Shown: positions 1 through 64,000 of the stretch, one piece after another
How the letters are laid out: each line of letters opens with the position of its first letter
How positions within the stretch are numbered: position 1 is the first letter of the stretch
Assembly: GCA_963748625.1 (NCBI GenBank)
Contig: CAVVJT010000003.1
Span: forward strand, 64,001-128,000
Length of the DNA: 64,000 bases
Direction: 5' to 3'
From: an uncultured Chloroflexia bacterium
Lineage (GTDB): Bacteria > Chloroflexota > Limnocylindria > Limnocylindrales > CSP1-4
Made by a program: the position numbers and the translations under genes
The notes under the pieces: model-generated
What the model saw: only the letters and a program-made list of their open reading frames with translations
Database searches by the model: none
What the model was told of the DNA's origin: nothing

Positions 1-828
1 GCGGCGAGGACCAGCCGGGCGGCGAGCCGATCACGGCCACGAATCCACTCTCGCGTGATCACTCGCTGCTCCGGCGCAACCTCCTGGGCAGCATCCTGGA
101 CGTGGTCGGGCGGCAACCTGCGCCACGGCACCGGCGACGTGGCGGTGTTCGAGATCGGCAAGGGGTACGCCCGGACGGGCACGCAGCCGCGGGAGTGGTG
201 GCGTCTGACCTTCGCCCTGGTCGGGGACGCGGAGCCGGCGGCCTGGAACCGCGTGGCCCGCCCCTACGACGTCGATGACGCCAAGGGCATCCTCGAGCTG
301 CTCGCACGGCGGGTGGGCCTGCCGGCACCCGCCTACGCGGCCGAGTCCGCCGAGCGGGTCTTCCACCCTGGCCGCACGGCCCGGGCATCGGTGCCGGGCG
401 GCCTCAATGCCATCATTGGTGAGCTGCATCCGGACCTGTACGACGCCTGGGAGCTGCGGACCGCCCGGCGCGTGATCCTCGCCGATGTCGCGCTGGCAGG
501 CCTTGCGCAGGGGCGGCTGTCTGCGGAGCGGGCACGGGTGGTTGGCCGATTTCCCGAAGTGGACCGTGACCTCGCCATCGTGGTCCCTGAGACGACGCCT
601 GCGGCGGCCGTCGAGGGCCTCATCCGCCACCACGCGGGCGATCTGTTGCGCGACGTCCGCCTCTTCGACATCTACCGCGGCGTGCCCCTCGATCCGGCGG
701 AGAAGAGCCTTGCATGGCGGGTCCGGTTCGCCGCGCCCGACCGCACGCTCACCGAGGCCGAGGTGGAGGCAGCCGTGGCTGCCGTGGTCACATCCCTGCC
801 GTCGGTGGGCGGTCGTCTCCGAACCTGA
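1..828 (+). CDS. pheT: Phenylalanyl-tRNA synthetase beta subunit, C-terminal part (5' truncated by window; frameshift near 110)
   Basis: NPLSRDHSLLRRNLLGSIL in one frame continues as FEIGKGY...FHPGRTA...GELHP...RFPEVDRDLAIVV...LFDIYRG...KSLAWRVRF...DRTLT (FDX-ACB domain) in another. Confidence 0.93.
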   Translation, partial: AARTSRAASRSRPRIHSRVITRCSGATSWAASWTWSGGNLRHGTGDVAVFEIGKGYARTGTQPREWWRLTFALVGDAEPAAWNRVARPYDVDDAKGILELLARRVGLPAPAYAAESAERVFHPGRTARASVPGGLNAIIGELHPDLYDAWELRTARRVILADVALAGLAQGRLSAERARVVGRFPEVDRDLAIVVPETTPAAAVEGLIRHHAGDLLRDVRLFDIYRGVPLDPAEKSLAWRVRFAAPDRTLTEAEVEAAVAAVVTSLPSVGGRLRT

Positions 829-928
829 CCAGCGACGCGTTGCCTTCGGCGTCGTGACGCTGCTACGCTGCGGGGCGGGGAGTAGGGCTGGCGCCCTTGT
901 GCCGGTCCCGTCACGACGAGGGTGGAGC

Positions 929-1513
929 GTGGACTTCGGGGCGTTTCTCGGTTCGCTGAACCTGGTCGATGTGATCATCGGCCTCGCGCTGTTCGGCATG
1001 TTCATCGTCGGCTACGCCCAAGGGGCGGTCCGTCGGGGCGTGGGCGTCGTGACGATGACGTTCTCGTTCTTCCTGGCCGGCCAGCTCAACCAGTGGCTGG
1101 GCAAGTTCCTGGCCGAGAACTGGCTGCAGTACCCGGCGGCCTACTCCTACATGATCGGCTACCTGATCCTCTTCCTCGCAGGCGTCGTGGCCTTCGCCGT
1201 GATCGTCCAGGTGACCTACAGCAAGGTCGAGATGTTCGTCCGGTTCCCCGTCCTGGACGAGGTGCTCGGCGGACTGCTGGGCGTGACCTGGGGGCTGCTG
1301 TTCCTGATGTTCATCGTGACCATCATGGGCACCTACTTCCTGGCCGCCCCGGTCGGGGACCCCGACGAGATGACGATCCTCCGCAGCATGTGGATGACGA
1401 TCGACGGCTCGTGGTTCGGGCAGCTGCTCATCAACCAGGTGATCCCGGTCTTCGTCTCATGGATGTCGTTCCTGCTGCCGACGTCGGTGAACGCGGTCTA
1501 CGGGGCCCGCTGA
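929..1513 (+). CDS. cvpA: CvpA family membrane protein (colicin V production-like)
   Basis: Hydrophobic protein starting [15 protein letters not shown] with [10 protein letters not shown] motif; pheT-cvpA-mutS2 synteny; GTG start inferred. Confidence 0.8.
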
Positions 1514-2181
1514 CGGACGACCGCGCAGCCGCCCTCAGGAGCGCATTCGACCGATCCCTGCTCCAGGCGCCAACCCTCGAGGCGGCGCGCGCGCTGCTGG
1601 GGGCTCTCCTCGTCCGGGACCCGGACCCGCAGGATGGCGCGACTGCCGTGCGCAGGATCGGGAGGATCGTCGAGGTGGAGGCCTACATCGGCCTGGACGA
1701 TCGCGCATCGCACGCACGCATGGGACCGACATCCCGCAACCGGGTGATGTTCGGGCCCCCGGGCATCGCCTACGTGTACCTTGTCTACGGCATGCACAAC
1801 TGTCTCAATGTCGTCACTGAGGGCACCTCCACGCCCGCCGCCCTGCTCATCCGCGCTGTCGAACCGGTCGCGGGCCTCGCGGCCATGCGGCACGCCCGCC
1901 GCCTCGACCGTCCGGGTGCCCGGCACGTGGCCGATGCACGCCTTGCTGCTGGTCCGGGCCTCGTGGGAGCGGCCTTCGGCGTGGACCGGAGCCTGAACGG
2001 GCTCGACCTGTGCTCCGCTGTATCCCCGCTGCGCCTCGCCCCGCGCGCACCCGGCGATCCGGAGCCCGCGATCGCCAGCGGCCCACGCGTTGGGATCGCC
2101 TACGCCGGCGATCCCTGGACGTCGCAACCCTGGCGCATGTGGGTGGCGGGCAACCCGTCGCTGAGCGGTGGAGCCCGCTAG
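1510..2181 (+). CDS. mpg: 3-methyladenine DNA glycosylase (MPG/AAG family)
   Basis: [49 protein letters not shown] motifs; probable CTG start overlapping the cvpA stop. Confidence 0.92.
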
Positions 2182-2211
2182 CCGTGGACCCCCGATAGCC
2201 GTGGACCCCCG
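2179..2211 (+). repeat. Tandem duplication of 16 bp TAGCCGTGGACCCCCG (17-bp period) spanning the mpg stop and mutS2 start
   Basis: Copies at 2179-2194 and 2196-2211 read directly. Confidence 0.9.
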
Positions 2212-4606
2212 CTCGATCGCCCTCCTGGAGTTCCCACTCGTCCGTGCCCGACTCGCCGAGCGCACGTCCTTCGATCCTTCGAAGCGCCTCGCGGACGCCC
2301 TCGTGCCATCGGATGACCCGGTCCTCGTCACGCGTGCCCTCGATGAGACCGACCAGGCGCGGGCACTCCTGCAGGAGCGGGCCGGCGTCGGGATCGGCGG
2401 CGCGCACGATATCGACCCGTGGGTCGGGAGGGCCGCACGCGGGGGGCGCCTTGACGCGGCGCACTTCATGGAGATCGTGGACACGCTCGACGCGGCCGCG
2501 CACCTGGCGACCTCGCTCGCCGAAGAGCGCCGGCCGCTGCTGCGGGATCTCGGGCGGCGGATCCATGGCCTGCCCGCGCTGCGCAGCACGCTCGCGCGCA
2601 GCTTCGACCCCACGGGCGAGCTGCTCGACACGGCCTCGCCCCGCTTGGGCGGCCTGCGCGCGTCTGTTCGCATCGCCTACGACCGCCTGCGGCGGCGCCT
2701 CGACAGCCTCGTTGGCTCGGAGCTCGGCAGCGCGCTCCAGGAGCCCCTGGTCACCATGCGCAACGGGCGCTACGTGGTGCCGATCCGGGCCGACGCGCGC
2801 TCGAAGGTGAAGGGCATCGTCCATGACGCCTCCGGGTCCGGCGCCACGCTCTTCGTCGAGCCGCTCGTGATCGTGGAGCTCGGCAACGCATGGCGCGAGG
2901 CACAGGCGGCCGTTGACGAGGAGGTCGGCAGGATCCTCGATGAGCTGTCCGCGCTGGTCGGAGCCAATGCCACCCTGCTGCGGGAGACCCTCGAGGCCCT
3001 GGCCCAGTTCGACTTCTGGGCGGCCAAGGCCCAGCTGGCCGCCGAGATGGACGGGGTTCGCCCGGCGGCATCGGAGCGCCAGGAGGTCGTGCTCCTCTCC
3101 GCGCGGCACCCGGGGCTCACGGGCAAGGTCGTTCCGGTGGACATCCGGTTGGGTGACGGCTACACGGCGCTGGTGATCACCGGTCCCAACACCGGCGGCA
3201 AGACCGTGGCGCTCCGGACGCTCGGCCTGCTGGCCATCATGCACCAGGCCGGCCTGCACATCCCGGCTGAGGCCGGGTCCTCGCTGCCGGTGTTCCGTGA
3301 CGTCTTCGCCGACATCGGCGACGAGCAGTCGATCGCCCAGTCCTTGTCGACGTTCTCCGGGCACCTGCGATCGATCATCCGCATCGTGGAGAAGTCCGGC
3401 CCCGGGACCCTCGTCCTGCTCGACGAGCTCGGCGCAGGCACCGACCCGACGGAGGGTTCGGCGCTGGCCCAGGCGCTGCTCGACCACTTCATCCGGTCTG
3501 GCGCGCTCGTGGCGGCGACCACCCACTACGCGGAGATCAAGGTCTACGCCCACGAGACGCCCACCGCGCGCAACGCGTCGGTCGAGTTCAACCTCGAGAC
3601 ACTCTCGCCGACCTACCGTCTCACGATCGGCCTGCCGGGCGGCTCGCAGGCGTTCGCCATCGCGGAACGCCTGGGCCTGCCCGACACCATCGTCAATGAT
3701 GCCCGGAGCCGGCTGTCCGAGAACCAGAGGGCCTTCGAGTCCACCCTCGCGTCCATCAAGGTGCAGGAGCAGGAGATCGCCGAGGCGGTGGACAAGGCTC
3801 GCGCTGCGGAGGCACGGGCCGTCGAGGCTCAGAAGGCCGCCGAGGAGGAGCGCCGGCGCGCGCGCCGCGAGCGCGACGAAGCTGTGCGCGCCGCACGCGA
3901 GGAGGCACAACGCCTCGTGGATACCTTGCGTGAGGACGTCGCGGGCCTCCGCCGCAAGCTGGAGCGCGAGACCGTCACCGCACCGGCGATCGACGCCGCC
4001 CTCGCCCGCGCCGACCTGACGCTGGAGCGGCTGCCCGAGGCCAGGCCGGAGGTCCGTCGACCCGAGCCGGCTGTCCCGCGCACGTGGAGCCTGGGCGATC
4101 GCGCGCGCAGTCGCAGCGGCGGCTGGGAGGGCAGGATCGCGGCGCTCGAGAAGGGCGGGACGCGGGCCACGCTCGAGGCAGGCGGGATGCGGGTCTCCGT
4201 CGCCGTTGCGGATCTCGAGCCCGCGATCGGTGGGTCAGGCGGACCCGGGGCCGGGCATGCGCCCGAGACGGAGGCCGAGGCCGTCCGAGCGGCGACCCGG
4301 GCAGGCGCCTCGCGATCGACCCTTGGTGGCAGCATCTCGAACCTTGGCCTCGCCCGGGCCCGCTCGGTGGCCTCGTCGCTCGACCTGCGAGGCGCCCGCG
4401 TGGAGGAGGCACTCGAGGCACTCGACCGGTACCTCGATGACGCCTCACTGGCCGGCCTGGAGCAGGTCCTGATCATCCACGGCCTGGGGACGGGTGCGCT
4501 CCGGGATGCGGTCCGGGCGCAGGCGGGATCACACCCGCTGGTCAAGAGCTTCCGTGCCGGCGAGCGCGGCGAGGGTGGCGACGGGGCGACGATCGTCCGC
4601 CTCTGA
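2201..4606 (+). CDS. mutS2: Endonuclease MutS2 (ribosome-collision sensor/anti-recombinase) with Smr domain
   Basis: ITGPNTGGKT Walker A, ADIGDEQSIAQSLSTFSGH, LLDELGAGTDP, coiled coil, C-terminal LDLRG..IIHGLGTGALR Smr domain. Confidence 0.96.
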   Translation: MDPRSIALLEFPLVRARLAERTSFDPSKRLADALVPSDDPVLVTRALDETDQARALLQERAGVGIGGAHDIDPWVGRAARGGRLDAAHFMEIVDTLDAAAHLATSLAEERRPLLRDLGRRIHGLPALRSTLARSFDPTGELLDTASPRLGGLRASVRIAYDRLRRRLDSLVGSELGSALQEPLVTMRNGRYVVPIRADARSKVKGIVHDASGSGATLFVEPLVIVELGNAWREAQAAVDEEVGRILDELSALVGANATLLRETLEALAQFDFWAAKAQLAAEMDGVRPAASERQEVVLLSARHPGLTGKVVPVDIRLGDGYTALVITGPNTGGKTVALRTLGLLAIMHQAGLHIPAEAGSSLPVFRDVFADIGDEQSIAQSLSTFSGHLRSIIRIVEKSGPGTLVLLDELGAGTDPTEGSALAQALLDHFIRSGALVAATTHYAEIKVYAHETPTARNASVEFNLETLSPTYRLTIGLPGGSQAFAIAERLGLPDTIVNDARSRLSENQRAFESTLASIKVQEQEIAEAVDKARAAEARAVEAQKAAEEERRRARRERDEAVRAAREEAQRLVDTLREDVAGLRRKLERETVTAPAIDAALARADLTLERLPEARPEVRRPEPAVPRTWSLGDRARSRSGGWEGRIAALEKGGTRATLEAGGMRVSVAVADLEPAIGGSGGPGAGHAPETEAEAVRAATRAGASRSTLGGSISNLGLARARSVASSLDLRGARVEEALEALDRYLDDASLAGLEQVLIIHGLGTGALRDAVRAQAGSHPLVKSFRAGERGEGGDGATIVRL

Positions 4607-4664
4607 CCGCGGTGGCGGACCGGCCGGGACCAGGCGAGGCCGCCCGCGAGTGCCGGAGGAGACG

Positions 4665-7406
4665 CTAGGGTTTCGGGGTCGGCTTGTTGCCGCCGCCGTT
4701 GCCGCCGCCGTTGTTCCCAGCCGACGGCGCCGGAGACTCAGGTGGGAGCGACGGGCACGGCGAGAGCGGATCGGTGGACACGCAGACCGTCGGCGGTGGC
4801 GGACCGATGGGGCACTTCTTGGTGGGCACGAAGGCGCCGCCCCATGTCCGGCCGAACGGGTAGAACCCGCCACCGTAGAAGTACGCCGTCCGCGTCCGCT
4901 TCGGGCCGCCTGAGACGCCGGGGCCCTTGGCGGCGCGCTGCTGCCAGCCGATGTCGGCCTTCTGCCAGGACTTGAAGCCGGACTCGACCTTGGAGAAGTC
5001 CACGAACGTCTTGGACACCATCGGCCCGACGCAGCCTTCGCGCCAGAGCAGGCCGCTGGCCTGGTCGATGTCGGCCTTGCGCGCGATATCGCCCGTGGTC
5101 TCAGGCTGGGTGCCGGGGATGAAGAGCTCCTCGACGGTGCGCCTGGTCGAGGCGCCGGGGCGCATGCCCGTGAACGCGTCAACCTTCGCGGTGACGAGGC
5201 CCTTCGGCTTCACGCGGCTGAACTTGTCCACCGGATAGCCCTTGGAGACCTCGGACAGGATCGCCGACCAGAGAGGGGCGGACGTGTCGAGCGAGAGCTT
5301 GCCGTCGTTGGGCGTGCTGTCCGAGTTGCCCATCCAGACGCCGGCGACCAGGGCGGGCAGGTCCTTGTCCGCGGGCGGGGCCAGGTACCCGTAGGCATGC
5401 ACGTCCTTGTTGTCGCTCGTGGTACCCGTCTTGTACGCCGCAGGGCGGGACTTGTTGCCGTTGATGCCGTCGGTGATCTTCCACTTGCCCCAGAACGGGT
5501 TCACGCTCTCGATGGTGTTGCCGGCGAGGATGTCGGTGATGATGTACGCCGCCTGCCTGGACACCACGCGCTCGCCCTTGACCTCCACGCCCTCCTCGGG
5601 CCAGACCTGCTTGCCGTCCGCATCGACGACGCGGAGGATCGTGTGGCGCGGCATCCGGACACCGCCGTTCGCGATCGTCCCGAACGCGGTGATCATGTCG
5701 ATCGGGTGCACATCGAGCGTGCCGATGCTCTGCGACGCAACCGGTCCCGCGCTGGGGAGGTAGCTCAGCCCGAAGTCCTTGGTGCGGTTGAACTGGTGCT
5801 CGAGACCGTTGAGGAAGCCCGCCTTGATGGCCGGCACGTTGAGCGAGAACTGCAGGGCGCTACGCAGCCGGACGGGGCCGCGCTCCAGGCCGTCGGCCTG
5901 GATGGGGGTGAAGGGCGCGGCGCCTGCGGACGCGAAGTTGGTGACGACGTCCATGAACATGGTGGACGCGGTCATGGTCTTGTCGTCCACGCCGATCAGG
6001 TAGACGATCGGCTTGATTGACGAGCCGGGCTGACGCCAGCCGTCCGAGAGGACATCGAACTGGGGCTGGAACTTCTTGTTGCCCTTGCCCGTGTAGGACG
6101 CCGAACCCGCGTAGGCGAGGACCTCGCCGGTCCGGTAGTCCATCACCCCTGCGGCGTCGTTGTGGATGTTGTGGCCCCGGAGGCCCAGGATCCAGGACCA
6201 CTGGCTCTTGGGAATGCCGCGCGCCTTCAGGAGCGCCTGGGGGTCCTTCGCGTTGGGGATGATGGCAGCGGCGTGCGCCCACTTCTCGGTGATGCGCTGC
6301 ATGCGGTAGTCCAGCGTGGTGGTGACGGTGTAGCCCGCACTGTCGATCTTCTCGCACTGGGCTTCACCGCAGATGAGCTGCGAGAGCTCCTCGCGGACCT
6401 GCCAGACGAAGTGCGGAGCGCGCCACTGCTCGCCACCCTGCTCGGCCAGGATCACGGGCTCCACCTTGGCCGCCTCGTAGTCGGCGCTGGTGTACTTGCC
6501 CTGGAAGGCCTCGCTCGTCTTCGGTGAGCGGGTCTTCATGAACTCGAGGATCTGGTTGCGGCGCAGGACGACCGCGCTGTCCTGCGGGACGACGAGGCGG
6601 GTCTGCTCCTTGCCGTTTTCGTCGGTGTAGGTCTCCTCGACGGCGTTGAGCACCAGGTCGTAGTTGGAAGGGGATTTGGGGATCCCGGCCAGGATCGCCC
6701 ACTGGGCAAGCGAGAGGTCCTTGAGGTCCTTCTTCCAGTACGTCAGGGCCGCTGCCGCGGCGCCGTAGCTGCGGTTTCCGTAGTAGTTGTTGTTGAGGTA
6801 GGAGGTGATGATCGCCTGCTTGCCCTCATCGCCCGGATACGCCTCGGTGAGGCGGATCGACTGGATGATCTCCTTGAGCTTGCGCTGGTAGATGTCGGCA
6901 TCGGGCGACACGACATCTGCCGGAAGGAGCCGACTGCGCACGAGCTGCTGGGTGATCGTGGAGCCACCACGGTCATTGCCCTGGAGGGTGTCGATGGCCG
7001 CCGCCACGAAGGCGAGCGGATCGAAGCCGGAGTTCTCCCAGAAGGTCTTGTCCTCGATCGAGGTGGTGGCGTCCAGGAGCTCGGGCGGCACGGTGTCGTA
7101 CGTCACGAGCTCACGCCGGTCGGTGCCGAGCTTGGCGAGCATGACCTTGCCCGTGCGGTCATAGATCGTGGACTGCTGCGCGAACTCGATCGCCTCGAGG
7201 GCGCGCTTCGGATCCGGCAGGTCCTTCGCCAGGAACGAGTAGCCGGCCACCGCGAAGGTCGCGCCGGCCGCACCAAGGAGCAGCAGGGTGGTGAACAGGA
7301 AGAGCGGGATCGCCAGCGCGACGTACTTGACGGCGCCGGTGCCACGCGGGCGGCGCCGGGCGGCCTCACGGCGCTGGCGCTGCCTCCGGTTGAGGCTGGT
7401 CTGCAT
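4665..7406 (-). CDS. Class A penicillin-binding protein (transglycosylase/transpeptidase), paralog 1
   Basis: N-terminal TM; EDKTF, GGSTITQQL, RKLKE, YLN GT51 motifs; SSIK, SLN, KTG transpeptidase motifs. Confidence 0.93.
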   Translation of the reverse strand: MQTSLNRRQRQRREAARRRPRGTGAVKYVALAIPLFLFTTLLLLGAAGATFAVAGYSFLAKDLPDPKRALEAIEFAQQSTIYDRTGKVMLAKLGTDRRELVTYDTVPPELLDATTSIEDKTFWENSGFDPLAFVAAAIDTLQGNDRGGSTITQQLVRSRLLPADVVSPDADIYQRKLKEIIQSIRLTEAYPGDEGKQAIITSYLNNNYYGNRSYGAAAAALTYWKKDLKDLSLAQWAILAGIPKSPSNYDLVLNAVEETYTDENGKEQTRLVVPQDSAVVLRRNQILEFMKTRSPKTSEAFQGKYTSADYEAAKVEPVILAEQGGEQWRAPHFVWQVREELSQLICGEAQCEKIDSAGYTVTTTLDYRMQRITEKWAHAAAIIPNAKDPQALLKARGIPKSQWSWILGLRGHNIHNDAAGVMDYRTGEVLAYAGSASYTGKGNKKFQPQFDVLSDGWRQPGSSIKPIVYLIGVDDKTMTASTMFMDVVTNFASAGAAPFTPIQADGLERGPVRLRSALQFSLNVPAIKAGFLNGLEHQFNRTKDFGLSYLPSAGPVASQSIGTLDVHPIDMITAFGTIANGGVRMPRHTILRVVDADGKQVWPEEGVEVKGERVVSRQAAYIITDILAGNTIESVNPFWGKWKITDGINGNKSRPAAYKTGTTSDNKDVHAYGYLAPPADKDLPALVAGVWMGNSDSTPNDGKLSLDTSAPLWSAILSEVSKGYPVDKFSRVKPKGLVTAKVDAFTGMRPGASTRRTVEELFIPGTQPETTGDIARKADIDQASGLLWREGCVGPMVSKTFVDFSKVESGFKSWQKADIGWQQRAAKGPGVSGGPKRTRTAYFYGGGFYPFGRTWGGAFVPTKKCPIGPPPPTVCVSTDPLSPCPSLPPESPAPSAGNNGGGNGGGNKPTPKP

Positions 7407-7498
7407 CGAGCGGAACGATACCATGCAGGGGTTGGACTGCCCGTTGCCCCCATCGAGCAGTCCGGTGACGCTCTTCCTGCATTGTGTGTGACGACCTG

Positions 7499-8812
7499 AT
7501 GACCGACACTCCCGGCGACGCGCTAGCCCCCGGCCTCGCGACGCTGCTCGACGACCTCGAGTGGCGCGGCATCCTGCACGCCACGACACCCGGCCTTGCC
7601 GAGCGGCTGGCGACCGGGCGGCCGATCAGCGCGTACATCGGGTTCGACCCCACCGCGGACTCGCTGCACATCGGGCACCTGATCCCGATCTTCGGTCTGC
7701 TGCGCCTCCAGCGGTGTGGCGGGAGGCCGGTGGCGCTCGTCGGTGGTGGAACGGGAATGATCGGCGACCCGTCGGGGAGGTCCACGGAGCGCAATCTGCT
7801 CGACCGGGAGACGCTTGCGCACAATGTGGCTGCCATCGGGGCGCAGCTCGCGCGCTTCCTCGACTTCAACCCGGGGCCCGCGCAGGCCGTGATGGCCAAC
7901 AACTTCGACTGGCTGGGCTCCATCTCGCTGATCGACTACCTGCGCGACGTGGGCAAGCACTTCTCGATCGGCTACATGATGGCCAAGGACTCGGTGCAGA
8001 CGCGCCTGGAGAAGGGCCTCTCCTTCACCGAGTTCAGCTACATGACGCTCCAGGCGTTCGACTTCGCGACCCTGTTCCGGGAGCACGGCGTCGAGATGCA
8101 GATGGGTGGCGCCGACCAGTGGGGGAACATCACCGCGGGCCTGGAGCTGATCCGGCGCACGTCGGGTGGCGGCGAGGAGAGCCCCGCACACGGCATCGCC
8201 TACAAGCTGCTGCTTTCGCCCTCGGGTGCGAAGTTCGGCAAGAGCGAGGCGGGCGAGTCGGTATGGCTCGATGCGGCGCGCACGACGCCCTACGCGTTCT
8301 ACCAGTACTGGGTGAACGTGGACGACCGGGATATCGGCACCTACCTGCGCTGGTTCACGCTCTGGGATCGCGCGGAGATCGAGTTGCTGGACGCCGAGGT
8401 CGCCGCGCACCCCGAGATGCGCGAGGCGCAGAAGCGGCTCGCCTTCGACATCACGGCCCGCTGCCACGGCGAGGCGGCGGCGCAGGAGGCGGTGGCCGTG
8501 TCCGTGGCGCTCTTCCAGCGCGAGCCCGTGACGGATCCCGCCCTTCTCGCTGCGGTCCATGCGGCAACCAGGGGCGCGACGCTGGCACCGGAGCTGGTGG
8601 CAGCGGGCGCCGCGGTGCTCCTGGCGGAGGCCGGGCTGGCGCCGTCCCGGGGCGAGGCACGCCGCCTGGTCCAGGGTGGCGCGATCACGGTCAACGGCGA
8701 ACGCATCACGGATGCCATCGCGCCGCTCCCGGCACCGCTGGCCGGGGAGTGGCTGGAAGTCCGTGTGGGCAAGCGCAACCGGACTGTCGTTCGGGTGGCA
8801 GGCCCCGCCTGA
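7499..8812 (+). CDS. tyrS: Tyrosyl-tRNA synthetase
   Basis: YIGFDPTADSLHIGH, QMGGADQWGNI, KFGKS, C-terminal S4 domain. Confidence 0.97.
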   Translation: MTDTPGDALAPGLATLLDDLEWRGILHATTPGLAERLATGRPISAYIGFDPTADSLHIGHLIPIFGLLRLQRCGGRPVALVGGGTGMIGDPSGRSTERNLLDRETLAHNVAAIGAQLARFLDFNPGPAQAVMANNFDWLGSISLIDYLRDVGKHFSIGYMMAKDSVQTRLEKGLSFTEFSYMTLQAFDFATLFREHGVEMQMGGADQWGNITAGLELIRRTSGGGEESPAHGIAYKLLLSPSGAKFGKSEAGESVWLDAARTTPYAFYQYWVNVDDRDIGTYLRWFTLWDRAEIELLDAEVAAHPEMREAQKRLAFDITARCHGEAAAQEAVAVSVALFQREPVTDPALLAAVHAATRGATLAPELVAAGAAVLLAEAGLAPSRGEARRLVQGGAITVNGERITDAIAPLPAPLAGEWLEVRVGKRNRTVVRVAGPA

Positions 8813-8848
8813 TCGCGAGCGGCCGTCAGGGGTCGCTGGGTCGGGCGG

Positions 8849-9616
8849 TCAACCCCGCCCGGCGTCCCCGTGGCGACCACGCAGGACCTCGATCACCTCG
8901 CCCGGCTCCATCCCGCGCTCCGCGAGCAGCACCAGCGCGTGGTACACGAGGTCGCCGGCCTCGCCCGCGAGCAGCTCGCGCGTGGTGGCGCGTCCGACCC
9001 CCGCAGCCTGCGCCGCCTCGTCGTTCTTCGCCGCCAGCAGCACTTCGGTGGCCTCCTCAGCCACCTTCCGTCCGGCGAGGTCCACGCCCCCCTCGAGCAG
9101 CGTGACGGTGTACGAGCCCCTCGGGCGGGTCTGCGCCCGACCCGCGATCGTGGTCCACAGGGACTCCAGCCAGCCGAATCCCTGCGGAGCCGGACCTGGC
9201 GCCCCGGCTCGTTCGACGGGCACCTCCGCGGCGGCATGCCCGGCCACCGCGCCCGACAGGGCGTCGGGATCGAAGCAGGAGCGCGTCTCGCGATGGCACG
9301 TCGGACCGGCGGGCTCAGCCCCGATCAGCAGTGCGTCGCCATCGCAGTCGAGGGCCAGCGAGCGGAGCCGGAGCACGTTGCCCGACGACTCGCCCTTGCG
9401 CCACAGCTTGCCGCGCGACCGGGAGTGGAAGTGGACCTCGCCCGTGCCCAGGGTGGCAGCCAGTGCCTCCACGTCGAGCCAGCCGACCATCAGGACGCGC
9501 CCATCGGCCACATCCTGGACCACCCCTGCGACCAGGCCCGAGGTGTCCCAGCGCACGACCTCGGGATCGAGGCCTGCCTCGAGGTCGACGGGACCGGGTT
9601 GCGTGCCGGGAGTCAT
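8849..9616 (-). CDS. hisIE: Bifunctional phosphoribosyl-AMP cyclohydrolase / phosphoribosyl-ATP pyrophosphatase
   Basis: [30 protein letters not shown] followed by [16 protein letters not shown]. Confidence 0.95.
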
Positions 9617-10407
9617 GCGTCGTTCTCCTGGGGGAGCATGCGGACCGCGAGGCCGGCGGCGGCCATCACGGCCTTGACCTGCGCGATCGTGTACTCGTTG
9701 CGATGGAAGATGCTCGCCGCGAGGACGGCGTCGGCGCCACCGTCGCGGATCGCCTCGACGAAGTGGTCCGGACCGGCAGCCCCGCCCGACGCGATCACCG
9801 GAACCTCCACCCGCGAGCTGATGGCCCGCAGGAGAACGGTGTCGAAGCCGGACTTCGTGCCGTCACGATCGATGGACGTGACGAGCAGCTCGCCGGCGCC
9901 GAGTGCGACGGCCCGCAGCGACCAGGCGATGGCGTCGAGGCCCACCGACTCGCGGCCGCCGTTCACGACGACCTCGAAGCCCGACGGGATCGTGGCGGAC
10001 ACGGGCACGCGGCGGGCGTCGATGGCCACCACCACCGCCTGGGCCCCGAAGCGCGCCGAGCAGCGGGTGACCAGGTCGGGATCGGCGACCGCGCGGGTGT
10101 TGAGCGACACCTTGTCGGCGCCGGCGCGCAGCACGTCCCGCATGTCCTCCACGGAGCGCACGCCACCGCCCACCGTGAGCGGGATGAACGCGCGCCGCGC
10201 GGTCCGCTCCACGATGTCGAGCAGCGTGCCGCGGCCCTCCGGGGCAGCGGAGATGTCGAGGTAGACGATCTCGTCCGCGCCCTCGCGCGCGTAGCGCTCA
10301 GCGAGCTCGGGAGGATCGCCCTCATCCACGAGGTTCACGAAGTTGGTGCCCTTGACGACGCGCCCGTTCGCGACGTCGAGGCAGGGGATGACGCGCCTGC
10401 ACAGCAT
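9613..10407 (-). CDS. hisF: Imidazole glycerol phosphate synthase cyclase subunit
   Basis: [40 protein letters not shown]. Confidence 0.97.
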
Positions 10408-11030
10408 CAGGCTGCCCCCGCCAGTTGGACGACGTTCGCGACGAGCCGCAGACCGTTGTCGCCGGATCGCTCGGGGTGGAACTGCACGCCGAGCAGACGC
10501 CCGCGCGCGACCGCCGAGACGAACGTCCGGCCATGGTCGGTCTCGGCAAGGACGACCGCGTCAGCGTCGGGACCTGACGGCGCAGCCACGTACGAGTGCA
10601 CGAAGTAGAAGTCGGCCCCCGATGCGATCCCCGCGAAGGCCGGGTGGTCGTGGCGGCGCACGACCTGGTTCCAGCCGATGTGGGGCAGGGTGGGCGCACC
10701 TTGGAGCCGGACGGTCCGCCCGGGCAGGATCCCGAGGGTCTGCGCGCCGTCCTCGTCGCTGCCGTCGAACAGCAGCTGGAGGCCCAGGCAGATGCCCAGC
10801 AGAGGGCGATCGTCTGCGATCCACGCCCGGATGGGCTCGACGAAGCCACCCGCGCGCAGGCGGTCCATCGCCGGCGCGGCCGCCCCCACGCCCGGAACGA
10901 CGAGCAGGTCCGGGTCGCCGATGTCGGCGGCGTTGACGGCCCGACGCACACGGGCGCCGGCCGCGACGAGCGCCTGCTCGATGGAGACGAGGTTCCCGGC
11001 CCCGTAGTCCACGACCACCGCGTCGGTCAC
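10407..11030 (-). CDS. hisH: Imidazole glycerol phosphate synthase glutaminase subunit
   Basis: [32 protein letters not shown]. Confidence 0.96.
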
Positions 11031-11653
11031 CCGAGCGATCCCTTGGTGCTTGCGACACCGGTCCGCCGTGGATCCGCCTCGCACGCGATGCGCAGCGCGC
11101 GCCCGAGCGCCTTGAAGGCTGCCTCGCCCAGGTGGTGGTCGTTGCGGCCCGAGCCGCGCAGGTTGAGCGTGGCTCCCGCGGTCCGCGTGAACGACTCGAG
11201 AGCATGCTCGACCAGTTGCAGCGGGAGCGTGCCAGCACGCTCGGCCCGGAACGGCAGGTCGATCACGGCGTAGGGTCTGCCACCGATGTCGATCACCGCT
11301 GTGGCCACGGCCTCGTCCATCGGCACGGCGCTGTCGCCGAACCGGCGGATGCCCGCCCGATCGCCCAGCGCCTCGGAGAAGGCGGCGCCGAGCACGAGGG
11401 CGGTGTCCTCCACGGTGTGATGCTCGTCCACCTGGAGGTCACCGGCGCACCGGATCTCCAGGTCGAACAATCCGTGGTGGGCCATCGATCCCAGGAGGTG
11501 GTCATAGAAGCCGACGCCCGTGGCGATGTCGGCCTTGCCACTGCCATCGAGGTCGAGGGCGACGGTGATATCGGTCTCGCGCGTGCGACGTGCCACGCGG
11601 ACGCGGCGGCCCTCGCGCTCGAGCACGTCGAGCGTGCCCAGGGGCGTGGTCAT
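11027..11653 (-). CDS. hisB: Imidazoleglycerol-phosphate dehydratase
   Basis: RRTRETDI, GDLQVDEHHTVED, NDHHLGEAAFKALG, STKGSL. Confidence 0.97.
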   Translation of the reverse strand: MTTPLGTLDVLEREGRRVRVARRTRETDITVALDLDGSGKADIATGVGFYDHLLGSMAHHGLFDLEIRCAGDLQVDEHHTVEDTALVLGAAFSEALGDRAGIRRFGDSAVPMDEAVATAVIDIGGRPYAVIDLPFRAERAGTLPLQLVEHALESFTRTAGATLNLRGSGRNDHHLGEAAFKALGRALRIACEADPRRTGVASTKGSLG

Positions 11654-12819
11654 GCGGGATCTCCTGAGACGGGGATGGCGGGCAGGGTGGGAGCGATCTC
11701 GGCTGCGGCCGCAAGGAAGCGGTCGTTCTCCTCCGGATCGCGCACGGTGATGCGGATGCAATGCGCAAGGGGGTGGCCGGCGCCGAAGGTGCGCGGGACG
11801 AGGCCCCGGGCCATCAGGGCCAGGGCCGCGGCCTCGGAACGCTGCGGCGTGGCGAGGTCGAGCAGGATGAAGTTCGTCACGCTGGGCTGCGGATCCCAGC
11901 CGAGCGCGGCGAGCCCGCGCGCAACCCGCGGCAGCTCCCGTTCGACGCGGTCCACGTTGGCGTGCATCGCGTCCTGCTCCTCGAGGGCGGCCGTCACCGC
12001 GGTGACGGACACCGTGCTGATCGAGCCCGGGGGCCGGTAGAGCGCGATGCGCTCGATGGTCGCGGGCACTCCGACGGCGAACCCGACACGCAAGCCGGCG
12101 AGCGCGTAGGCCTTCGAGGCTGTGCGCACGGCGACGAGGTTCGGGAAGCGGGTCCGGAGCGGGATCACCGACACGCCGGTGAACTCGCTGTAGGCCTCGT
12201 CAACGACAACGGCCGGTACCGCGCGGCCATCGGCGGCGGCGTCGGCTGCGATGCCCTCGAGCAGGGACTCGATGGCGCCGGCGGGCTCGAGGCGTCCCGT
12301 GGGATTGTTCGGGTTGCAGATCCAGACGAGGCTCGCATCCCTCGCGGCCACCCGCACGGCGGGCACGTCCATGGCCCAGCCCGCGTCCTTGCCCAGCCGC
12401 TGTACCGCGATCACCCGTCCTCCTCGCTGCTCGGCGTGGATCCGGTACATGGCATATGTGGGCACCGAGACCACCGCGCCCGCCCCGGCGGGCAGGAACG
12501 CCTTGGTGCAGAGGTCCAGGATCTCGTCGGCGCCGGCGCCCGGGACGATCTCGTCAGAGGCGACGCCGTAGACCTTGGCCGCAGCCTCCACGAGCCTGCG
12601 ATAGTCCCCGGGCGGGTACTCGGACAGGGGCGTCTCGAACCGGCCGGCCTGGAGCACCCGCGCCAGGAGGTCCGGCGGAGAAGGCGATGTGTTGAGATCG
12701 AAGCGGAGGACTTGCTCGATCGGGATGCCGAACCGGGCGGCGACGCTCTCGTTGGTCGCCTCCCAGGCATAGGAGGCCGGGTCGGTCGGCGAGGTCACCG
12801 CGAACGGGCTCGTGGTCAT
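11650..12819 (-). CDS. hisC: Histidinol-phosphate aminotransferase
   Basis: GADEIL, CNPNNPTG, DEAYSEF, RTASKAYALAGLRVG. Confidence 0.94.
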   Translation of the reverse strand: MTTSPFAVTSPTDPASYAWEATNESVAARFGIPIEQVLRFDLNTSPSPPDLLARVLQAGRFETPLSEYPPGDYRRLVEAAAKVYGVASDEIVPGAGADEILDLCTKAFLPAGAGAVVSVPTYAMYRIHAEQRGGRVIAVQRLGKDAGWAMDVPAVRVAARDASLVWICNPNNPTGRLEPAGAIESLLEGIAADAAADGRAVPAVVVDEAYSEFTGVSVIPLRTRFPNLVAVRTASKAYALAGLRVGFAVGVPATIERIALYRPPGSISTVSVTAVTAALEEQDAMHANVDRVERELPRVARGLAALGWDPQPSVTNFILLDLATPQRSEAAALALMARGLVPRTFGAGHPLAHCIRITVRDPEENDRFLAAAAEIAPTLPAIPVSGDPA

Positions 12820-14177
12820 CGGTTCTCCTCCGCGGCCGCGTCTTGCTCGAAACGCACCTCCACCGCGTCACGGTGGGCAAGGAGGCCCTCGGCCTCCGCG
12901 AGGGTGCGGATGGACGGGCGCAGCGCCGCAAGGCCCTCGCGGGTGATGCGCTGCACCTGGTTGAACTTGCCGAACGTCTCCACGGCGAGCGGCCCGCAGC
13001 TGCGGGCGAGGCCGCCCGTGGGCAGGACGTGGTTGGCGCCCGACGCATAGTCACCGGCCGACTCGGGCGACCAGCGGCCCACGAAGATGGAGCCCGCGTT
13101 GCGGATCGCGCCGACGGCTGCCTCAAGATCCTCAACCTCCACCGAGAGGTGCTCGGGTCCATAGCCGTTGACGAAGTCGATACCGCTGGCCACGTCGGGC
13201 ACGAGGACGATGCGCCCGTGGTCGGCGAGGGCCTTGGCGAGGATGTCCCGGCGCAGCGCAGTCGCGAGCCGCCGGTTCACCTCCGCCTCGACAGCGTCGG
13301 CGAGCGCGACATCCGGCGTGACCAGGAGGGCGGGGGAGTCCACGCCATGCTCAGCCTGCGTGATGAGGTCGGCAGCGACGGTGGCGGCGTCTGCGGAGGC
13401 ATCGGCCAGGACCAGGCCTTCCGACGGTCCGGCGGGGAGATCGATGCCCACCTCACCGACGACCTCGATCTTGGCAGCGGTCACCCAGGCGGACCCGGGG
13501 CCAACGATCAGGTCCACGGGCTCGAGGCCGTCGTCGGGCAGGCCGTATGTGAGCGCACCGATCGCCTGGACACCACCTGCGACCAGCAGGGCATCCACGC
13601 CGAGGAGGCCTGCGGCGCCCAGCAGCACCGGGTGGACATTGCCCTCGCGATCGGCGGGGGATGCGACCACGACCGCACCCACGCCCGCGACCCGAGCCGG
13701 GACGACGGTCATGACCAGGGACGAGGGATAGGGCGCGGAGCCGCCAGGCACGTAGGCGCCCGCACGCGCGACCGGCATCCACCGGCGCTCCAGCTCCACG
13801 CCCGGGATGATCGTCGTGCGCTGGGAGTGGGGGCGCTGAGCCTCGGCGAACCGGCGCACGTTGGCGATGGCCACCTCGAGCGCGGCCCGCTCCGCTGGCC
13901 GGAGGGCATCGGCGGCAGCGAGGAGCTCGTGGCGACTGAGCAGCAGCCGGCCGTCGGGGCGCCCGCCGCCGAAGCGGGCGGAGGCCTCACGCACGGCGGT
14001 GGCGCCACGCTCGCGCACGTCGGCAAGGATGCGGCGCGTCGCCTCGCGGACGGCAGGATCAGGCACGGCGCCGCGGCGGAAGAGGGCATCGCGGGCGGCG
14101 AGCACGGCCTGGTCGGGGTCACGCAGGTCCAGGCGCGCGAGGCGGACGGTCGGTGCGGTGGAGGCGCCGTCGGTCAT
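12816..14177 (-). CDS. hisD: Histidinol dehydrogenase
   Basis: GAYVPGG..YPSS, IDLPAGPSE, QAEH, PEHL, GDYASGANHVLPT. Confidence 0.97.
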   Translation of the reverse strand: MTDGASTAPTVRLARLDLRDPDQAVLAARDALFRRGAVPDPAVREATRRILADVRERGATAVREASARFGGGRPDGRLLLSRHELLAAADALRPAERAALEVAIANVRRFAEAQRPHSQRTTIIPGVELERRWMPVARAGAYVPGGSAPYPSSLVMTVVPARVAGVGAVVVASPADREGNVHPVLLGAAGLLGVDALLVAGGVQAIGALTYGLPDDGLEPVDLIVGPGSAWVTAAKIEVVGEVGIDLPAGPSEGLVLADASADAATVAADLITQAEHGVDSPALLVTPDVALADAVEAEVNRRLATALRRDILAKALADHGRIVLVPDVASGIDFVNGYGPEHLSVEVEDLEAAVGAIRNAGSIFVGRWSPESAGDYASGANHVLPTGGLARSCGPLAVETFGKFNQVQRITREGLAALRPSIRTLAEAEGLLAHRDAVEVRFEQDAAAEENR

Positions 14178-15034
14178 GGGAGGATCTTCTCGATGGGCAG
14201 GACGAGGATGCCGGAAGCGCCCGCAGCCTTGAGGCGCGGCAGCAGGCCCCAGACCTCGTCGGCGGCGACGACAGCATGGATCGCGATCATCCCGGCATGC
14301 GCGAGCGGGATCACGGACGGGGACTCGAGGCCTGGCAGGAGGTCCTCGAGCTCGGCCAGCTTGGTTGCCGGGGCGTTCATCATCAGGTACTTGCGACCGC
14401 GGGCCGCGATGACGGAGCCCAGCATCGTCACGATGCCGTCGAGCTCATCGGGGTGCTGGCGGGCGGCCGCCGGGCTCGTGAGGAGCACCGCCTCGGACGC
14501 AAGGATGTCGCCGATCGCGCGCAGGCCGTTCATGGCCAAGGTGGAGCCCGTCGAGACGAGGTCCACGATCCCGTCCGCGAGTCCCAGCCGCGGTGCAACC
14601 TCGACGGCACCGGACAGGGAGATCACCTCGACGGAGATCCCCTGGTCGGCGAAGAACGTCCGGGCGACGTGGGGGTGCGAGGTGGCGATCCTGGTGCCCC
14701 CGAGGTCGGCGATGGCCTCGTAGGGGGAGTCCGCCGGCACAGCGGCGGCGAGACGGCACCGCCCGTAGCCAAGACGCCGGAGGACCGGGAGCTCGATCCC
14801 ACTCTCGGCAAGGATGTCGCCGCCGGTGATGCCGGCCTCCGCGACCCCGTCGTTGACGAACTCGATCACGTCGCCGGTGCGGACGAAGAGGATGTCGAGC
14901 GGGTGGTTCTGCACGCGCGCCATGAGGCTGCGGTCGGAGGCCTCGAACACCAGCCCCGCATCGCGCAGGAGGGTGATCGTGGCTTCCTGGAGGCGGCCCT
15001 TGTTGGGAACCGCCAGGCGCAGGCGATCCCTCAT
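14174..15034 (-). CDS. hisG: ATP phosphoribosyltransferase (long form)
   Basis: LAVPNKGRL, GAVEVAP.LGLADGIVDLVSTGSTL, C-terminal regulatory domain. Confidence 0.96.
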   Translation of the reverse strand: MRDRLRLAVPNKGRLQEATITLLRDAGLVFEASDRSLMARVQNHPLDILFVRTGDVIEFVNDGVAEAGITGGDILAESGIELPVLRRLGYGRCRLAAAVPADSPYEAIADLGGTRIATSHPHVARTFFADQGISVEVISLSGAVEVAPRLGLADGIVDLVSTGSTLAMNGLRAIGDILASEAVLLTSPAAARQHPDELDGIVTMLGSVIAARGRKYLMMNAPATKLAELEDLLPGLESPSVIPLAHAGMIAIHAVVAADEVWGLLPRLKAAGASGILVLPIEKILP

Positions 15035-15357
15035 CGCTCGGTGCCGAGTGGGTAGGGGGTCTCGCCGGTGGCGCCCTTGAAGCGCTCGAGCATCGCCCGA
15101 TAGCCCCCTTCGCCGTGGTTGAGCCACGAGGCGATGCGGGTGATGGTGGCGGTGCTCGCGCCGGTCCTCTTGGAGATGTCGGCGTAGTGGAGGCCGGCGT
15201 CGAGCATGCGGACGACCGCCCAGCGCTGGGCCATGTCATGCAGCTCGCCGAGCGTGCACAGGTCACGCAGGAAGGCCTCAGCACCCTCGCGCGAGTCGAG
15301 GCGCAGGATCGCCTCAACGAGCGCCTCGGTGTCCGGCGTCCGCCAGTCTTCAGCCAC
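15031..15357 (-). CDS. YerC/YecD (TrpR-like) transcriptional regulator, probable histidine operon repressor (HisR)
   Basis: FLRDLCT..EL..MAQRWAVVRML...Y..I...TGASTATITRI..WL..GEGGY; first gene of the his operon. Confidence 0.9.
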   Translation of the reverse strand: MAEDWRTPDTEALVEAILRLDSREGAEAFLRDLCTLGELHDMAQRWAVVRMLDAGLHYADISKRTGASTATITRIASWLNHGEGGYRAMLERFKGATGETPYPLGTER

Positions 15358-15430
15358 GGGTCTGTCCAGCCTCCACGGTGCTCCGATGCTTGAGGTTGTG
15401 CATGTCCGACACTGTCGGACCGCAGAGTGA

Positions 15431-15464
15431 CATGCTACCGTAGTAGCGTAGTAAAACGCTAGCA
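15431..15464. promoter_or_regulatory. Candidate tandem operator in the divergent yerC/hisA promoter
   Basis: Overlapping inverted repeats GCTAC-N4-GTAGC and TAGCGT-N6-ACGCTA; TAGTA repeated with 8-bp period. Confidence 0.55.
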
Positions 15465-15476
15465 CATGGGGACTGC

Positions 15477-16226
15477 GTGCCGTCGTTCGAGATTCTGCCC
15501 GCGATCGACCTGATCGGTGGCCGGGTCGTCCGCCTGCGCCAGGGCGACTTTGCCCAGGAGACGTCGTACGACGATGATCCCGTCGGCGTCGCCCGCGGCT
15601 TCGCCGACGCCGGCGCGACGTGGCTCCACGTGGTGGACCTGGACGGCGCGCGGGCAGGGGAGCCGCGCCAGCTGGAGCTGCTTGCGGGCCTCGTCGCGGA
15701 GGTCCAAGGGCGCGTGCACGTGGAGGTTGGGGGCGGCCTCCGTACCGCGCAGGCGGTTGCCGGCGCGCTCGGCGCCGGGGTCAGTCGGGCGGTGGTCGGC
15801 ACGGCGGCTCTGCGGGATCCCGGCTTTGCCAGCGAGATTGTCGCCCGTCACGGTGCGGATCGCGTTGTCGCTTCCATCGACGTCCGCGACGGGTTCGCGC
15901 TCGGTGAGGGGTGGCGGGAGGGCGCTCCGGGCGTCCCCGTCGAAGCGGCCGTCGCGATGCTGGCTGCTGCTGGGATCACCACCTTCGAGGTGACGGCCAT
16001 CGAGCGCGACGGCCTTCTGAACGGCCCGGACGTCGAGCTCCTGCGGATGCTCGTCGCCCTCGATCGCGGCCGGATCATCGCGTCCGGCGGCATCGCGTCC
16101 ATCGACGACGTCATCGCCGTCCAGGCCGCGGGCTGCCAGGGGGCGATCGTGGGCCGCGCGCTGTACGAGGGCCGGATCGACCTCGCCACCCTGGTCAGGG
16201 AACTGCGCGGTCCCGAGGACGCCTAG
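15477..16226 (+). CDS. hisA: ProFAR isomerase
   Basis: ILPAIDL..GRVVRL.QG, LHVVDLDGA, EVGGGLR, TAIERDG, IASGG, GRALYEG. Confidence 0.96.
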   Translation: MPSFEILPAIDLIGGRVVRLRQGDFAQETSYDDDPVGVARGFADAGATWLHVVDLDGARAGEPRQLELLAGLVAEVQGRVHVEVGGGLRTAQAVAGALGAGVSRAVVGTAALRDPGFASEIVARHGADRVVASIDVRDGFALGEGWREGAPGVPVEAAVAMLAAAGITTFEVTAIERDGLLNGPDVELLRMLVALDRGRIIASGGIASIDDVIAVQAAGCQGAIVGRALYEGRIDLATLVRELRGPEDA

Positions 16227-16268
16227 CTCGGCGATCGCCCGGGCCCCGCACCCCGTCTGAACGAGGAT

Positions 16269-16294
16269 GAGCCCCCGGCCGTGGCCAGGGGCTC
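16269..16294. terminator. GC-rich hairpin between convergent hisA and fusA2
   Basis: GAGCCCC-CGGCC..GGCCA-GGGGCTC inverted repeat; no U tract. Confidence 0.45.
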
Positions 16295-16318
16295 GCGTGC
16301 TGGTGATGCTCCCGAAGG

Positions 16319-18398
16319 TCAGTGGCCTTCGGGATGGTGGTCCTTCTTGTGGGCCTCGATGATCTTCTCGGCGAGGTTGCCCGGGACGTCCTCGTAGTGG
16401 TCGAGCACCGCGCTGAACGTGCCTCGCCCAGCAGTCAGGCTCCGCAGCTCGGTGGCATACGAGAAGAGCTCCGCCTGGGGCACATGGGCGCTGATGATCT
16501 GCACCCCGTCAGCGAGGTCCATACCCAGCACGCGGCCACGCCGGCCGTTGAGGTCACGGTTGACCTCGCCCATGTACTGCTCCGGGATCCGGACCTCCAC
16601 GGTCATGATCGGCTCGAGGAGCACCGGCTTGGCCAGGAGCACGCCGTCCTTGAGGGCCAATGACGCGGCGAGCTTGAACGAGAGCTCGTTCGAGTCAACC
16701 GGGTGGAAGGAGCCGTCGTACCAGGGTGGCCTTGAAGTCATCGAGCGGGTAGCCCGCCAGCACGCCTTCGGCCGCGGTCTCGCGGATGCCCTTCTCGATA
16801 CCCGGGAAGAAGTTCTTGGGCACCGACCCGCCGACGACCTTCTCCGCGAACTCGACACCCTGCGCCGGGTTCGGCTCGAGCTCGATCCAGACGTCGCCGA
16901 ACATGCCGTGCCCGCCGGTCTGCTTCTTGTAGCGGCCGTGCACCTTGGTGGTACCGCGGATCGTCTCGCGATAGGCGACCCTCGGCGTGCGCGTGGCGAT
17001 CGCCGCCCCGAACTTGCGCTTGAGGCGGTCGCAGATGACGGCCACGTGCGCCTCGCCGACGGCGCGCAGGATCTGCTCGCCGGTCCCGGAGCGCTCGACC
17101 CGCGCGCACGGCTCCTCCTCCAGCATCCGCTGGAGCGCCGGGCCCATCTTGTCAAGGTCCGCCTTGGAGACGGGATCGATGGCCACCTGCAGCGTGGGAT
17201 CCGGGAAGGAGATGGGGCCGAGCTTGAGAGCGGCGTCGCGCGTCGACAGCGTGTCGCCGGTCTCCGTGAGGCCCAGCTTGGCGACGGCGCCGATCTCGCC
17301 TGCGCGCAGCTCGGCGGCAGCCTCCTGCTCCTTGCCGTGGAGGAAGAGCAACTGGCCGATGCGCTCGTCCTCACCCTTGCTCGCATTGAAGATGACGCCC
17401 TGGCTCTTGAGGGTGCCCGACAGGACGCGCAGGTAGGTGAGGCGCCCCACGAACGGGTCGGCTGCCGTCTTGAACACGCGCACGAGGAGCTGGCTGCTCT
17501 CGGCCGGGACCTCGACATCCTTGCCAGCCTTGTCGGTGGCGGCGAACGGGCCCTCCTCCTCGGGGGAGGGAAGGTACCGCACGAGGGCGTCGAGCAGGGC
17601 GTTGAGCCCGATCCCCTTGGCCGCGGACGCGACGAGCACGGGCGCAAGGACGGAGTTGCGCACGCCCTTGTGCAGGCACGCGTCGAGCTCGGCGTCGGTG
17701 ATCTCCTCCTCGGCCAGGTACTTCTCGAACACGGCGTCGTCAGCCTCGGCCGCAGCCTCGAGGAGCTGGTCACGGCGCGTCGCGACCTCGTCGGCCATGT
17801 CGGCCGGGATCGGGATCTCGACCTCCGTGCCTCCCTCGAGCCTGTAGGCCTTGCGGTGGACCAGGTCCACGTAACCGCTGAACGTGTCGGCGGCGCCGAT
17901 GGTCAGGTGGAGCGGGGCGACCTTGTTGCCGAAGGCAGCCCGCAGCTCGTCGAGCACGCGCAGCGGGTCCGCATTCTCACGGTCGCACTTGTTGATGACG
18001 AAGCAGGCCGCCGTGCCGGTGGTCCGACCGGTCTTCACGGCCGTCTCGAGTCCGGACTCCACGTGGCCGGAGGCATCGACCACGAAGACGGCGGCATCCG
18101 CGGCATGGAACCCCGAGATCACCTCGCTGATGAAGTCGGGGTAGCCGGGGGTGTCCACGAGCGTGATCTCGTGCTCGCCGTGCTCGAACGTGCCTACCGC
18201 GAGCGACAGCGACCGGTGCTGCTTCTGCTCCTCTGGCTCGAAGTCCAGGTGCGCGGTCCCGTCATCGACCCTGCCCAACCGGGGGATGGCACCGGCCCGG
18301 AACATGACCTGCTCCGCAAGGGTCGTCTTTCCGCTCCCGGCGTGGCCGGCGAGCACGACGCTGCGGATGTGGGCGAGATCGTGGCTCTTCAACGTCAT
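16319..18398 (-). CDS. fusA2: Elongation factor G paralog (EF-G2 type); one-base frameshift near 16721
   Basis: GHAGSGKTT, DTPGYPDF, NKCD, YKKQTGGHGMFG; FKATL continues as YDGSFHPVDS in another frame; lacks canonical RGITI. Confidence 0.9.
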
Positions 18399-18753
18399 CG
18401 CGCGCGAATCCTCTCGATGGGCTCCCGGTTGGCCGGCATCCCGGCCGCGCGGGGACAGCGTGGCGTATGTGCGCAGGCAGATGCCCGATCGGGCCCTCGC
18501 AGCCGGGTTGCGGCCCGGCGGCGGATCCCTTGCCGCCGATGATAGTCGGTATTCGATCGCGCCCGGACCCCTCGGACAACCCCTCGGAACCGGCGCCGGC
18601 CCGCGGGATGGGCGCGTGACCGCGAGCCTGGTGACGTTCGCCACTTCCGCTGGCAGGTCCGAGCCACGATGCTCCGTGACCGAGGATCGCAGATGACTCC
18701 GGCGTCGCCGGGGCGGACTCCCCCGGACCTGTCGGAGCACGGCGTCCGGCCTA

Positions 18754-18933
18754 GTGCCCAACGGGACTGTGTTCAGCGGAACGTCATCGGCGACCTGGTT
18801 CGGGGACGGCCAGACCCTCACTGCCGGTGGCGCCGTCGGCCTGGGCGGTGACCGGCGTCTCGATGTCTATGCCGGGGGGACCTCAGGATCGAAGACCCAG
18901 TTCACCGTGGACATCACCGGCTACTACCGCTGA
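18754..18933 (+). pseudogene. Probable gene remnant: C-terminal half of a secreted-protein beta-sandwich repeat (…TQFTVDITGYYR)
   Basis: Manual translation VPNGTVFSGTSSATWFGDGQTLTAGGAVGLGGDRRLDVYAGGTSGSKTQFTVDITGYYR*; no signal peptide or clear RBS. Confidence 0.5.
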
Positions 18934-18954
18934 CCACTCGGTATACTCCGGCCG

Positions 18955-19704
18955 ATGTCAGGACATTCCAAGTGGTCAACGATCAAGCGCCAGAAGGGCG
19001 TCAACGACTCCAAGCGCAGCGCCATGTTCACCAAGGTCGCCCGCGAGATCGCGGTTGCGGCGAGGGCTGGCGGCGGTGACCCCGACGCCAACTACCGTCT
19101 TCGCCTGGCCGTGGACAAGGCGCGCTCGATCAACATGCCCCTTGACAACATCAAGCGGGCCATCGAGAAGGCGACGGGTGGAGGCGAGGCCGAGCAGTTC
19201 GAGGAGATCGTCTACGAGGGCTATGGCCCGGGCGGCATCGCAGTCCTGGTCGAGGCGGCGACCGACAACCGCAATCGGACTGCGGCCGAGGTTCGCTCGA
19301 TCTTCACCAAGTCCGGCGGCCAGCTCGCCGCATCGGGTGCCGTCGCGTGGCAGTTCGAGCAGCGCGGGCTGATCACGATCGACCGGGCCCCCAACGACCC
19401 GGATGAGATCGCCCTGGCCGCAATCGACGCCGGCGCCGCCGACGTGGACACCGAGGCCGACCCGATCGAGATCTGGACCGAGGCGTCTGAGCTGTTCACG
19501 GTGCGCAAGGCTCTCGAGGACGCCGGCTACAAGGTCGAGGATGCCGAATCCGCGATGGTCGCCAAGCAGACGACGGTTCTCGATGCCGGCCACTTCCGGA
19601 AGGTGATGCGGATCGTGGACTCGCTCGAGGAGCTCGACGACGTCCAGCGCGTCACCACCAATGCGGACATCCCGGAGGAGCTCCTGGCCGAGTTCAGCGA
19701 GTGA
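18955..19704 (+). CDS. yebC: YebC/PmpR family protein
   Basis: MSGHSKWSTIKRQK, YEGYGPGG, TDNRNRT, LEELDDVQ. Confidence 0.97.
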   Translation: MSGHSKWSTIKRQKGVNDSKRSAMFTKVAREIAVAARAGGGDPDANYRLRLAVDKARSINMPLDNIKRAIEKATGGGEAEQFEEIVYEGYGPGGIAVLVEAATDNRNRTAAEVRSIFTKSGGQLAASGAVAWQFEQRGLITIDRAPNDPDEIALAAIDAGAADVDTEADPIEIWTEASELFTVRKALEDAGYKVEDAESAMVAKQTTVLDAGHFRKVMRIVDSLEELDDVQRVTTNADIPEELLAEFSE

Positions 19705-20342
19705 TCGTCCTCGGGATCGACCCCGGGACCGCCGCCCTCGGCTACGGCGTGGTGGAGCGGAAGGGGTCCAGCCTCCGTGCCGTCGATTTCGGCTGCGTCA
19801 CAACCAGCCCCGACGTCCCCCTGCCCGAGCGTCTCGCGGTGATCCACGCCCACGTGGCGGAGCTCGTGGAGACGCACCACCCCGACATCCTGGGCGTGGA
19901 GCGACTGTTCTTCTCGCGCAATGCCCAGTCCGCCTTCGGCGTGGGCCAGGCGCGCGGCGTCGTGCTGCTGGCCGCGGCGCAGGCGGGGATCCCTGTCCGC
20001 GAGGCAACGCCCAACGAGATCAAGGTTGCCGTGACGGGCTACGGCAATGCCGACAAGGAGCAGGTCGGGCGGATGGTGGCGGTGATCCTGGAGCTGGCCG
20101 AGGTGCCCACGCCTGACGACGCCGCGGACGCCCTCGCCTGCGCGATCTGCATCGCGAACGCCGAGCGGCCCGGTGATCGCATCAACGCAGGGACGGCGCG
20201 CGCGACCGTGCTCGATCGAGCCGCGGTCGCACCGATCACACGCGGGGAGACGGCGTACGAGCAGGCCATCCGCGAGGCACTCCAGGCCGAGGCGAACGCC
20301 ACCGGCACCAAGCGCGCCGGCACGCGCACCACGAAGCGCTAG
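19701..20342 (+). CDS. ruvC: Holliday junction resolvase RuvC
   Basis: LGIDPG..GYGVV, E.LFF, GQARG, GYGNADKEQV, DDAADALA. Confidence 0.96.
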   Translation: MIVLGIDPGTAALGYGVVERKGSSLRAVDFGCVTTSPDVPLPERLAVIHAHVAELVETHHPDILGVERLFFSRNAQSAFGVGQARGVVLLAAAQAGIPVREATPNEIKVAVTGYGNADKEQVGRMVAVILELAEVPTPDDAADALACAICIANAERPGDRINAGTARATVLDRAAVAPITRGETAYEQAIREALQAEANATGTKRAGTRTTKR

Positions 20343-20361
20343 CAGCCGAGGGGACCAGGTC

Positions 20362-20955
20362 GTGATCGCCTCCGTCGAAGGCGTCGTGGGCGCCATCGCC
20401 GCCGACTCGCTGGTCATCGAGACCGGCGGGATCGGCTACCGCGTCTTCACGGCGCCCGCCGTCATCTCCACGGCCACCAGCGGCGGCCGCCTCAAACTGC
20501 ACACCTACCACCTCGTCCGCGAGGACCAGCAGGCGCTGTTCGGTTTCCGCACGTCGGAGGAGCTGGGGTTCTTCAATCTTCTGCTCACCGTGACGGGGGT
20601 CGGACCGAAGGTCGCGCTGGCGATCGTGGGTTCGCGCCCGACGGCCGACCTGCAGCTCGCGATCCTCCAGCAGGATCAGGCCGTGCTGACGTCGATCCCG
20701 GGCATCGGCAAGAAGACGGCCGAGCGGATCATCTTCGAGCTCAAGGAGAAGGTGTCGGCCGCCGGCGTGGCCGCCGGAAGCGCGGGCTCCATGGTCACGG
20801 CATCCGAGAACGAGGTTGTGGCTGCGCTCCAGGCGCTGGGCTACTCGATTGGGGAGGCGCGCGAGGCGTCGCGCCTGGCCGTCGGGGATCCAGCCGTCGG
20901 CCCAGGCCTCGAGGAGCGCGTGAAAGCGGCCCTGCGCACCCTGCTGCGGGGCTGA
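20362..20955 (+). CDS. ruvA: Holliday junction DNA-binding protein RuvA
   Basis: GGIGY, VREDQQALFGF, VTGVGPK, IPGIGKKTAERIIFELK, ALQALGY. Confidence 0.96.
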   Translation: MIASVEGVVGAIAADSLVIETGGIGYRVFTAPAVISTATSGGRLKLHTYHLVREDQQALFGFRTSEELGFFNLLLTVTGVGPKVALAIVGSRPTADLQLAILQQDQAVLTSIPGIGKKTAERIIFELKEKVSAAGVAAGSAGSMVTASENEVVAALQALGYSIGEAREASRLAVGDPAVGPGLEERVKAALRTLLRG

Positions 20956-21002
20956 GCGGCGGGCAGCCCGCCGACCGCCCACAGACGGCGTAGCATCCCC
21001 GG

Positions 21003-22190
21003 ATGCGGATCGTCCTCGCCGCCAACCCGGGCTACGGCCACGTGCTGCCCCTGCTGCCCCTCGCCGTTGCCGCGCGGGCCTCGGGCCATGATGTCCGGTT
21101 CCTCGGTGGTGAGAGCCTGGCACCGGTGGTCGAACGGCATGGGTTCGCGTTATACCCGGCCGGCCCACCCGACCTCGGCGCCGTGATGCGCCTCGTACCC
21201 GAATCCACCGGGCACACCGGCCGGCGCCACGCGGCGCTGATCTGGGGCCGGGGCTTCGCAGGCGCCGTCGCACCCGAGACAGCGCGCGGGCTCCTGGCGC
21301 TGGCCGCCACCTTCCCGCCCGACCTCGTGGTGCACGAGGACAGCGAGCAGGGCAGCTGGATCGCCGCCGAGCGGCTCGGGATCCCGCACGTCGCGCTCCA
21401 GGTGACCGCCTGGCGCAGCTCCGGGCTGCGCCTGTCCGACGGACCGTTGGGCGAGCTCCGAGCTGCGCTCGACCTGCCTGCGGATCCCGGGCTGGGGCGG
21501 TGGCACCGCAACGGCTTCCTGGCGACGCGGCCGTCCGTGCTCCACGACCCCGACGACCCGCTTCCGACCACCGCCGTCGAGCTGCGACCGGTCGCGCTGG
21601 ACGAGGCGGCGGATGATCCCGAGCCCCCGCTGCCGCGCAAGGCGCCTGGGAGGTTCCGGGTCGCGGTGACCCTCGGCACGGTGCTGCCCGGTCGGGGCCA
21701 GGCGATTGACGGGCTGGTTGCTGCGCTCAGGGACCTGGGCGTCGAGATCGTCGCCACGGTTGGACCGGGCGTCGATCTCGCCGGTGTGCCGCCCGATGAT
21801 GACGGACCGCTGGTCCGCATCGTGCCCTACGCGCCGATGTCGCGGCTCCTGCCGACCTGTGACGCTCTCGTCTTCCATGGCGGATCTGGAACGATGATGG
21901 CGGCGCTGACCGAGGCCGTCCCGATGGTGCTGCTCCCCGCAGCCGCGGACCAGCACGAGAATGCCGCCCGGTGCGTGGCGGCCGGTGTGGGTATCGCCAT
22001 CGACCCAAGCGAGCGGTCGCCCGAAGCCGTCGCGGATGCCGCACGACGACTCCTGGGGGCGTCCCCGTTCCACGTCGCCGCACGTGCTGTCCGCGACGAC
22101 CTCCTCCAGATGCCGCCCCCGGAGCAGCTCCTGCCCCGCCTCGAAGCGCTCGCCGCCGCGGGGCCGGACGGCGTCCTCGCGCCGGCCTGA
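21003..22190 (+). CDS. GT1-family (EryCIII/MGT-like) glycosyltransferase
   Basis: GHVLPL..LA.A..A.GHDV, VTLGT, FHGGSGT, P..ADQ..NA. Confidence 0.85.
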   Translation: MRIVLAANPGYGHVLPLLPLAVAARASGHDVRFLGGESLAPVVERHGFALYPAGPPDLGAVMRLVPESTGHTGRRHAALIWGRGFAGAVAPETARGLLALAATFPPDLVVHEDSEQGSWIAAERLGIPHVALQVTAWRSSGLRLSDGPLGELRAALDLPADPGLGRWHRNGFLATRPSVLHDPDDPLPTTAVELRPVALDEAADDPEPPLPRKAPGRFRVAVTLGTVLPGRGQAIDGLVAALRDLGVEIVATVGPGVDLAGVPPDDDGPLVRIVPYAPMSRLLPTCDALVFHGGSGTMMAALTEAVPMVLLPAAADQHENAARCVAAGVGIAIDPSERSPEAVADAARRLLGASPFHVAARAVRDDLLQMPPPEQLLPRLEALAAAGPDGVLAPA

Positions 22191-22196
22191 CGGACG

Positions 22197-24236
<2,040 letters not shown>

Positions 24237-24279
24237 ACCGGCCATCATTGCACGCGTATGCAGCGTCATGTCGCAAGTA

Positions 24280-24291
24280 GAACATCTGTAC
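24280..24291 (+). promoter_or_regulatory. Candidate LexA (SOS) box GAAC-N4-GTAC overlapping the -35 region of ruvB
   Basis: GAACATCTGTAC, one mismatch from the GAAC-N4-GTTC box of Firmicutes/Actinobacteria/Chloroflexota; TAGACT -10 at 24311-24316. Confidence 0.6.
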
Positions 24292-24323
24292 CAAATGTTG
24301 TCTGACCTGCTAGACTCCGCGCG

Positions 24324-25397
24324 ATGACGGACGACCCGATGAGCCTCCTGACGGCAGGCGCAACAGACCCCGAAGACCAGGCCGTGGAAGGGTCGCTGCG
24401 CCCGCGTACGCTGGACGAGTACATCGGCCAGAAGGACGTCAAGGCGAGCCTCGCGGTCCTGCTCGCGGCCGCGAAGGGGAGGGGAGAGGCCGCCGACCAC
24501 GTCCTGCTCTACGGCCCTCCCGGCCTCGGCAAGACCACGCTCGCCACGATCATCGCCCGGGAGCTCGGCGTCAACGTCAGGTACACGAGCGGGCCGGCGG
24601 TCGAGCGTGCAGGTGACCTCGCTGCCATCCTCACCGCGCTCGACGAGCGGGACGTCCTGTTCATCGACGAGATCCACAGGCTCAACCGCGCGGTGGAGGA
24701 GATCCTCTACCCGGCGATGGAGGACTACGCCCTCGATGTGATGATCGGCAAGGGTCCCAGCGCGCGGAGCCTGCGCCTGAGCCTGAAGCCCTTCACCGTG
24801 GTGGGCGCCACTACCCGCGCCGGGCGGATCAGCAGCCCGCTGCGCGACCGCTTCGGGATGACCTACCGGCTGGACTTCTACGGTGAGGACGAGCTGACGG
24901 CGATCGTCCGGCGCTCGGCGGGCATCCTCGGCGTGGAGATCGACCCTCCGGCGGCGCGGCTCATCGCGATGCGCGGCCGCGGCACCCCGCGCATCGTGAA
25001 CAGGCTCCTGCGCCGAGTCCGGGACCATGCGGAGGTCCACGGTGACGGCCGCATCCACGAGCAGGCGGTCATCGAGGCGATGGCCGTTCTGGACATCGAT
25101 GACCTCGGCCTGGACACCACTGACCGCAAGCTGCTGGCCGCGATCATCCAGAAGTTCCAGTCCGGTCCTGTCGGAGTCCAGGCGCTCGCGGCCGTGCTGG
25201 CCGAGGAGACCGAGACCGTCGAGGACGTGTACGAGCCGTACCTGATGCGTCTCGGCTTCCTTGACCGCACCCCGCAGGGCCGCATCGCCACCGAGGCGGC
25301 GCGCAACCACCTGGCGTCGCTGGGCTTCGAGGTGCCGCCGCCCCGCCGCCCCGAGCCCGAGACGCCGGCGCTCTGGGACAACCTCCCCGCGCAGTGA
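24324..25397 (+). CDS. ruvB: Holliday junction branch migration helicase RuvB
   Basis: [45 protein letters not shown]...RTPQGR. Confidence 0.97.
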
Positions 25398-25435
25398 TGA
25401 CCTTGACCGTCCAGCCTCCGCGAGGTCGCTGACCG

Positions 25436-26596
25436 ATGCCCGGAGCCGCCTCCTACGAGGTCCTCGTGCCGCCGCCGGCGGACGGATCCACGCGTGCCCG
25501 GATCGGCCGCCTCGCGCTGCCCCACGGCGTGGTGGAGACGCCGCAGTTCATGCCGGTCGGTACCAACGCCACGGTGAAGGCCCTCCACCCGGATGAGGTC
25601 CGCGCCGCCGGCGCGTCGATCATCCTGGCCAACACCTACCACCTGTACCTGCGCCCGGGACACGAGCGCATCCGCGACCTCGGCGGGCTGCACGGCTTCA
25701 TGGGCTGGGACGGGCCCATCCTCACCGACTCGGGCGGGTTCCAGGTGGTCTCGCTCGGCGACCTGCGGGTCATCGATGACGACGGGGTGACGTTCAAGAG
25801 CCACCTCGACGGCTCGGTCCACCGGTTCACCCCCGAGCACTCGATCGAGGTGCAGATGGCGCTCGGGCCAGACATCGCCGTCGCCTTCGACCAGCCCGTG
25901 TTCCCGAGCTCGCCGCGCAGGGAGGTCGAGGAGGCGATGCGCCGCACGCATGCCTGGGCCGAACGGTCGCTGCAGGCGCACACCCGCACGGACCAGGCCC
26001 TCTTCGGCATCGTTCAGGGTGGGCTTGACCCGGAGCTCCGGGAGATCTCGGCCAGGTTCGTGCGGGGCCTCCCCTTCGACGGGATCAACATCGGCGGGCT
26101 GGCCGGGGACGAGACACCGGAGCAGCGCAACGACACCCTCGACGCGACTATCCAATACCTCGAGGACGACCCCCGTCCGCGGTACCTGATGGGCCTTGGC
26201 TCACCCCTCGACCTGCTCGAGGCGGTCCACCGCGGCGTGGACCTGTTCGACTCGGTGCTGCCGGCACGGGTCGCCCGGAACGGGCAGCTCTGGGTCCCGG
26301 GGGAGCGGCTCAATCTGCGCAACGAGCGCTTCCGCGATGATCCCAGGCCGGTGCAGGAGGGATGCCCGTGCCCCCTCTGCACCCGGTTCTCCAGGGCGTA
26401 TCTCGCGCACCTGTTCCGGGCCAAGGAGATGCTGGCCTACCGGCTCGCAACTTGTCACAACCTGACCTTCACCCTAGACTTCATGGCTAGGATCCGCGCC
26501 GCGCTGCGCGCCGGAACCTTCCCCGACCAATTGCCCGAACTGCGCGCCCGTGCCGTCCGGATGAGTGGCGGAGAAGTGCCGGCTAAGCGCGCGTGA
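25436..26596 (+). CDS. tgt: tRNA-guanine transglycosylase
   Basis: TPQFMPVGT, LANTYHLYLRPG, TDSGGFQV, GIVQGG, PRYLMG, CPCPLC zinc site. Confidence 0.95.
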   Translation: MPGAASYEVLVPPPADGSTRARIGRLALPHGVVETPQFMPVGTNATVKALHPDEVRAAGASIILANTYHLYLRPGHERIRDLGGLHGFMGWDGPILTDSGGFQVVSLGDLRVIDDDGVTFKSHLDGSVHRFTPEHSIEVQMALGPDIAVAFDQPVFPSSPRREVEEAMRRTHAWAERSLQAHTRTDQALFGIVQGGLDPELREISARFVRGLPFDGINIGGLAGDETPEQRNDTLDATIQYLEDDPRPRYLMGLGSPLDLLEAVHRGVDLFDSVLPARVARNGQLWVPGERLNLRNERFRDDPRPVQEGCPCPLCTRFSRAYLAHLFRAKEMLAYRLATCHNLTFTLDFMARIRAALRAGTFPDQLPELRARAVRMSGGEVPAKRA

Positions 26597-26638
26597 AGTC
26601 CGTGTCGGTACCGTCGCACATGCGTGGAGGCATCAGGA

Positions 26639-26794
26639 ATGGGCTCACGGGATCGCCCCCACAAGGAAGTCAAGAAGAAGCCGAAGGACAAGTCCGCGTC
26701 GCACAACCTGACGCCGCTTTCGGAGCCTCCGCAGCAGACGGAGGTCATCAAGAAGGATCGGAAGCCGCGGCACGCGGACGATACGGACAGCTGA
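26639..26794 (+). CDS. Small basic hypothetical protein (51 aa), absent from the ORF track
   Basis: GGAGG at 26626-26630; MGSRDRPHKEVKKKPKDKSASHNLTPLSEPPQQTEVIKKDRKPRHADDTDS with host-like G/C-ending codons. Confidence 0.75.
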   Translation: MGSRDRPHKEVKKKPKDKSASHNLTPLSEPPQQTEVIKKDRKPRHADDTDS

Positions 26795-26863
26795 GGCGCC
26801 GGACGATCGGGCATCGAGTCCCGCTCGGCCGGGCCGCATGAGGCCCCAGGAGCGAGGACGAAG

Positions 26864-27934
26864 ATGACGGTGACCGGCAAGGACATGGACCGCGGCGGCG
26901 GCGCTGAGAAGGCAGCCGCCGAGCGCGGTCGCGCGGTGGACGCGGCGATCCTCGCGATCGAGAAGCAGTTCGGACGCGGCTCGATCATGAAGCTCGGCTC
27001 GGTCGAGCGGCAGTCGGTCGACTCCATCCCCACGGGCTCCATCGCCCTGGATCTCGCGCTCGGTGTGGGCGGGGTGCCGCGGGGCCGGATCTCCGAGATC
27101 TTCGGCCCTGAGTCCTCGGGCAAGACCACCGTCTGCCAGCACATCATCGCCGAGGCGCAGCGCAGGGGCGGCATCGCGGCCTTCATCGATGTGGAGCATG
27201 CGCTTGACCCGGGCTATGCCCGTGCCTGCGGTGTCAACGTTGACGAGCTCCTCGTGTCGCAGCCGGACACCGGCGAGCAGGCACTCGAGATCACCGAGAC
27301 CCTCATCCGGTCCGGCGGCGTGGACGTCGTCGTGGTGGACTCCGTGGCGGCCCTCGTGCCGCGCGCGGAGATCGAGGGCGAGATGGGCGACAGCTTCGTC
27401 GGCATCCAGGCCCGGCTCATGAGCCAGGCGCTGCGCAAGCTGACTGGCGCCGTGTCGCGCTCCAACACGAGCCTGATCTTCACGAACCAGCTGCGCGAGA
27501 AGATCGGCGTGATGTTCGGCAATCCGGAAACGACCCCTGGCGGTCGCGCGCTCAAGTTCTACGCGTCGGTCCGGCTCGACATCCGGCGCGTGGAGACGAT
27601 CAAGTCCGGCACGGACTCCGTGGGCAACCGCGTCCGGGTGAAGGTCGTGAAGAACAAGGTGAGCCCTCCGTTCCGCGTCGCGGAGTTCGACGTGATGTAC
27701 GGCGAGGGCATCTCCAAGGAGGGTGGCCTGCTGGACGTGGGCGTCGCCATGGACGTCGTCGCCAAGACCGGTGCCTGGTTCAACTTCGCGGAGACTCGTC
27801 TCGGTCAGGGTCGCGAGGCCTCCAAGGAGTTCCTCAAGGCCAATCCGGACGTTGCGCTCGAGATCGATCGGCGCATCCGCGCACGGATCACCGACGTGGC
27901 GCTGCCGGTTGAAGGGATCGAGGAGGCCAAGTAG
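26864..27934 (+). CDS. recA: Recombinase RecA
   Basis: [51 protein letters not shown]. Confidence 0.99.
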
Positions 27935-27959
27935 GGCCAGCCGCGACGGCGCGGATGCC

Positions 27960-28628
27960 ATGAGCAACCCAGAGCGGGCGCCGGACTCCGGCGCCCGTCC
28001 TCGTGCCCGGAAGCCCACGCCTGCAGAGCGTCGGGAGCAGCGCGCCCAGGTGGAGAGCACCGGCGAGGTGCTCGACGCCGCCGCCCGCTACCTCGAGGCA
28101 CGTCCGCGGTCCCAGGCCGAGGTCCAGGCCAAGCTGCTCCGGCTCGGGTACCGCCCGGAGCTCGTGGAGGGAGTGATCGCCCGGCTCCTGGACCTCGGCT
28201 ACCTCGACGACGAGGCCTTCGCCCGGGCCTGGGTCGAGTCACGGGATAGGGCCAGCCCGCGTGGCGAGCACGCCCTGCGCACCGAGCTCGGACGCAAGGG
28301 CGTCGCGCGTGACGTCATAGTCACGGTGCTGGACGAGCGCCGCGAGGTTGCCCGGACACCGGGGGGTCCTTCGGGCGCGGGGGACGCTGAGGCTCCCTCC
28401 GCGGACGAGGTCGCGGCGGAACGCCTGCTGCGCAAGCGCCTGGTATCGATCCTGCGTGAGCCAGATGCCCGCAAGCGCCGCCAGAAGGCCTACGCGCTCC
28501 TCGCGCGGAGCGGGTTCTCGCCCGACGTCTGTGCAGCCGTCAGCCGATCCGTGCTTGAGAGCGCCGATGATGACGTCCACGAGGATGCCGGCGCCGACGA
28601 CGATGGCCCCGCCTTGGCCGATACCTGA
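27960..28628 (+). CDS. recX: Regulatory protein RecX
   Basis: YL..RPRS..E...KL, LGYLDDEAFA..W, ELGRKGV, L.RSGF; directly after recA. Confidence 0.9.
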   Translation: MSNPERAPDSGARPRARKPTPAERREQRAQVESTGEVLDAAARYLEARPRSQAEVQAKLLRLGYRPELVEGVIARLLDLGYLDDEAFARAWVESRDRASPRGEHALRTELGRKGVARDVIVTVLDERREVARTPGGPSGAGDAEAPSADEVAAERLLRKRLVSILREPDARKRRQKAYALLARSGFSPDVCAAVSRSVLESADDDVHEDAGADDDGPALADT

Positions 28629-28646
28629 GCCGACGGGAACGCCGGG

Positions 28647-29426
28647 CTACGAGTACGCCGCGCGAACCTTCCAGGCGAGAGACGACAGCCCGGCCACGAG
28701 GCCTGGGGCCGCCCGCGCCTCGTCGAGGCCGCGGGCGAGCACCACCAGCACGTAACGAGGGGCGTCCGCGGGACGGATGAGCCCTGCGTCGTGATAGAGC
28801 CCTGCGATGGACCCTGTCTTGTGGGCGACATACGTTTCCTCGAGAAGACCTGCCGGTAGGCCCTCGTTGAAGGCCTGGTCCGCGAGGATCGCCTCCATCG
28901 CCGCGGATGCTGTCGTGCTGACCAGCGCTCGCCGGCCAATCGCCGCCAGGAGCCCGGCCAGGGCGGCCGCGGTCACCGTGTTGTGCAGCCCCGCCGCATG
29001 GGCGAGGTCGTCCTCGAGCCCGCGTCGCACGACGAGGCCCGGAAACCCGAGGTCGCGCGTGGTCGCGCTGATCGCCGTGGCACCCAGCCGGTCCACGAGG
29101 AGGTTGGTCGCGAGATTGCTGCTGTGGGTGATCATCGGCCGGGCGAGGTCCAGCAGCGACACGTGCTCGCACTCGCGCCCGTACAGCTCGAGCTCGGAGT
29201 CGTCAGCCGGGTCCAGAGCGAAGGGTGACCCGTCCGCGAGCGAGTGGAACCGGTTGCGGACCTCGATCATGTCGGACAGGGCGAGGGTGCCGGCCTCCGC
29301 CTGCCGGAAGAGCTCCACGAGCACCGGGACCTTCATCGTGGACGCGGCGTGAACCTCGGCATCAGCCTCAACCCGGAGGGCGCACCGCCTCCGGCCCTCT
29401 GGCGTCACCCGTAGTAGGCTACGCAT
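28647..29426 (-). CDS. Class A beta-lactamase-like serine hydrolase (Beta-lactamase2), no signal peptide; start uncertain
   Basis: AASTMK (SxxK), [17 protein letters not shown] motifs. Confidence 0.8.
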
Positions 29427-29602
29427 GCACCGGAAGCGGACCTGCGGGCCGCAACCGGCCGAGCCGCTGCAATCGATTGAGGGAGACGGGTCCTTTATCG
29501 GGCACCCGCTCACTCCCAGAGCCCAAATACACGGTCGGTGCAGCGTCGCCCGATCCCGAATCCTGTTGGCGCGCCCCGGGCACAACTTCCGCGGGCGGGA
29601 GG
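29427..29602 (+). promoter_or_regulatory. Long structured 5' leader (or upstream ncRNA) of rny
   Basis: TAGGCT -10 at 29415-29420; nested stems CCTGCGG/CCGCGGG, GCAACCGGCCG/CGGTCGGTGC, GGGAG-CGGGT/ACCCG-CTCCC. Confidence 0.45.
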
Positions 29603-29610
29603 AACTGAAG

Positions 29611-31140
29611 ATGGATCCGATCGTCGCCATCGTGGCCATCGTGGCCGCGGGCGTCGTCGGCGTGGCCGTGGGCTTTGTGGTCCGCGGCGTGCTGGCGAAC
29701 CAGGGCATCAAGTCCGCCCAGGACAAGTCTGCTCGCATCGTGGCCGAGGCCCGTGCGCAGCAGAAGGACATGATCCTCGAGGCCAAGGACGAGAAGCTGC
29801 GCTTGCAGCGCGAGGCCGAGGACGAGGCCCGCCAGAAGCGCGGCGAGCTCACCAACCTGGAGCGGCGCCTGCTGGCCCGCGATGAGCAGCTCGACCAGCG
29901 GGCCGACATGCTCGAGGAGAAGAGCCGCAAGATCAACGACCGCGAGCGCGAGATCGAGCGCCAGCGCGATGAGCTCGGCCGGCTCAACCAGGAGCGGGTC
30001 GTCGCCCTCGAGCAGGTCGCGGGCATGTCCGCCGAGGACGCCAAGGGCGTGCTGCTCGAGGCTATCCGCGAGGAAGCCGAGCACGACGCCGTGAAGCTCG
30101 CCCGCTCCATCGAGCGCCGCGCCCGTGAGGAGGCCCAGGACAAGGCCCGCGAGGTCATCGTGACCGCGATGCAGCGCGTCGCCGCCGACCACACGGCCGA
30201 GCACACCGTCACCGTCGTCCACCTGCCCTCGGACGAGATGAAGGGACGCATCATCGGCCGCGAGGGGCGCAACATCCGCGCTCTCGAGCAGGCGACCGGC
30301 GTGGACCTGATCATCGACGACACCCCGGAAACCGTTGTCCTCTCGGGCTTCGATCCGGTCCGCCGCGAGGTTGCCCGGCTGGCGATCACCAAGCTGATCG
30401 CCGACGGTCGCATCCACCCCGGGCGCATCGAGGAGGTCGTCAACAAGGCTCGTGCGGAGGTCGAGCTCGTCATGCGCCAGGCGGGCGAGCAGGCCGCCTA
30501 CGATGCAGGCCTCCCGGGACTCCCGCAGGACCTGATCAAGACGCTTGGCCGGCTCAAGTACCGCACCAGCTACGGCCAGAACGTGCTTGTCCACTGCGTC
30601 GAAACGAGCCACCTGGCAGGGATCATCGCTGCCGAGGTCGGCGCGGACATCCAGGCGGCAAAGCTCGGTGGCCTGCTCCACGACATCGGCAAGGCTCTCG
30701 ACCACGAGATCGAGGGACCGCACGCGGCGATCGGCGCCAGCCTCGCCCAGAAGCACAACATGCCCTTCAAGGTGGTCAATGGCATCGCCGCCCACCACCA
30801 GGAGGTCGAGTACGCCTGCATCGAGGCGCCGATCGTGCAGATCGCCGATGCGATCAGCGCATCCCGTCCGGGAGCCCGCGGCGAGTCGATGGACACGTAC
30901 GTGAAGCGGCTGGAGGATCTCCAGGCGATCGCCGAGAGCTTCACCGGCGTGGAGCGCTCGTTCGCCGTCCAGGCAGGACGCGAGGTCCGGATCCTCGTCC
31001 GCCCCGAGGAGATCGACGACCTGACCGCCTCGCGGCTCGCCCGCGACATCGTCAAGAAGATCGAGGACAACCTCACCTACCCGGGCCAGATCAAGGTCAC
31101 CGTCATCCGCGAGACGCGCGCGGTCGAGTACGCAAAGTAG
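29611..31140 (+). CDS. rny: Ribonuclease Y
   Basis: N-terminal TM, coiled coil, KH domain [16 protein letters not shown] domain [20 protein letters not shown]. Confidence 0.97.
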
Positions 31141-31153
31141 CGGCGGCCCGCGA

Positions 31154-32017
31154 GTGAGCATGCACAGCCCGCGCGCAGGTCTGGGCAACCCGCCCAACGG
31201 CAATGCCCCGCGGCCGCGGGGGGCCTGTCGGGTGCTGATGATCGGCGACATCATCGGCAAGCCCGGCCGCCAGGCGGTGGAGCAGTTGCTGCCCGCCCTG
31301 CGCGATGAGCGCGGGATCGACTTCGTCACCGCCAACGGCGAGAACCTCGCCGGCGGCATGGGCCTCACGCAGGCCACCGCGGAGATGCTCTACGCCGTCG
31401 GCGTGGACGTCGTCACGTCCGGCAACCACATCTGGGACAAGCGGGAGATCTACGCGTACCTGGACCAGACGGACCGGGTGCTGCGCCCCCTCAACTACGG
31501 CACGCACGGGGTTCCCGGCCGGGGTTGGGGCACCTACGAGGCGCTCGACGGATCCGAGCTGGCGGTCATCAACCTCCAGGGCCGGACCACGATGCAGCCG
31601 ATCGACAACCCGTTCACGGATGCCGACCGGCTGTTCGACGAGGCGTCGGAGCCGCTGCCGCCGATCCGCCTGGTGGACTTCCACTGCGAGCTCACGTCCG
31701 AGAAGAACGCGCTCGGCCTGTACCTCGACGGCCGGGTGTCGGCGGTCGTGGGGACCCACACGCACGTGGTCACGGGCGATGAGCGGATCCTGCCCAAGGG
31801 GACCGCGTACCAGACGGACCTGGGCATGACCGGCCCGCTGTGGAGCGTGATCGGCTTCGACCCCGCCACCGTCCTGCCGCGCTTCATCAACGCGTTGCCC
31901 ACCCGCTTCGAGGTGGGGGAGAGCCCGGTCGTCTTCAACGCCTGCCAGCTGGACATCGATCCGGCGACCGGCCGCGCCCTGCAGATCGAGCGAATCCAGC
32001 GCCTCGTCGAGGTCTAG
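31154..32017 (+). CDS. ymdB: YmdB/TIGR00282 metallophosphoesterase
   Basis: GDIIGKPGR, NGEN.AGG.G, TSGNH, DFHCE.TSEK, GTHTHV, TDLGMTG; follows rny. Confidence 0.93.
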   Translation: MSMHSPRAGLGNPPNGNAPRPRGACRVLMIGDIIGKPGRQAVEQLLPALRDERGIDFVTANGENLAGGMGLTQATAEMLYAVGVDVVTSGNHIWDKREIYAYLDQTDRVLRPLNYGTHGVPGRGWGTYEALDGSELAVINLQGRTTMQPIDNPFTDADRLFDEASEPLPPIRLVDFHCELTSEKNALGLYLDGRVSAVVGTHTHVVTGDERILPKGTAYQTDLGMTGPLWSVIGFDPATVLPRFINALPTRFEVGESPVVFNACQLDIDPATGRALQIERIQRLVEV

Positions 32018-32018
32018 G

Positions 32019-32948
32019 GTGGCCGCACGGCACGCACCCCCGCCGGCCGATGCCATATGGATTCCCGGGGATGCCGTCGCCGACCTCCACACTCACACCA
32101 CCCGCTCCGACGGCGTGCTCGAGCCCGCGGAGCTGGTGCGGCAGGCCCACGCAGCGGGGGTGCGGCTCTTCGCCATCGCGGACCACGACAACCTCGCCGC
32201 CTACCGGGAGCTGACCGCACCGCGCGCCGACCCACTGCCCGACGGCCTGGAGCTGGTGCCGGCCGTCGAGATCAACGCTGTGACGCGGCGCGCGGGGCTC
32301 GAGCTGCCCGAGGGCGAGCTGCACATCCTGGGGATCGGCGTCGATCCATGGGATGAGGCCTTCGAGGCCGCCATCGCAGCCCAGCGCGATGCTCGCCGGC
32401 GACGCTTCACCACCACCGTCGAGCGTCTCCGGGGGCTGGGCCTGCCGGTGGAGGAGCACCTGCCCGACGGCGTGCTCGAGAGCGATGACGCCCTTGGCCG
32501 GCCCACGCTCGCGCGAGCGCTGATCGCCGCGGGCTGGGCGGTCGATGTCGACGACGCGTTCCGGCGCATCCTCGCGCACGGGCAGCCGGGCTACGTGCCC
32601 CGCGTCGGCCTTGATCCGGCCGAGGCGATCCGCGCCGTCCGCGCCGCGGGAGGCCTCGCATCGCTCGCGCACTTCAAGGAGGCGCCGGGCCGCCTGCCGC
32701 TGCTCCGCGAGCTCGTGGCCGAGGGCCTCGACGGCCTCGAGTCCCACCACCGCTCGTTCGCCGTCGAGGATCGCGAGCGCATGGACGCCGTCGCCATCCT
32801 CCTGGGCCTGGTCCGCACCGGGGGCACGGACTATCACGGTGACCACGGGCCGTATGCGGAGTCCCACGCCGCGCTCGACATGCCGTCCGACCTCGTGGAC
32901 GGCATGCGAACCGCGCTTAGGAAGCGGTTGGATCCACCTCGTCCTTGA
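32019..32948 (+). CDS. PHP domain phosphoesterase (TrpH/YciV-like)
   Basis: DLHTHTTRSDG, ADHD, ELHILG, LAH, GGTDYHG. Confidence 0.88.
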   Translation: MAARHAPPPADAIWIPGDAVADLHTHTTRSDGVLEPAELVRQAHAAGVRLFAIADHDNLAAYRELTAPRADPLPDGLELVPAVEINAVTRRAGLELPEGELHILGIGVDPWDEAFEAAIAAQRDARRRRFTTTVERLRGLGLPVEEHLPDGVLESDDALGRPTLARALIAAGWAVDVDDAFRRILAHGQPGYVPRVGLDPAEAIRAVRAAGGLASLAHFKEAPGRLPLLRELVAEGLDGLESHHRSFAVEDRERMDAVAILLGLVRTGGTDYHGDHGPYAESHAALDMPSDLVDGMRTALRKRLDPPRP

Positions 32949-33690
32949 CGAAGGTGGGGCGCAGCTCGACGGGTTCGACCCGCTTCGCGTTCCGGCGCCG
33001 GCGCACGAGATTGAGGGCCTCCACGAAGACCGAGAACGCCATCGCCGCGTAGATGTACGCCTTGTCGACGTGGACGCCGAACCCCTCCGCGACCAGGGTC
33101 GCGCCGATCAGGAGCAGGAAGCTCAGCGCGAGGATCTTGACCGTGGGGTGCTCGTGGACGAACCGCGAGATCGGGCCCGACGCGAACAGCATCACGCCGA
33201 CCGCGGCCACGACCGCGATCACCATGACACCGACGTCGTTGGCCATGCCGATCGCGGTGAGCACCGAGTCCAGCGAGAAGACGATGTCGAGCAGGACGAT
33301 CTGGAGCAGGACCGAGCGGACGCTGGCCGTGCCCTTCTCGACCTGGTGCGCGGACTCGCCCTCGAGCGCCTCGTTGATCTCCGTCGTCGCCTTCCAGATC
33401 AGGAAGAGACCGCCCGCGAGCAGGATCAGGTCACGCCACGAGAACGCGTGACCGAGGATCGTGAAGGCCGGCTGGGTGAGCGACGCCAGCCACGACACCG
33501 ACAGCAGCAGCAGGATCCGCATGCCCATCGCGAGGAGGAGGCCGATCGTGCGGGTCCGGTCCCGGGCCGCCGCCGGGACGCGCTGGGTGAGGACCGAGAT
33601 GAAGATGACGTTGTCGATTCCCAGGACGATCTCCATGACCGTCAGGGTCACGAGCGCAATCCAGGCCTCGGGGGAGGTGATCCATTCCAT
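32917..33690 (-). CDS. TerC family membrane protein
   Basis: EIVLGIDNVIFIS, DIVFSLDSVLTA, HPTVKILALSFLLLIG. Confidence 0.93.
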   Translation of the reverse strand: MEWITSPEAWIALVTLTVMEIVLGIDNVIFISVLTQRVPAAARDRTRTIGLLLAMGMRILLLLSVSWLASLTQPAFTILGHAFSWRDLILLAGGLFLIWKATTEINEALEGESAHQVEKGTASVRSVLLQIVLLDIVFSLDSVLTAIGMANDVGVMVIAVVAAVGVMLFASGPISRFVHEHPTVKILALSFLLLIGATLVAEGFGVHVDKAYIYAAMAFSVFVEALNLVRRRRNAKRVEPVELRPTFVKDEVDPTAS

Positions 33691-33794
33691 GATCGGGATG
33701 GTAACCGGCGCCGGTGCATCGGTGTGGCTGTGGTGCCGCTGCCGGCCGGACTGCGGAGCCGCCGGAACGTGCGGAGGCCTTACCATGCACGGTC

Positions 33795-35447
33795 ATGACG
33801 TCCCGCGCCCTGCCCGTCCTCGAGATCCTCCCGCCGGCAAGCGACACGGCGGATCCGCGCGCGCCGCTCGTCCCGTCCGACGCCCGCCTCGCCGAGTTCC
33901 GGCCGGAGGAGCGCTCGCTGCCGTCGTTCTTCGTCTGGACCCTCGGCTGCCAGATGAACAAGAGCGACTCGGAGGAGATGGCCGGCCGACTGCTTGCCGC
34001 CGGCTGCCCCGAGGCGGTGTCGATGGATGCTGCTGATCTCGTGATCATCAACACGTGTGCCATCCGGGAGACCGCGGAGGCGAAGGTGGTCGGTCGGCAG
34101 GGGCAGCTCGCGCGGCTCAAGGCGGCCCGACCCGGGATGCGCGTGGTGCTGACCGGATGCTCGGTCAGGGAGTCGAACAGGGATGGCCTCGCGCGGCGCT
34201 ATCCGGCGGTGGACCTGTTCCTCCGGCCCGACGAGGAGCCCGAGCTCGTGGACCGGCTGGGTCTCGGATCGGCGCAGGCGCCGGTCGGGGCGACCGCGAC
34301 GACCGCTGCCACCACGCTGGTGAAGGGCGCTGCTGTCTCGGATGCGACGCACCTCGTGCGTGCGCGCGCCGACGCGATCGCGGGCGGCGCGATCCAGCGG
34401 GACTCGGCGATCAGCGCCTGGCTGCCGATCATCTACGGGTGCGACAAGACGTGCACGTACTGCATCGTGCCGTTCAGCCGGGGTCCGGAGCGGAGCCGCC
34501 CGTTCGACGAGATCGTCGACGAGGCCCGCGTCCTGGCAGCCGCCGGCTACCGCGAGGTCACGCTGCTCGGCCAGAATGTGAACTCCTATGGCCACGACCT
34601 GGAGCCCGAGGCGCGGTTCGGGCATGTCGTCACAGAGCGGACCGTCGGACGCCGGCAGGACCGCTCTGCGCGTCCGGACCTCGCCGAGCTCCTCCGCGCC
34701 GTCGACGCACTGCGTACCCGCGACGGCGCGCCCGCCATCCCGCGGCTGCGCTTCGTGACCTCGCACCCGTGGGATCTCTCGGACCGCCTCGTCGAGGCGA
34801 TGGCCGCCTGTACCTCCATGTGCGAGTCGCTCCACCTCCCGGTCCAGTCCGGATCCGACTCGATGCTGCGCCGCATGGGCCGCCAGTACACGATCGAGCA
34901 CTACCTCGAGCGGCTCGGGCGCATACGTGATGCCGTGCCGGGCCTCAGCCTCTCGACCGACGTGATCGTCGGCTTCTGCGGCGAGACCGACGAGGAGTAC
35001 GAGGCCACGCTCGACCTCTTGCGCGTGGTCCGCTTTGACCAGGTGTTCGCGGCCGCCTACAGCGAGCGGCCCGGGACGCCGGCGACGAGGCTCGCAGACG
35101 ACGTTCCCGCGGCGGTCAAGAAGCGCCGGCTGGTGGACCTCCTGCAGGTCCAGGAGGCGATCGGCCACGAGCGCAATCGTGCGTGGCTGGGCCGGGTCGC
35201 CGAGATCCTCGTGGACCAGGTGGTGGCTCCCCGGACCCATGACCACGACGGGGAGGACGAGGCCGCGGGCGCATCGGAGTCGCGGGCCGCCTTCGCCCGC
35301 CTCCCCGACGGGGTCGCGCATCTCGTTGGCCGCAGTCGCGAGAACAAGCTTGTCCACGTGGCAGGTTCGCCGGACCTGCTCGGGAACCTCGTCAACGTCC
35401 GCATCGAGCACGCCGGTCCGTACGCGCTGCGGGGGAGCCTGGCCTGA
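33795..35447 (+). CDS. miaB: tRNA-2-methylthio-N6-dimethylallyladenosine synthase
   Basis: TLGCQMN.SDSE, NTCAIRE.AE, GCDKTCTYCIVP radical SAM motif, HLPVQSGSD, TRAM domain. Confidence 0.95.
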   Translation: MTSRALPVLEILPPASDTADPRAPLVPSDARLAEFRPEERSLPSFFVWTLGCQMNKSDSEEMAGRLLAAGCPEAVSMDAADLVIINTCAIRETAEAKVVGRQGQLARLKAARPGMRVVLTGCSVRESNRDGLARRYPAVDLFLRPDEEPELVDRLGLGSAQAPVGATATTAATTLVKGAAVSDATHLVRARADAIAGGAIQRDSAISAWLPIIYGCDKTCTYCIVPFSRGPERSRPFDEIVDEARVLAAAGYREVTLLGQNVNSYGHDLEPEARFGHVVTERTVGRRQDRSARPDLAELLRAVDALRTRDGAPAIPRLRFVTSHPWDLSDRLVEAMAACTSMCESLHLPVQSGSDSMLRRMGRQYTIEHYLERLGRIRDAVPGLSLSTDVIVGFCGETDEEYEATLDLLRVVRFDQVFAAAYSERPGTPATRLADDVPAAVKKRRLVDLLQVQEAIGHERNRAWLGRVAEILVDQVVAPRTHDHDGEDEAAGASESRAAFARLPDGVAHLVGRSRENKLVHVAGSPDLLGNLVNVRIEHAGPYALRGSLA

Positions 35448-36385
35448 GCATCGCGCCGCTCGTCGTCATCGGTGGTCCCACCGCCACCGGCAAGACCGCA
35501 CTGGCCCTGGCGATCGCGGACCGCCTCGCACGCCACGGCGTCCCCTGCGAGGTGGTGTCCGCCGACAGCCGCCAGGTGTACCGGGGCCTCGACATCGGCA
35601 CCGCCAAGGCGACTGTCGAGGAGCGGGCACGCGTCATCCACCACGGAATCGACCTCGTGGACCCGGACCAGCCGTACTCCATCGCGGCATTCCGGGGCCA
35701 CGCCCTGAACGCCCTCGAGGCGCTCGGCGCACGGGGTGGCATCGGCATCCTGGCGGGCGGCACGGGCTTCTGGCTGCGCAGCGTCTTCGCCGGGATCGAC
35801 ACCGATGCGCTGCCGTCCGACGCCACGATCCGGGCGACGCTCGAGCGCGATCTCGAGACCGGCGGCCTCGGCCCCATGGCCCGGCAGTTGCGGCAGCTCG
35901 CGCCGCGTCTCGCGTCCCGCACGGACCTGCGCAACCCACGCCGGGTGGTGCGGGCGCTCGAGATCGCCACGATCGCGGGCGATGCGCCGCTGCCGGCGCC
36001 CGTCGGCTACCCGGCCCCTGTGCTGGGCCTGCAGCTGACGGTCGAGCCGGTCGAGCACCGCCGCCGGATCGAGGCACGGGCCCGCGCCCAGTTCGACGCC
36101 GGTCTGGTCGAGGAGGCGAGGGCGTTGCGCGACCGGTGGGACCCGGCCCTCCCGTGCTTCACCGCGATCGGCTACCACGAGTCGTGGGGGTTCATCGACG
36201 GCGCCTGCACGCTCGACGAGGCGATCGCACTGGACGCCGCCAACAACCTCGCCTTCGCCAGGCGCCAGCGGACGTGGTTCCGTTCGGAGCGTTCGCTGGC
36301 CGTCATCGATGCGACGGGCGACCTCTCCGACGAGGCCATCGCCCGCGCCGAGGCCTTCGCCCTGGACGCCAGCACGGGCGCGTGA
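35444..36385 (+). CDS. miaA: tRNA dimethylallyltransferase
   Basis: GGPTATGKT, SADSRQVYRGLDIGTAK, GGTGFW, ARRQRTWF; P-loop lies upstream of first ATG/GTG so a CTG start is inferred. Confidence 0.93.
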   Translation: MSIAPLVVIGGPTATGKTALALAIADRLARHGVPCEVVSADSRQVYRGLDIGTAKATVEERARVIHHGIDLVDPDQPYSIAAFRGHALNALEALGARGGIGILAGGTGFWLRSVFAGIDTDALPSDATIRATLERDLETGGLGPMARQLRQLAPRLASRTDLRNPRRVVRALEIATIAGDAPLPAPVGYPAPVLGLQLTVEPVEHRRRIEARARAQFDAGLVEEARALRDRWDPALPCFTAIGYHESWGFIDGACTLDEAIALDAANNLAFARRQRTWFRSERSLAVIDATGDLSDEAIARAEAFALDASTGA

Positions 36386-36410
36386 CCGGCACCCGGTATC
36401 CTTGCGGACG

Positions 36411-37727
36411 ATGAGCCCGCGCGATCCGATCGACCTCGCACCCCCTGTTGAGAGAGCCTTCCTGCTCGCCGTGGACACCGGCGACGATCCCGGCTGGACC
36501 GCGGAGGACAGCCTGGGCGAGCTGGCCGCGCTCGCAGCCACCGCCGGGGCTGAGGTCGTGGGCGCCGAATGGCAGAACCGCCGCCACATCGACCCGAACT
36601 GGTACGTGGGCAAGGGCAAGGCCGAGGAGTTGCTCCAGGCCAAATCCGAGACCGGCTTCGAACTGGTCATCGCCGACGACGAGCTCAGCCCCACCCAGCA
36701 GAAGACGCTTGAGCAGCTGCTCAATGTCAAGGTCATCGACCGCAGCCGGCTGATCCTCGACATCTTCGCGCTCCACGCGCAGACCCACGAGGGCCGCCTC
36801 CAGGTGGAGCTCGCCCAGCTGGAGTACCAGCTGCCGCGCCTGACCCGCTTGTGGACGCATCTCTCGCGCACCGGCGGCGGGATCGGGACGCGGGGTCCGG
36901 GCGAGTCGCAGCTCGAAACCGACCGGCGCCTGATCCGCGAGCGGATCAAGAAGATGAAGGCCAAGGTGGAGGACGTCCGCCAGCAGCGCCAGACCACGGC
37001 GCGCGGCCGGGATCGCCGCCTGTATCCCACCGTGGCCATCGTGGGCTACACGAACGCCGGCAAGTCCACACTGCTCAACTCGCTCGTCGGCTCCGTGGTT
37101 GCCAAGGCCGAGGACAAGCTCTTCGCCACGCTCGACCCCACCTCCCGCCAGGTCAAGCTGGGCGAGGGCCAGACGGTGATCGTCACCGACACCGTGGGCT
37201 TCATCCACAAGCTGCCCCACCAGCTTGTCGATGCCTTCCGCGCCACGCTCGAGGAAGTCACCCGTGCCGACGTCCTCGTGGAGGTCGTCGACGTCTCCGA
37301 CGCCCATGCCCCCGAGCACCGTGCCACTGTGCAACTGGTCCTCGACGAGCTCGACGCGGGAGCCAAGCCCCGCCTCACCGCCTTCAACAAGGCGGACCTC
37401 CTGTACGCGGGCGTGGACGGCGACCTGCCCGCGCCTGCGGTCGCGGGCTCGGTCCTCGTGTCGGCGGCAACCGGCTTCGGCCTTGACACCCTCCGCGCGG
37501 AGATCGCCGCGCTCCTCGCGTCGCTCTGGGAGGAGGTTGACGTGGCGGTGCCCTACGCGGCGGGCGAGCTGCTCGCCCGGGTGCGGGAGCGGGGAACCGT
37601 CGATCTCGAGTACGGCGATCGCTCGGTGCGCGTGCGCGGACGCATGGCGCCCTCGATGGCCGGCGAGCTGCGGGCCGTGGCCAACCGCTGGCAGGCCACG
37701 CTCGAGGAGGAGGGCGTGCAGGCGTGA
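36411..37727 (+). CDS. hflX: Ribosome-splitting GTPase HflX
   Basis: LILDIFA, LQVELAQL.Y.LPRL, GPGESQLETDRR, GYTNAGKS, LFATLDPT, DTVGFI, NKAD. Confidence 0.97.
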   Translation: MSPRDPIDLAPPVERAFLLAVDTGDDPGWTAEDSLGELAALAATAGAEVVGAEWQNRRHIDPNWYVGKGKAEELLQAKSETGFELVIADDELSPTQQKTLEQLLNVKVIDRSRLILDIFALHAQTHEGRLQVELAQLEYQLPRLTRLWTHLSRTGGGIGTRGPGESQLETDRRLIRERIKKMKAKVEDVRQQRQTTARGRDRRLYPTVAIVGYTNAGKSTLLNSLVGSVVAKAEDKLFATLDPTSRQVKLGEGQTVIVTDTVGFIHKLPHQLVDAFRATLEEVTRADVLVEVVDVSDAHAPEHRATVQLVLDELDAGAKPRLTAFNKADLLYAGVDGDLPAPAVAGSVLVSAATGFGLDTLRAEIAALLASLWEEVDVAVPYAAGELLARVRERGTVDLEYGDRSVRVRGRMAPSMAGELRAVANRWQATLEEEGVQA

Positions 37728-38320
37728 CCCAGGATCGCGACGCGTGGGTCAGGCTGACGGCCGTCGGCGCCCTCCCGGGCGGACGCCGGATCAGCTGGAC
37801 CGTTGCGGATGGGACCCGCGGGCGACGCTGGCGGGCCGCGACCACCGGATCCGACGGGCGCCTCGTGCACAGCCTGCTCCTCGAGACCACGCCCGATGGG
37901 ACGCCGACGCGGGTCGAGGTCACGGCGGCGGGTCGTCTGCTCACCCTGCATCCTGGCCCCGACGGGACAGCGATGCACGGCAACTGCGCCCGCGAAGGTG
38001 GCGTCGACCACATCGTCTTGCCGTGGGGCGAAACGTTCGTCCTCATGTTCGACGCCTCGCCGGTGACTGCTGCCGTTGCGGCCCGGACCCTGGCGCCGAG
38101 GGTCGGGGTAGGGGAGGGGGCCTCGGTGCCCGTCATCGAAGTCGGCGAGGACCTCGCCGTCCGGCATGCAACGTGGCGGGTCGCCCGGGTGGGACGCGGC
38201 CGCTGGCGATTGCTTGCGGCGGACGGCGGCGTGAGCACCACCGTGGAGATCGACGAGGACGGGCTGCCCGACCTTGCCGACGCGCGGCGCTGGCCCATGG
38301 AGGTCCGCCCGGCGGGCTGA
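37724..38320 (+). CDS. Hypothetical protein (beta-rich)
   Basis: 198-aa ORF with GTGA overlap to the hflX stop; no recognisable motif. Confidence 0.65.
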   Translation: MTQDRDAWVRLTAVGALPGGRRISWTVADGTRGRRWRAATTGSDGRLVHSLLLETTPDGTPTRVEVTAAGRLLTLHPGPDGTAMHGNCAREGGVDHIVLPWGETFVLMFDASPVTAAVAARTLAPRVGVGEGASVPVIEVGEDLAVRHATWRVARVGRGRWRLLAADGGVSTTVEIDEDGLPDLADARRWPMEVRPAG

Positions 38321-38333
38321 TCCGCGCCGGATC

Positions 38334-38430
38334 GGGGACAACCTGTGGACGGGTGTTGGCAACTCGTCCGAAGCCCTGCCGAAACTCGTGGATAACCGTG
38401 TTGTGAGACCGGTGCCGCCGCCCGTATTCT
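38334..38430 (+). promoter_or_regulatory. Promoter (TTGTGA..TATTCT) with upstream DnaA-box-like motifs
   Basis: GGGGACAACCTGTGGAC at 38334-38350 and CGTGGATAAC near 38387-38396 (TTATCCACA consensus with mismatches); TATTCT at 38425-38430. Confidence 0.5.
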
Positions 38431-38437
38431 TCGTCTT

Positions 38438-38562
38438 GCCCGAAGGGGCGGACGAACTGGTCGACGGAGCCGAAGGTGCTTGCACCGGCGGATCCCGAGG
38501 TCACCGCAAGTGCTTGCACAGGCGGGGACCGGACCGGGGAGGCGGTTCCTTCGGGCGTTTTG
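38438..38562 (+). ncRNA. Candidate novel structured ncRNA with twin CUUG-tetraloop arms
   Basis: 12-bp closing stem, P2 stem, two near-identical AA-(G)GUG CUUG CAC(C)-RG arms, short U-rich tail, -10 box 7 nt upstream. Confidence 0.7.
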
Positions 38563-38671
38563 CTGCCCCCGAGGCGAGGTGATCCTGCGGGCCGGCGTCA
38601 CGCCGGGCGGTCCTGGGCGTCCTCAGCAGTGAGCCGGGTTCCGGTGACGATGCGGGTTCTCGGAGGCCGCG

Positions 38672-39475
38672 ATGCGCACGGGGCGCTCCGCCGTTCTGAC
38701 CTGGTCGGGTCTCGCGCTGCTGCTCGCCGGCGCGTTCGTACCCGACCTCCGTATCGCGGCAGCCGTCCTGGTGGTTGTCGGATGGGGAACCCTGCGTGCC
38801 CGCGACCGGCCAGAGGCCATCGCCTGGGCAGCCGTGCTGCCGCTCGCCGTCGTCCTGCCATGGCCGCTCCTGCTGGGTGCCGATGTGCCGCTCGGCGAAC
38901 CGGCCTGCACGAGCCCGTTCTCCGCGATCGTCCTCCGTCGCCTCGCCGTCGCCGGGTTCGGGCTTGCGATCGTCGCGGCCCTCGCACGGGTGCACGGATC
39001 GTCGCGCCTCGAGCTGGGCGTCCAGACCCCCACCCCACGGGAGGCCACCCTCGCCGTCGCGGCCTGCGCCGTCCTCGTCATCGGCGGGCTGATCGTGGGT
39101 CCCCTCATCGCGCGCCCGTTCTTCGGCACGCTCGACTTCCCGGTCCCTCCGGCCGCCCTGCTGCCTGCCCTGGTGTTCGGAATTGCCAATGGGGTGCTCG
39201 AGGAGGTCCAGTACCGGGGGGCCATGCAGGCGTGGCTGATGCGCGTCAGCGCGCCATGGGCCGCGATCCTCGCGCAGGGGGTCGTGTTCGGCGTGGTCCA
39301 TGCCGGCCCCGAGGTGGTCGCCCTGCTCCCGGTCCACATCGCCCTGCTCGCTGGTGCCGGGGTGGCGGCTGGGCTCGTGCGCCGCTGGACCGGATCGCTC
39401 TGGCTGCCGATCGGGATCCACGTGGGTGCGGACATCGCGCTGTACGTGGGACTGGCGTGCAGGGCCGCCCCGTAG
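38672..39475 (+). CDS. CPBP (Abi/CAAX) family intramembrane metalloprotease
   Basis: EEVQYRG, FGVVH, TGSLWLPIGIH..AD motifs, multiple TM segments; GGAGG RBS. Confidence 0.88.
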   Translation: MRTGRSAVLTWSGLALLLAGAFVPDLRIAAAVLVVVGWGTLRARDRPEAIAWAAVLPLAVVLPWPLLLGADVPLGEPACTSPFSAIVLRRLAVAGFGLAIVAALARVHGSSRLELGVQTPTPREATLAVAACAVLVIGGLIVGPLIARPFFGTLDFPVPPAALLPALVFGIANGVLEEVQYRGAMQAWLMRVSAPWAAILAQGVVFGVVHAGPEVVALLPVHIALLAGAGVAAGLVRRWTGSLWLPIGIHVGADIALYVGLACRAAP

Positions 39476-39491
39476 GCTTCACGATCTGGGC

Positions 39492-40145
39492 GTGACCGCC
39501 AGTACCAGGTCCTTCGTCGTGCGCCACACCCGACTGCGACCCGTGCCCGGGCTCGAGACGGTCCGCCTCCACCTCGCCGATGACGTCCTGCCGCTCTGGG
39601 GCGCGATCCAGGAGGAGACCCGCGATCCGGACGCACCGCTCCCGTACTGGGCGTTCGCGTGGATCGGCGGCCTTGCCCTCGCGCGGTTCCTGGTCGATGC
39701 GCCGCAGTCGGTCCGAGGCCTGCGCGTGCTCGACTTCGCATCCGGATCCGGCCTGGTGGGCATCCAGGCGGCACGTTCCGGTGCGTCGGAGGTCCTCGCG
39801 GCCGACATCGACCCGTACGCCCATGCGGCCATGCGCCTCAACGCCCGCGCCAATGCGTGCCGGCTCCACCTGCTCTCGGGCGACCTCCTCGCCGGCCCAC
39901 CACCCCGCGTGGACGTGATCCTCGCCGGCGACTGCTGGTACGAGGCCGGGTTGGCCGCGCGCGTGCAGCCGTGGCTGGAGGCCGCAGCAGGGGAGGGGAC
40001 CGGGGTGCTGGTTGGCGATGCAGGGCGCCGCTATCTGCCCCTCGAACGGCTCGAGGAGCTCGCGTCGTACGAGGTGCAGACGACCACCGAGCTGGAGGAT
40101 CTCGCGCTCAAGCGGGGCCACGTGTTCAGGCTTCGTGATCCCTGA
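39492..40145 (+). CDS. Protein-lysine methyltransferase (METTL20/ETFB-KMT-like)
   Basis: PYWAFAWIGGLALAR, VLDFASGSGLVGI, AGDCWYE, GDAGRRYLP. Confidence 0.82.
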   Translation: MTASTRSFVVRHTRLRPVPGLETVRLHLADDVLPLWGAIQEETRDPDAPLPYWAFAWIGGLALARFLVDAPQSVRGLRVLDFASGSGLVGIQAARSGASEVLAADIDPYAHAAMRLNARANACRLHLLSGDLLAGPPPRVDVILAGDCWYEAGLAARVQPWLEAAAGEGTGVLVGDAGRRYLPLERLEELASYEVQTTTELEDLALKRGHVFRLRDP

Positions 40146-40238
40146 AGGCGCCATCGTGCGTGGTACCGTTACGTCCGCCGCACCGATCGCGAATGAACCC
40201 GGCGTCCCCGGCACGCAGTTGCGACGCGGCGCACGAAT

Positions 40239-41930
40239 GTGATGTCAGGGGGACGTGTGGACGACTCGAGCATGCGGAGCGCTTCGACCAGGACGCCCCG
40301 CCAGCATCGGCGGACCCGGGTCCGGATGCTTCTGAAGGCGCTGGTGTCGCCTTCGCGGTTCGCGATCGTCGGCCTCATCGGCATCTTCGTGAACCAGGTC
40401 GCGCTGTGGGCCTTCACCGACCTCGGCGGCATCAACTACCTGGTCTCGGCGGTCCTCGCCTCCCAGGTGTCGACGCTCAACAACTTCGTCCTCACCGAGC
40501 TCTGGGTCTTCCGCGGGCGTGACCTGCGCGGACACGCCTTCCTCCGCTATATCGCGTTCGACCTCGTCAACATGGCCACGCTGGTCATCCGGATCCCGGT
40601 CCTGTGGCTGCTGACCGACATCGTCGGGCTCTTCTACCTGTGGTCGAACCTCGTCGCGATCATGATCACGTTCGGGGTCCGGTACCTGATCGCGGACAAC
40701 TGGATCTGGGCGGGCCGCGACCACATGGCCCAGAAGGCGGTCGATGGCGTGTTCCACTACGACATCGCGGGCCTTGTCCGCCTCGTGTCGCCGGTGGCGC
40801 TTCCGGAGCTTGCCTCGATGAATGTGGCCCATGCCGTCGACGCGGACATCGTGATCACGCGACGGGCGATCGGCGGCGGGCCGCGCCTCCACCGCAGAAC
40901 ATGGAGGGCCGAGAGCGGATCGATCCACTACCGGGAGCAGCTCGGCTTCCTCGGCGCTGCGTTCGACGTACGCATGCCGCCGGACGGGCGAGGGCCGATC
41001 GCCCTTGACGCCAACTGGTTGCTGGTGTGGTCGCACCACGTGCTGTACACGAACATGGTCGAGCCCCTGCTGCGCTTCGTGCTCATCGATCGCGGCCACG
41101 TCCTGCTCCACAGCGCCGCGGTGGACGCGGACAACGGCGCCGTGCTCATGTCGGCACTGACCGACACCGGCAAGACAAGCACGGTCCTGCGCCTGCTCAT
41201 GGAACGGCCATGGGGTTTCCTGGCCGATGACATGGTCATCGTGGCGCCGAGCGGCATGATCCTGGGCTACCCGAAGCCGATGACCCTCTCGTCGCACACC
41301 ATGAATGCCGTGAACGACCAGGCGCTGCCGGTCGCCGACCGCATGATGCTTGCGCTCCGCTCCAAGCTGCACTCGAGGGAGGGGCGGGCCGTCGGCCACG
41401 CGATGGGCCGCATGCCGCTCCCGATCGTGACGATCAACGCCTGGGTCCAGATCCTTGTCCCGCCGCCCAAGTACCACGTCACCTCCCTGATCGAGTGCGA
41501 TGTCGTCGACCACTCCCAGCTGGATGCCGTCATCCTCATGGAGCGAGGGGAGCCATTCGCCGAGATCCCGGAGCTCGAGGCAACGATCGACCGCCTGCTC
41601 GCGAACACGGACGACGCGTACACGTTCCCGCCCTTCTCCTCCTTCGCGCCGCTGATCAGCCTCAACGGCATGGATCACGACGATCTCCGCGGGCGCGAGC
41701 GTGAGCTCCTGACCGAGGCCGTGTCGACGGCCTGGCGCGTTCGCGTTCGCGTGACCGGCCACAACTGGTCCGACCTCATTCCGAGCCTGCTGGCGGAGCG
41801 CAGGCCCCTGCTGGAGCCCGTTGACGCGTCGGCTGAGCCCCCGGCTGCGGCAGCGCCAGACCTGGCGACGCCGGGTCCCGACGACGAAGCGTCGACAGAG
41901 CGCTCGGCAGTCGTCGCCGACGTCCCGTGA
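40239..41930 (+). CDS. GtrA-like flippase fused to an HPr-kinase-like P-loop domain (start uncertain)
   Basis: RFAIVG..G..VN...NF...E.WVF four-TM GtrA unit followed by LLHSAAV..GAVLMSALTDTGKTST..WGFLADDMVIV. Confidence 0.75.
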   Translation: MMSGGRVDDSSMRSASTRTPRQHRRTRVRMLLKALVSPSRFAIVGLIGIFVNQVALWAFTDLGGINYLVSAVLASQVSTLNNFVLTELWVFRGRDLRGHAFLRYIAFDLVNMATLVIRIPVLWLLTDIVGLFYLWSNLVAIMITFGVRYLIADNWIWAGRDHMAQKAVDGVFHYDIAGLVRLVSPVALPELASMNVAHAVDADIVITRRAIGGGPRLHRRTWRAESGSIHYREQLGFLGAAFDVRMPPDGRGPIALDANWLLVWSHHVLYTNMVEPLLRFVLIDRGHVLLHSAAVDADNGAVLMSALTDTGKTSTVLRLLMERPWGFLADDMVIVAPSGMILGYPKPMTLSSHTMNAVNDQALPVADRMMLALRSKLHSREGRAVGHAMGRMPLPIVTINAWVQILVPPPKYHVTSLIECDVVDHSQLDAVILMERGEPFAEIPELEATIDRLLANTDDAYTFPPFSSFAPLISLNGMDHDDLRGRERELLTEAVSTAWRVRVRVTGHNWSDLIPSLLAERRPLLEPVDASAEPPAAAAPDLATPGPDDEASTERSAVVADVP

Positions 41931-43480
41931 GCGCGCTCGTCGAGTCACCGCACGCGGCGAGCGCGTGGCCGCACTGGACGGCTGCCTGGGACCGGCGGGG
42001 GGTCCTTGCCCTCCTGGCCCTGGCGGCCCTGGGGATCGCGCTGCGGTTCGCCGGTCTCGCCCTCGGCGCAGGCATGGACAGCCGGATCGGACTCGACGAC
42101 GCCACGTACTTCGCGGGCGCCACCTCCTTCGTGGAGGGCCGGTTGCCGTATCGCGACTTCAACATCCTCCATCCGCCCGGGATCCTGTATTCGCTGGCGC
42201 CGTTTGCCTACCTCGCGCGTTTCATCGGCGAGACGGACGCCTTCGTCCTGGCACGGTTCGCCGTGATGCTCCTGGGCGGGGTCAACATCGTGCTCGTGGG
42301 CCTCGTGGGGCGCCGGATAGGGTGGGGGACGGCACTGTGCGCCGCGGCCCTGTACACCGTGTGGTCCGTTCCGGCGCAGTGGGAGCGGTCGGCCTACCTC
42401 ATCGCCCCGCAGGCGACGCTCCTGCTGCTTGCCCTGTTGCAGCTCACCGGGCGCAACGCGGGCGACCTGACCACCCGGCGGGTGATTGTGGCGGGCGTCC
42501 TCATGGGCGTGTCCGGGGCGTTCCAGGTGTGGTCGGTGATCCCGGCGGCGGTGATCCTCGCCTGGATCGTCATCACCTGCAGGTCGTCTGCGAGGATTGC
42601 TGTGCGGAGAGCGGCCGCCTACGTCCTTGCCGGCGTGGTCACCGTGCTGCTGCTGCTGGGACCCTTCCTGCTCACGACGGGGCCGAAGATGATCCAGATG
42701 ATCATCTTCGCGCAGGCCTCACGTACCGGTATCTACGCCACCCCCGTGGTCGATAGGCTCCGGCAACTCGAGGGATTGCCGCCGTCGCTGCTGGGCTTCC
42801 ACGTGCCGGGGCTGCTGGTGGTGGCGATCGGCATCGTGATCGGCAGTGCAGTGCTGTTCGTGGCCTGGAAGCGCCCGGCCGTGCGCCTGTGGGTCGCGAT
42901 CGGGATCTTCGAGATGGCGTTCCTGATGATCACCCCCACGTTCGTGAACCACTACGCCGCGTGGCCGGCCGCCGTCAACACCCTGAGCATCGGTGCGGTC
43001 GTCGCGTTCGGGCTCGAGCGTGCTCGCCCCCGGCCGCGGCGCGTCCTCCTGGTCATCTACGCCGCCGCCCTTGTCGGCCTTGCCGTCCTGACGGCACGGC
43101 CGACGGGGTCGACCGTTGCGATCAGCCCGACGTCGCCCGATCTCACGGACGCCCGCTGCGTCGTCGCCAACGAGTCGATCCTGCTGATCCGGTCCGAGAC
43201 CCTCATCCGGAGCCTTCGCAACGGATGCCGCCTGCTGCCGAACCCTCGCAGCGTCTCCCACGTCAACAACGCGGCGAACGAGGGACCGGATGTGCCTCGA
43301 GCACGCCAGGCGGAGTACCAACAGGGTGCGCTCGAGTACTACACGTCGGGCGACGTCGCCCTGATCCGCCCGCTCGAGGTCGATGGCTTCTCGGAGGCGA
43401 CGTGGGCTGCGATCCAGGCAGCGCTGCCATACCACGAGCGGTACGGCAAGATCGACGTCCTGCGCAAGTCCGCACCGTGA
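41927..43480 (+). CDS. GT-C fold membrane glycosyltransferase (PMT/ArnT-like)
   Basis: LDDATYF after TM1, GRLPYRDF..LHPPG, many TM helices; GTGA overlap with the upstream gene. Confidence 0.78.
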   Translation: MSALVESPHAASAWPHWTAAWDRRGVLALLALAALGIALRFAGLALGAGMDSRIGLDDATYFAGATSFVEGRLPYRDFNILHPPGILYSLAPFAYLARFIGETDAFVLARFAVMLLGGVNIVLVGLVGRRIGWGTALCAAALYTVWSVPAQWERSAYLIAPQATLLLLALLQLTGRNAGDLTTRRVIVAGVLMGVSGAFQVWSVIPAAVILAWIVITCRSSARIAVRRAAAYVLAGVVTVLLLLGPFLLTTGPKMIQMIIFAQASRTGIYATPVVDRLRQLEGLPPSLLGFHVPGLLVVAIGIVIGSAVLFVAWKRPAVRLWVAIGIFEMAFLMITPTFVNHYAAWPAAVNTLSIGAVVAFGLERARPRPRRVLLVIYAAALVGLAVLTARPTGSTVAISPTSPDLTDARCVVANESILLIRSETLIRSLRNGCRLLPNPRSVSHVNNAANEGPDVPRARQAEYQQGALEYYTSGDVALIRPLEVDGFSEATWAAIQAALPYHERYGKIDVLRKSAP

Positions 43481-43519
43481 GCTCCGGCCCGTGCAGCGGG
43501 CCCCGGCGCCAGAGTGACC

Positions 43520-43547
43520 ACTTCCGATAAGGTGAGTTATGTCGTCT
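43520..43547 (+). other. dif-like XerC/XerD recombination site
   Basis: ACTTCCGATAA-GGTGAG-TTATGTCGTCT: 11-6-11 layout with ATAA-N6-TTATGT core; outer right arm degenerate. Confidence 0.7.
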
Positions 43548-43575
43548 TTTGCAGTGTGAGGAACTCCCACAGGCG

Positions 43576-43959
43576 TCAGTTGAATGCGTCCAAGAAGATG
43601 CGGTACGTTCCATCCCCCTCCTTGCGCCAGACATACATGCAATCGCAGAAGTAGCTCCCCTCCTCGCCGTTTCGTTCCCATCTGGCAAAGGACGTTGCCA
43701 CCTGGTAGATGAGATCTCCGCTGATTCCGACATCCAGAACGACAGCGTTCGCTTCGACCACGCCGGTCATCGCAAAGCAGAATTGATCGATGGCCTCGCG
43801 CCCTTGGATCTTTCGCTTGTCAAAGCCAATGATCGTTGCCTCATCTGAATAGAACGCCGCATATCCCTGAAGATCGCCGCGCATCAGGCAGGCATCCATC
43901 TCCTGGTTCAGTCGTTCGATCAGCTCCCGGACCTCGGTCATCGGCGTTGGTTCGCTCAT
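43576..43959 (-). CDS. SnoaL-like / DUF4440 (NTF2-like) protein, visibly AT-richer than flanks
   Basis: GDLQGYAAFYSDEAT...IQGREAI...YVWRK..DGTYRI; AGGAGA RBS. Confidence 0.8.
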   Translation of the reverse strand: MSEPTPMTEVRELIERLNQEMDACLMRGDLQGYAAFYSDEATIIGFDKRKIQGREAIDQFCFAMTGVVEANAVVLDVGISGDLIYQVATSFARWERNGEEGSYFCDCMYVWRKEGDGTYRIFLDAFN

Positions 43960-44083
43960 TCGTTCTCCTGGGTGGGCCGTGTCAACTGATCCTGTGAAGG
44001 AAGCAGGGATCCCGTGTGGCACGCAAGGTAGCGCGCACGGGGCCATCCGAGAGACCGCCGAGCCTGCCTGACTCGGTCGAGGG

Positions 44084-44533
44084 TCAGCCGTAGGCGATGA
44101 GGGTCGGGACTCCGGTGGCCTGGTTCACCTCCACCCAGTAGTGCGCCGGGTAGGGCTCGCCCTTCGCGGCCTCCGTCGTGTCAATCTGGACCTCCCAGAC
44201 AGGCTCCCCGGCATTCGGGCTCATTGGCCCTCCCGTGGCGGCCTTCACGCGCGAGGTGAGATCGGTGATCGTGATGGTCATCCCGTTCTCGTCAGGAGCC
44301 GCGGCGCAGGACCGGAGCATGTCCACCGCCGTCTGCTCGGCCGCCGTAGCCGTCGCAGGACCGGCCGTGTAGGCGAACGTGATCGGCACCGGGCTGTAGC
44401 CGTAGGGCTGGCAGGAGACCTGCGCCGGCACGGAGCTCACCTGGGGCACCGAGCTCGCCACAGGCGCGGAGCCCAGCGGGCTCGCGCAGCCCGCGAGAAG
44501 CACCAGGGGCAGTAGAAGGAGGCATCGGTCCAT
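44084..44533 (-). CDS. Putative lipoprotein (possible PepSY-like C-terminus)
   Basis: Signal peptide with lipobox LAGC; VWEV...VEVNQATG. Confidence 0.7.
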   Translation of the reverse strand: MDRCLLLLPLVLLAGCASPLGSAPVASSVPQVSSVPAQVSCQPYGYSPVPITFAYTAGPATATAAEQTAVDMLRSCAAAPDENGMTITITDLTSRVKAATGGPMSPNAGEPVWEVQIDTTEAAKGEPYPAHYWVEVNQATGVPTLIAYG

Positions 44534-44682
44534 AACCGACCTCAGAGACGTTGTGATGAAAGCCCGAGTCTCACACGACTACCGAGTCCGTTCACAGGCT
44601 CGCAGACATTCGTCATTGGTCAAGGAGGAATGCACCGAGCGCTCCAGAACACCTGCTGGACACGGTCGCGTACGATGCCGCG

Positions 44683-45453
44683 ATGACCGGCGAGCGCAAT
44701 GCCATTGCCCATCCCCTCGTGGTCGACTTCGGCGGCCAGCCCATAGGACCGCTGCGGTTCCTGCTCCAGGATGCGTATGCGCCGACCGGGATCGTCGAGT
44801 ATCCAAGCGAGGGCATGGCCTGCCGGCACACACCCTGGCTCACCGAGGTCGTCCTGGACCTGACGGGCACGACCGCCACGGCCGTCCTGTACCTGCTGCC
44901 CAAGGACGAGAGGACCGTGCTCCTTGCCGCCTGTCTCGACCAGGTCTTCGAGCCGTTCTTCAAGCTGATGGCCGGTGGCGACTATGGGGACGCCGTGACC
45001 AGGCTGGTGGCCACGCACTGGCCCGAGGTGCACGCGATGCTGGCCCGGAGCAACAGCTCGTCCGCGTCAGGGCGCGTCCTCGCCGTCGTGACCACGTCCG
45101 GGCGAAACCAGTGGGTCGTCGCCGACCACGTGCCTTCCAGCCCGGACCACGAGATCCCGAGCCGGCAGATGCACGACCTCATCGGCGCTGCGCTCACCGT
45201 GTACTCCCGGATCGCCAACGCCGGCGTCGAGCTTCCGGGCCTCATCAACGTCCTGGGCGGGCCGGATCGCACGTCCCGGCGGCTCACGAGCCTGGCCGGC
45301 CTGCTGGGTGCTGTCGGGGACTTCGGCACGGCGTTCGGCGGTGGGATCAAGGCCGATGAGCTGTATGGCATGGCCATGGCTGCCCGGGAGGCCGTCACGA
45401 ACGCGGTCGACCTCGCGGACCGGGGAACGACGGGCCGACGCGATGGGAGCTGA
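44683..45453 (+). CDS. Hypothetical protein (true start may be 44630 via a frameshift)
   Basis: 256-aa ORF with host-like codon usage; AGGAGG RBS precedes an out-of-frame ATG at 44630. Confidence 0.65.
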   Translation: MTGERNAIAHPLVVDFGGQPIGPLRFLLQDAYAPTGIVEYPSEGMACRHTPWLTEVVLDLTGTTATAVLYLLPKDERTVLLAACLDQVFEPFFKLMAGGDYGDAVTRLVATHWPEVHAMLARSNSSSASGRVLAVVTTSGRNQWVVADHVPSSPDHEIPSRQMHDLIGAALTVYSRIANAGVELPGLINVLGGPDRTSRRLTSLAGLLGAVGDFGTAFGGGIKADELYGMAMAAREAVTNAVDLADRGTTGRRDGS

Positions 45454-46075
45454 CCTCGAGCTCGCGCGAATCCCGCTGGTGCTGGATCCGCAGGAGGTCC
45501 CCTTCGTCCTCGGCTTCAGGCAGGACGCACGACGATGCCTCGTCGCCGGCGGCGCGGAGTACCGGCGGGCCTCGGACAGGGTCGCGATCGACTGGCGGCT
45601 GGGCGACCTCCGGCTCCGGGCACTCCTCCTCAATGGCGACGGGGTCAGCTACCTGGTCGCGTGCCCCGGGCCGCTGCTCGAGGACTGGTGGCCGCTCCTG
45701 CGGAAGGAGGGCGGAAACCCGGCGCGTCCCCTGCTCTCCGCGGCGGTGGTGGGGGCGGCGCAGCGGTTCGAGACGAGCGACCTGACCGTGGATGTCTCGA
45801 CCGTGCCTGCCAGCGACACCTTCAACATGACGCTCGCCGTCGCGGGCATCGCCCGTGAGCCGGCGATCAGCGAGGAGTCCCTGCTCCTCGCCCACCTGCT
45901 GTCGCTCGGCGTCATCAAGGCCGCCCTGCACCTGCTCATGGAGTACCGGCTGCTCGTCGATCCTGTGCCGGACATGCAGGTCGAAATCGGCGGCATCCAG
46001 CGTCCGTTGCAGGTGGTGCTGGACACCGCCGCCACGTGCGCCGGGGCCATCACGTGGAGGCCTGTCCCCGCCTGA
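45443..46075 (+). CDS. Hypothetical protein
   Basis: ORF overlapping the upstream stop, host-like codon usage, no recognised motif. Confidence 0.6.
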   Translation: MGADLELARIPLVLDPQEVPFVLGFRQDARRCLVAGGAEYRRASDRVAIDWRLGDLRLRALLLNGDGVSYLVACPGPLLEDWWPLLRKEGGNPARPLLSAAVVGAAQRFETSDLTVDVSTVPASDTFNMTLAVAGIAREPAISEESLLLAHLLSLGVIKAALHLLMEYRLLVDPVPDMQVEIGGIQRPLQVVLDTAATCAGAITWRPVPA

Positions 46076-46105
46076 CACCGCGGAGCGGGATGCACCCGCC
46101 TCCCG

Positions 46106-47353
46106 TCAGAGCAGCCAGAGCTCCGTCTGGCGTCCGTCGAGGAATGCGCAACCTGCGTCGTCGAACCAGGCGTCCTCCTCGAGCATGAACTGGACGACCT
46201 GGCCATCCCACTCCTCGACGGCCACCCGGGCCTGCAGCTCGATCGAGTACACCGTGGACGGCCACACCGGGTAGTCGCCCTGGCCCTCGACCCCCTCCTG
46301 GTTGTCCCACAGACCGATGGTCGGGCCGGCGGCGTGGCCGTGGAGGCCGATCGGGTGGGTGTAGACAAGCCCGTCGAGCACCTCGCCTGCGGCGGCCCTG
46401 CGCGTGCCCCGGAGGATCTCGTTGCCGCTCCGTCCCGCGGCGAACTGCGCCAGCAGCAGGTCCTGGAGCCGGTTGGCGCGGGCCATGCCGGCCACCAGGC
46501 CATCGGGCGCCCGCGTCTCGCCGGGTGCCAGGACATAGGCGTGCTGCTGCTGGTCGGTGCAATAGCCAGCCGCCACGATGCCGAAGTCGACATGGACGAG
46601 GTCGCCGGCCCCGATGACTGTCTCGGCCTCCTTGCCGGCGAACGAATCGCGAGCCGAGCCTCCCCGTCGCTGCAGGGTGCACGTGGGCTGGAACCACGAG
46701 CCGTGGCCATCGCCGTGGACGGCATTGCGCAGCCACCACTCGACGTCGGCGGTGGTGGTGGTCCCGGGTGTGATCACCTCCGGGGAGAGCGCCCGCCGGA
46801 GATAGCGGTGGGACTGCCGGCAGGCGTCGGCGAGCAGGGCCCGTTCCTCGGGCAGCCGGGTCTCGAGCCAGCCGATGGCGGCAGTCTCCGCGCTCACGAC
46901 CCGGGTGGCCAGCGGCGGCGGGAGGTGGCCGAGGAACTCCTCCCGCTCGGAGGCTGACAGGCCGTCCGCCAGCGGGAACACCGCGGACGCGTTGACCCCG
47001 ATGCGCGCGGGGTCCGCACCGGCGAGGATCTCGGCGACGCGGGCCCACTGGTCCGGCTGCACCTCGGGATCCCACGCCGAGGGGAACGCCTCGCCGACCG
47101 GGTAGCGTGCGACGGCCAGGCGCTGCACGCCATCGGGTGAGCGGAGGAAGACCAGGATCGTCCGCCTTCGGGCCGTGTCCAGCCACGTGGCCGGGAGCAT
47201 GGTCTGGAGCACCGGGTCCTCGTTGTACTCCCGGGCCGCGAGCACCCAGGCGTCGAGGTCCGCGCGGTCCATGAGCGCGGGCATCAGTGTGTCGAGGCGC
47301 ACCGCCAGCAGGCGGTCGTGGGCGTCCGCCCGGGTCCGGAGATCAGAGGTCAT
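46106..47353 (-). CDS. M24 family (Xaa-Pro) aminopeptidase
   Basis: REYNEDPV, GDLVHVDFG..YCTDQQ, YTHPIGLHGHAAGP, YSIE, LEED. Confidence 0.88.
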   Translation of the reverse strand: MTSDLRTRADAHDRLLAVRLDTLMPALMDRADLDAWVLAAREYNEDPVLQTMLPATWLDTARRRTILVFLRSPDGVQRLAVARYPVGEAFPSAWDPEVQPDQWARVAEILAGADPARIGVNASAVFPLADGLSASEREEFLGHLPPPLATRVVSAETAAIGWLETRLPEERALLADACRQSHRYLRRALSPEVITPGTTTTADVEWWLRNAVHGDGHGSWFQPTCTLQRRGGSARDSFAGKEAETVIGAGDLVHVDFGIVAAGYCTDQQQHAYVLAPGETRAPDGLVAGMARANRLQDLLLAQFAAGRSGNEILRGTRRAAAGEVLDGLVYTHPIGLHGHAAGPTIGLWDNQEGVEGQGDYPVWPSTVYSIELQARVAVEEWDGQVVQFMLEEDAWFDDAGCAFLDGRQTELWLL

Positions 47354-47453
47354 GCCTCCATGCTGCCAGACTGCGCGACCAGTCGGCATCCGCAGACCGT
47401 GCGGTGACGTCCGGCTCTGGCGTCAGGCACGCGATCCCACCAGCCTGCGGGAC

Positions 47454-48098
47454 ATGGACGCCCCCGCTCCCCCACCCTCCGCTGCCCCGCCCTACGGCCC
47501 GCGCATGACTCAACTCATGCCGGCGCTGCGCCGGGCGTTCCTGGTGGTGAACCGGACGGTGGCTGCGCCGGCCCTCCGCGCCGGCCTGGGGCCGCTGCTG
47601 GTGACGCCGGCCAGCGGCTCGATCCTGCTCCTTCGCACCCGCGGCCGCAGGAGCGGGCTCGTGCGCGAGGCACCCTTGGGCTATGTGGTCCACAACGGAT
47701 CGATCTATGTCTGCGCCGGGTTCGGGCGAGCGACCGCCTGGCTGGCGAACCTGCTCGCCGACCCCGCGGTGGAGGTGATCCTGCCGGGCGCGCGCATCCG
47801 GGCGACCGCGCGCGAGGTGACCGATCGGGCCGAGTACGACGTCGCGCTCCGGGAGCTGATCCGTGCCCTGGGCGTCGTCGGTGCGGCCACCGTCCCGGCC
47901 GCCCTGGATCCCGATGCCGCCATCCCCGACGCCTGGTTCGCCACCCTGCCGCTGGTGCGGCTGGAGCCGGCCGCGATGCTGGCCGGTCCGTGGGATCCCG
48001 GCGGTCGCGGCTGGATCGGCATCGCCCTGGTCGACGCGGCCCTCCTGGCGTTGATCCTCGCCTGTCTGCGTCGACAACCCCGTCGCAAGTCGCGGTGA
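47454..48098 (+). CDS. Deazaflavin (F420)-dependent nitroreductase (Ddn-like) family protein
   Basis: LLLRTRGRRSGLVRE.PL.Y, AWLANLLADP.VEV. Confidence 0.8.
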   Translation: MDAPAPPPSAAPPYGPRMTQLMPALRRAFLVVNRTVAAPALRAGLGPLLVTPASGSILLLRTRGRRSGLVREAPLGYVVHNGSIYVCAGFGRATAWLANLLADPAVEVILPGARIRATAREVTDRAEYDVALRELIRALGVVGAATVPAALDPDAAIPDAWFATLPLVRLEPAAMLAGPWDPGGRGWIGIALVDAALLALILACLRRQPRRKSR

Positions 48099-48155
48099 AG
48101 TCGCGCTCGTCATCATGCGCACGTCGCACTCGTGCACATGGTGGTGTACATGCCT

Positions 48156-48179
48156 TTGACTGACCATTATTCTGACCAT
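48156..48179 (+). promoter_or_regulatory. vapBC promoter/operator with CTGACCAT direct repeats
   Basis: CTGACCAT at 48160-48167 and 48172-48179 flanking/overlapping TATTCT (-10), 6 nt before ATG. Confidence 0.6.
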
Positions 48180-48449
48180 ATGACGAAGATCGTGACGGCA
48201 ACCGAGGCGAAGACGCACATCCTCGCGCTGCTTGACGAGGTGGAGGCGGGCGAGGAGGTCGAGATCACGCGCCATGGACGGCTGGTCGCCCGCCTGGTGC
48301 CGGCGCGCGGTGGCGCGGCCCTCATGGGCAAGTACGCGGGTCTCATGTGGACCGATGTGCCGGACGAGGAGTTGTTCACGGCGTCCGGACAGGACGACTG
48401 GTTCAGCGGTTGGGATTGGACGCGGGGCAGCAAGGAGCCCATGCCGTGA
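48180..48449 (+). CDS. Phd/YefM family antitoxin
   Basis: VTATEAKTH..ALLDEVEAGEEVEITRHGR.VARLVP. Confidence 0.92.
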   Translation: MTKIVTATEAKTHILALLDEVEAGEEVEITRHGRLVARLVPARGGAALMGKYAGLMWTDVPDEELFTASGQDDWFSGWDWTRGSKEPMP

Positions 48450-48838
48450 CATCCCTCCTCCTGGACACGCATGCGCTGTACTGGTGGGCGAGCGAGCCGA
48501 ACCGGCTTGGCCCCGACGCCCTCAGGAGCCTGCAGGCCGCGGACGACCCGGCCGTGGCCGCCATCACCTGGTGGGAGCTCGCCTGGCTGATGCGCCGCGG
48601 GCGGGTGAAGACGGCCCGGCCAATCCCGGCGCTGCTCGCAAGCCTGGCGGGTGACGTGCGCACGATCACCTTGACGCCGGCCATCGCGGCGCGTGCTGCG
48701 GAGTTGCCCGACCCGTTCCCGCTCGACCCGATGGACCGCCTCATCTACGCCACAGCCGTCGAGCACGGCCTGCGCCTCGTCACCAAGGACGGGCGCCTGC
48801 ACGCCTTCGACCGCGAGCGCGCCGTCGTGGTCTGGTAG
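48446..48838 (+). CDS. PIN-domain (VapC) toxin
   Basis: LLLDTHALYWW, ITWWE, DPMDRLIYATA, LVTKD; GTGA overlap with the antitoxin. Confidence 0.92.
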   Translation: MTSLLLDTHALYWWASEPNRLGPDALRSLQAADDPAVAAITWWELAWLMRRGRVKTARPIPALLASLAGDVRTITLTPAIAARAAELPDPFPLDPMDRLIYATAVEHGLRLVTKDGRLHAFDRERAVVVW

Positions 48839-48912
48839 GGCGTTCGGCCGCGGTTGCCCTCACGCGAGGACCATCGACGGCCCGGTCCCCTACCCCACCG
48901 TCGGACGCGGAC

Positions 48913-49182
48913 TCAGGCGAGACCCAGCGCGGCCAGGAGCTCCTCGTCGGACGGCTCGCGCAGGATGCTGTCGGGCCGGTCCGGGTCGCCGATCAGGATC
49001 GTCGGCGTGCGCCACCCGCCGTCGTTCAGGCGGCGGATCCACGCATCCGCGGCAGGATCCTCGTCGACCTTCAGGTAGGTGAACGGGACCGCGCGGCGGA
49101 TGAGCAGGCGACGAGAACGGATGGTGTCCTCGCAGGTGTCGCGTCCGAGGATGACGATGTGAGGCGGAGCCGTGTCGATCAT
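48913..49182 (-). CDS. Glutaredoxin/mycoredoxin-like protein (CxxT)
   Basis: GRDTCEDT, VDEDPAA..WI..LN.G...TPTI, EPS. Confidence 0.75.
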   Translation of the reverse strand: MIDTAPPHIVILGRDTCEDTIRSRRLLIRRAVPFTYLKVDEDPAADAWIRRLNDGGWRTPTILIGDPDRPDSILREPSDEELLAALGLA

Positions 49183-49221
49183 CGCGGGAGGATACCCGCC
49201 CACTGGGTGCCCTGACGCGCG

Positions 49222-51906
49222 CTACGGAGTTTCCGGGCTGGCGCTCGCGTCGGGATCCGAAGGTGCCCCCGAGGGGCAGGGTGACGTGGGATCGCCCGGG
49301 ACACAGACCGGGGGCTGCCCCAGCGGGCACTTCTTCGTGGGTGCGAACCTGCCACCCCAGCTGCGGCCGAACGGATACCAGCTGATGCCGTCGCCGGACC
49401 CGTAGAAGTACGCGGTCTTCGTTCCCTGGGAACCACCCACGCCAGGGCCCCTGGCGGCCCGGGCCTGCCAGGCCGCGTTGGCCTTCTGCCAGGTCTTGAA
49501 CCCGCGCTCTGCGGCTCGATAGTCGATGAAGGTCCTCGTGACCATCGGTCCCGAGCACCCCTCGCGCCACAGCAGGCCGCTCGCGGCATCGATCTCGACT
49601 GTGTATCCGAAGCTCGACGACTTCTTCGGCTGCGTGCCCGCCAGGAACAGCTCCTCGACCTTCTTCGTCGTGGACGGCCCCGGCCGCATCCCCGTGAACG
49701 CGTCCACGGTCGCGGTCACGAGCCCCTTCGGACGGACGCGACCGAAGCCCTCGATGGGCATCCCCTTGGAGACGTCGGAGAGGATGGCGCTCCACAACGG
49801 TCCTGACGTGTCCAGCGACAGCAGGCCATCGTTGGGCGAGTTGTCCGAGTTGCCGAGCCAGACGCCCGCGACGAGCCCCGGCAGCGTCTTGTCGGAAGGC
49901 GGCGCGAGGTAGCCGTAGGCGTGGACGTCGCGGTTGTCGCTCGTGGTCCCCGTCTTGTAGGCCGCCGGCCGGACCTTGTTGCTCGTGACGCCGTTGGTGA
50001 TCCGCCACCTCGCCCAGAACGGGTTGACCCGGGTCTGGGTGTTGCCCGCCAGGATGTCGGTGATGATGTACGCGGCCCCACGGGACGTGACGCGTTCGCC
50101 CGTCGGCCGCCAGTCCTGCGGCGGCCAGACCTGCGCCCCCGTGCCGTCGAGAACGCGCAGGATCACGCGCCTGGGCATCAGCACGCCCCCGTTTGCGATC
50201 ACACCGTAGGCGCCGATCAGGTCGATGGGGTGGATCTCGAGGGTGCCGATGCTCTCCGATGCGACGGGCAGAGCGGTGCTCGGATAGCGCAGCCCGAACT
50301 CCTTGGACCGCTTGAACTGGTGCTCCAGGCCGTTGATGAAGCCCGCCTTGATGGCCGGGATGTTGAGCGAGAACTGGAGCGCGCTGCGCAGGCGCACGGG
50401 GCCACGCTCGAGATGGTCGGCCTGCGTGGGCGAGTACCTGCCGCCGAAGTTGGTGACGACGTCCATGAACATCGTGGCGGCCGTCATCGTCCTGTCGTCG
50501 ATCCCGATCGCGTAGACGATTGGCTTGATGGCGGACCCCGGCTGACGCCAGCCATCGCCGAGCACGTCGAACTGCGGCTGCAGTCTGCGGCTCTTCCTCG
50601 CCGTGTACGAGGCCGAGCCGGCATAGGCGAGAACCTCCCCCGTCCTGTAGTCCATGATCCCGGCGGCCGCGTTGTGGATGTTGTGGCCGCGAAGGCCTTT
50701 GATCCACGACCACTCGCTGCGCGGGATGCCACGGGCCTTGAGCACGGCGGCGGGGTTCTTCAGGTTGGGAATGATCGCCGCCGCGTGGACCCACTTCTCG
50801 GTGATCCGCTGCATCCGGTAGTCAAGGGTCGAGATGACGGTGTAGCCACCGGTGTCCACGAGATCGCACTCGTTGCTCCCGCACAGCAACTGTCCGAGCG
50901 TGTCGTGGACCTGCCAGGAGAAGTGCGGCGCCTTCCACTGGGCCGTGACCTGCGGAGCGAGGACGACCGGCTCGATCTTGGCCGCCTCGTAGTCGGCCGC
51001 CGTGTAGTCACCCTTGGTGAGACGCGCCTCCGCCTTCATCGCATCGAGGACCAGGTTGCGACGTCGCACCACGGCGGACGTCTGCGGGACCACGAGCCGC
51101 ACCTCCTCCTTGCCGTCGGCATCGGTGAACGGCTCCTCGACGGCGTTGCGAACGAGGTCGAGTGGCGTCGGCGACTTCGGGATGCCGGCAAGCAGCGCGT
51201 ACTGGGCGAGGGTGAGGTCCTTGAGGTCCTTGTGCCAGTACGACCGGGCGGCAGCCGCCGCGCCGTACGAGCGGTTCCCGTAGTTGTTGTTGTTGAGGTA
51301 GACCTCCATGATCGCGCGCTTGCCCTCGATGCCCGGGTAGGCATCGGTCAGCCGGATCGCCTGGATGATCTCGCGGACCTTCCGCTCGTAGGGGTCCGCG
51401 TCGCTCCCGACATACTCCTCGGGCAGGAGCCGGTCGCGCACCAGCTGCTGGGTGATCGTGGAGCCGCCTCGGGGCCTGCCCTCGAGCGTGTCGAACACCG
51501 CGGACATGAAGCCGATCGGGTCGAAGCCGGCGTTGTCCCAGAAGTCCTTGTCCTCGATGGAGGTGGTGGCATCGATCAGCGCCGGGGGGAAGTCCTCGTA
51601 CTTGACGAGGTCGCGGCGATCGGTGCCGTACGTGGCCAGGAGCACCTTGCCCGACCGGTCCCAGACCTTGGTCTGCCGGGTGAACACGATGGCCTCGAAC
51701 GCCTGGCTCGGATCCGGGAGGTCCTTCGCGTAGTACGCATAGCCGGCGACTGCGAGGGTCGCTCCCGCGAGGCCGACCCCCAGCAGGGACAGGAACATCA
51801 CCAGCGGGACGGCGAGTGCCACCGCCCTGACCGCCATCGATCCGCGACGCGCCCTGCGGGCGGCAGACTGACGATGACGGAGATGCCGAGCGTGGCTCGC
51901 GTGCAT
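49222..51906 (-). CDS. Class A penicillin-binding protein, paralog 2
   Basis: TM, EDKDF, GGSTITQQL, SAIK, SLN, KTG; colinear with 4665-7406. Confidence 0.93.
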   Translation of the reverse strand: MHASHARHLRHRQSAARRARRGSMAVRAVALAVPLVMFLSLLGVGLAGATLAVAGYAYYAKDLPDPSQAFEAIVFTRQTKVWDRSGKVLLATYGTDRRDLVKYEDFPPALIDATTSIEDKDFWDNAGFDPIGFMSAVFDTLEGRPRGGSTITQQLVRDRLLPEEYVGSDADPYERKVREIIQAIRLTDAYPGIEGKRAIMEVYLNNNNYGNRSYGAAAAARSYWHKDLKDLTLAQYALLAGIPKSPTPLDLVRNAVEEPFTDADGKEEVRLVVPQTSAVVRRRNLVLDAMKAEARLTKGDYTAADYEAAKIEPVVLAPQVTAQWKAPHFSWQVHDTLGQLLCGSNECDLVDTGGYTVISTLDYRMQRITEKWVHAAAIIPNLKNPAAVLKARGIPRSEWSWIKGLRGHNIHNAAAGIMDYRTGEVLAYAGSASYTARKSRRLQPQFDVLGDGWRQPGSAIKPIVYAIGIDDRTMTAATMFMDVVTNFGGRYSPTQADHLERGPVRLRSALQFSLNIPAIKAGFINGLEHQFKRSKEFGLRYPSTALPVASESIGTLEIHPIDLIGAYGVIANGGVLMPRRVILRVLDGTGAQVWPPQDWRPTGERVTSRGAAYIITDILAGNTQTRVNPFWARWRITNGVTSNKVRPAAYKTGTTSDNRDVHAYGYLAPPSDKTLPGLVAGVWLGNSDNSPNDGLLSLDTSGPLWSAILSDVSKGMPIEGFGRVRPKGLVTATVDAFTGMRPGPSTTKKVEELFLAGTQPKKSSSFGYTVEIDAASGLLWREGCSGPMVTRTFIDYRAAERGFKTWQKANAAWQARAARGPGVGGSQGTKTAYFYGSGDGISWYPFGRSWGGRFAPTKKCPLGQPPVCVPGDPTSPCPSGAPSDPDASASPETP

Positions 51907-52028
51907 GGAGTGGACCCCGGTGGTGCCGGGCGTGGGAACCCGATGACCAGGACGGCCTGAACTAGGACGAACGTGCCCGGCATCCTGTTACAGGGCGGAT
52001 GGGATCCACCACAAGCGTGTGAGGATGC

Positions 52029-54539
52029 TCAGAGCTCGGCCATGGCGGCCTCAAGGCGTGTCGTCGCGGTGGCGTGGTCCAGCGTGGAGTCGAACCACAT
52101 CGGCTCGCCCACGACAAGCTCCACGTCCCCCCGCAGCGATGACGGCAGCCGCCGCGCGTCGATGATCGACATGCGGTGGATCTTGAGCTTCACGGGTACC
52201 ACGGGTGACCCGCCTTCGACGGCGATCAGGCCCGCCCCTGCCCGTAGCGGCTGGAGCGGCCCACCGACGGTGAGCTTGCCCTCGGGGTACAGGAGCACGT
52301 TGTAGCCGCGGTCCATCCGCGACCCGAGCAGCTCCAGGCTCTTGCGGACGCCACCTTCGCGCTGCAGCGGGAAGGCGTTCGCGATCACCGACGCCAGCAC
52401 GCCCCGGAGGGGGTTCTCGTAGATCGTGTCCGCGGCGGCCGCGACCGACAGCTTCCAGCGGATCGCGAACGGGAGGCTGGACAGGATGATGGCGTTGTCG
52501 AGGTGGAGGCAGTGATTTGGCGTCAGCAGGTACGGGCCGTCCTCGCTCACGAGCCGTTCCAGGCCTCGAGTCCTCACGCGATAGAAGAGGTGGACGAACG
52601 GATACATGAGCAGCACCTGGAACGCGATGCCTGTGGCGCGGACGACAGGCGAAAGCGGCCAGCGCCAGGCCCCCAGCCCACGCTTGGCGCCGCGGGCGGC
52701 CTCCACCAGCGCGATCAGCCCGGCCACGGTGGTGTCCGGCTCGAGGACCTCGTCGTCGACGAAGATGCCGGTCTCCTCCTCGATGACGCCGAGCAGCTCC
52801 ACGCGCTGGAGGGAGTCCAGGGCGAGGTCCGATGCGAGGCGGGCCGTCGGCAGGATCGTCGCGGCCGGAATCCCCGCAAGGCCTGCGACGATCACCGTGA
52901 TCGGGTCGATGGCGGCGTCCAGCGGATCGCGGGCCAGCTTCGATGCCGCCGCAGGGATGGGCGCAGAAGCGGGCCGGGCGAGCCCGTCGAGGCGCGCCAG
53001 GACGTCGGGCTTGCGGACCTTGAGCGTGTGCGTCCGGGGCAGGTCCTCGTCCGGCCACACGGTGGAGCCGCGGATCTGCTGGTGGGGCGCAAGGCGCGCG
53101 TTCGCTGCCGCGACCACATCCGGGGCGACCCCTTCATCGTCCAGGAGGAGCACCGCATGGACCCGCAGTCCGGCGCCCAGCGGCCAGCCGACGACCGCTG
53201 CATCGCGGACGCGTGGATCCTCCCGCAGGATCGCCTCCACGTCCTCCGCGTACACCTTCTGACCGTCCGGGAGGGCCAGCATGTCCTTCTTGCGCCCCCG
53301 GAAGGTGAGCATGCCGTCCGCGGTGAGAGCCCCCAGGTCGCCCATGTGGTACCAGCCGTCGTCGTCGATCGCGGCGGCGGTCGCCTCGGGGTTCTGCCAG
53401 TAGCCAAGGAAGCGTCCGGGGCTGCGCGCCAGGATCTCGCCGTCGTCGGCGATCCGGACTTCAACGCCCGGGATCGGCTCGCCAACCGTCCCGAGCACGT
53501 TCCGCTCAGGCCGGGTGAACGTGACGACGGGGCCCATCTCCGTTGCGCCATAGCCCTGCAGGACGTCGATGCCCATGTCCGTCCAGCGCTGCGCGACGTC
53601 GATGTCCAGCGCCGATGCGCCGACGCCGATCGTGTGGAGGCGTCCGCCGAACTCCGCCAGGATCCTCCGGAACAGCAGGCGGCGGAGCGGCTTCGGTGCC
53701 CGGCCCGCGACCGCGTGCAACTGCTCGAACGAGGCCCGCTTGCCGGCCTGGTCCACCCGCCGCTCGATCGCAGCGTCGAGCAGGCGTAGCCCTTGCGGCA
53801 CGATCAGGAGCGTGGAGACGCCGAAGTCCCGGAAGGTCCGCACCAGCACCGCCGGCTGGCGGCTGACCGGGTAGACCACGCTGGCGCCAACTGTCAGCGG
53901 CGCGAGGAACCCGAGCACCTGCTCGTAGAGATGCGAGAGCGGAAGCACCGAGAGCAGCCGCTCATGCGTGTCGAACGGCAGGACGCTTGTCATAGCGGTC
54001 GCGGTCGCCACGAGGTTGCCGTGGGTCAGCATGGCGCCCTTGGGCTCGCCCGTCGTACCGCTCGTGAACACGATCTCGGCGAGGGTGTCTGGAGTGACGG
54101 AAGCCGCGGGCGCCGGCGTGGCGCGGCGGGCGTCGTCGACGAGCGTCTCGACCCACAGTACGGGCAGCCCCAGGGCGCGGGCCGAGCCCTCCGTCTGGCG
54201 GCAGGCCAGGACCAGTCTCGCCCCGGTCTGGCTCACGATCTTGGCACCGAACTCCACTGGATGGCGGACGTCGAGCGGCACGGCCACGGCCCCCAGGTGG
54301 GCGCACGCCAGCAGCCCGATCCCCCACTCCGGCCGGTTGACCGCCCAGAGGATGACGCGGTCGCCCTCCCCCACCCCGGCGTCCCGCAGGACGGCCGCGG
54401 CCCGGGGCACGATCGCCGCGAGGTCGCGGTACCGCCATGTCCGCGTCCGGAAGAACGGCCGGATCAGCAGCGCCGGTCGGCGGTCGAAGCGCTCCGCACC
54501 GCAGCGGACCACGTCAACGAGGGTCGCGGGGGCCTGCAC
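52029..54539 (-). CDS. Fatty acyl-adenylate ligase + carrier domain + PlsC-type acyltransferase fusion
   Basis: FTSGTTGEPKG, QGYGATE, GDLG; LALDSL phosphopantetheine site; NHCLHLD and YPEG acyltransferase motifs. Confidence 0.9.
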   Translation of the reverse strand: MQAPATLVDVVRCGAERFDRRPALLIRPFFRTRTWRYRDLAAIVPRAAAVLRDAGVGEGDRVILWAVNRPEWGIGLLACAHLGAVAVPLDVRHPVEFGAKIVSQTGARLVLACRQTEGSARALGLPVLWVETLVDDARRATPAPAASVTPDTLAEIVFTSGTTGEPKGAMLTHGNLVATATAMTSVLPFDTHERLLSVLPLSHLYEQVLGFLAPLTVGASVVYPVSRQPAVLVRTFRDFGVSTLLIVPQGLRLLDAAIERRVDQAGKRASFEQLHAVAGRAPKPLRRLLFRRILAEFGGRLHTIGVGASALDIDVAQRWTDMGIDVLQGYGATEMGPVVTFTRPERNVLGTVGEPIPGVEVRIADDGEILARSPGRFLGYWQNPEATAAAIDDDGWYHMGDLGALTADGMLTFRGRKKDMLALPDGQKVYAEDVEAILREDPRVRDAAVVGWPLGAGLRVHAVLLLDDEGVAPDVVAAANARLAPHQQIRGSTVWPDEDLPRTHTLKVRKPDVLARLDGLARPASAPIPAAASKLARDPLDAAIDPITVIVAGLAGIPAATILPTARLASDLALDSLQRVELLGVIEEETGIFVDDEVLEPDTTVAGLIALVEAARGAKRGLGAWRWPLSPVVRATGIAFQVLLMYPFVHLFYRVRTRGLERLVSEDGPYLLTPNHCLHLDNAIILSSLPFAIRWKLSVAAAADTIYENPLRGVLASVIANAFPLQREGGVRKSLELLGSRMDRGYNVLLYPEGKLTVGGPLQPLRAGAGLIAVEGGSPVVPVKLKIHRMSIIDARRLPSSLRGDVELVVGEPMWFDSTLDHATATTRLEAAMAEL

Positions 54540-54561
54540 AGCGTGGTACCTCCCCTGCCGC

Positions 54562-55233
54562 TCAGCGCTCCTGGCTGACCAGCCTTCCGAGTGCCTCTCC
54601 GGCACCTCCGGCGAGGGGTGCGTAGTGCCCGAACACGATGGTGTCGATGTCGAGGTCGACCAGTCGCGCCATCGACCTGCGTGACTGGGCCCAGTCGTCG
54701 CTGTAGAGCGTGCTGGCGAACGTCAGCCGGCCGAACCGGCGCTGGAGGTTGTCGCCCACGAAGAGGATCCGGTCGCGGGCGCTGTACAGGCACACGCTCC
54801 CCGGCGTGTGTCCCGGTGTGTGGATAACGCGCAAGCCGCCCATCACCGGCAAGACGTCGCCGTCCTCGACGTGTTGCACGGCCGGCGGCTCTGGCGTCAT
54901 GGCGGCGAAGATGTGGCCCTTCGACGGGCGCCGGGCGGCGTCACGCCACGTGATCGCGAGGCGCGCCGCGTCGGCGGGATGGATGTGGATGGTCGCCCCG
55001 CGAGCCGCCAGCTCGCTGGCGCTCCCAGCGTGATCGGGGTGTCCGTGGGTGACGACGACGCGGCGGAGATCCGCGGGCGCACGCCCCTGCGCGGCGATCG
55101 CCCGGGTGATCCGGTTGGCCGACCCCGCGTACCCGCAGTCGATGAGCGTCAGCTCCGGCTCGAGCACGAGGTGCGCCTTGACCCGTGTGAGCCGGATCTC
55201 CACGACGTCGCGGAGCGCCGCCTCGTCGCTCAC
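54562..55233 (-). CDS. MBL-fold metallo-hydrolase
   Basis: THGHPDHAG, HTPGHTPG, GD, FGH. Confidence 0.9.
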   Translation of the reverse strand: MSDEAALRDVVEIRLTRVKAHLVLEPELTLIDCGYAGSANRITRAIAAQGRAPADLRRVVVTHGHPDHAGSASELAARGATIHIHPADAARLAITWRDAARRPSKGHIFAAMTPEPPAVQHVEDGDVLPVMGGLRVIHTPGHTPGSVCLYSARDRILFVGDNLQRRFGRLTFASTLYSDDWAQSRRSMARLVDLDIDTIVFGHYAPLAGGAGEALGRLVSQER

Positions 55234-55495
55234 GGTGAGGTCCGCAGCCGCGCGGACACGCGGTCCGGTGGCGCGTCTCGGCGCGTCACGGACGCGAGGA
55301 CCCCGGTGTGATACGCCGCAGTCGGCACGGTCAGCCTCGCCAGGTCCCGATTGGACGTCATGGTCCCGGCCTGCCGTGTTCCCGCCTAGAGCCGGATGGA
55401 CTGCGGCCCTCCCCCGGCCCGGACCGCCGTCACCGGCCGTGCGCCGCCAACTACACTCGCGGGATCACCAACCGACCATGATCCAGGAGCGCGCC

Positions 55496-55744
55496 GTGAC
55501 CGACTCGATCAAGGGCTGGGATCCGGCCCTCGCCACCCGCCAGTCCACGTGCGAGCGCTGCGGCACGCAGTTCGGCTGCCGCAACCTGGGCGAGGAGGGG
55601 TCGTGCTGGTGCTCGATGGAGGCGTTCCGGCTGCCGGTGCCGCTGCCTGAGGGCGTGGGCCCGTTCGGCGACTGCCTGTGTCCGGACTGCCTGCGCGCCG
55701 TCGCCGACGAGCTGCGCGCAAAGGGGTTCGGCCCCGCCTCCTGA
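55496..55744 (+). CDS. Cysteine-rich CWC family small protein
   Basis: CERCG..FGC...CWC...DCLCPDCL; AGGAG RBS. Confidence 0.85.
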   Translation: MTDSIKGWDPALATRQSTCERCGTQFGCRNLGEEGSCWCSMEAFRLPVPLPEGVGPFGDCLCPDCLRAVADELRAKGFGPAS

Positions 55745-56016
55745 GGCCAGGGCGCTCGCCGTTTCGCTGGTGTGCCGGTCGGGTGCGGCATGCACGCTCG
55801 GCAATGCTGCAGGGGTCCGCAGATGCAACGTTGCGCATGGCGCACGGAATCGTCGCGCGAATTGGCACGAACGTGGGTGCGGAGCCCGAATCGTGACGTC
55901 GCGGTGCTCGTGGCGCACAACGATGCCGGGGCATCCCGGCTCTATTGCTCCCCATGCATGCAGCGCCCGGTGCAGAGCTGGCGGCGCGAGCGGCGAAGCG
56001 CGAGGATGGCGGTGGT

Positions 56017-56448
56017 TCAGCCGCCCATCGCGTTGGTGCCATCGGACAGGACCGGCGAGATCATGCCGAACACGTTGTTGTCCGGGTCGAGCAGGTAGCC
56101 AACACGCCCGATGCCCTGCATGTCCTGGGCCGGCAGCGCCTCAAGACCACCGAGCTCGACGCCGCGGGCCATCAGGCCGTCCACATCATCGACACCGATG
56201 ACGATGTTGCAGCCACTGACCGGTGCGCCAGGCTCCGGGCCTGGTCCCGGTCGCTTGTTCATGCCGCCGTTGATCCCGTGGCCACCGGTGCCGGCCACGT
56301 TCCCGATCGATCCTTCACCGGTGTCGATCATCCAGTACTCGACCTCGCCCCACCGCTGGAACCGCCAGCCGAGGAGCGCACTGTAGAAGTCGATGAGCCG
56401 CTGGGGCTCGGATGCGTGGATCTCGAAGTGGACGACGAGGTTCGCCAT
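56017..56448 (-). CDS. VOC (glyoxalase/bleomycin resistance) family protein
   Basis: VVHFEIHA..P.R...FY..LLGW, GINGG, DPDNNVFG. Confidence 0.9.
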   Translation of the reverse strand: MANLVVHFEIHASEPQRLIDFYSALLGWRFQRWGEVEYWMIDTGEGSIGNVAGTGGHGINGGMNKRPGPGPEPGAPVSGCNIVIGVDDVDGLMARGVELGGLEALPAQDMQGIGRVGYLLDPDNNVFGMISPVLSDGTNAMGG

Positions 56449-56501
56449 TACCTGCCTCCGTGGGGTACGCGGCTTCGATCGCCCCCAGTATGGCAGCGGG
56501 G

Positions 56502-56534
56502 TTGACACTGCCGTCGTACAACCATATGGTTGTA
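56502..56534 (+). promoter_or_regulatory. Sigma70 promoter (TTGACA-17-TATGGT) overlapped by perfect 18-bp palindrome TACAACCATATGGTTGTA (probable ArsR operator)
   Basis: Direct reading: -35 56502-56507, -10 56525-56530, palindrome 56517-56534. Confidence 0.82.
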
Positions 56535-56537
56535 GCA

Positions 56538-56873
56538 ATGCAGACAGCGTTCCAGCCGGATCTCGTCTTCGCCGCCCTGGCTGATGCCACCCGGCGGGAC
56601 ATCGTCCTGCGGGCCCTGGGCGGCCACGAAGGCGTTGCCGAGCTTGCCTCCCACTATCCGATGAGCTTTGCGGCGGTGCAGAAGCACGTCGCGGTGCTCG
56701 AGCGGGCGGGCCTGGTCAGCAAGCAGCGCGTCGGCCGCCGCAAGGTGGTTCGCACGGAGATCGAGGCCCTTCGGCTGGCACGCGGCCTGCTGGACCAGTA
56801 CGAGGCGTTGTGGCGGGGCCGGATCGACCGGATGACCGACCTCATCGCCACCAGCAAGGAGTCCCGAGCATGA
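56538..56873 (+). CDS. ArsR/SmtB family transcriptional regulator
   Basis: VFAALADATRRDI, V.ELA..YPMSFAAVQKHVAVLERAGLV.K.R.GR. Confidence 0.92.
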   Translation: MQTAFQPDLVFAALADATRRDIVLRALGGHEGVAELASHYPMSFAAVQKHVAVLERAGLVSKQRVGRRKVVRTEIEALRLARGLLDQYEALWRGRIDRMTDLIATSKESRA

Positions 56874-57370
56874 CGGTCACCGCGGTCCGCAAGGACCCCA
56901 GCGCCCTGACGATGACCCTCACCGCCGAGTTCGAGGCCACACCGGAGCGGGTGTGGCAGCTGTGGGCCGATCCCAGGCAGCTCGAGCGCTGGTGGGGCCC
57001 GCCCACCTACCCCGCCACCTTCACCCGCCACGAGCTCGCTCCCGGGGGCCGCGTGGAGTACCACATGACCGGGCCCGAGGGCGACCAGCCCCGCGGCTAC
57101 TGGGTCGTGCTTGAGGCCGACCCGCCGCGCACCATCGAGTTCGAGGATGGCTTCGCGCACGCGGACGGGACGCCGAACGACGACTTCCCGCGGACGCTGG
57201 GCCGGGTCGTGATCGAGCCCATCGACGCCGACCACACCCGGATGTCCATCGAGAGCAGGTTCGCCACGGTGGAGTCAATGGAGCAGTTGGTGGCCATGGG
57301 GATGGAGCAGGGCCTCACCGAGGCCGTGGGCCAGATCGACGCGATCCTCGCCGAAGGCGTCGCGGCATGA
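56870..57370 (+). CDS. SRPBCC/AHSA1 domain protein
   Basis: PERVWQLWADPRQLERWWGPPTYPA, YHMTGPEG, GMEQG. Confidence 0.9.
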   Translation: MTVTAVRKDPSALTMTLTAEFEATPERVWQLWADPRQLERWWGPPTYPATFTRHELAPGGRVEYHMTGPEGDQPRGYWVVLEADPPRTIEFEDGFAHADGTPNDDFPRTLGRVVIEPIDADHTRMSIESRFATVESMEQLVAMGMEQGLTEAVGQIDAILAEGVAA

Positions 57371-58248
57371 CGGCGCTCGGAGCACAGGTCACCCGGACGC
57401 TCGCCGCTCCGGGCGCCACGCTCGCCTACGACGTGCGCGAGGCCATTTCCGACGAGCCCGCGCTGCTGCTGATCGGGTCACCGATGGGCGCGGGCGGCTT
57501 CGCCACCCTCGCCTCCCACTTCGCCGACCGCACGGTCGTCACCTACGACCCGCGCGGCGTGGAGCGCAGCGTCAAGGACGATCCGGCGACGATCTCCACG
57601 CCGGACCAGCACGCCGACGACGTCCACCGGATCATCGGGGCCCTGGGCGGCGGCCCCGTCGACCTGTTCGCGAGCAGCGGCGGGGCGGTCAACGCGCTGG
57701 CCCTGGTCGCAGCCCAACCGGGCGAGGTGCGCACGCTGGTCGCCCACGAGCCACCGCTGGCTGCCCTCCTCCCCGACCGCGATGCGGCGCTGGCGGCATC
57801 GAAGGCCATTGCGGACGCGTACCAGGCTGACGGGTTCGGGGCGGGCATGGCGCGCTTCATCGCCGTGGTCGGCCACCAGGGCCCGTTCACGCCGGCAGAC
57901 GCGACCGCGCCCACGCCAGACCCGGCGACGTTCGGCCTGCCTGTGGAGGACGACGGGGCGCGGACCGATCCGCTCCTGTTCCAGAACATGCTCACCTCCA
58001 CCCACTACGAGCCGGACTTCGACGCGCTCCGTGCGTCGCCGACGCGTGTCGTCATCGCCGTCGGGACCGATTCCGATGGCCAGTTGGCCCACCGGGGAGG
58101 CCTGGCCGCCGCAGGACGCCTCGGCGCCGAGGCGCTGCGCTTCCCGGGCGACCACAGCGGGTTCCTGGGCGGCGAGTACGGCCAGGCCGGCGTACCCGAC
58201 GCGTTCGCAGCGAAGCTCCGCGAGGTCCTGGAAGACTCCCAGCCCTAG
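57367..58248 (+). CDS. Alpha/beta fold hydrolase
   Basis: YDPRG, FASSGGA nucleophile elbow, AHEPP, FPGDHSGF. Confidence 0.88.
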   Translation: MTALGAQVTRTLAAPGATLAYDVREAISDEPALLLIGSPMGAGGFATLASHFADRTVVTYDPRGVERSVKDDPATISTPDQHADDVHRIIGALGGGPVDLFASSGGAVNALALVAAQPGEVRTLVAHEPPLAALLPDRDAALAASKAIADAYQADGFGAGMARFIAVVGHQGPFTPADATAPTPDPATFGLPVEDDGARTDPLLFQNMLTSTHYEPDFDALRASPTRVVIAVGTDSDGQLAHRGGLAAAGRLGAEALRFPGDHSGFLGGEYGQAGVPDAFAAKLREVLEDSQP

Positions 58249-61137
58249 CCTGGAACACGCTCGATGCGGACGCGGGCATCCACGACCGTGGTGCCCGCGG
58301 CCAGCACGATCACCGGATTGAGGTCCATCTCGACGATCTCGGGGTGGGCCTCCACCATCGCGCTGACCCGGAGGAGCGTCTCCTCCAGCGCGGCGATGTC
58401 GCCACGCGGACCAACGACCGGTTCGGCAAGCTCCGCGTGGGCGTCCAGCGAGCCGACCAGCTCGGCTGCGTCACGATCGGTCAGCGGCGTGATGCGCACG
58501 CCGACGTCGCGCAGCCGCGAGACCTCGGCCCCGCCGGCGCCACAGGCGATCACCGGCCCGAACAGGCGGTCGTGGACGACGCCCACGAGCATCTCGTGCC
58601 CGTCGGCGACCATCCGCTGGACAAGGAAGCCGTCGAGGACGTGGCCGGCGGCCACCAGCCGGTCGCGCATCGCCTCGGCCGCGTCGCGAACCTCCGCCGC
58701 GCCCTCGAGCGCGAGCACCACGGCGCCCGCCTCGACCTTGCGCACCAGGCCCGGAACGACGGCCTTGAGCGCCACGAGGCCGCCCAGCTCGACGGCGGCG
58801 GCACCGGCGCCATCGGGCGTGCCGGCCATGCGCCACGGCGCCATCGGGATGCCGTAGCAGCCAAGCAGCGCCGCGATCTCGCCAGGGTCCAGCCAGCGGG
58901 TCGCGGCCGCGCCCGTGGCGGCCGCCGGGACCGCCGCAAGGGCGTAGGCGGACGGGCCGCCTCGATACCCGGAACCTCCGCCTCGATACCCGGAACTTTC
59001 ACGGTCGCCCCCTCGAGGCGCGCGAGAGCCTCCGCGAGGACGGCGGATGCCTCGTCTGCGCGGAGATCGTCGAACGCCGGCACCGACGCCCGGCTCCGTG
59101 CGCCGCCACTCCGCATACCGCGCTGCATGCCCAAGCGCTCGAGCCGCCTCCTCCGGGTAGCCGTAGGCGGGGATGCGCACCTTGTCGCTCCCGAGCGCGG
59201 CCGGGCCGCCGTCCGCGGCCATGAACACCGCGAGCACCGGGAGGGGCCGCTCCAGCGACGCGGCGGCGTCACGGATCGCCCCGGCCACGGCCTCGGCGTC
59301 GCCGCCCAGGGGCGGCACGAACAGGGTGATGATCGCGTGGATGTCCTCGCACCCCGCAAGGACGCGGATGGCGTGGCCGTAGGCCTCCGGTGCCGCATCC
59401 ACGGTGTCCACCGGGTTCCCCAGCGACGCCTCCGGCGGGAAGCACGGCTGCCAGCGCCGCCCGGACGGCAACCGGGAGCGCGGGGACCTCGAGGCCCGCC
59501 GCCTCGCACGCGTCAGCCGCGAGGATCCCAGGTCCGCCGCCGTTGGTGAGGATCGCGACGCCCCGCCCGCCGGGGAGCGGCTGGTTGGCGAGGAGCGCCG
59601 CCACGTCGAAGAACTCGCCGAGGGTGTCCGTGCGCACGACGCCGGCCTGGCGGAAGAGCGCCTCGACGGTGACGTCGGACTGGCCGATGCGCACCCCGGT
59701 GTGCGAGGTGGTCGCCCGGGCACCGGCCGCCGACCGCCCGCTCTTCACGGCGATCGATCGGCTTGGTCCGGCCCACGCGGCGCGCGATCCGGCTGAACTT
59801 GCGCGGATTGCCCAGCGACTCGAGGTACAGCGCGATGACCGAGCAGGCCGGGTCGTCCTCCCAGTACTGGAGGAAGTCGTTGCCCGAGAGGTCCGCCTTG
59901 TTGCCGATGGCGATGAAGCTCGACAGGCCCAGGCCCGAGCGGTTCGCGTGGTCGATCAGCGCAAGGCCCAGCGCGCCGCTCTGCGAGAGCAGGCCGACGC
60001 CGCCGGGTGCCGGCGAGCGCGTGCCGAAGGTGGCGTTGAGCACGGACCTCGGGGTCGGGGTTGATAACCCCCAGGCTGTTCGGGCCGACCAGGCGCATGC
60101 CCGCGCCGCGACAGGCTGCGACCAGGTCTCGCTGGCGGGCAACGCCCTCGGGGCCGGCCTCGGCGAAGCCGCGCGACGCGACGATGACGCTCTTGACGCC
60201 CCGCTCCGCGCACTCGCGCACGACGTCGCACGACATCGGCAGCGGGCACGGCGACGACGGCGAGGTCCACGGTGCCCGGGATGTCGAGCGACGGAGCGGT
60301 AGGCCGCCACGGACTGCACGACGTCGGCGCCCGGGTTGACCGGGTAGACGGGGCCGGTGAAGCCCGCCGGCGAGCAGGTTGTGGAACAGCTCTCCACCGA
60401 CCGTCCCTCGCCGACGCGACGCACCGATGACCGCCACGGAGCGCGGGTGCAGGAGCGTGCGCACTGCTGCAGCCGCGGCGTGCTGCTCCCGTGCGCTCGA
60501 AGCGCGCTCGCGCCTCGCCGGTCAGCGCCGTCGGGAACTCCACGCGCAGCTCGCCGATGTCGGCGTGCACGCGAAGCGGGAAGCCCGTCGCCCGGAAGAC
60601 CTCGAGCATCTTGGCGTTCTCGGGGAGGACCTCGGCGTGGAAGGTCGTGATCCCGACGGCGCTGGCGCGTCGCGCGAGCTCCTCGAGCAGGAGCGTCGCC
60701 ACGCCCAGACCCTGGTACGCCTCGGCGACGACGAACGCGACCTCGGCGCTGTCGGGTCCCAGCCGGTCGGCGCTGGCGTTGCCGATGATGGTGCCCGCGG
60801 CGCCGTCCGGCCCACCGCCCGTCTCGGCGACCAGCGACACGTCGCCGGCGCGCTCAAGCACCGCCCAGCGATGGGCACGGTCAGGCAGGTTGGGGCGGAG
60901 CGTCGCGAACCGCAGCCGCTTCGTCTCGTCCTCGAGCCCCTCGAGGAACGCGAGGAGCGCGGGCTCGTCGGCGACCTCCGCGTCCCGCACGGTGATGGAG
61001 GACCCGTCGCGCAGGATCGTGTCCCGTGCCTCGTCGCGGGCTGGCGCGCCGGCCGGTCGCTCCACGTCGGACTCCCCTGCTCCACCGTCCGGGGCGTGCG
61101 TGCGTGCTACTGTCGCGCGCGTCGGCATTCCCGGCAC
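58245..61137 (-). CDS. GNAT + NDP-forming acyl-CoA synthetase-like (Pat-type protein acetyltransferase); several frameshifts
   Basis: GNAT AEVAFVV..YQGLGVAT..LL; PRSVAVIGAS; SQSGALG; GNKADLS; TNGGGPGILAADAC; ATP-grasp DLNPVIV, split across frames. Confidence 0.82.
58957..58996. repeat. 21-bp period tandem duplication CCGCCTCGATACCCGGAAC(CT) in the Pat linker
   Basis: Copies start at 58957 and 58978. Confidence 0.85.
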
Positions 61138-61177
61138 GCCTCGATGGTACGCGAGGCGTGCTCGCCCACGAGGCCCC

Positions 61178-62352
61178 ATGGATCCCACGCCGCTCGTCGT
61201 CTACGGCCCCGGCAACCACGCGTACGACTTCGGCGATCCCCATCCCGTTCACGCCGCGCCGCTTCGGGCCGGGGATCGACCTGTTGCGCGAGCTCGGGGC
61301 GACCGACTTCAGCGCACCCGTGCCGGCAACCGACGCGGAGCTCGAGACCGTCCACCAGCGCCACTACATCCGGCTGGTCCGGCTCCTCTCGGACTACCCT
61401 GAAGCCGCCGCCGAGGCCGGATTCGACGACAAGGACACCCCGCCCTTCTACGACATGCACGACGCCGCGGCGGGCGTGGTCGGCGGCACGGTTCACGCGA
61501 TGGACCGCATCCTGGGCGGTGAGGTCACCCACGCCTTCCACCCGGGCGGGGGCCTCCACCACGCCTTCCCGGGGCGCGCCGGGGGGTTCTGCGTCTACAA
61601 CGACCTCGCGATCTCGATCCGTCGGGCCCGGGACGCCGGGCACCGGGTCCTCTACGTGGACGTCGACGCCCATCACGGCGACGGCGTGGAGTCGGTGTTC
61701 TGGGACGATCCCGCTCGTCCAGACGGTGTCGATCCACGAGTCCGGCCTCACGCTGTTCCCGGGCTCCGGGTTCCCAGAGGATCACGGCGGACAGGGCGCC
61801 GAGGGGAGTGCGGTCAACATCCCGCTCGAGGCAGGAACGACCGATGCCTCGTGGCTTGCAGCGGTGGAGCTCGTGGTGCCGGCCGTTGCCGAGGCCTTCC
61901 GGCCATCGGTCCTCGTCACCACGCAGGGCTGTGACGGCCACCACCTGGACCCGCTGTCCAACCTCTCCCTCTCGACCAGCGCGCTGTACCGGGCCGCACG
62001 CCTGCTCGACGAGGTCGCCCACCGCCACGCGGGGGGCCGCTGGCTCGCGACGGGCGCGGGCGGCTACGACGTGTATCGCGTGGTCCCTCGCTCCTGGGCG
62101 CTGATCTGGCTGGCGATGGTCCACCGGGACGTGCCGGCAGCGATCCCGCCGGCGTGGCGCGAGCGCTGGGCCGCCGACGCACGACGCCTCGGCCAGCACC
62201 CGCTGCCCGAGGTGTTCCTCGACGCTTCGGGTGTTGCGCCTGCCGAGCCCCCGGAGGCCGCCGGGCGCAACCGCGCCACGGTCGAGCACGCGCTCGAGCA
62301 CACGCTTCGCATCCTGCGGGATCGGGCTGCCGCCGATGGGAGCCTCCCCTAG
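61178..62352 (+). CDS. acuC: AcuC-like Zn-dependent (HDAC family) deacetylase; frameshifts near 61248 and 61712
   Basis: YDFGDPHP/FTPRR, GGGLHHA, GFCVYND, DVDAHHGDG, SIHE, DPL, GAGGY. Confidence 0.85.
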
Positions 62353-62495
62353 TCCTGCACCAAGCGCCTGTGACCACGCGGGTTGACATCGGTGCACCGG
62401 TTCAGCCAGAGTTCCCCAATGGTCTGCCATGGCGGACCCCGACCAAGCGCGAGGCGAAGGCCTCGCGGGCTGTCCCCCAGGTCGAGGAGAACCCG

Positions 62496-64000
62496 GTGAA
62501 GCGTCTCTCCCTAGGACTCGCGGTCGTGGCCGCCGTCACGCTGGCCAGTCCGGCGGTGGCCCACGACAACCGCAGCGGCTTCGACACGAGCCACGCCTCC
62601 ATGGTCGAGCCCGTGATGGCGGGCGTCAGCGTCGATCCGATCATCACCGTCGGCGACACGCTGGGCAGCGGCTACCGCTTCGAGGCGATCCCCGACGGCA
62701 TCGCGGTTGCGACGCGGGGCAACGGGCGCGTGGACCTCTACGTCAACCACGAGACCGGGCGCGTCCCGTTCCCCTACAACACGGCCGCCCCGACGGCCGC
62801 CAACGGCGAGAACGACTTCGACAACTCCCAGGTCAGCCGCCTCGTCCTCAACGCCCACTCGGCCGGCGTCCTCAGCGGCAAGTTCGTCATCGACGCCAGC
62901 GAGGGCTACCAGCGCTTCTGCTCCAACTACCTCGCCACCAAGGCCGATGGGCTTCGACTCGCGACATCCTGTTCACCAACGAGGAGACGCCCGACTACGT
63001 CCGACGCGCCACCAACAGCTGGCCGATCGCGATCGGCAGTCCCGAGCAGCGCGAGGGCGGCGTTGTCGTCGCCTACGACGTCCGGACCGGCACCTCGAAG
63101 CCGATCTACGGCATGGGCCGCCACAATCACGAGAACAGCGTCCCGGTTCCGGGCTACGGCTACCCGGTCGTCCTCTCCGGCGACGACACGTTCACGAGCG
63201 GCCCGCTGACGCGGTGTCTTCCCCGCAGCCGCCGTTCCGGCCCAGTCGCAGGTGTACTCCTACATCGCGCCGCAGCACGAGACGCGCTCCTCGCCGACGA
63301 GGGCGACCTGTGGGCGTTCGTGTCCGACACGCCGGGCGTGAAGAACTACTACGACGTGCTCCCGGGTTCCGGCACGGTCGTCACCGGGCACTTCATCAAG
63401 GTGCCGCGCGAGATCGCGACCGGCCTCAAGGCCGACGGCACCGAGGTGAAGGCCGCCGACTTCGGCTTCCCGCAGCCGCCGACCAACGGAAGCTGGCAGA
63501 CGCGACCTGCGCTCGGTGGCCCCCGTGGGGATCGACGGCCCGCAGTGGGTGCTCGAGTACTGGAGCGACAGCAACAACGTCTTCCAGTTCGTCCGCATCG
63601 AGGACATCGCCTACGACAAGCGGCCCGGGATGGAGCAACGTCGTCTACCTCGTGGACTCCGGCCGCGGACGCGCCGCAACTGCGTCGTTGGACACCCCCA
63701 ACTTCCGCTCGTCCAACGGCCGCGTCTGGAAGATGGTCCTCGACCAGCAGCGACCCGACGGTGGTGACGTCGCTGACGGTCTTCGTCGAGGGTGACGACA
63801 ACCCAGTGAAGACCCCCGGCGAGGTCCACCAGCCGGACAACATCGAGACCACGCAGACCGGCGTCCTGCTGACCGAGGATCCGGGATCGTCCCAGCAGTT
63901 CCCGGCCGGCTCCACCGACCCGGCAGCCACCACCGCCCGGCTGTGGTACGTCCCGTTCGACGGCAGCGCGCCGCAGGTCGTCGTCAAGGTCGACCAGTCC
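62496..64000 (+). CDS. PhoX-like (DUF839) secreted alkaline phosphatase; frameshifted and 3' truncated
   Basis: Signal peptide; NHET, RFCSN, MGRHNHEN, RIEDIAYD, NGRVWK, HQPDNI, TED motifs across frames. Confidence 0.75.

What the first reader, a model, noticed from the sequence alone, without database searches (positions are those of the whole stretch)
38438..38562. Candidate new ncRNA: three-way junction with twin G(CUUG)C arms
Seen: P1 GCCCGAAGGGGC(38438-49)/GUUCCUUCGGGC(38545-56), then a 7x7 purine-rich internal loop and P2 CUGGUC/GACCGG. Arm 1 is CGGAGCCG-AA-GGUG-CUUG-CACC-GG-CGGAUCCCG and arm 2 is GGUCACCGC-AA-GUG-CUUG-CAC-AG-GCGG-GGACC, followed by GUUUUG. It starts 7 nt after TATTCT and ends ~110 nt before the next gene, so it looks like a standalone transcript. 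Established: G(CUUG)C is a stable RNA tetraloop also capping 16S rRNA helix 6 in many bacteria. Inference: two identical tandem-purine-mismatch hairpins suggest a sponge or scaffold for a dimeric protein, or an rRNA mimic, notably downstream of hflX. I cannot match it to tRNA, SRP, 6S, tmRNA, RNase P or a known riboswitch.
Basis: partly seen in the sequence, partly recalled or inferred. Interest (0 to 1): 0.78.

Follow-up and report, generated by a model that had tools for sequence, protein, structure and literature searches.

The report
New clamp-ended small RNA gene
A conserved, roughly 120-base folded RNA gene just after the hflX operon of an uncultured Chloroflexota bacterium belongs to a large, uncatalogued family of small RNAs whose two ends are always locked by the same helix; what it does is still unknown.

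Summary
Window 38438-38556 (+) folds as described: a 12-bp end helix, P2 and two G(CUUG)C hairpins (-67 kcal/mol, z -3.9). It matches no Rfam family and is not a dispersed repeat.

It is the hflX-linked "type A" member of an uncatalogued small-RNA superfamily of Limnocylindria (Chloroflexota). Members share:
- a near-invariant end clamp, GCCCGAAGGGGC/GUUCCUUCGGGC;
- a U-rich tail;
- a promoter with a DnaA-box-like GTGGAYAA motif 41-43 nt upstream (169 of 184 elements).

The clamp occurs in 122 of 201 genomes of the family, and in two of five families of the class. Inner modules differ between types. The type A hairpin occurs once, twice (as here) or three times.

Covariation supports the fold. 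Type A lies after hflX-ORF198 in 101 of 106 cases, but before a CPBP protease in only 22 of 101. It is therefore not that gene's leader.

Function is inferred, not shown. The best guess is a multivalent protein-binding RNA. Sequence gives no support for an rRNA mimic. No expression data were found.

The scan met this family before on other DNA (e1-5095769, e1-2853583, e1-4853006).

The parts
38345..38352 (+). Degenerate distal box GTGGACGG. It matches GTGGAYAA at 6 of 8 positions and ends 85 nt before the RNA start.
   Evidence: Sequence read. A second GTGGAYAA box ends 82-85 nt upstream at 115 sites among 184 family members.
38388..38395 (+). Proximal DnaA-box-like motif GTGGATAA, within TCGTGGATAAC. 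It ends 42 nt before G38438.
   Evidence: 169 of 184 unique elements carry GTGGAYAA upstream, and 168 box sites end 41-43 nt before the clamp. CGTGGATAA occurs only 3 times in the 4.6-Mb genome, two of them at clamp-RNA promoters.
38401..38406 (+). -35-like hexamer TTGTGA, with an 18-nt spacer to the -10.
   Evidence: The same position holds TTGnnn-like hexamers in paralogues and orthologues. It falls below the threshold of the simple scan.
38425..38430 (+). -10-like hexamer TATTCT, followed by 7 nt (TCGTCTT) to the inferred start.
   Evidence: TAnnnT stands at -13..-8 in the family: TATCGT in 47, TATGGT in 16, and others among 184.
38438..38449 (+). P1 5' strand (clamp) GCCCGAAGGGGC. G38438 is the inferred transcription start.
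38457..38462 (+). P2 5' strand CUGGUC.
   Evidence: The P2 columns covary in relatives.
38466..38495 (+). Arm 1: type A hairpin module, CCG-AA-GGUG-CUUG-CACC-GG-CGG.
   Evidence: In the 100-sequence alignment the hairpin helix is 93.6% paired and 8 of its 8 pairs show changes on both sides.
38499..38530 (+). Arm 2: second copy of the type A hairpin module, CCGC-AA-GUG-CUUG-CAC-AG-GCGG.
   Evidence: The arm is absent from the 16 one-arm orthologues and triplicated in 2.
38532..38537 (+). P2 3' strand GACCGG.
38545..38556 (+). P1 3' strand (clamp) GUUCCUUCGGGC.
38557..38562 (+). U-rich tail GUUUUG. With the clamp it forms the inferred intrinsic terminator.
   Evidence: Family tails are GTTTCGTT (55), GTTTTCGT (28), GTTTTGCT (14) and others among 184.
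36309..38320 (+). Conserved upstream neighbours. hflX is 36309-37727. ORF198 is 37724-38320, overlaps the hflX stop, and has a DUF1089-like fold.

Best explanation
Identity (about 0.85-0.9 likely). Window 38438-38562 is an independently transcribed small RNA gene of about 119-125 nt. A promoter made of a DnaA-box-like GTGGATAA site (38388-38395), TTGTGA, an 18-nt spacer and TATTCT starts transcription at or near G38438. The RNA's two ends pair into a 12-bp clamp (P1). With the following U-tract, the clamp ends transcription and probably shields both ends from exonucleases. It is the hflX-linked 'type A' member of a clamp-sRNA superfamily restricted to part of the class Limnocylindria (Chloroflexota).

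Mechanism (inferred, about 0.4 likely). The clamp is a common chassis. It may also be a common protein handle, since it is nearly invariant. The working parts are the inner hairpins: a helix with a purine-purine mismatch, a G-C/G.U step and a stable tetraloop. These would be binding sites for a still unknown protein. Having two of them here, against one or three in close relatives, makes the RNA a multivalent decoy or scaffold that titrates that protein. The shared upstream box puts all clamp RNAs of the cell under one DNA-binding regulator, possibly DnaA.

Shown: the fold, its conservation and covariation, the promoter and tail architecture, the synteny, and the variable number of modules.

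Inferred: transcription, termination at the clamp, protein binding, and the identity of the regulator.
For: Fold statistics: z -3.89, 0 of 200 shuffles fold as well.

No Rfam family matches. BLAST finds a single copy in the genome.

Orthologues occur in 32 of 36 other same-genus genomes.

Structure counts on 100 distinct one-arm relatives:
- 88.8% of cells are paired, against 82.0% in shuffles (0 of 500 reach it) and 28-48% when the partners are slid.
- 19 of 31 pairs change on both sides.
- The covariation score is 0.212 against 0.105.
- All 8 pairs of the arm helix covary.

P1 itself covaries between lineages.
- Family f4 has UCCC...GGGA, that is G1-C changed to U1-A. Thirteen of 15 matches start TCCC, and 4 of the 6 shown in full end GGGA.
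- The genome's own type C copy has C2>U with G>A.
- Some copies have A6>G with U>C.

Distribution of the clamp:
- Exact clamp in 122 of 201 family genomes and 37 of 49 genera, with the reversed-pattern control at 0.
- In the class: f1 85/91, f4 97/103, f2 0/12, f3 2/92, f5 0/2.

Promoter and box: 169 of 184 elements carry the box, 168 box sites at 41-43 nt. Controls gave 11 (downstream, forward) and 5 (upstream, reverse).

Module number in the genus sample is 16 one-arm, 11 two-arm and 2 three-arm.

The arm tetraloop swaps among CUUG, UUUA, GCGA and GCAA while the stem covaries. That fits recognition of shape, not a loop seed.

Element lengths of 84/85/86/118/152 nt are not multiples of 3, which argues against coding.

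Tandem genes, each with its own promoter and tail, show that the clamp plus tail ends a unit.
Against: - No transcript evidence exists. No RNA run holds the locus (recorded as tried only).
- The simple scan finds no consensus promoter or terminator at 38200-38800.
- No partner protein is identified. Hfq was found in 0 of 121 genomes of the class. CsrA and Ro60/TROVE were not found in the genome.
- The co-located ORF198 has a DUF1089-like beta fold with no known RNA-binding role.
- The box may not be a DnaA box. No cluster of such boxes lies next to dnaA in this assembly.
- The hairpin motif was not found enriched elsewhere in the genome: 100 regex hits against 65 in the reversed control. No set of competing mRNA sites is therefore visible.
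Confidence: 0.4

Rival explanations
1. Base-pairing regulator. The RNA acts in trans on mRNAs through its conserved unpaired stretches. These are the junction and internal-loop segments, such as GGACGAA and GGGGAGG in this copy, or GACCGAAAG and GACUACGGACC in other genera. The clamp and hairpins would serve only as scaffold.
For: Most bacterial sRNAs of this size work this way (general knowledge). Junction segments are moderately conserved within genera. The sibling type C RNAs carry sequence-conserved loops, GAGAUCACCUCAA. These share 9 nt with the 3' end of this genome's 16S rRNA, so they could pair with Shine-Dalgarno regions.
Against: The best-conserved inner element of type A is a helix, not a loop or a single strand, and its tetraloop sequence is exchangeable. 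The unpaired segments differ between genera. Duplex energies with the start regions of five neighbouring genes are no better than with a shuffled sRNA (a crude test). Hfq was not found in the class.
Confidence: 0.25
2. HflX- or ribosome-linked RNA, the first reader's 'rRNA mimic'. The hairpins would imitate an rRNA element and bind HflX, the adjacent ORF198 or another ribosome-associated factor. The RNA would so be tied to ribosome rescue.
For: Synteny with hflX-ORF198 is strikingly conserved while the downstream flank varies: 101 of 106 against 22 of 101. With this query ORF198 is found only in family f1: 23/49, against 0/7, 0/38, 0/55 and 0/1 elsewhere. Strong type A model hits above 50 bits are almost confined to f1 as well. 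G(CUUG)C caps 16S helix 6 here.
Against: Apart from the tetraloop there is no sequence similarity to the rRNA operon. 23S could not be scanned separately because one search failed. ORF198 has a DUF1089-like fold of unknown function. Related genomes are not independent, so the shared distribution is weak evidence. Synteny may simply be inherited.
Confidence: 0.1
3. Cis-acting leader or attenuator of the downstream membrane protease (CPBP) gene. The clamp plus U-tract would be a regulated terminator.
For: In this window the CPBP gene follows 109 nt after the tail on the same strand, and no promoter is detected between them. CPBP follows in roughly half of the same-genus loci.
Against: Only 22 of 101 type A elements have a CPBP gene within 1.2 kb downstream, and 4 of 101 have a GtrA-like gene. 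Many loci hold two or three such RNAs in tandem, each with its own promoter and tail. The same clamp and tail close unrelated paralogues at other loci.
Confidence: 0.08
4. Mainly a DNA-level element. The box clusters would titrate or position DnaA or another regulator, like datA or DARS in E. coli (recalled). The transcript would be secondary.
For: In this genome the only clusters of three or more DnaA-like 9-mers (at most 1 mismatch, at most 120 nt apart) are three clamp-RNA promoters. Similar boxes precede parA and rsmG.
Against: The transcribed part shows RNA-type covariation, including G.U pairs and strand asymmetry of folding. This window has only one good box plus one degenerate box.
Confidence: 0.05
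5. Non-functional palindromic or repeat DNA, or an assembly artefact.
For: The genome is GC-rich (71.1%), so random hairpins are common.
Against: The element is single-copy, syntenic, conserved across genera and covarying. DNA contigs of two public runs cover parts of the locus.
Confidence: 0.02

Closest known systems
Y RNAs and bacterial Y-like RNAs (YrlA/YrlB), partners of Ro60/Rsr
   Same: Several paralogues per genome, 70-200 nt long, share a conserved stem formed by the 5' and 3' ends. Their interiors differ, and they end in a U-rich tail. The description of Y RNAs is recalled.
   Different: No TROVE/Ro60 gene was found in this genome, which is 98% complete. No Rfam Y RNA or YrlA match appeared even at E up to 10. 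No tRNA-like module is present. The clamp sequence is its own.
Multi-hairpin sponge sRNAs CsrB/CsrC and RsmX/Y/Z
   Same: A repeated hairpin module occurs in variable number. Sibling genes are often in tandem. A conserved activator-like site sits upstream of the promoter. The Csr/Rsm features are recalled.
   Different: The loops are CUUG, UUUA or GNRA tetraloops, not GGA. CsrA was not found. An end clamp is not a Csr/Rsm feature.
Sibling sRNA sets under one regulator (Qrr1-5, GlmY/GlmZ)
   Same: Multiple sRNA genes share promoter architecture and terminator region. The named examples are recalled.
   Different: Those siblings share their functional core. Here the shared parts are only the promoter box, clamp and tail, while the cores differ (types A-D).
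5' leader and attenuator RNAs of bacterial mRNAs
   Same: A structured RNA ends in a helix plus U-tract upstream of a gene on the same strand.
   Different: The downstream gene is not conserved (22 of 101). Tandem copies and unlinked paralogues exist.

Membership tests
Any Rfam 15 family | Covariance-model score at or above the family's gathering score | tested here: not met
   There were 0 matches on the whole window. In E-value mode on 38250-38750 the only match was Moco-II at 16.7 bits against a gathering score of 35. It lies outside the element, on the other strand.
Y RNA / YrlA | A Ro60 (TROVE) protein gene in the genome, usually adjacent | tested here: not met
   PF05731 gave 0 matches in the genome. 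The control rang in D. radiodurans and B. thetaiotaomicron.
Y RNA / YrlA | Conserved Ro-binding helix in the terminal stem | not testable with these tools
   The terminal stem is conserved, but only binding or a structure could show Ro-type recognition. No model match was found.
Csr/Rsm sponge sRNAs | GGA motifs presented in hairpin loops | tested here: not met
   The arm loops are CUUG here, and CUUG, UUUA, GCGA or GCAA in relatives.
Csr/Rsm sponge sRNAs | CsrA/RsmA protein present | tested here: not met
   PF02599 gave 0 matches in the genome.
REP / MITE repeats | Many dispersed near-identical copies in one genome | tested here: not met
   Only the self-match is full length. The next best match is 34 nt at E 9e-4.
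Limnocylindria clamp sRNAs (uncatalogued; defined in this scan) | 12-13-bp helix GCCCGAAGGGGC/GUUCCUUCGGGC joining the two RNA ends | tested here: met
   Exact match at 38438-38449 with 38545-38556.
Limnocylindria clamp sRNAs (uncatalogued; defined in this scan) | GTGGAYAA box ending 41-43 nt upstream, a TAnnnT -10 placed 7 nt before the start, and a U-rich tail | tested here: met
   The box ends at 38395, 42 nt upstream. TATTCT is at 38425-38430. The tail is GUUUUG.
Type A (hflX-linked) subfamily | Hairpin with a purine mismatch, a GGUG/CAYC-type helix and a stable tetraloop | tested here: met
   Two copies are present. The one-arm covariance model R1 scores the element at 43.5 bits, E 8e-7, with the second arm treated as an insertion.
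Type A (hflX-linked) subfamily | Location downstream of hflX-ORF198 on the same strand | tested here: met
   hflX is 36309-37727 and ORF198 is 37724-38320. The same arrangement holds for 101 of 106 relatives.
mRNA leader / attenuator | Constant association with one downstream gene family | tested here: not met
   CPBP lies downstream in 22 of 101 and a GtrA-like gene in 4 of 101.

The most novel reading that the evidence does not exclude
The clamp RNAs are the RNA half of a lineage-specific ribonucleoprotein system in Hfq-less Limnocylindria. An unknown protein reads the invariant end clamp, much as Ro60 reads Y RNAs. The interchangeable inner modules (types A-D) aim the particle at different partners. 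Type A, locked to the hflX operon, would act on ribosome rescue. The whole set is switched by DnaA through the promoter boxes. Replication status would thereby be coupled to translation control by small RNAs.
Probability: 0.12. Interest if true: 0.85.

Novelty: new variant of a known kind. Interest (0 to 1): 0.62.

Why it matters
Limnocylindria (CSP1-4 / Ellin6529-type Chloroflexota) are abundant, uncultured soil and freshwater bacteria. Nothing is in print about their RNA regulators (searches found none).

This family offers four things:
- A ready-made catalogue of about 1-6 sRNA genes per genome, recognisable by a 24-nt signature.
- A modular design, with a fixed end clamp and exchangeable cores present in varying copy number.
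- A shared DnaA-box-like promoter element. This hints at a regulon that includes parA and rsmG.
- For type A, an unusually tight link to hflX.

The family would be a good entry point to post-transcriptional control in a lineage without Hfq or CsrA. It is also a candidate for Rfam.

Tried and rejected
- **Expression.** The look-up of sequencing runs listed no RNA holder. Laying two metatranscriptome-labelled runs and two DNA runs gave 0 RNA contigs, and DNA contigs covered only parts of the locus. This is no evidence either way.
- **Known families.** Rfam was searched at gathering score and at E up to 10 and nothing usable was found.
- **Partner candidates.** Hfq was found in 0 of 121 genomes of the class. 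CsrA and TROVE were not found in the genome.
- **ORF198 as an RNA-binding partner.**
  - No Pfam or NCBIfam family at threshold.
  - No PDB match by sequence.
  - The Atlas gives a lead to PF06475.
  - The AlphaFold model (pLDDT 93) matches DUF1089 protein 2h1t at E 2e-6 and TM about 0.5. This is not a known RNA-binding fold.
- **Other copies of the hairpin module in the genome.** A regex scan gave 100 hits against 65 in the reversed genome, and it missed the window's own arms. It is uninformative.
- **Antisense pairing with neighbouring start regions.** Energies were within the shuffled range. The test is crude.
- **oriC-type box cluster near dnaA, to define this organism's DnaA box.** None was found. 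The DnaA assignment of the promoter box therefore stays open.
- **rRNA promoters.** They carry no such box, so it is not a general stable-RNA promoter element.
- **23S rRNA model search.** It failed with a machine error and was not repeated.
- **Consensus promoter and terminator scan.** Nothing was found.
- **Supplementary files.** None were consulted.

Full report
**1. The observation**

The stretch 38438-38562 reads as reported.
- P1, 12 bp, 38438-38449 with 38545-38556.
- A purine-rich internal loop.
- P2, 38457-38462 with 38532-38537.
- Two hairpins, 38466-38495 and 38499-38530. Each has a tandem purine mismatch and a G(CUUG)C cap.
- The tail GUUUUG.

The energy is -67.0 kcal/mol, against -53.1 +/- 3.6 for shuffles (z -3.89; 0 of 200 as good). 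The reverse strand folds less well (z -3.18).

TATTCT ends 7 nt before G38438. The next ORF, an Rce1-like/CPBP protease, starts at 38672.

**2. Not a known family, not a repeat**

Rfam 15 gives no match at gathering score on the whole window. A permissive scan of 38250-38750 gives only a chance Moco-II hit outside the element (16.7 bits against 35).

BLAST of the 125 nt against the 4.6-Mb genome finds only itself at full length. The REP/MITE refutation condition is therefore not met.

**3. Orthologues and a variable number of arms**

Of 36 other same-genus genomes searched, 32 have a match. Extracting the elements showed three forms:
- One arm, 84-86 nt: 16 loci.
- Two arms, 118-120 nt: 11 loci including the window.
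- Three arms, 152-154 nt: 2 loci.

Lengths differ by about 34 nt and by single bases, which does not fit a coding region. P1 and the core of the hairpin (GUGCUUGCA) are invariant in these sets. The outer arm stems show compensatory changes.

**4. A superfamily defined by the end clamp**

The same promoter-proximal sequence, the same 5' strand GCCCGAAGGGGC and the same 3' strand GUUCCUUCGGGC plus U-tail enclose quite different interiors at other loci of the same genome:

| Copy | Place | Feature |
|---|---|---|
| Type B, 183 nt | G000:C4:514310-514492 | z -6.0 |
| Type D, 82 nt | G000:C10:1175143-1175224 | Different, sigma-70-type promoter |
| Multi-hairpin type C | G000:C7, near 279,900, minus strand | |
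| Single-hairpin type C | G000:C10, near 1,155,700 | |

The exact pattern 'clamp half, 40-200 nt, clamp half' occurs in 122 of 201 genomes of the bacterial family and in 37 of 49 genera. There are up to four copies per genome, and the reversed-pattern control is zero.

With up to two mismatches the class-wide tally is f1 85/91, f4 97/103, f2 0/12, f3 2/92 and f5 0/2.

Record titles in the public collection name the carriers as Chloroflexota, 'Candidatus Limnocylindrales' or 'uncultured Chloroflexia' MAGs, with a few odd labels.

These tallies include a few genomes flagged unpublished: 1, 6 and 2. I quote no sequence from them.

**5. Structure support**

I aligned 100 distinct one-arm type A elements from many genera. 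The structure I wrote has P1, P2, a short P3 and the arm helix. Counts on that alignment:
- 88.8% of cells are paired, against 82.0 +/- 0.3% in shuffles (0 of 500 reach it) and 28-48% with partners slid by 1-3 columns.
- 19 of 31 pairs change on both sides.
- The covariation score is 0.212, against 0.105 in shuffles and at most 0.051 when slid.
- All 8 pairs of the arm helix covary, and it is 93.6% paired.

The tetraloop itself swaps between CUUG, UUUA, GCGA and GCAA while the three closing pairs covary (GUG/CAU, GUA/UAU, GAU/AUC). Shape is therefore conserved, not loop sequence.

P1 hardly varies within family f1. Where it does vary, it does so in a compensatory way:
- Family f4 has U1-A in place of G1-C. 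It gives 0 of 41 genomes at one mismatch or fewer, but 5 of 5 at two. Thirteen of 15 matches start TCCC, and 4 of the 6 shown in full end GGGA.
- The genome's own type C copy has C2>U with G>A.
- Some copies have A6>G with U>C.

**6. Promoter**

Among 184 unique elements with 120 nt of upstream sequence, 169 carry GTGGAYAA.
- The box ends 41-43 nt before the clamp at 168 sites.
- A second box ends 82-85 nt upstream at 115 sites.
- Controls gave 11 (downstream, forward) and 5 (upstream, reverse).
- A TAnnnT hexamer sits at -13 to -8, and the tail is G/A-UUU(U/C)G.

In the window the proximal box is 38388-38395, 42 nt upstream. A degenerate distal box is at 38345-38352.

The motif equals the DnaA box consensus (recalled: TTATCCACA, or TTGTCCACA in high-GC bacteria) except for its last base. 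Evidence bearing on that assignment:
- In this genome the only clusters of three or more such 9-mers are three clamp-RNA promoters.
- Similar boxes precede parA and rsmG.
- None lies next to dnaA, and none precedes the rRNA promoters.

The box marks a small regulon. Whether DnaA binds it is open; I put it at roughly even odds.

The simple consensus scan does not call a promoter or terminator here.

**7. Context**

Type A elements lie downstream of hflX and a 198-aa ORF on the same strand in 101 of 106 unique cases with enough flank. A CPBP gene follows in only 22 of 101, and a GtrA-like gene in 4 of 101. In that script 'type A' means every element of up to 165 nt that lacks the type C and D motifs.

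Type D often sits in the same island (29 of 40).

This contradicts the 'leader of a membrane protease' reading given for a related locus in note e1-4853006.

ORF198 overlaps the hflX stop codon. Further findings on ORF198:
- It has no family at threshold.
- It folds with high confidence (pLDDT 93.2).
- Its fold resembles the DUF1089 protein 2h1t (E 2e-6, TM 0.50-0.53).
- With this query it is detectable only in family f1, at 23 of 49 genomes.

Nothing marks ORF198 as RNA-binding.

**8. What it probably does**

Shown: a conserved, covarying fold; a fixed promoter, clamp and tail chassis shared by paralogues with different cores; hairpin modules in variable number; and tight linkage to hflX.

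Inferred:
- The clamp plus U-tract terminates transcription and protects both ends.
- The near-invariance of the clamp suggests a sequence-specific reader.
- The type A hairpin (an irregular helix, a G-C/G.U step and an exchangeable stable tetraloop) looks like a protein site rather than an antisense seed. Its multiplication then gives a multivalent decoy or scaffold.

I give this about 0.4. Base pairing through junction segments gets about 0.25. An HflX- or ribosome-linked mimic gets about 0.1. A cis leader gets about 0.08, a DNA-level box element about 0.05 and noise about 0.02.

The lineage lacks Hfq (0 of 121 genomes). This genome lacks CsrA and Ro60. Any partner would therefore be new.

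**9. Comparison with known systems**

The architecture works most like Y RNAs, which have a conserved end stem, variable interiors and several paralogues. It also resembles Csr/Rsm sponges, which have repeated hairpins and sibling genes. It fails the defining tests of both (see the membership table).

No paper in the searched library mentions such RNAs in these bacteria (search listings only).

**10. Earlier notes of this scan**

I called search of earlier findings after reaching the clamp and box reading. Three notes on other genomes describe the same family.
- e1-5095769 describes the clamp, DnaA-box-like sites and U tail, and names Y RNA as the closest analogue.
- e1-2853583 describes paired sRNA genes near ppm1. 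A GtrA/DPMS-type gene also lies in this window at 40239-41930.
- e1-4853006 gives the leader reading, which my synteny count does not support.

New here:
- The class-level distribution and the f4 clamp variant.
- The box statistics.
- The hflX-ORF198 linkage of type A.
- The 1-2-3 arm series.

**Verdict**

This is a real, conserved small-RNA gene. It is a new type within an uncatalogued, lineage-specific family. Its function is unknown, and a protein-binding model is favoured.

Noticed in passing
G000:C4:514310-514492 (locus L039:1311-1493, +): A 183-nt 'type B' clamp RNA with the same promoter boxes. It folds at -113 kcal/mol (z -6.0). One hairpin, GGCCGAGCUUGCUCGGCC, shares the 12-mer CGAGCUUGCUCG with the helix-6 region of this genome's 16S rRNA.
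   Followed up: partly
G000:C7, about 279,600-279,990, minus strand (own genome, outside the window): A multi-hairpin 'type C' clamp RNA. Its loops read GAUCGCCUCAA, GAGAUCACCUCAA and GCGAUCACAUCAA, and share up to 9 nt (GAUCACCUC) with the 3' end of the 16S rRNA. They may be anti-Shine-Dalgarno mimics. Its 3' clamp half is degenerate. Three DnaA-like boxes lie upstream.
   Followed up: partly
G000:C10, about 1,155,590-1,155,770 (+): A single-hairpin 'type C' clamp RNA. Its clamp carries a compensatory change (C2>U with G>A). It is preceded by three DnaA-like boxes.
   Followed up: partly
G000:C10:1175143-1175224 (locus L003:1434-1515, +): An 82-nt 'type D' clamp RNA with two CUAGUGAUC repeats around a GGUGUUUACAU hairpin. 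In this genome it has a plain TTGACA/TACGGT promoter without the box. In many relatives it sits next to type A, after hflX.
   Followed up: partly
G000:C10:245106-245144 and G000:C7:1232680-1232760: DnaA-box-like motifs precede parA/soj and rsmG (gidB), including a perfect TTATCCACA and a palindromic GTGGATATCCAC. No such cluster was found in the rpmH-dnaA region (C7, about 1,161,200-1,162,100).
   Followed up: partly
window 37724-38320 (+): ORF198 overlaps the hflX stop codon (ATGA). It matches no family at threshold. A confident model (pLDDT 93) resembles DUF1089 protein 2h1t. With this query, homologues are found only in the same bacterial family (23 of 49 genomes).
   Followed up: yes
G000:C5:109432-109485: Three tandem 18-nt repeats, each ending in TGTCCAC, lie upstream of an ORF that starts with a signal-peptide-like sequence. 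They were found while scanning for box clusters.
   Followed up: no
window 38634-38680 (-): A weak Moco-II covariance-model hit (16.7 bits against a gathering score of 35, E 2.6), overlapping the CPBP start region. I judge it to be chance.
   Followed up: no
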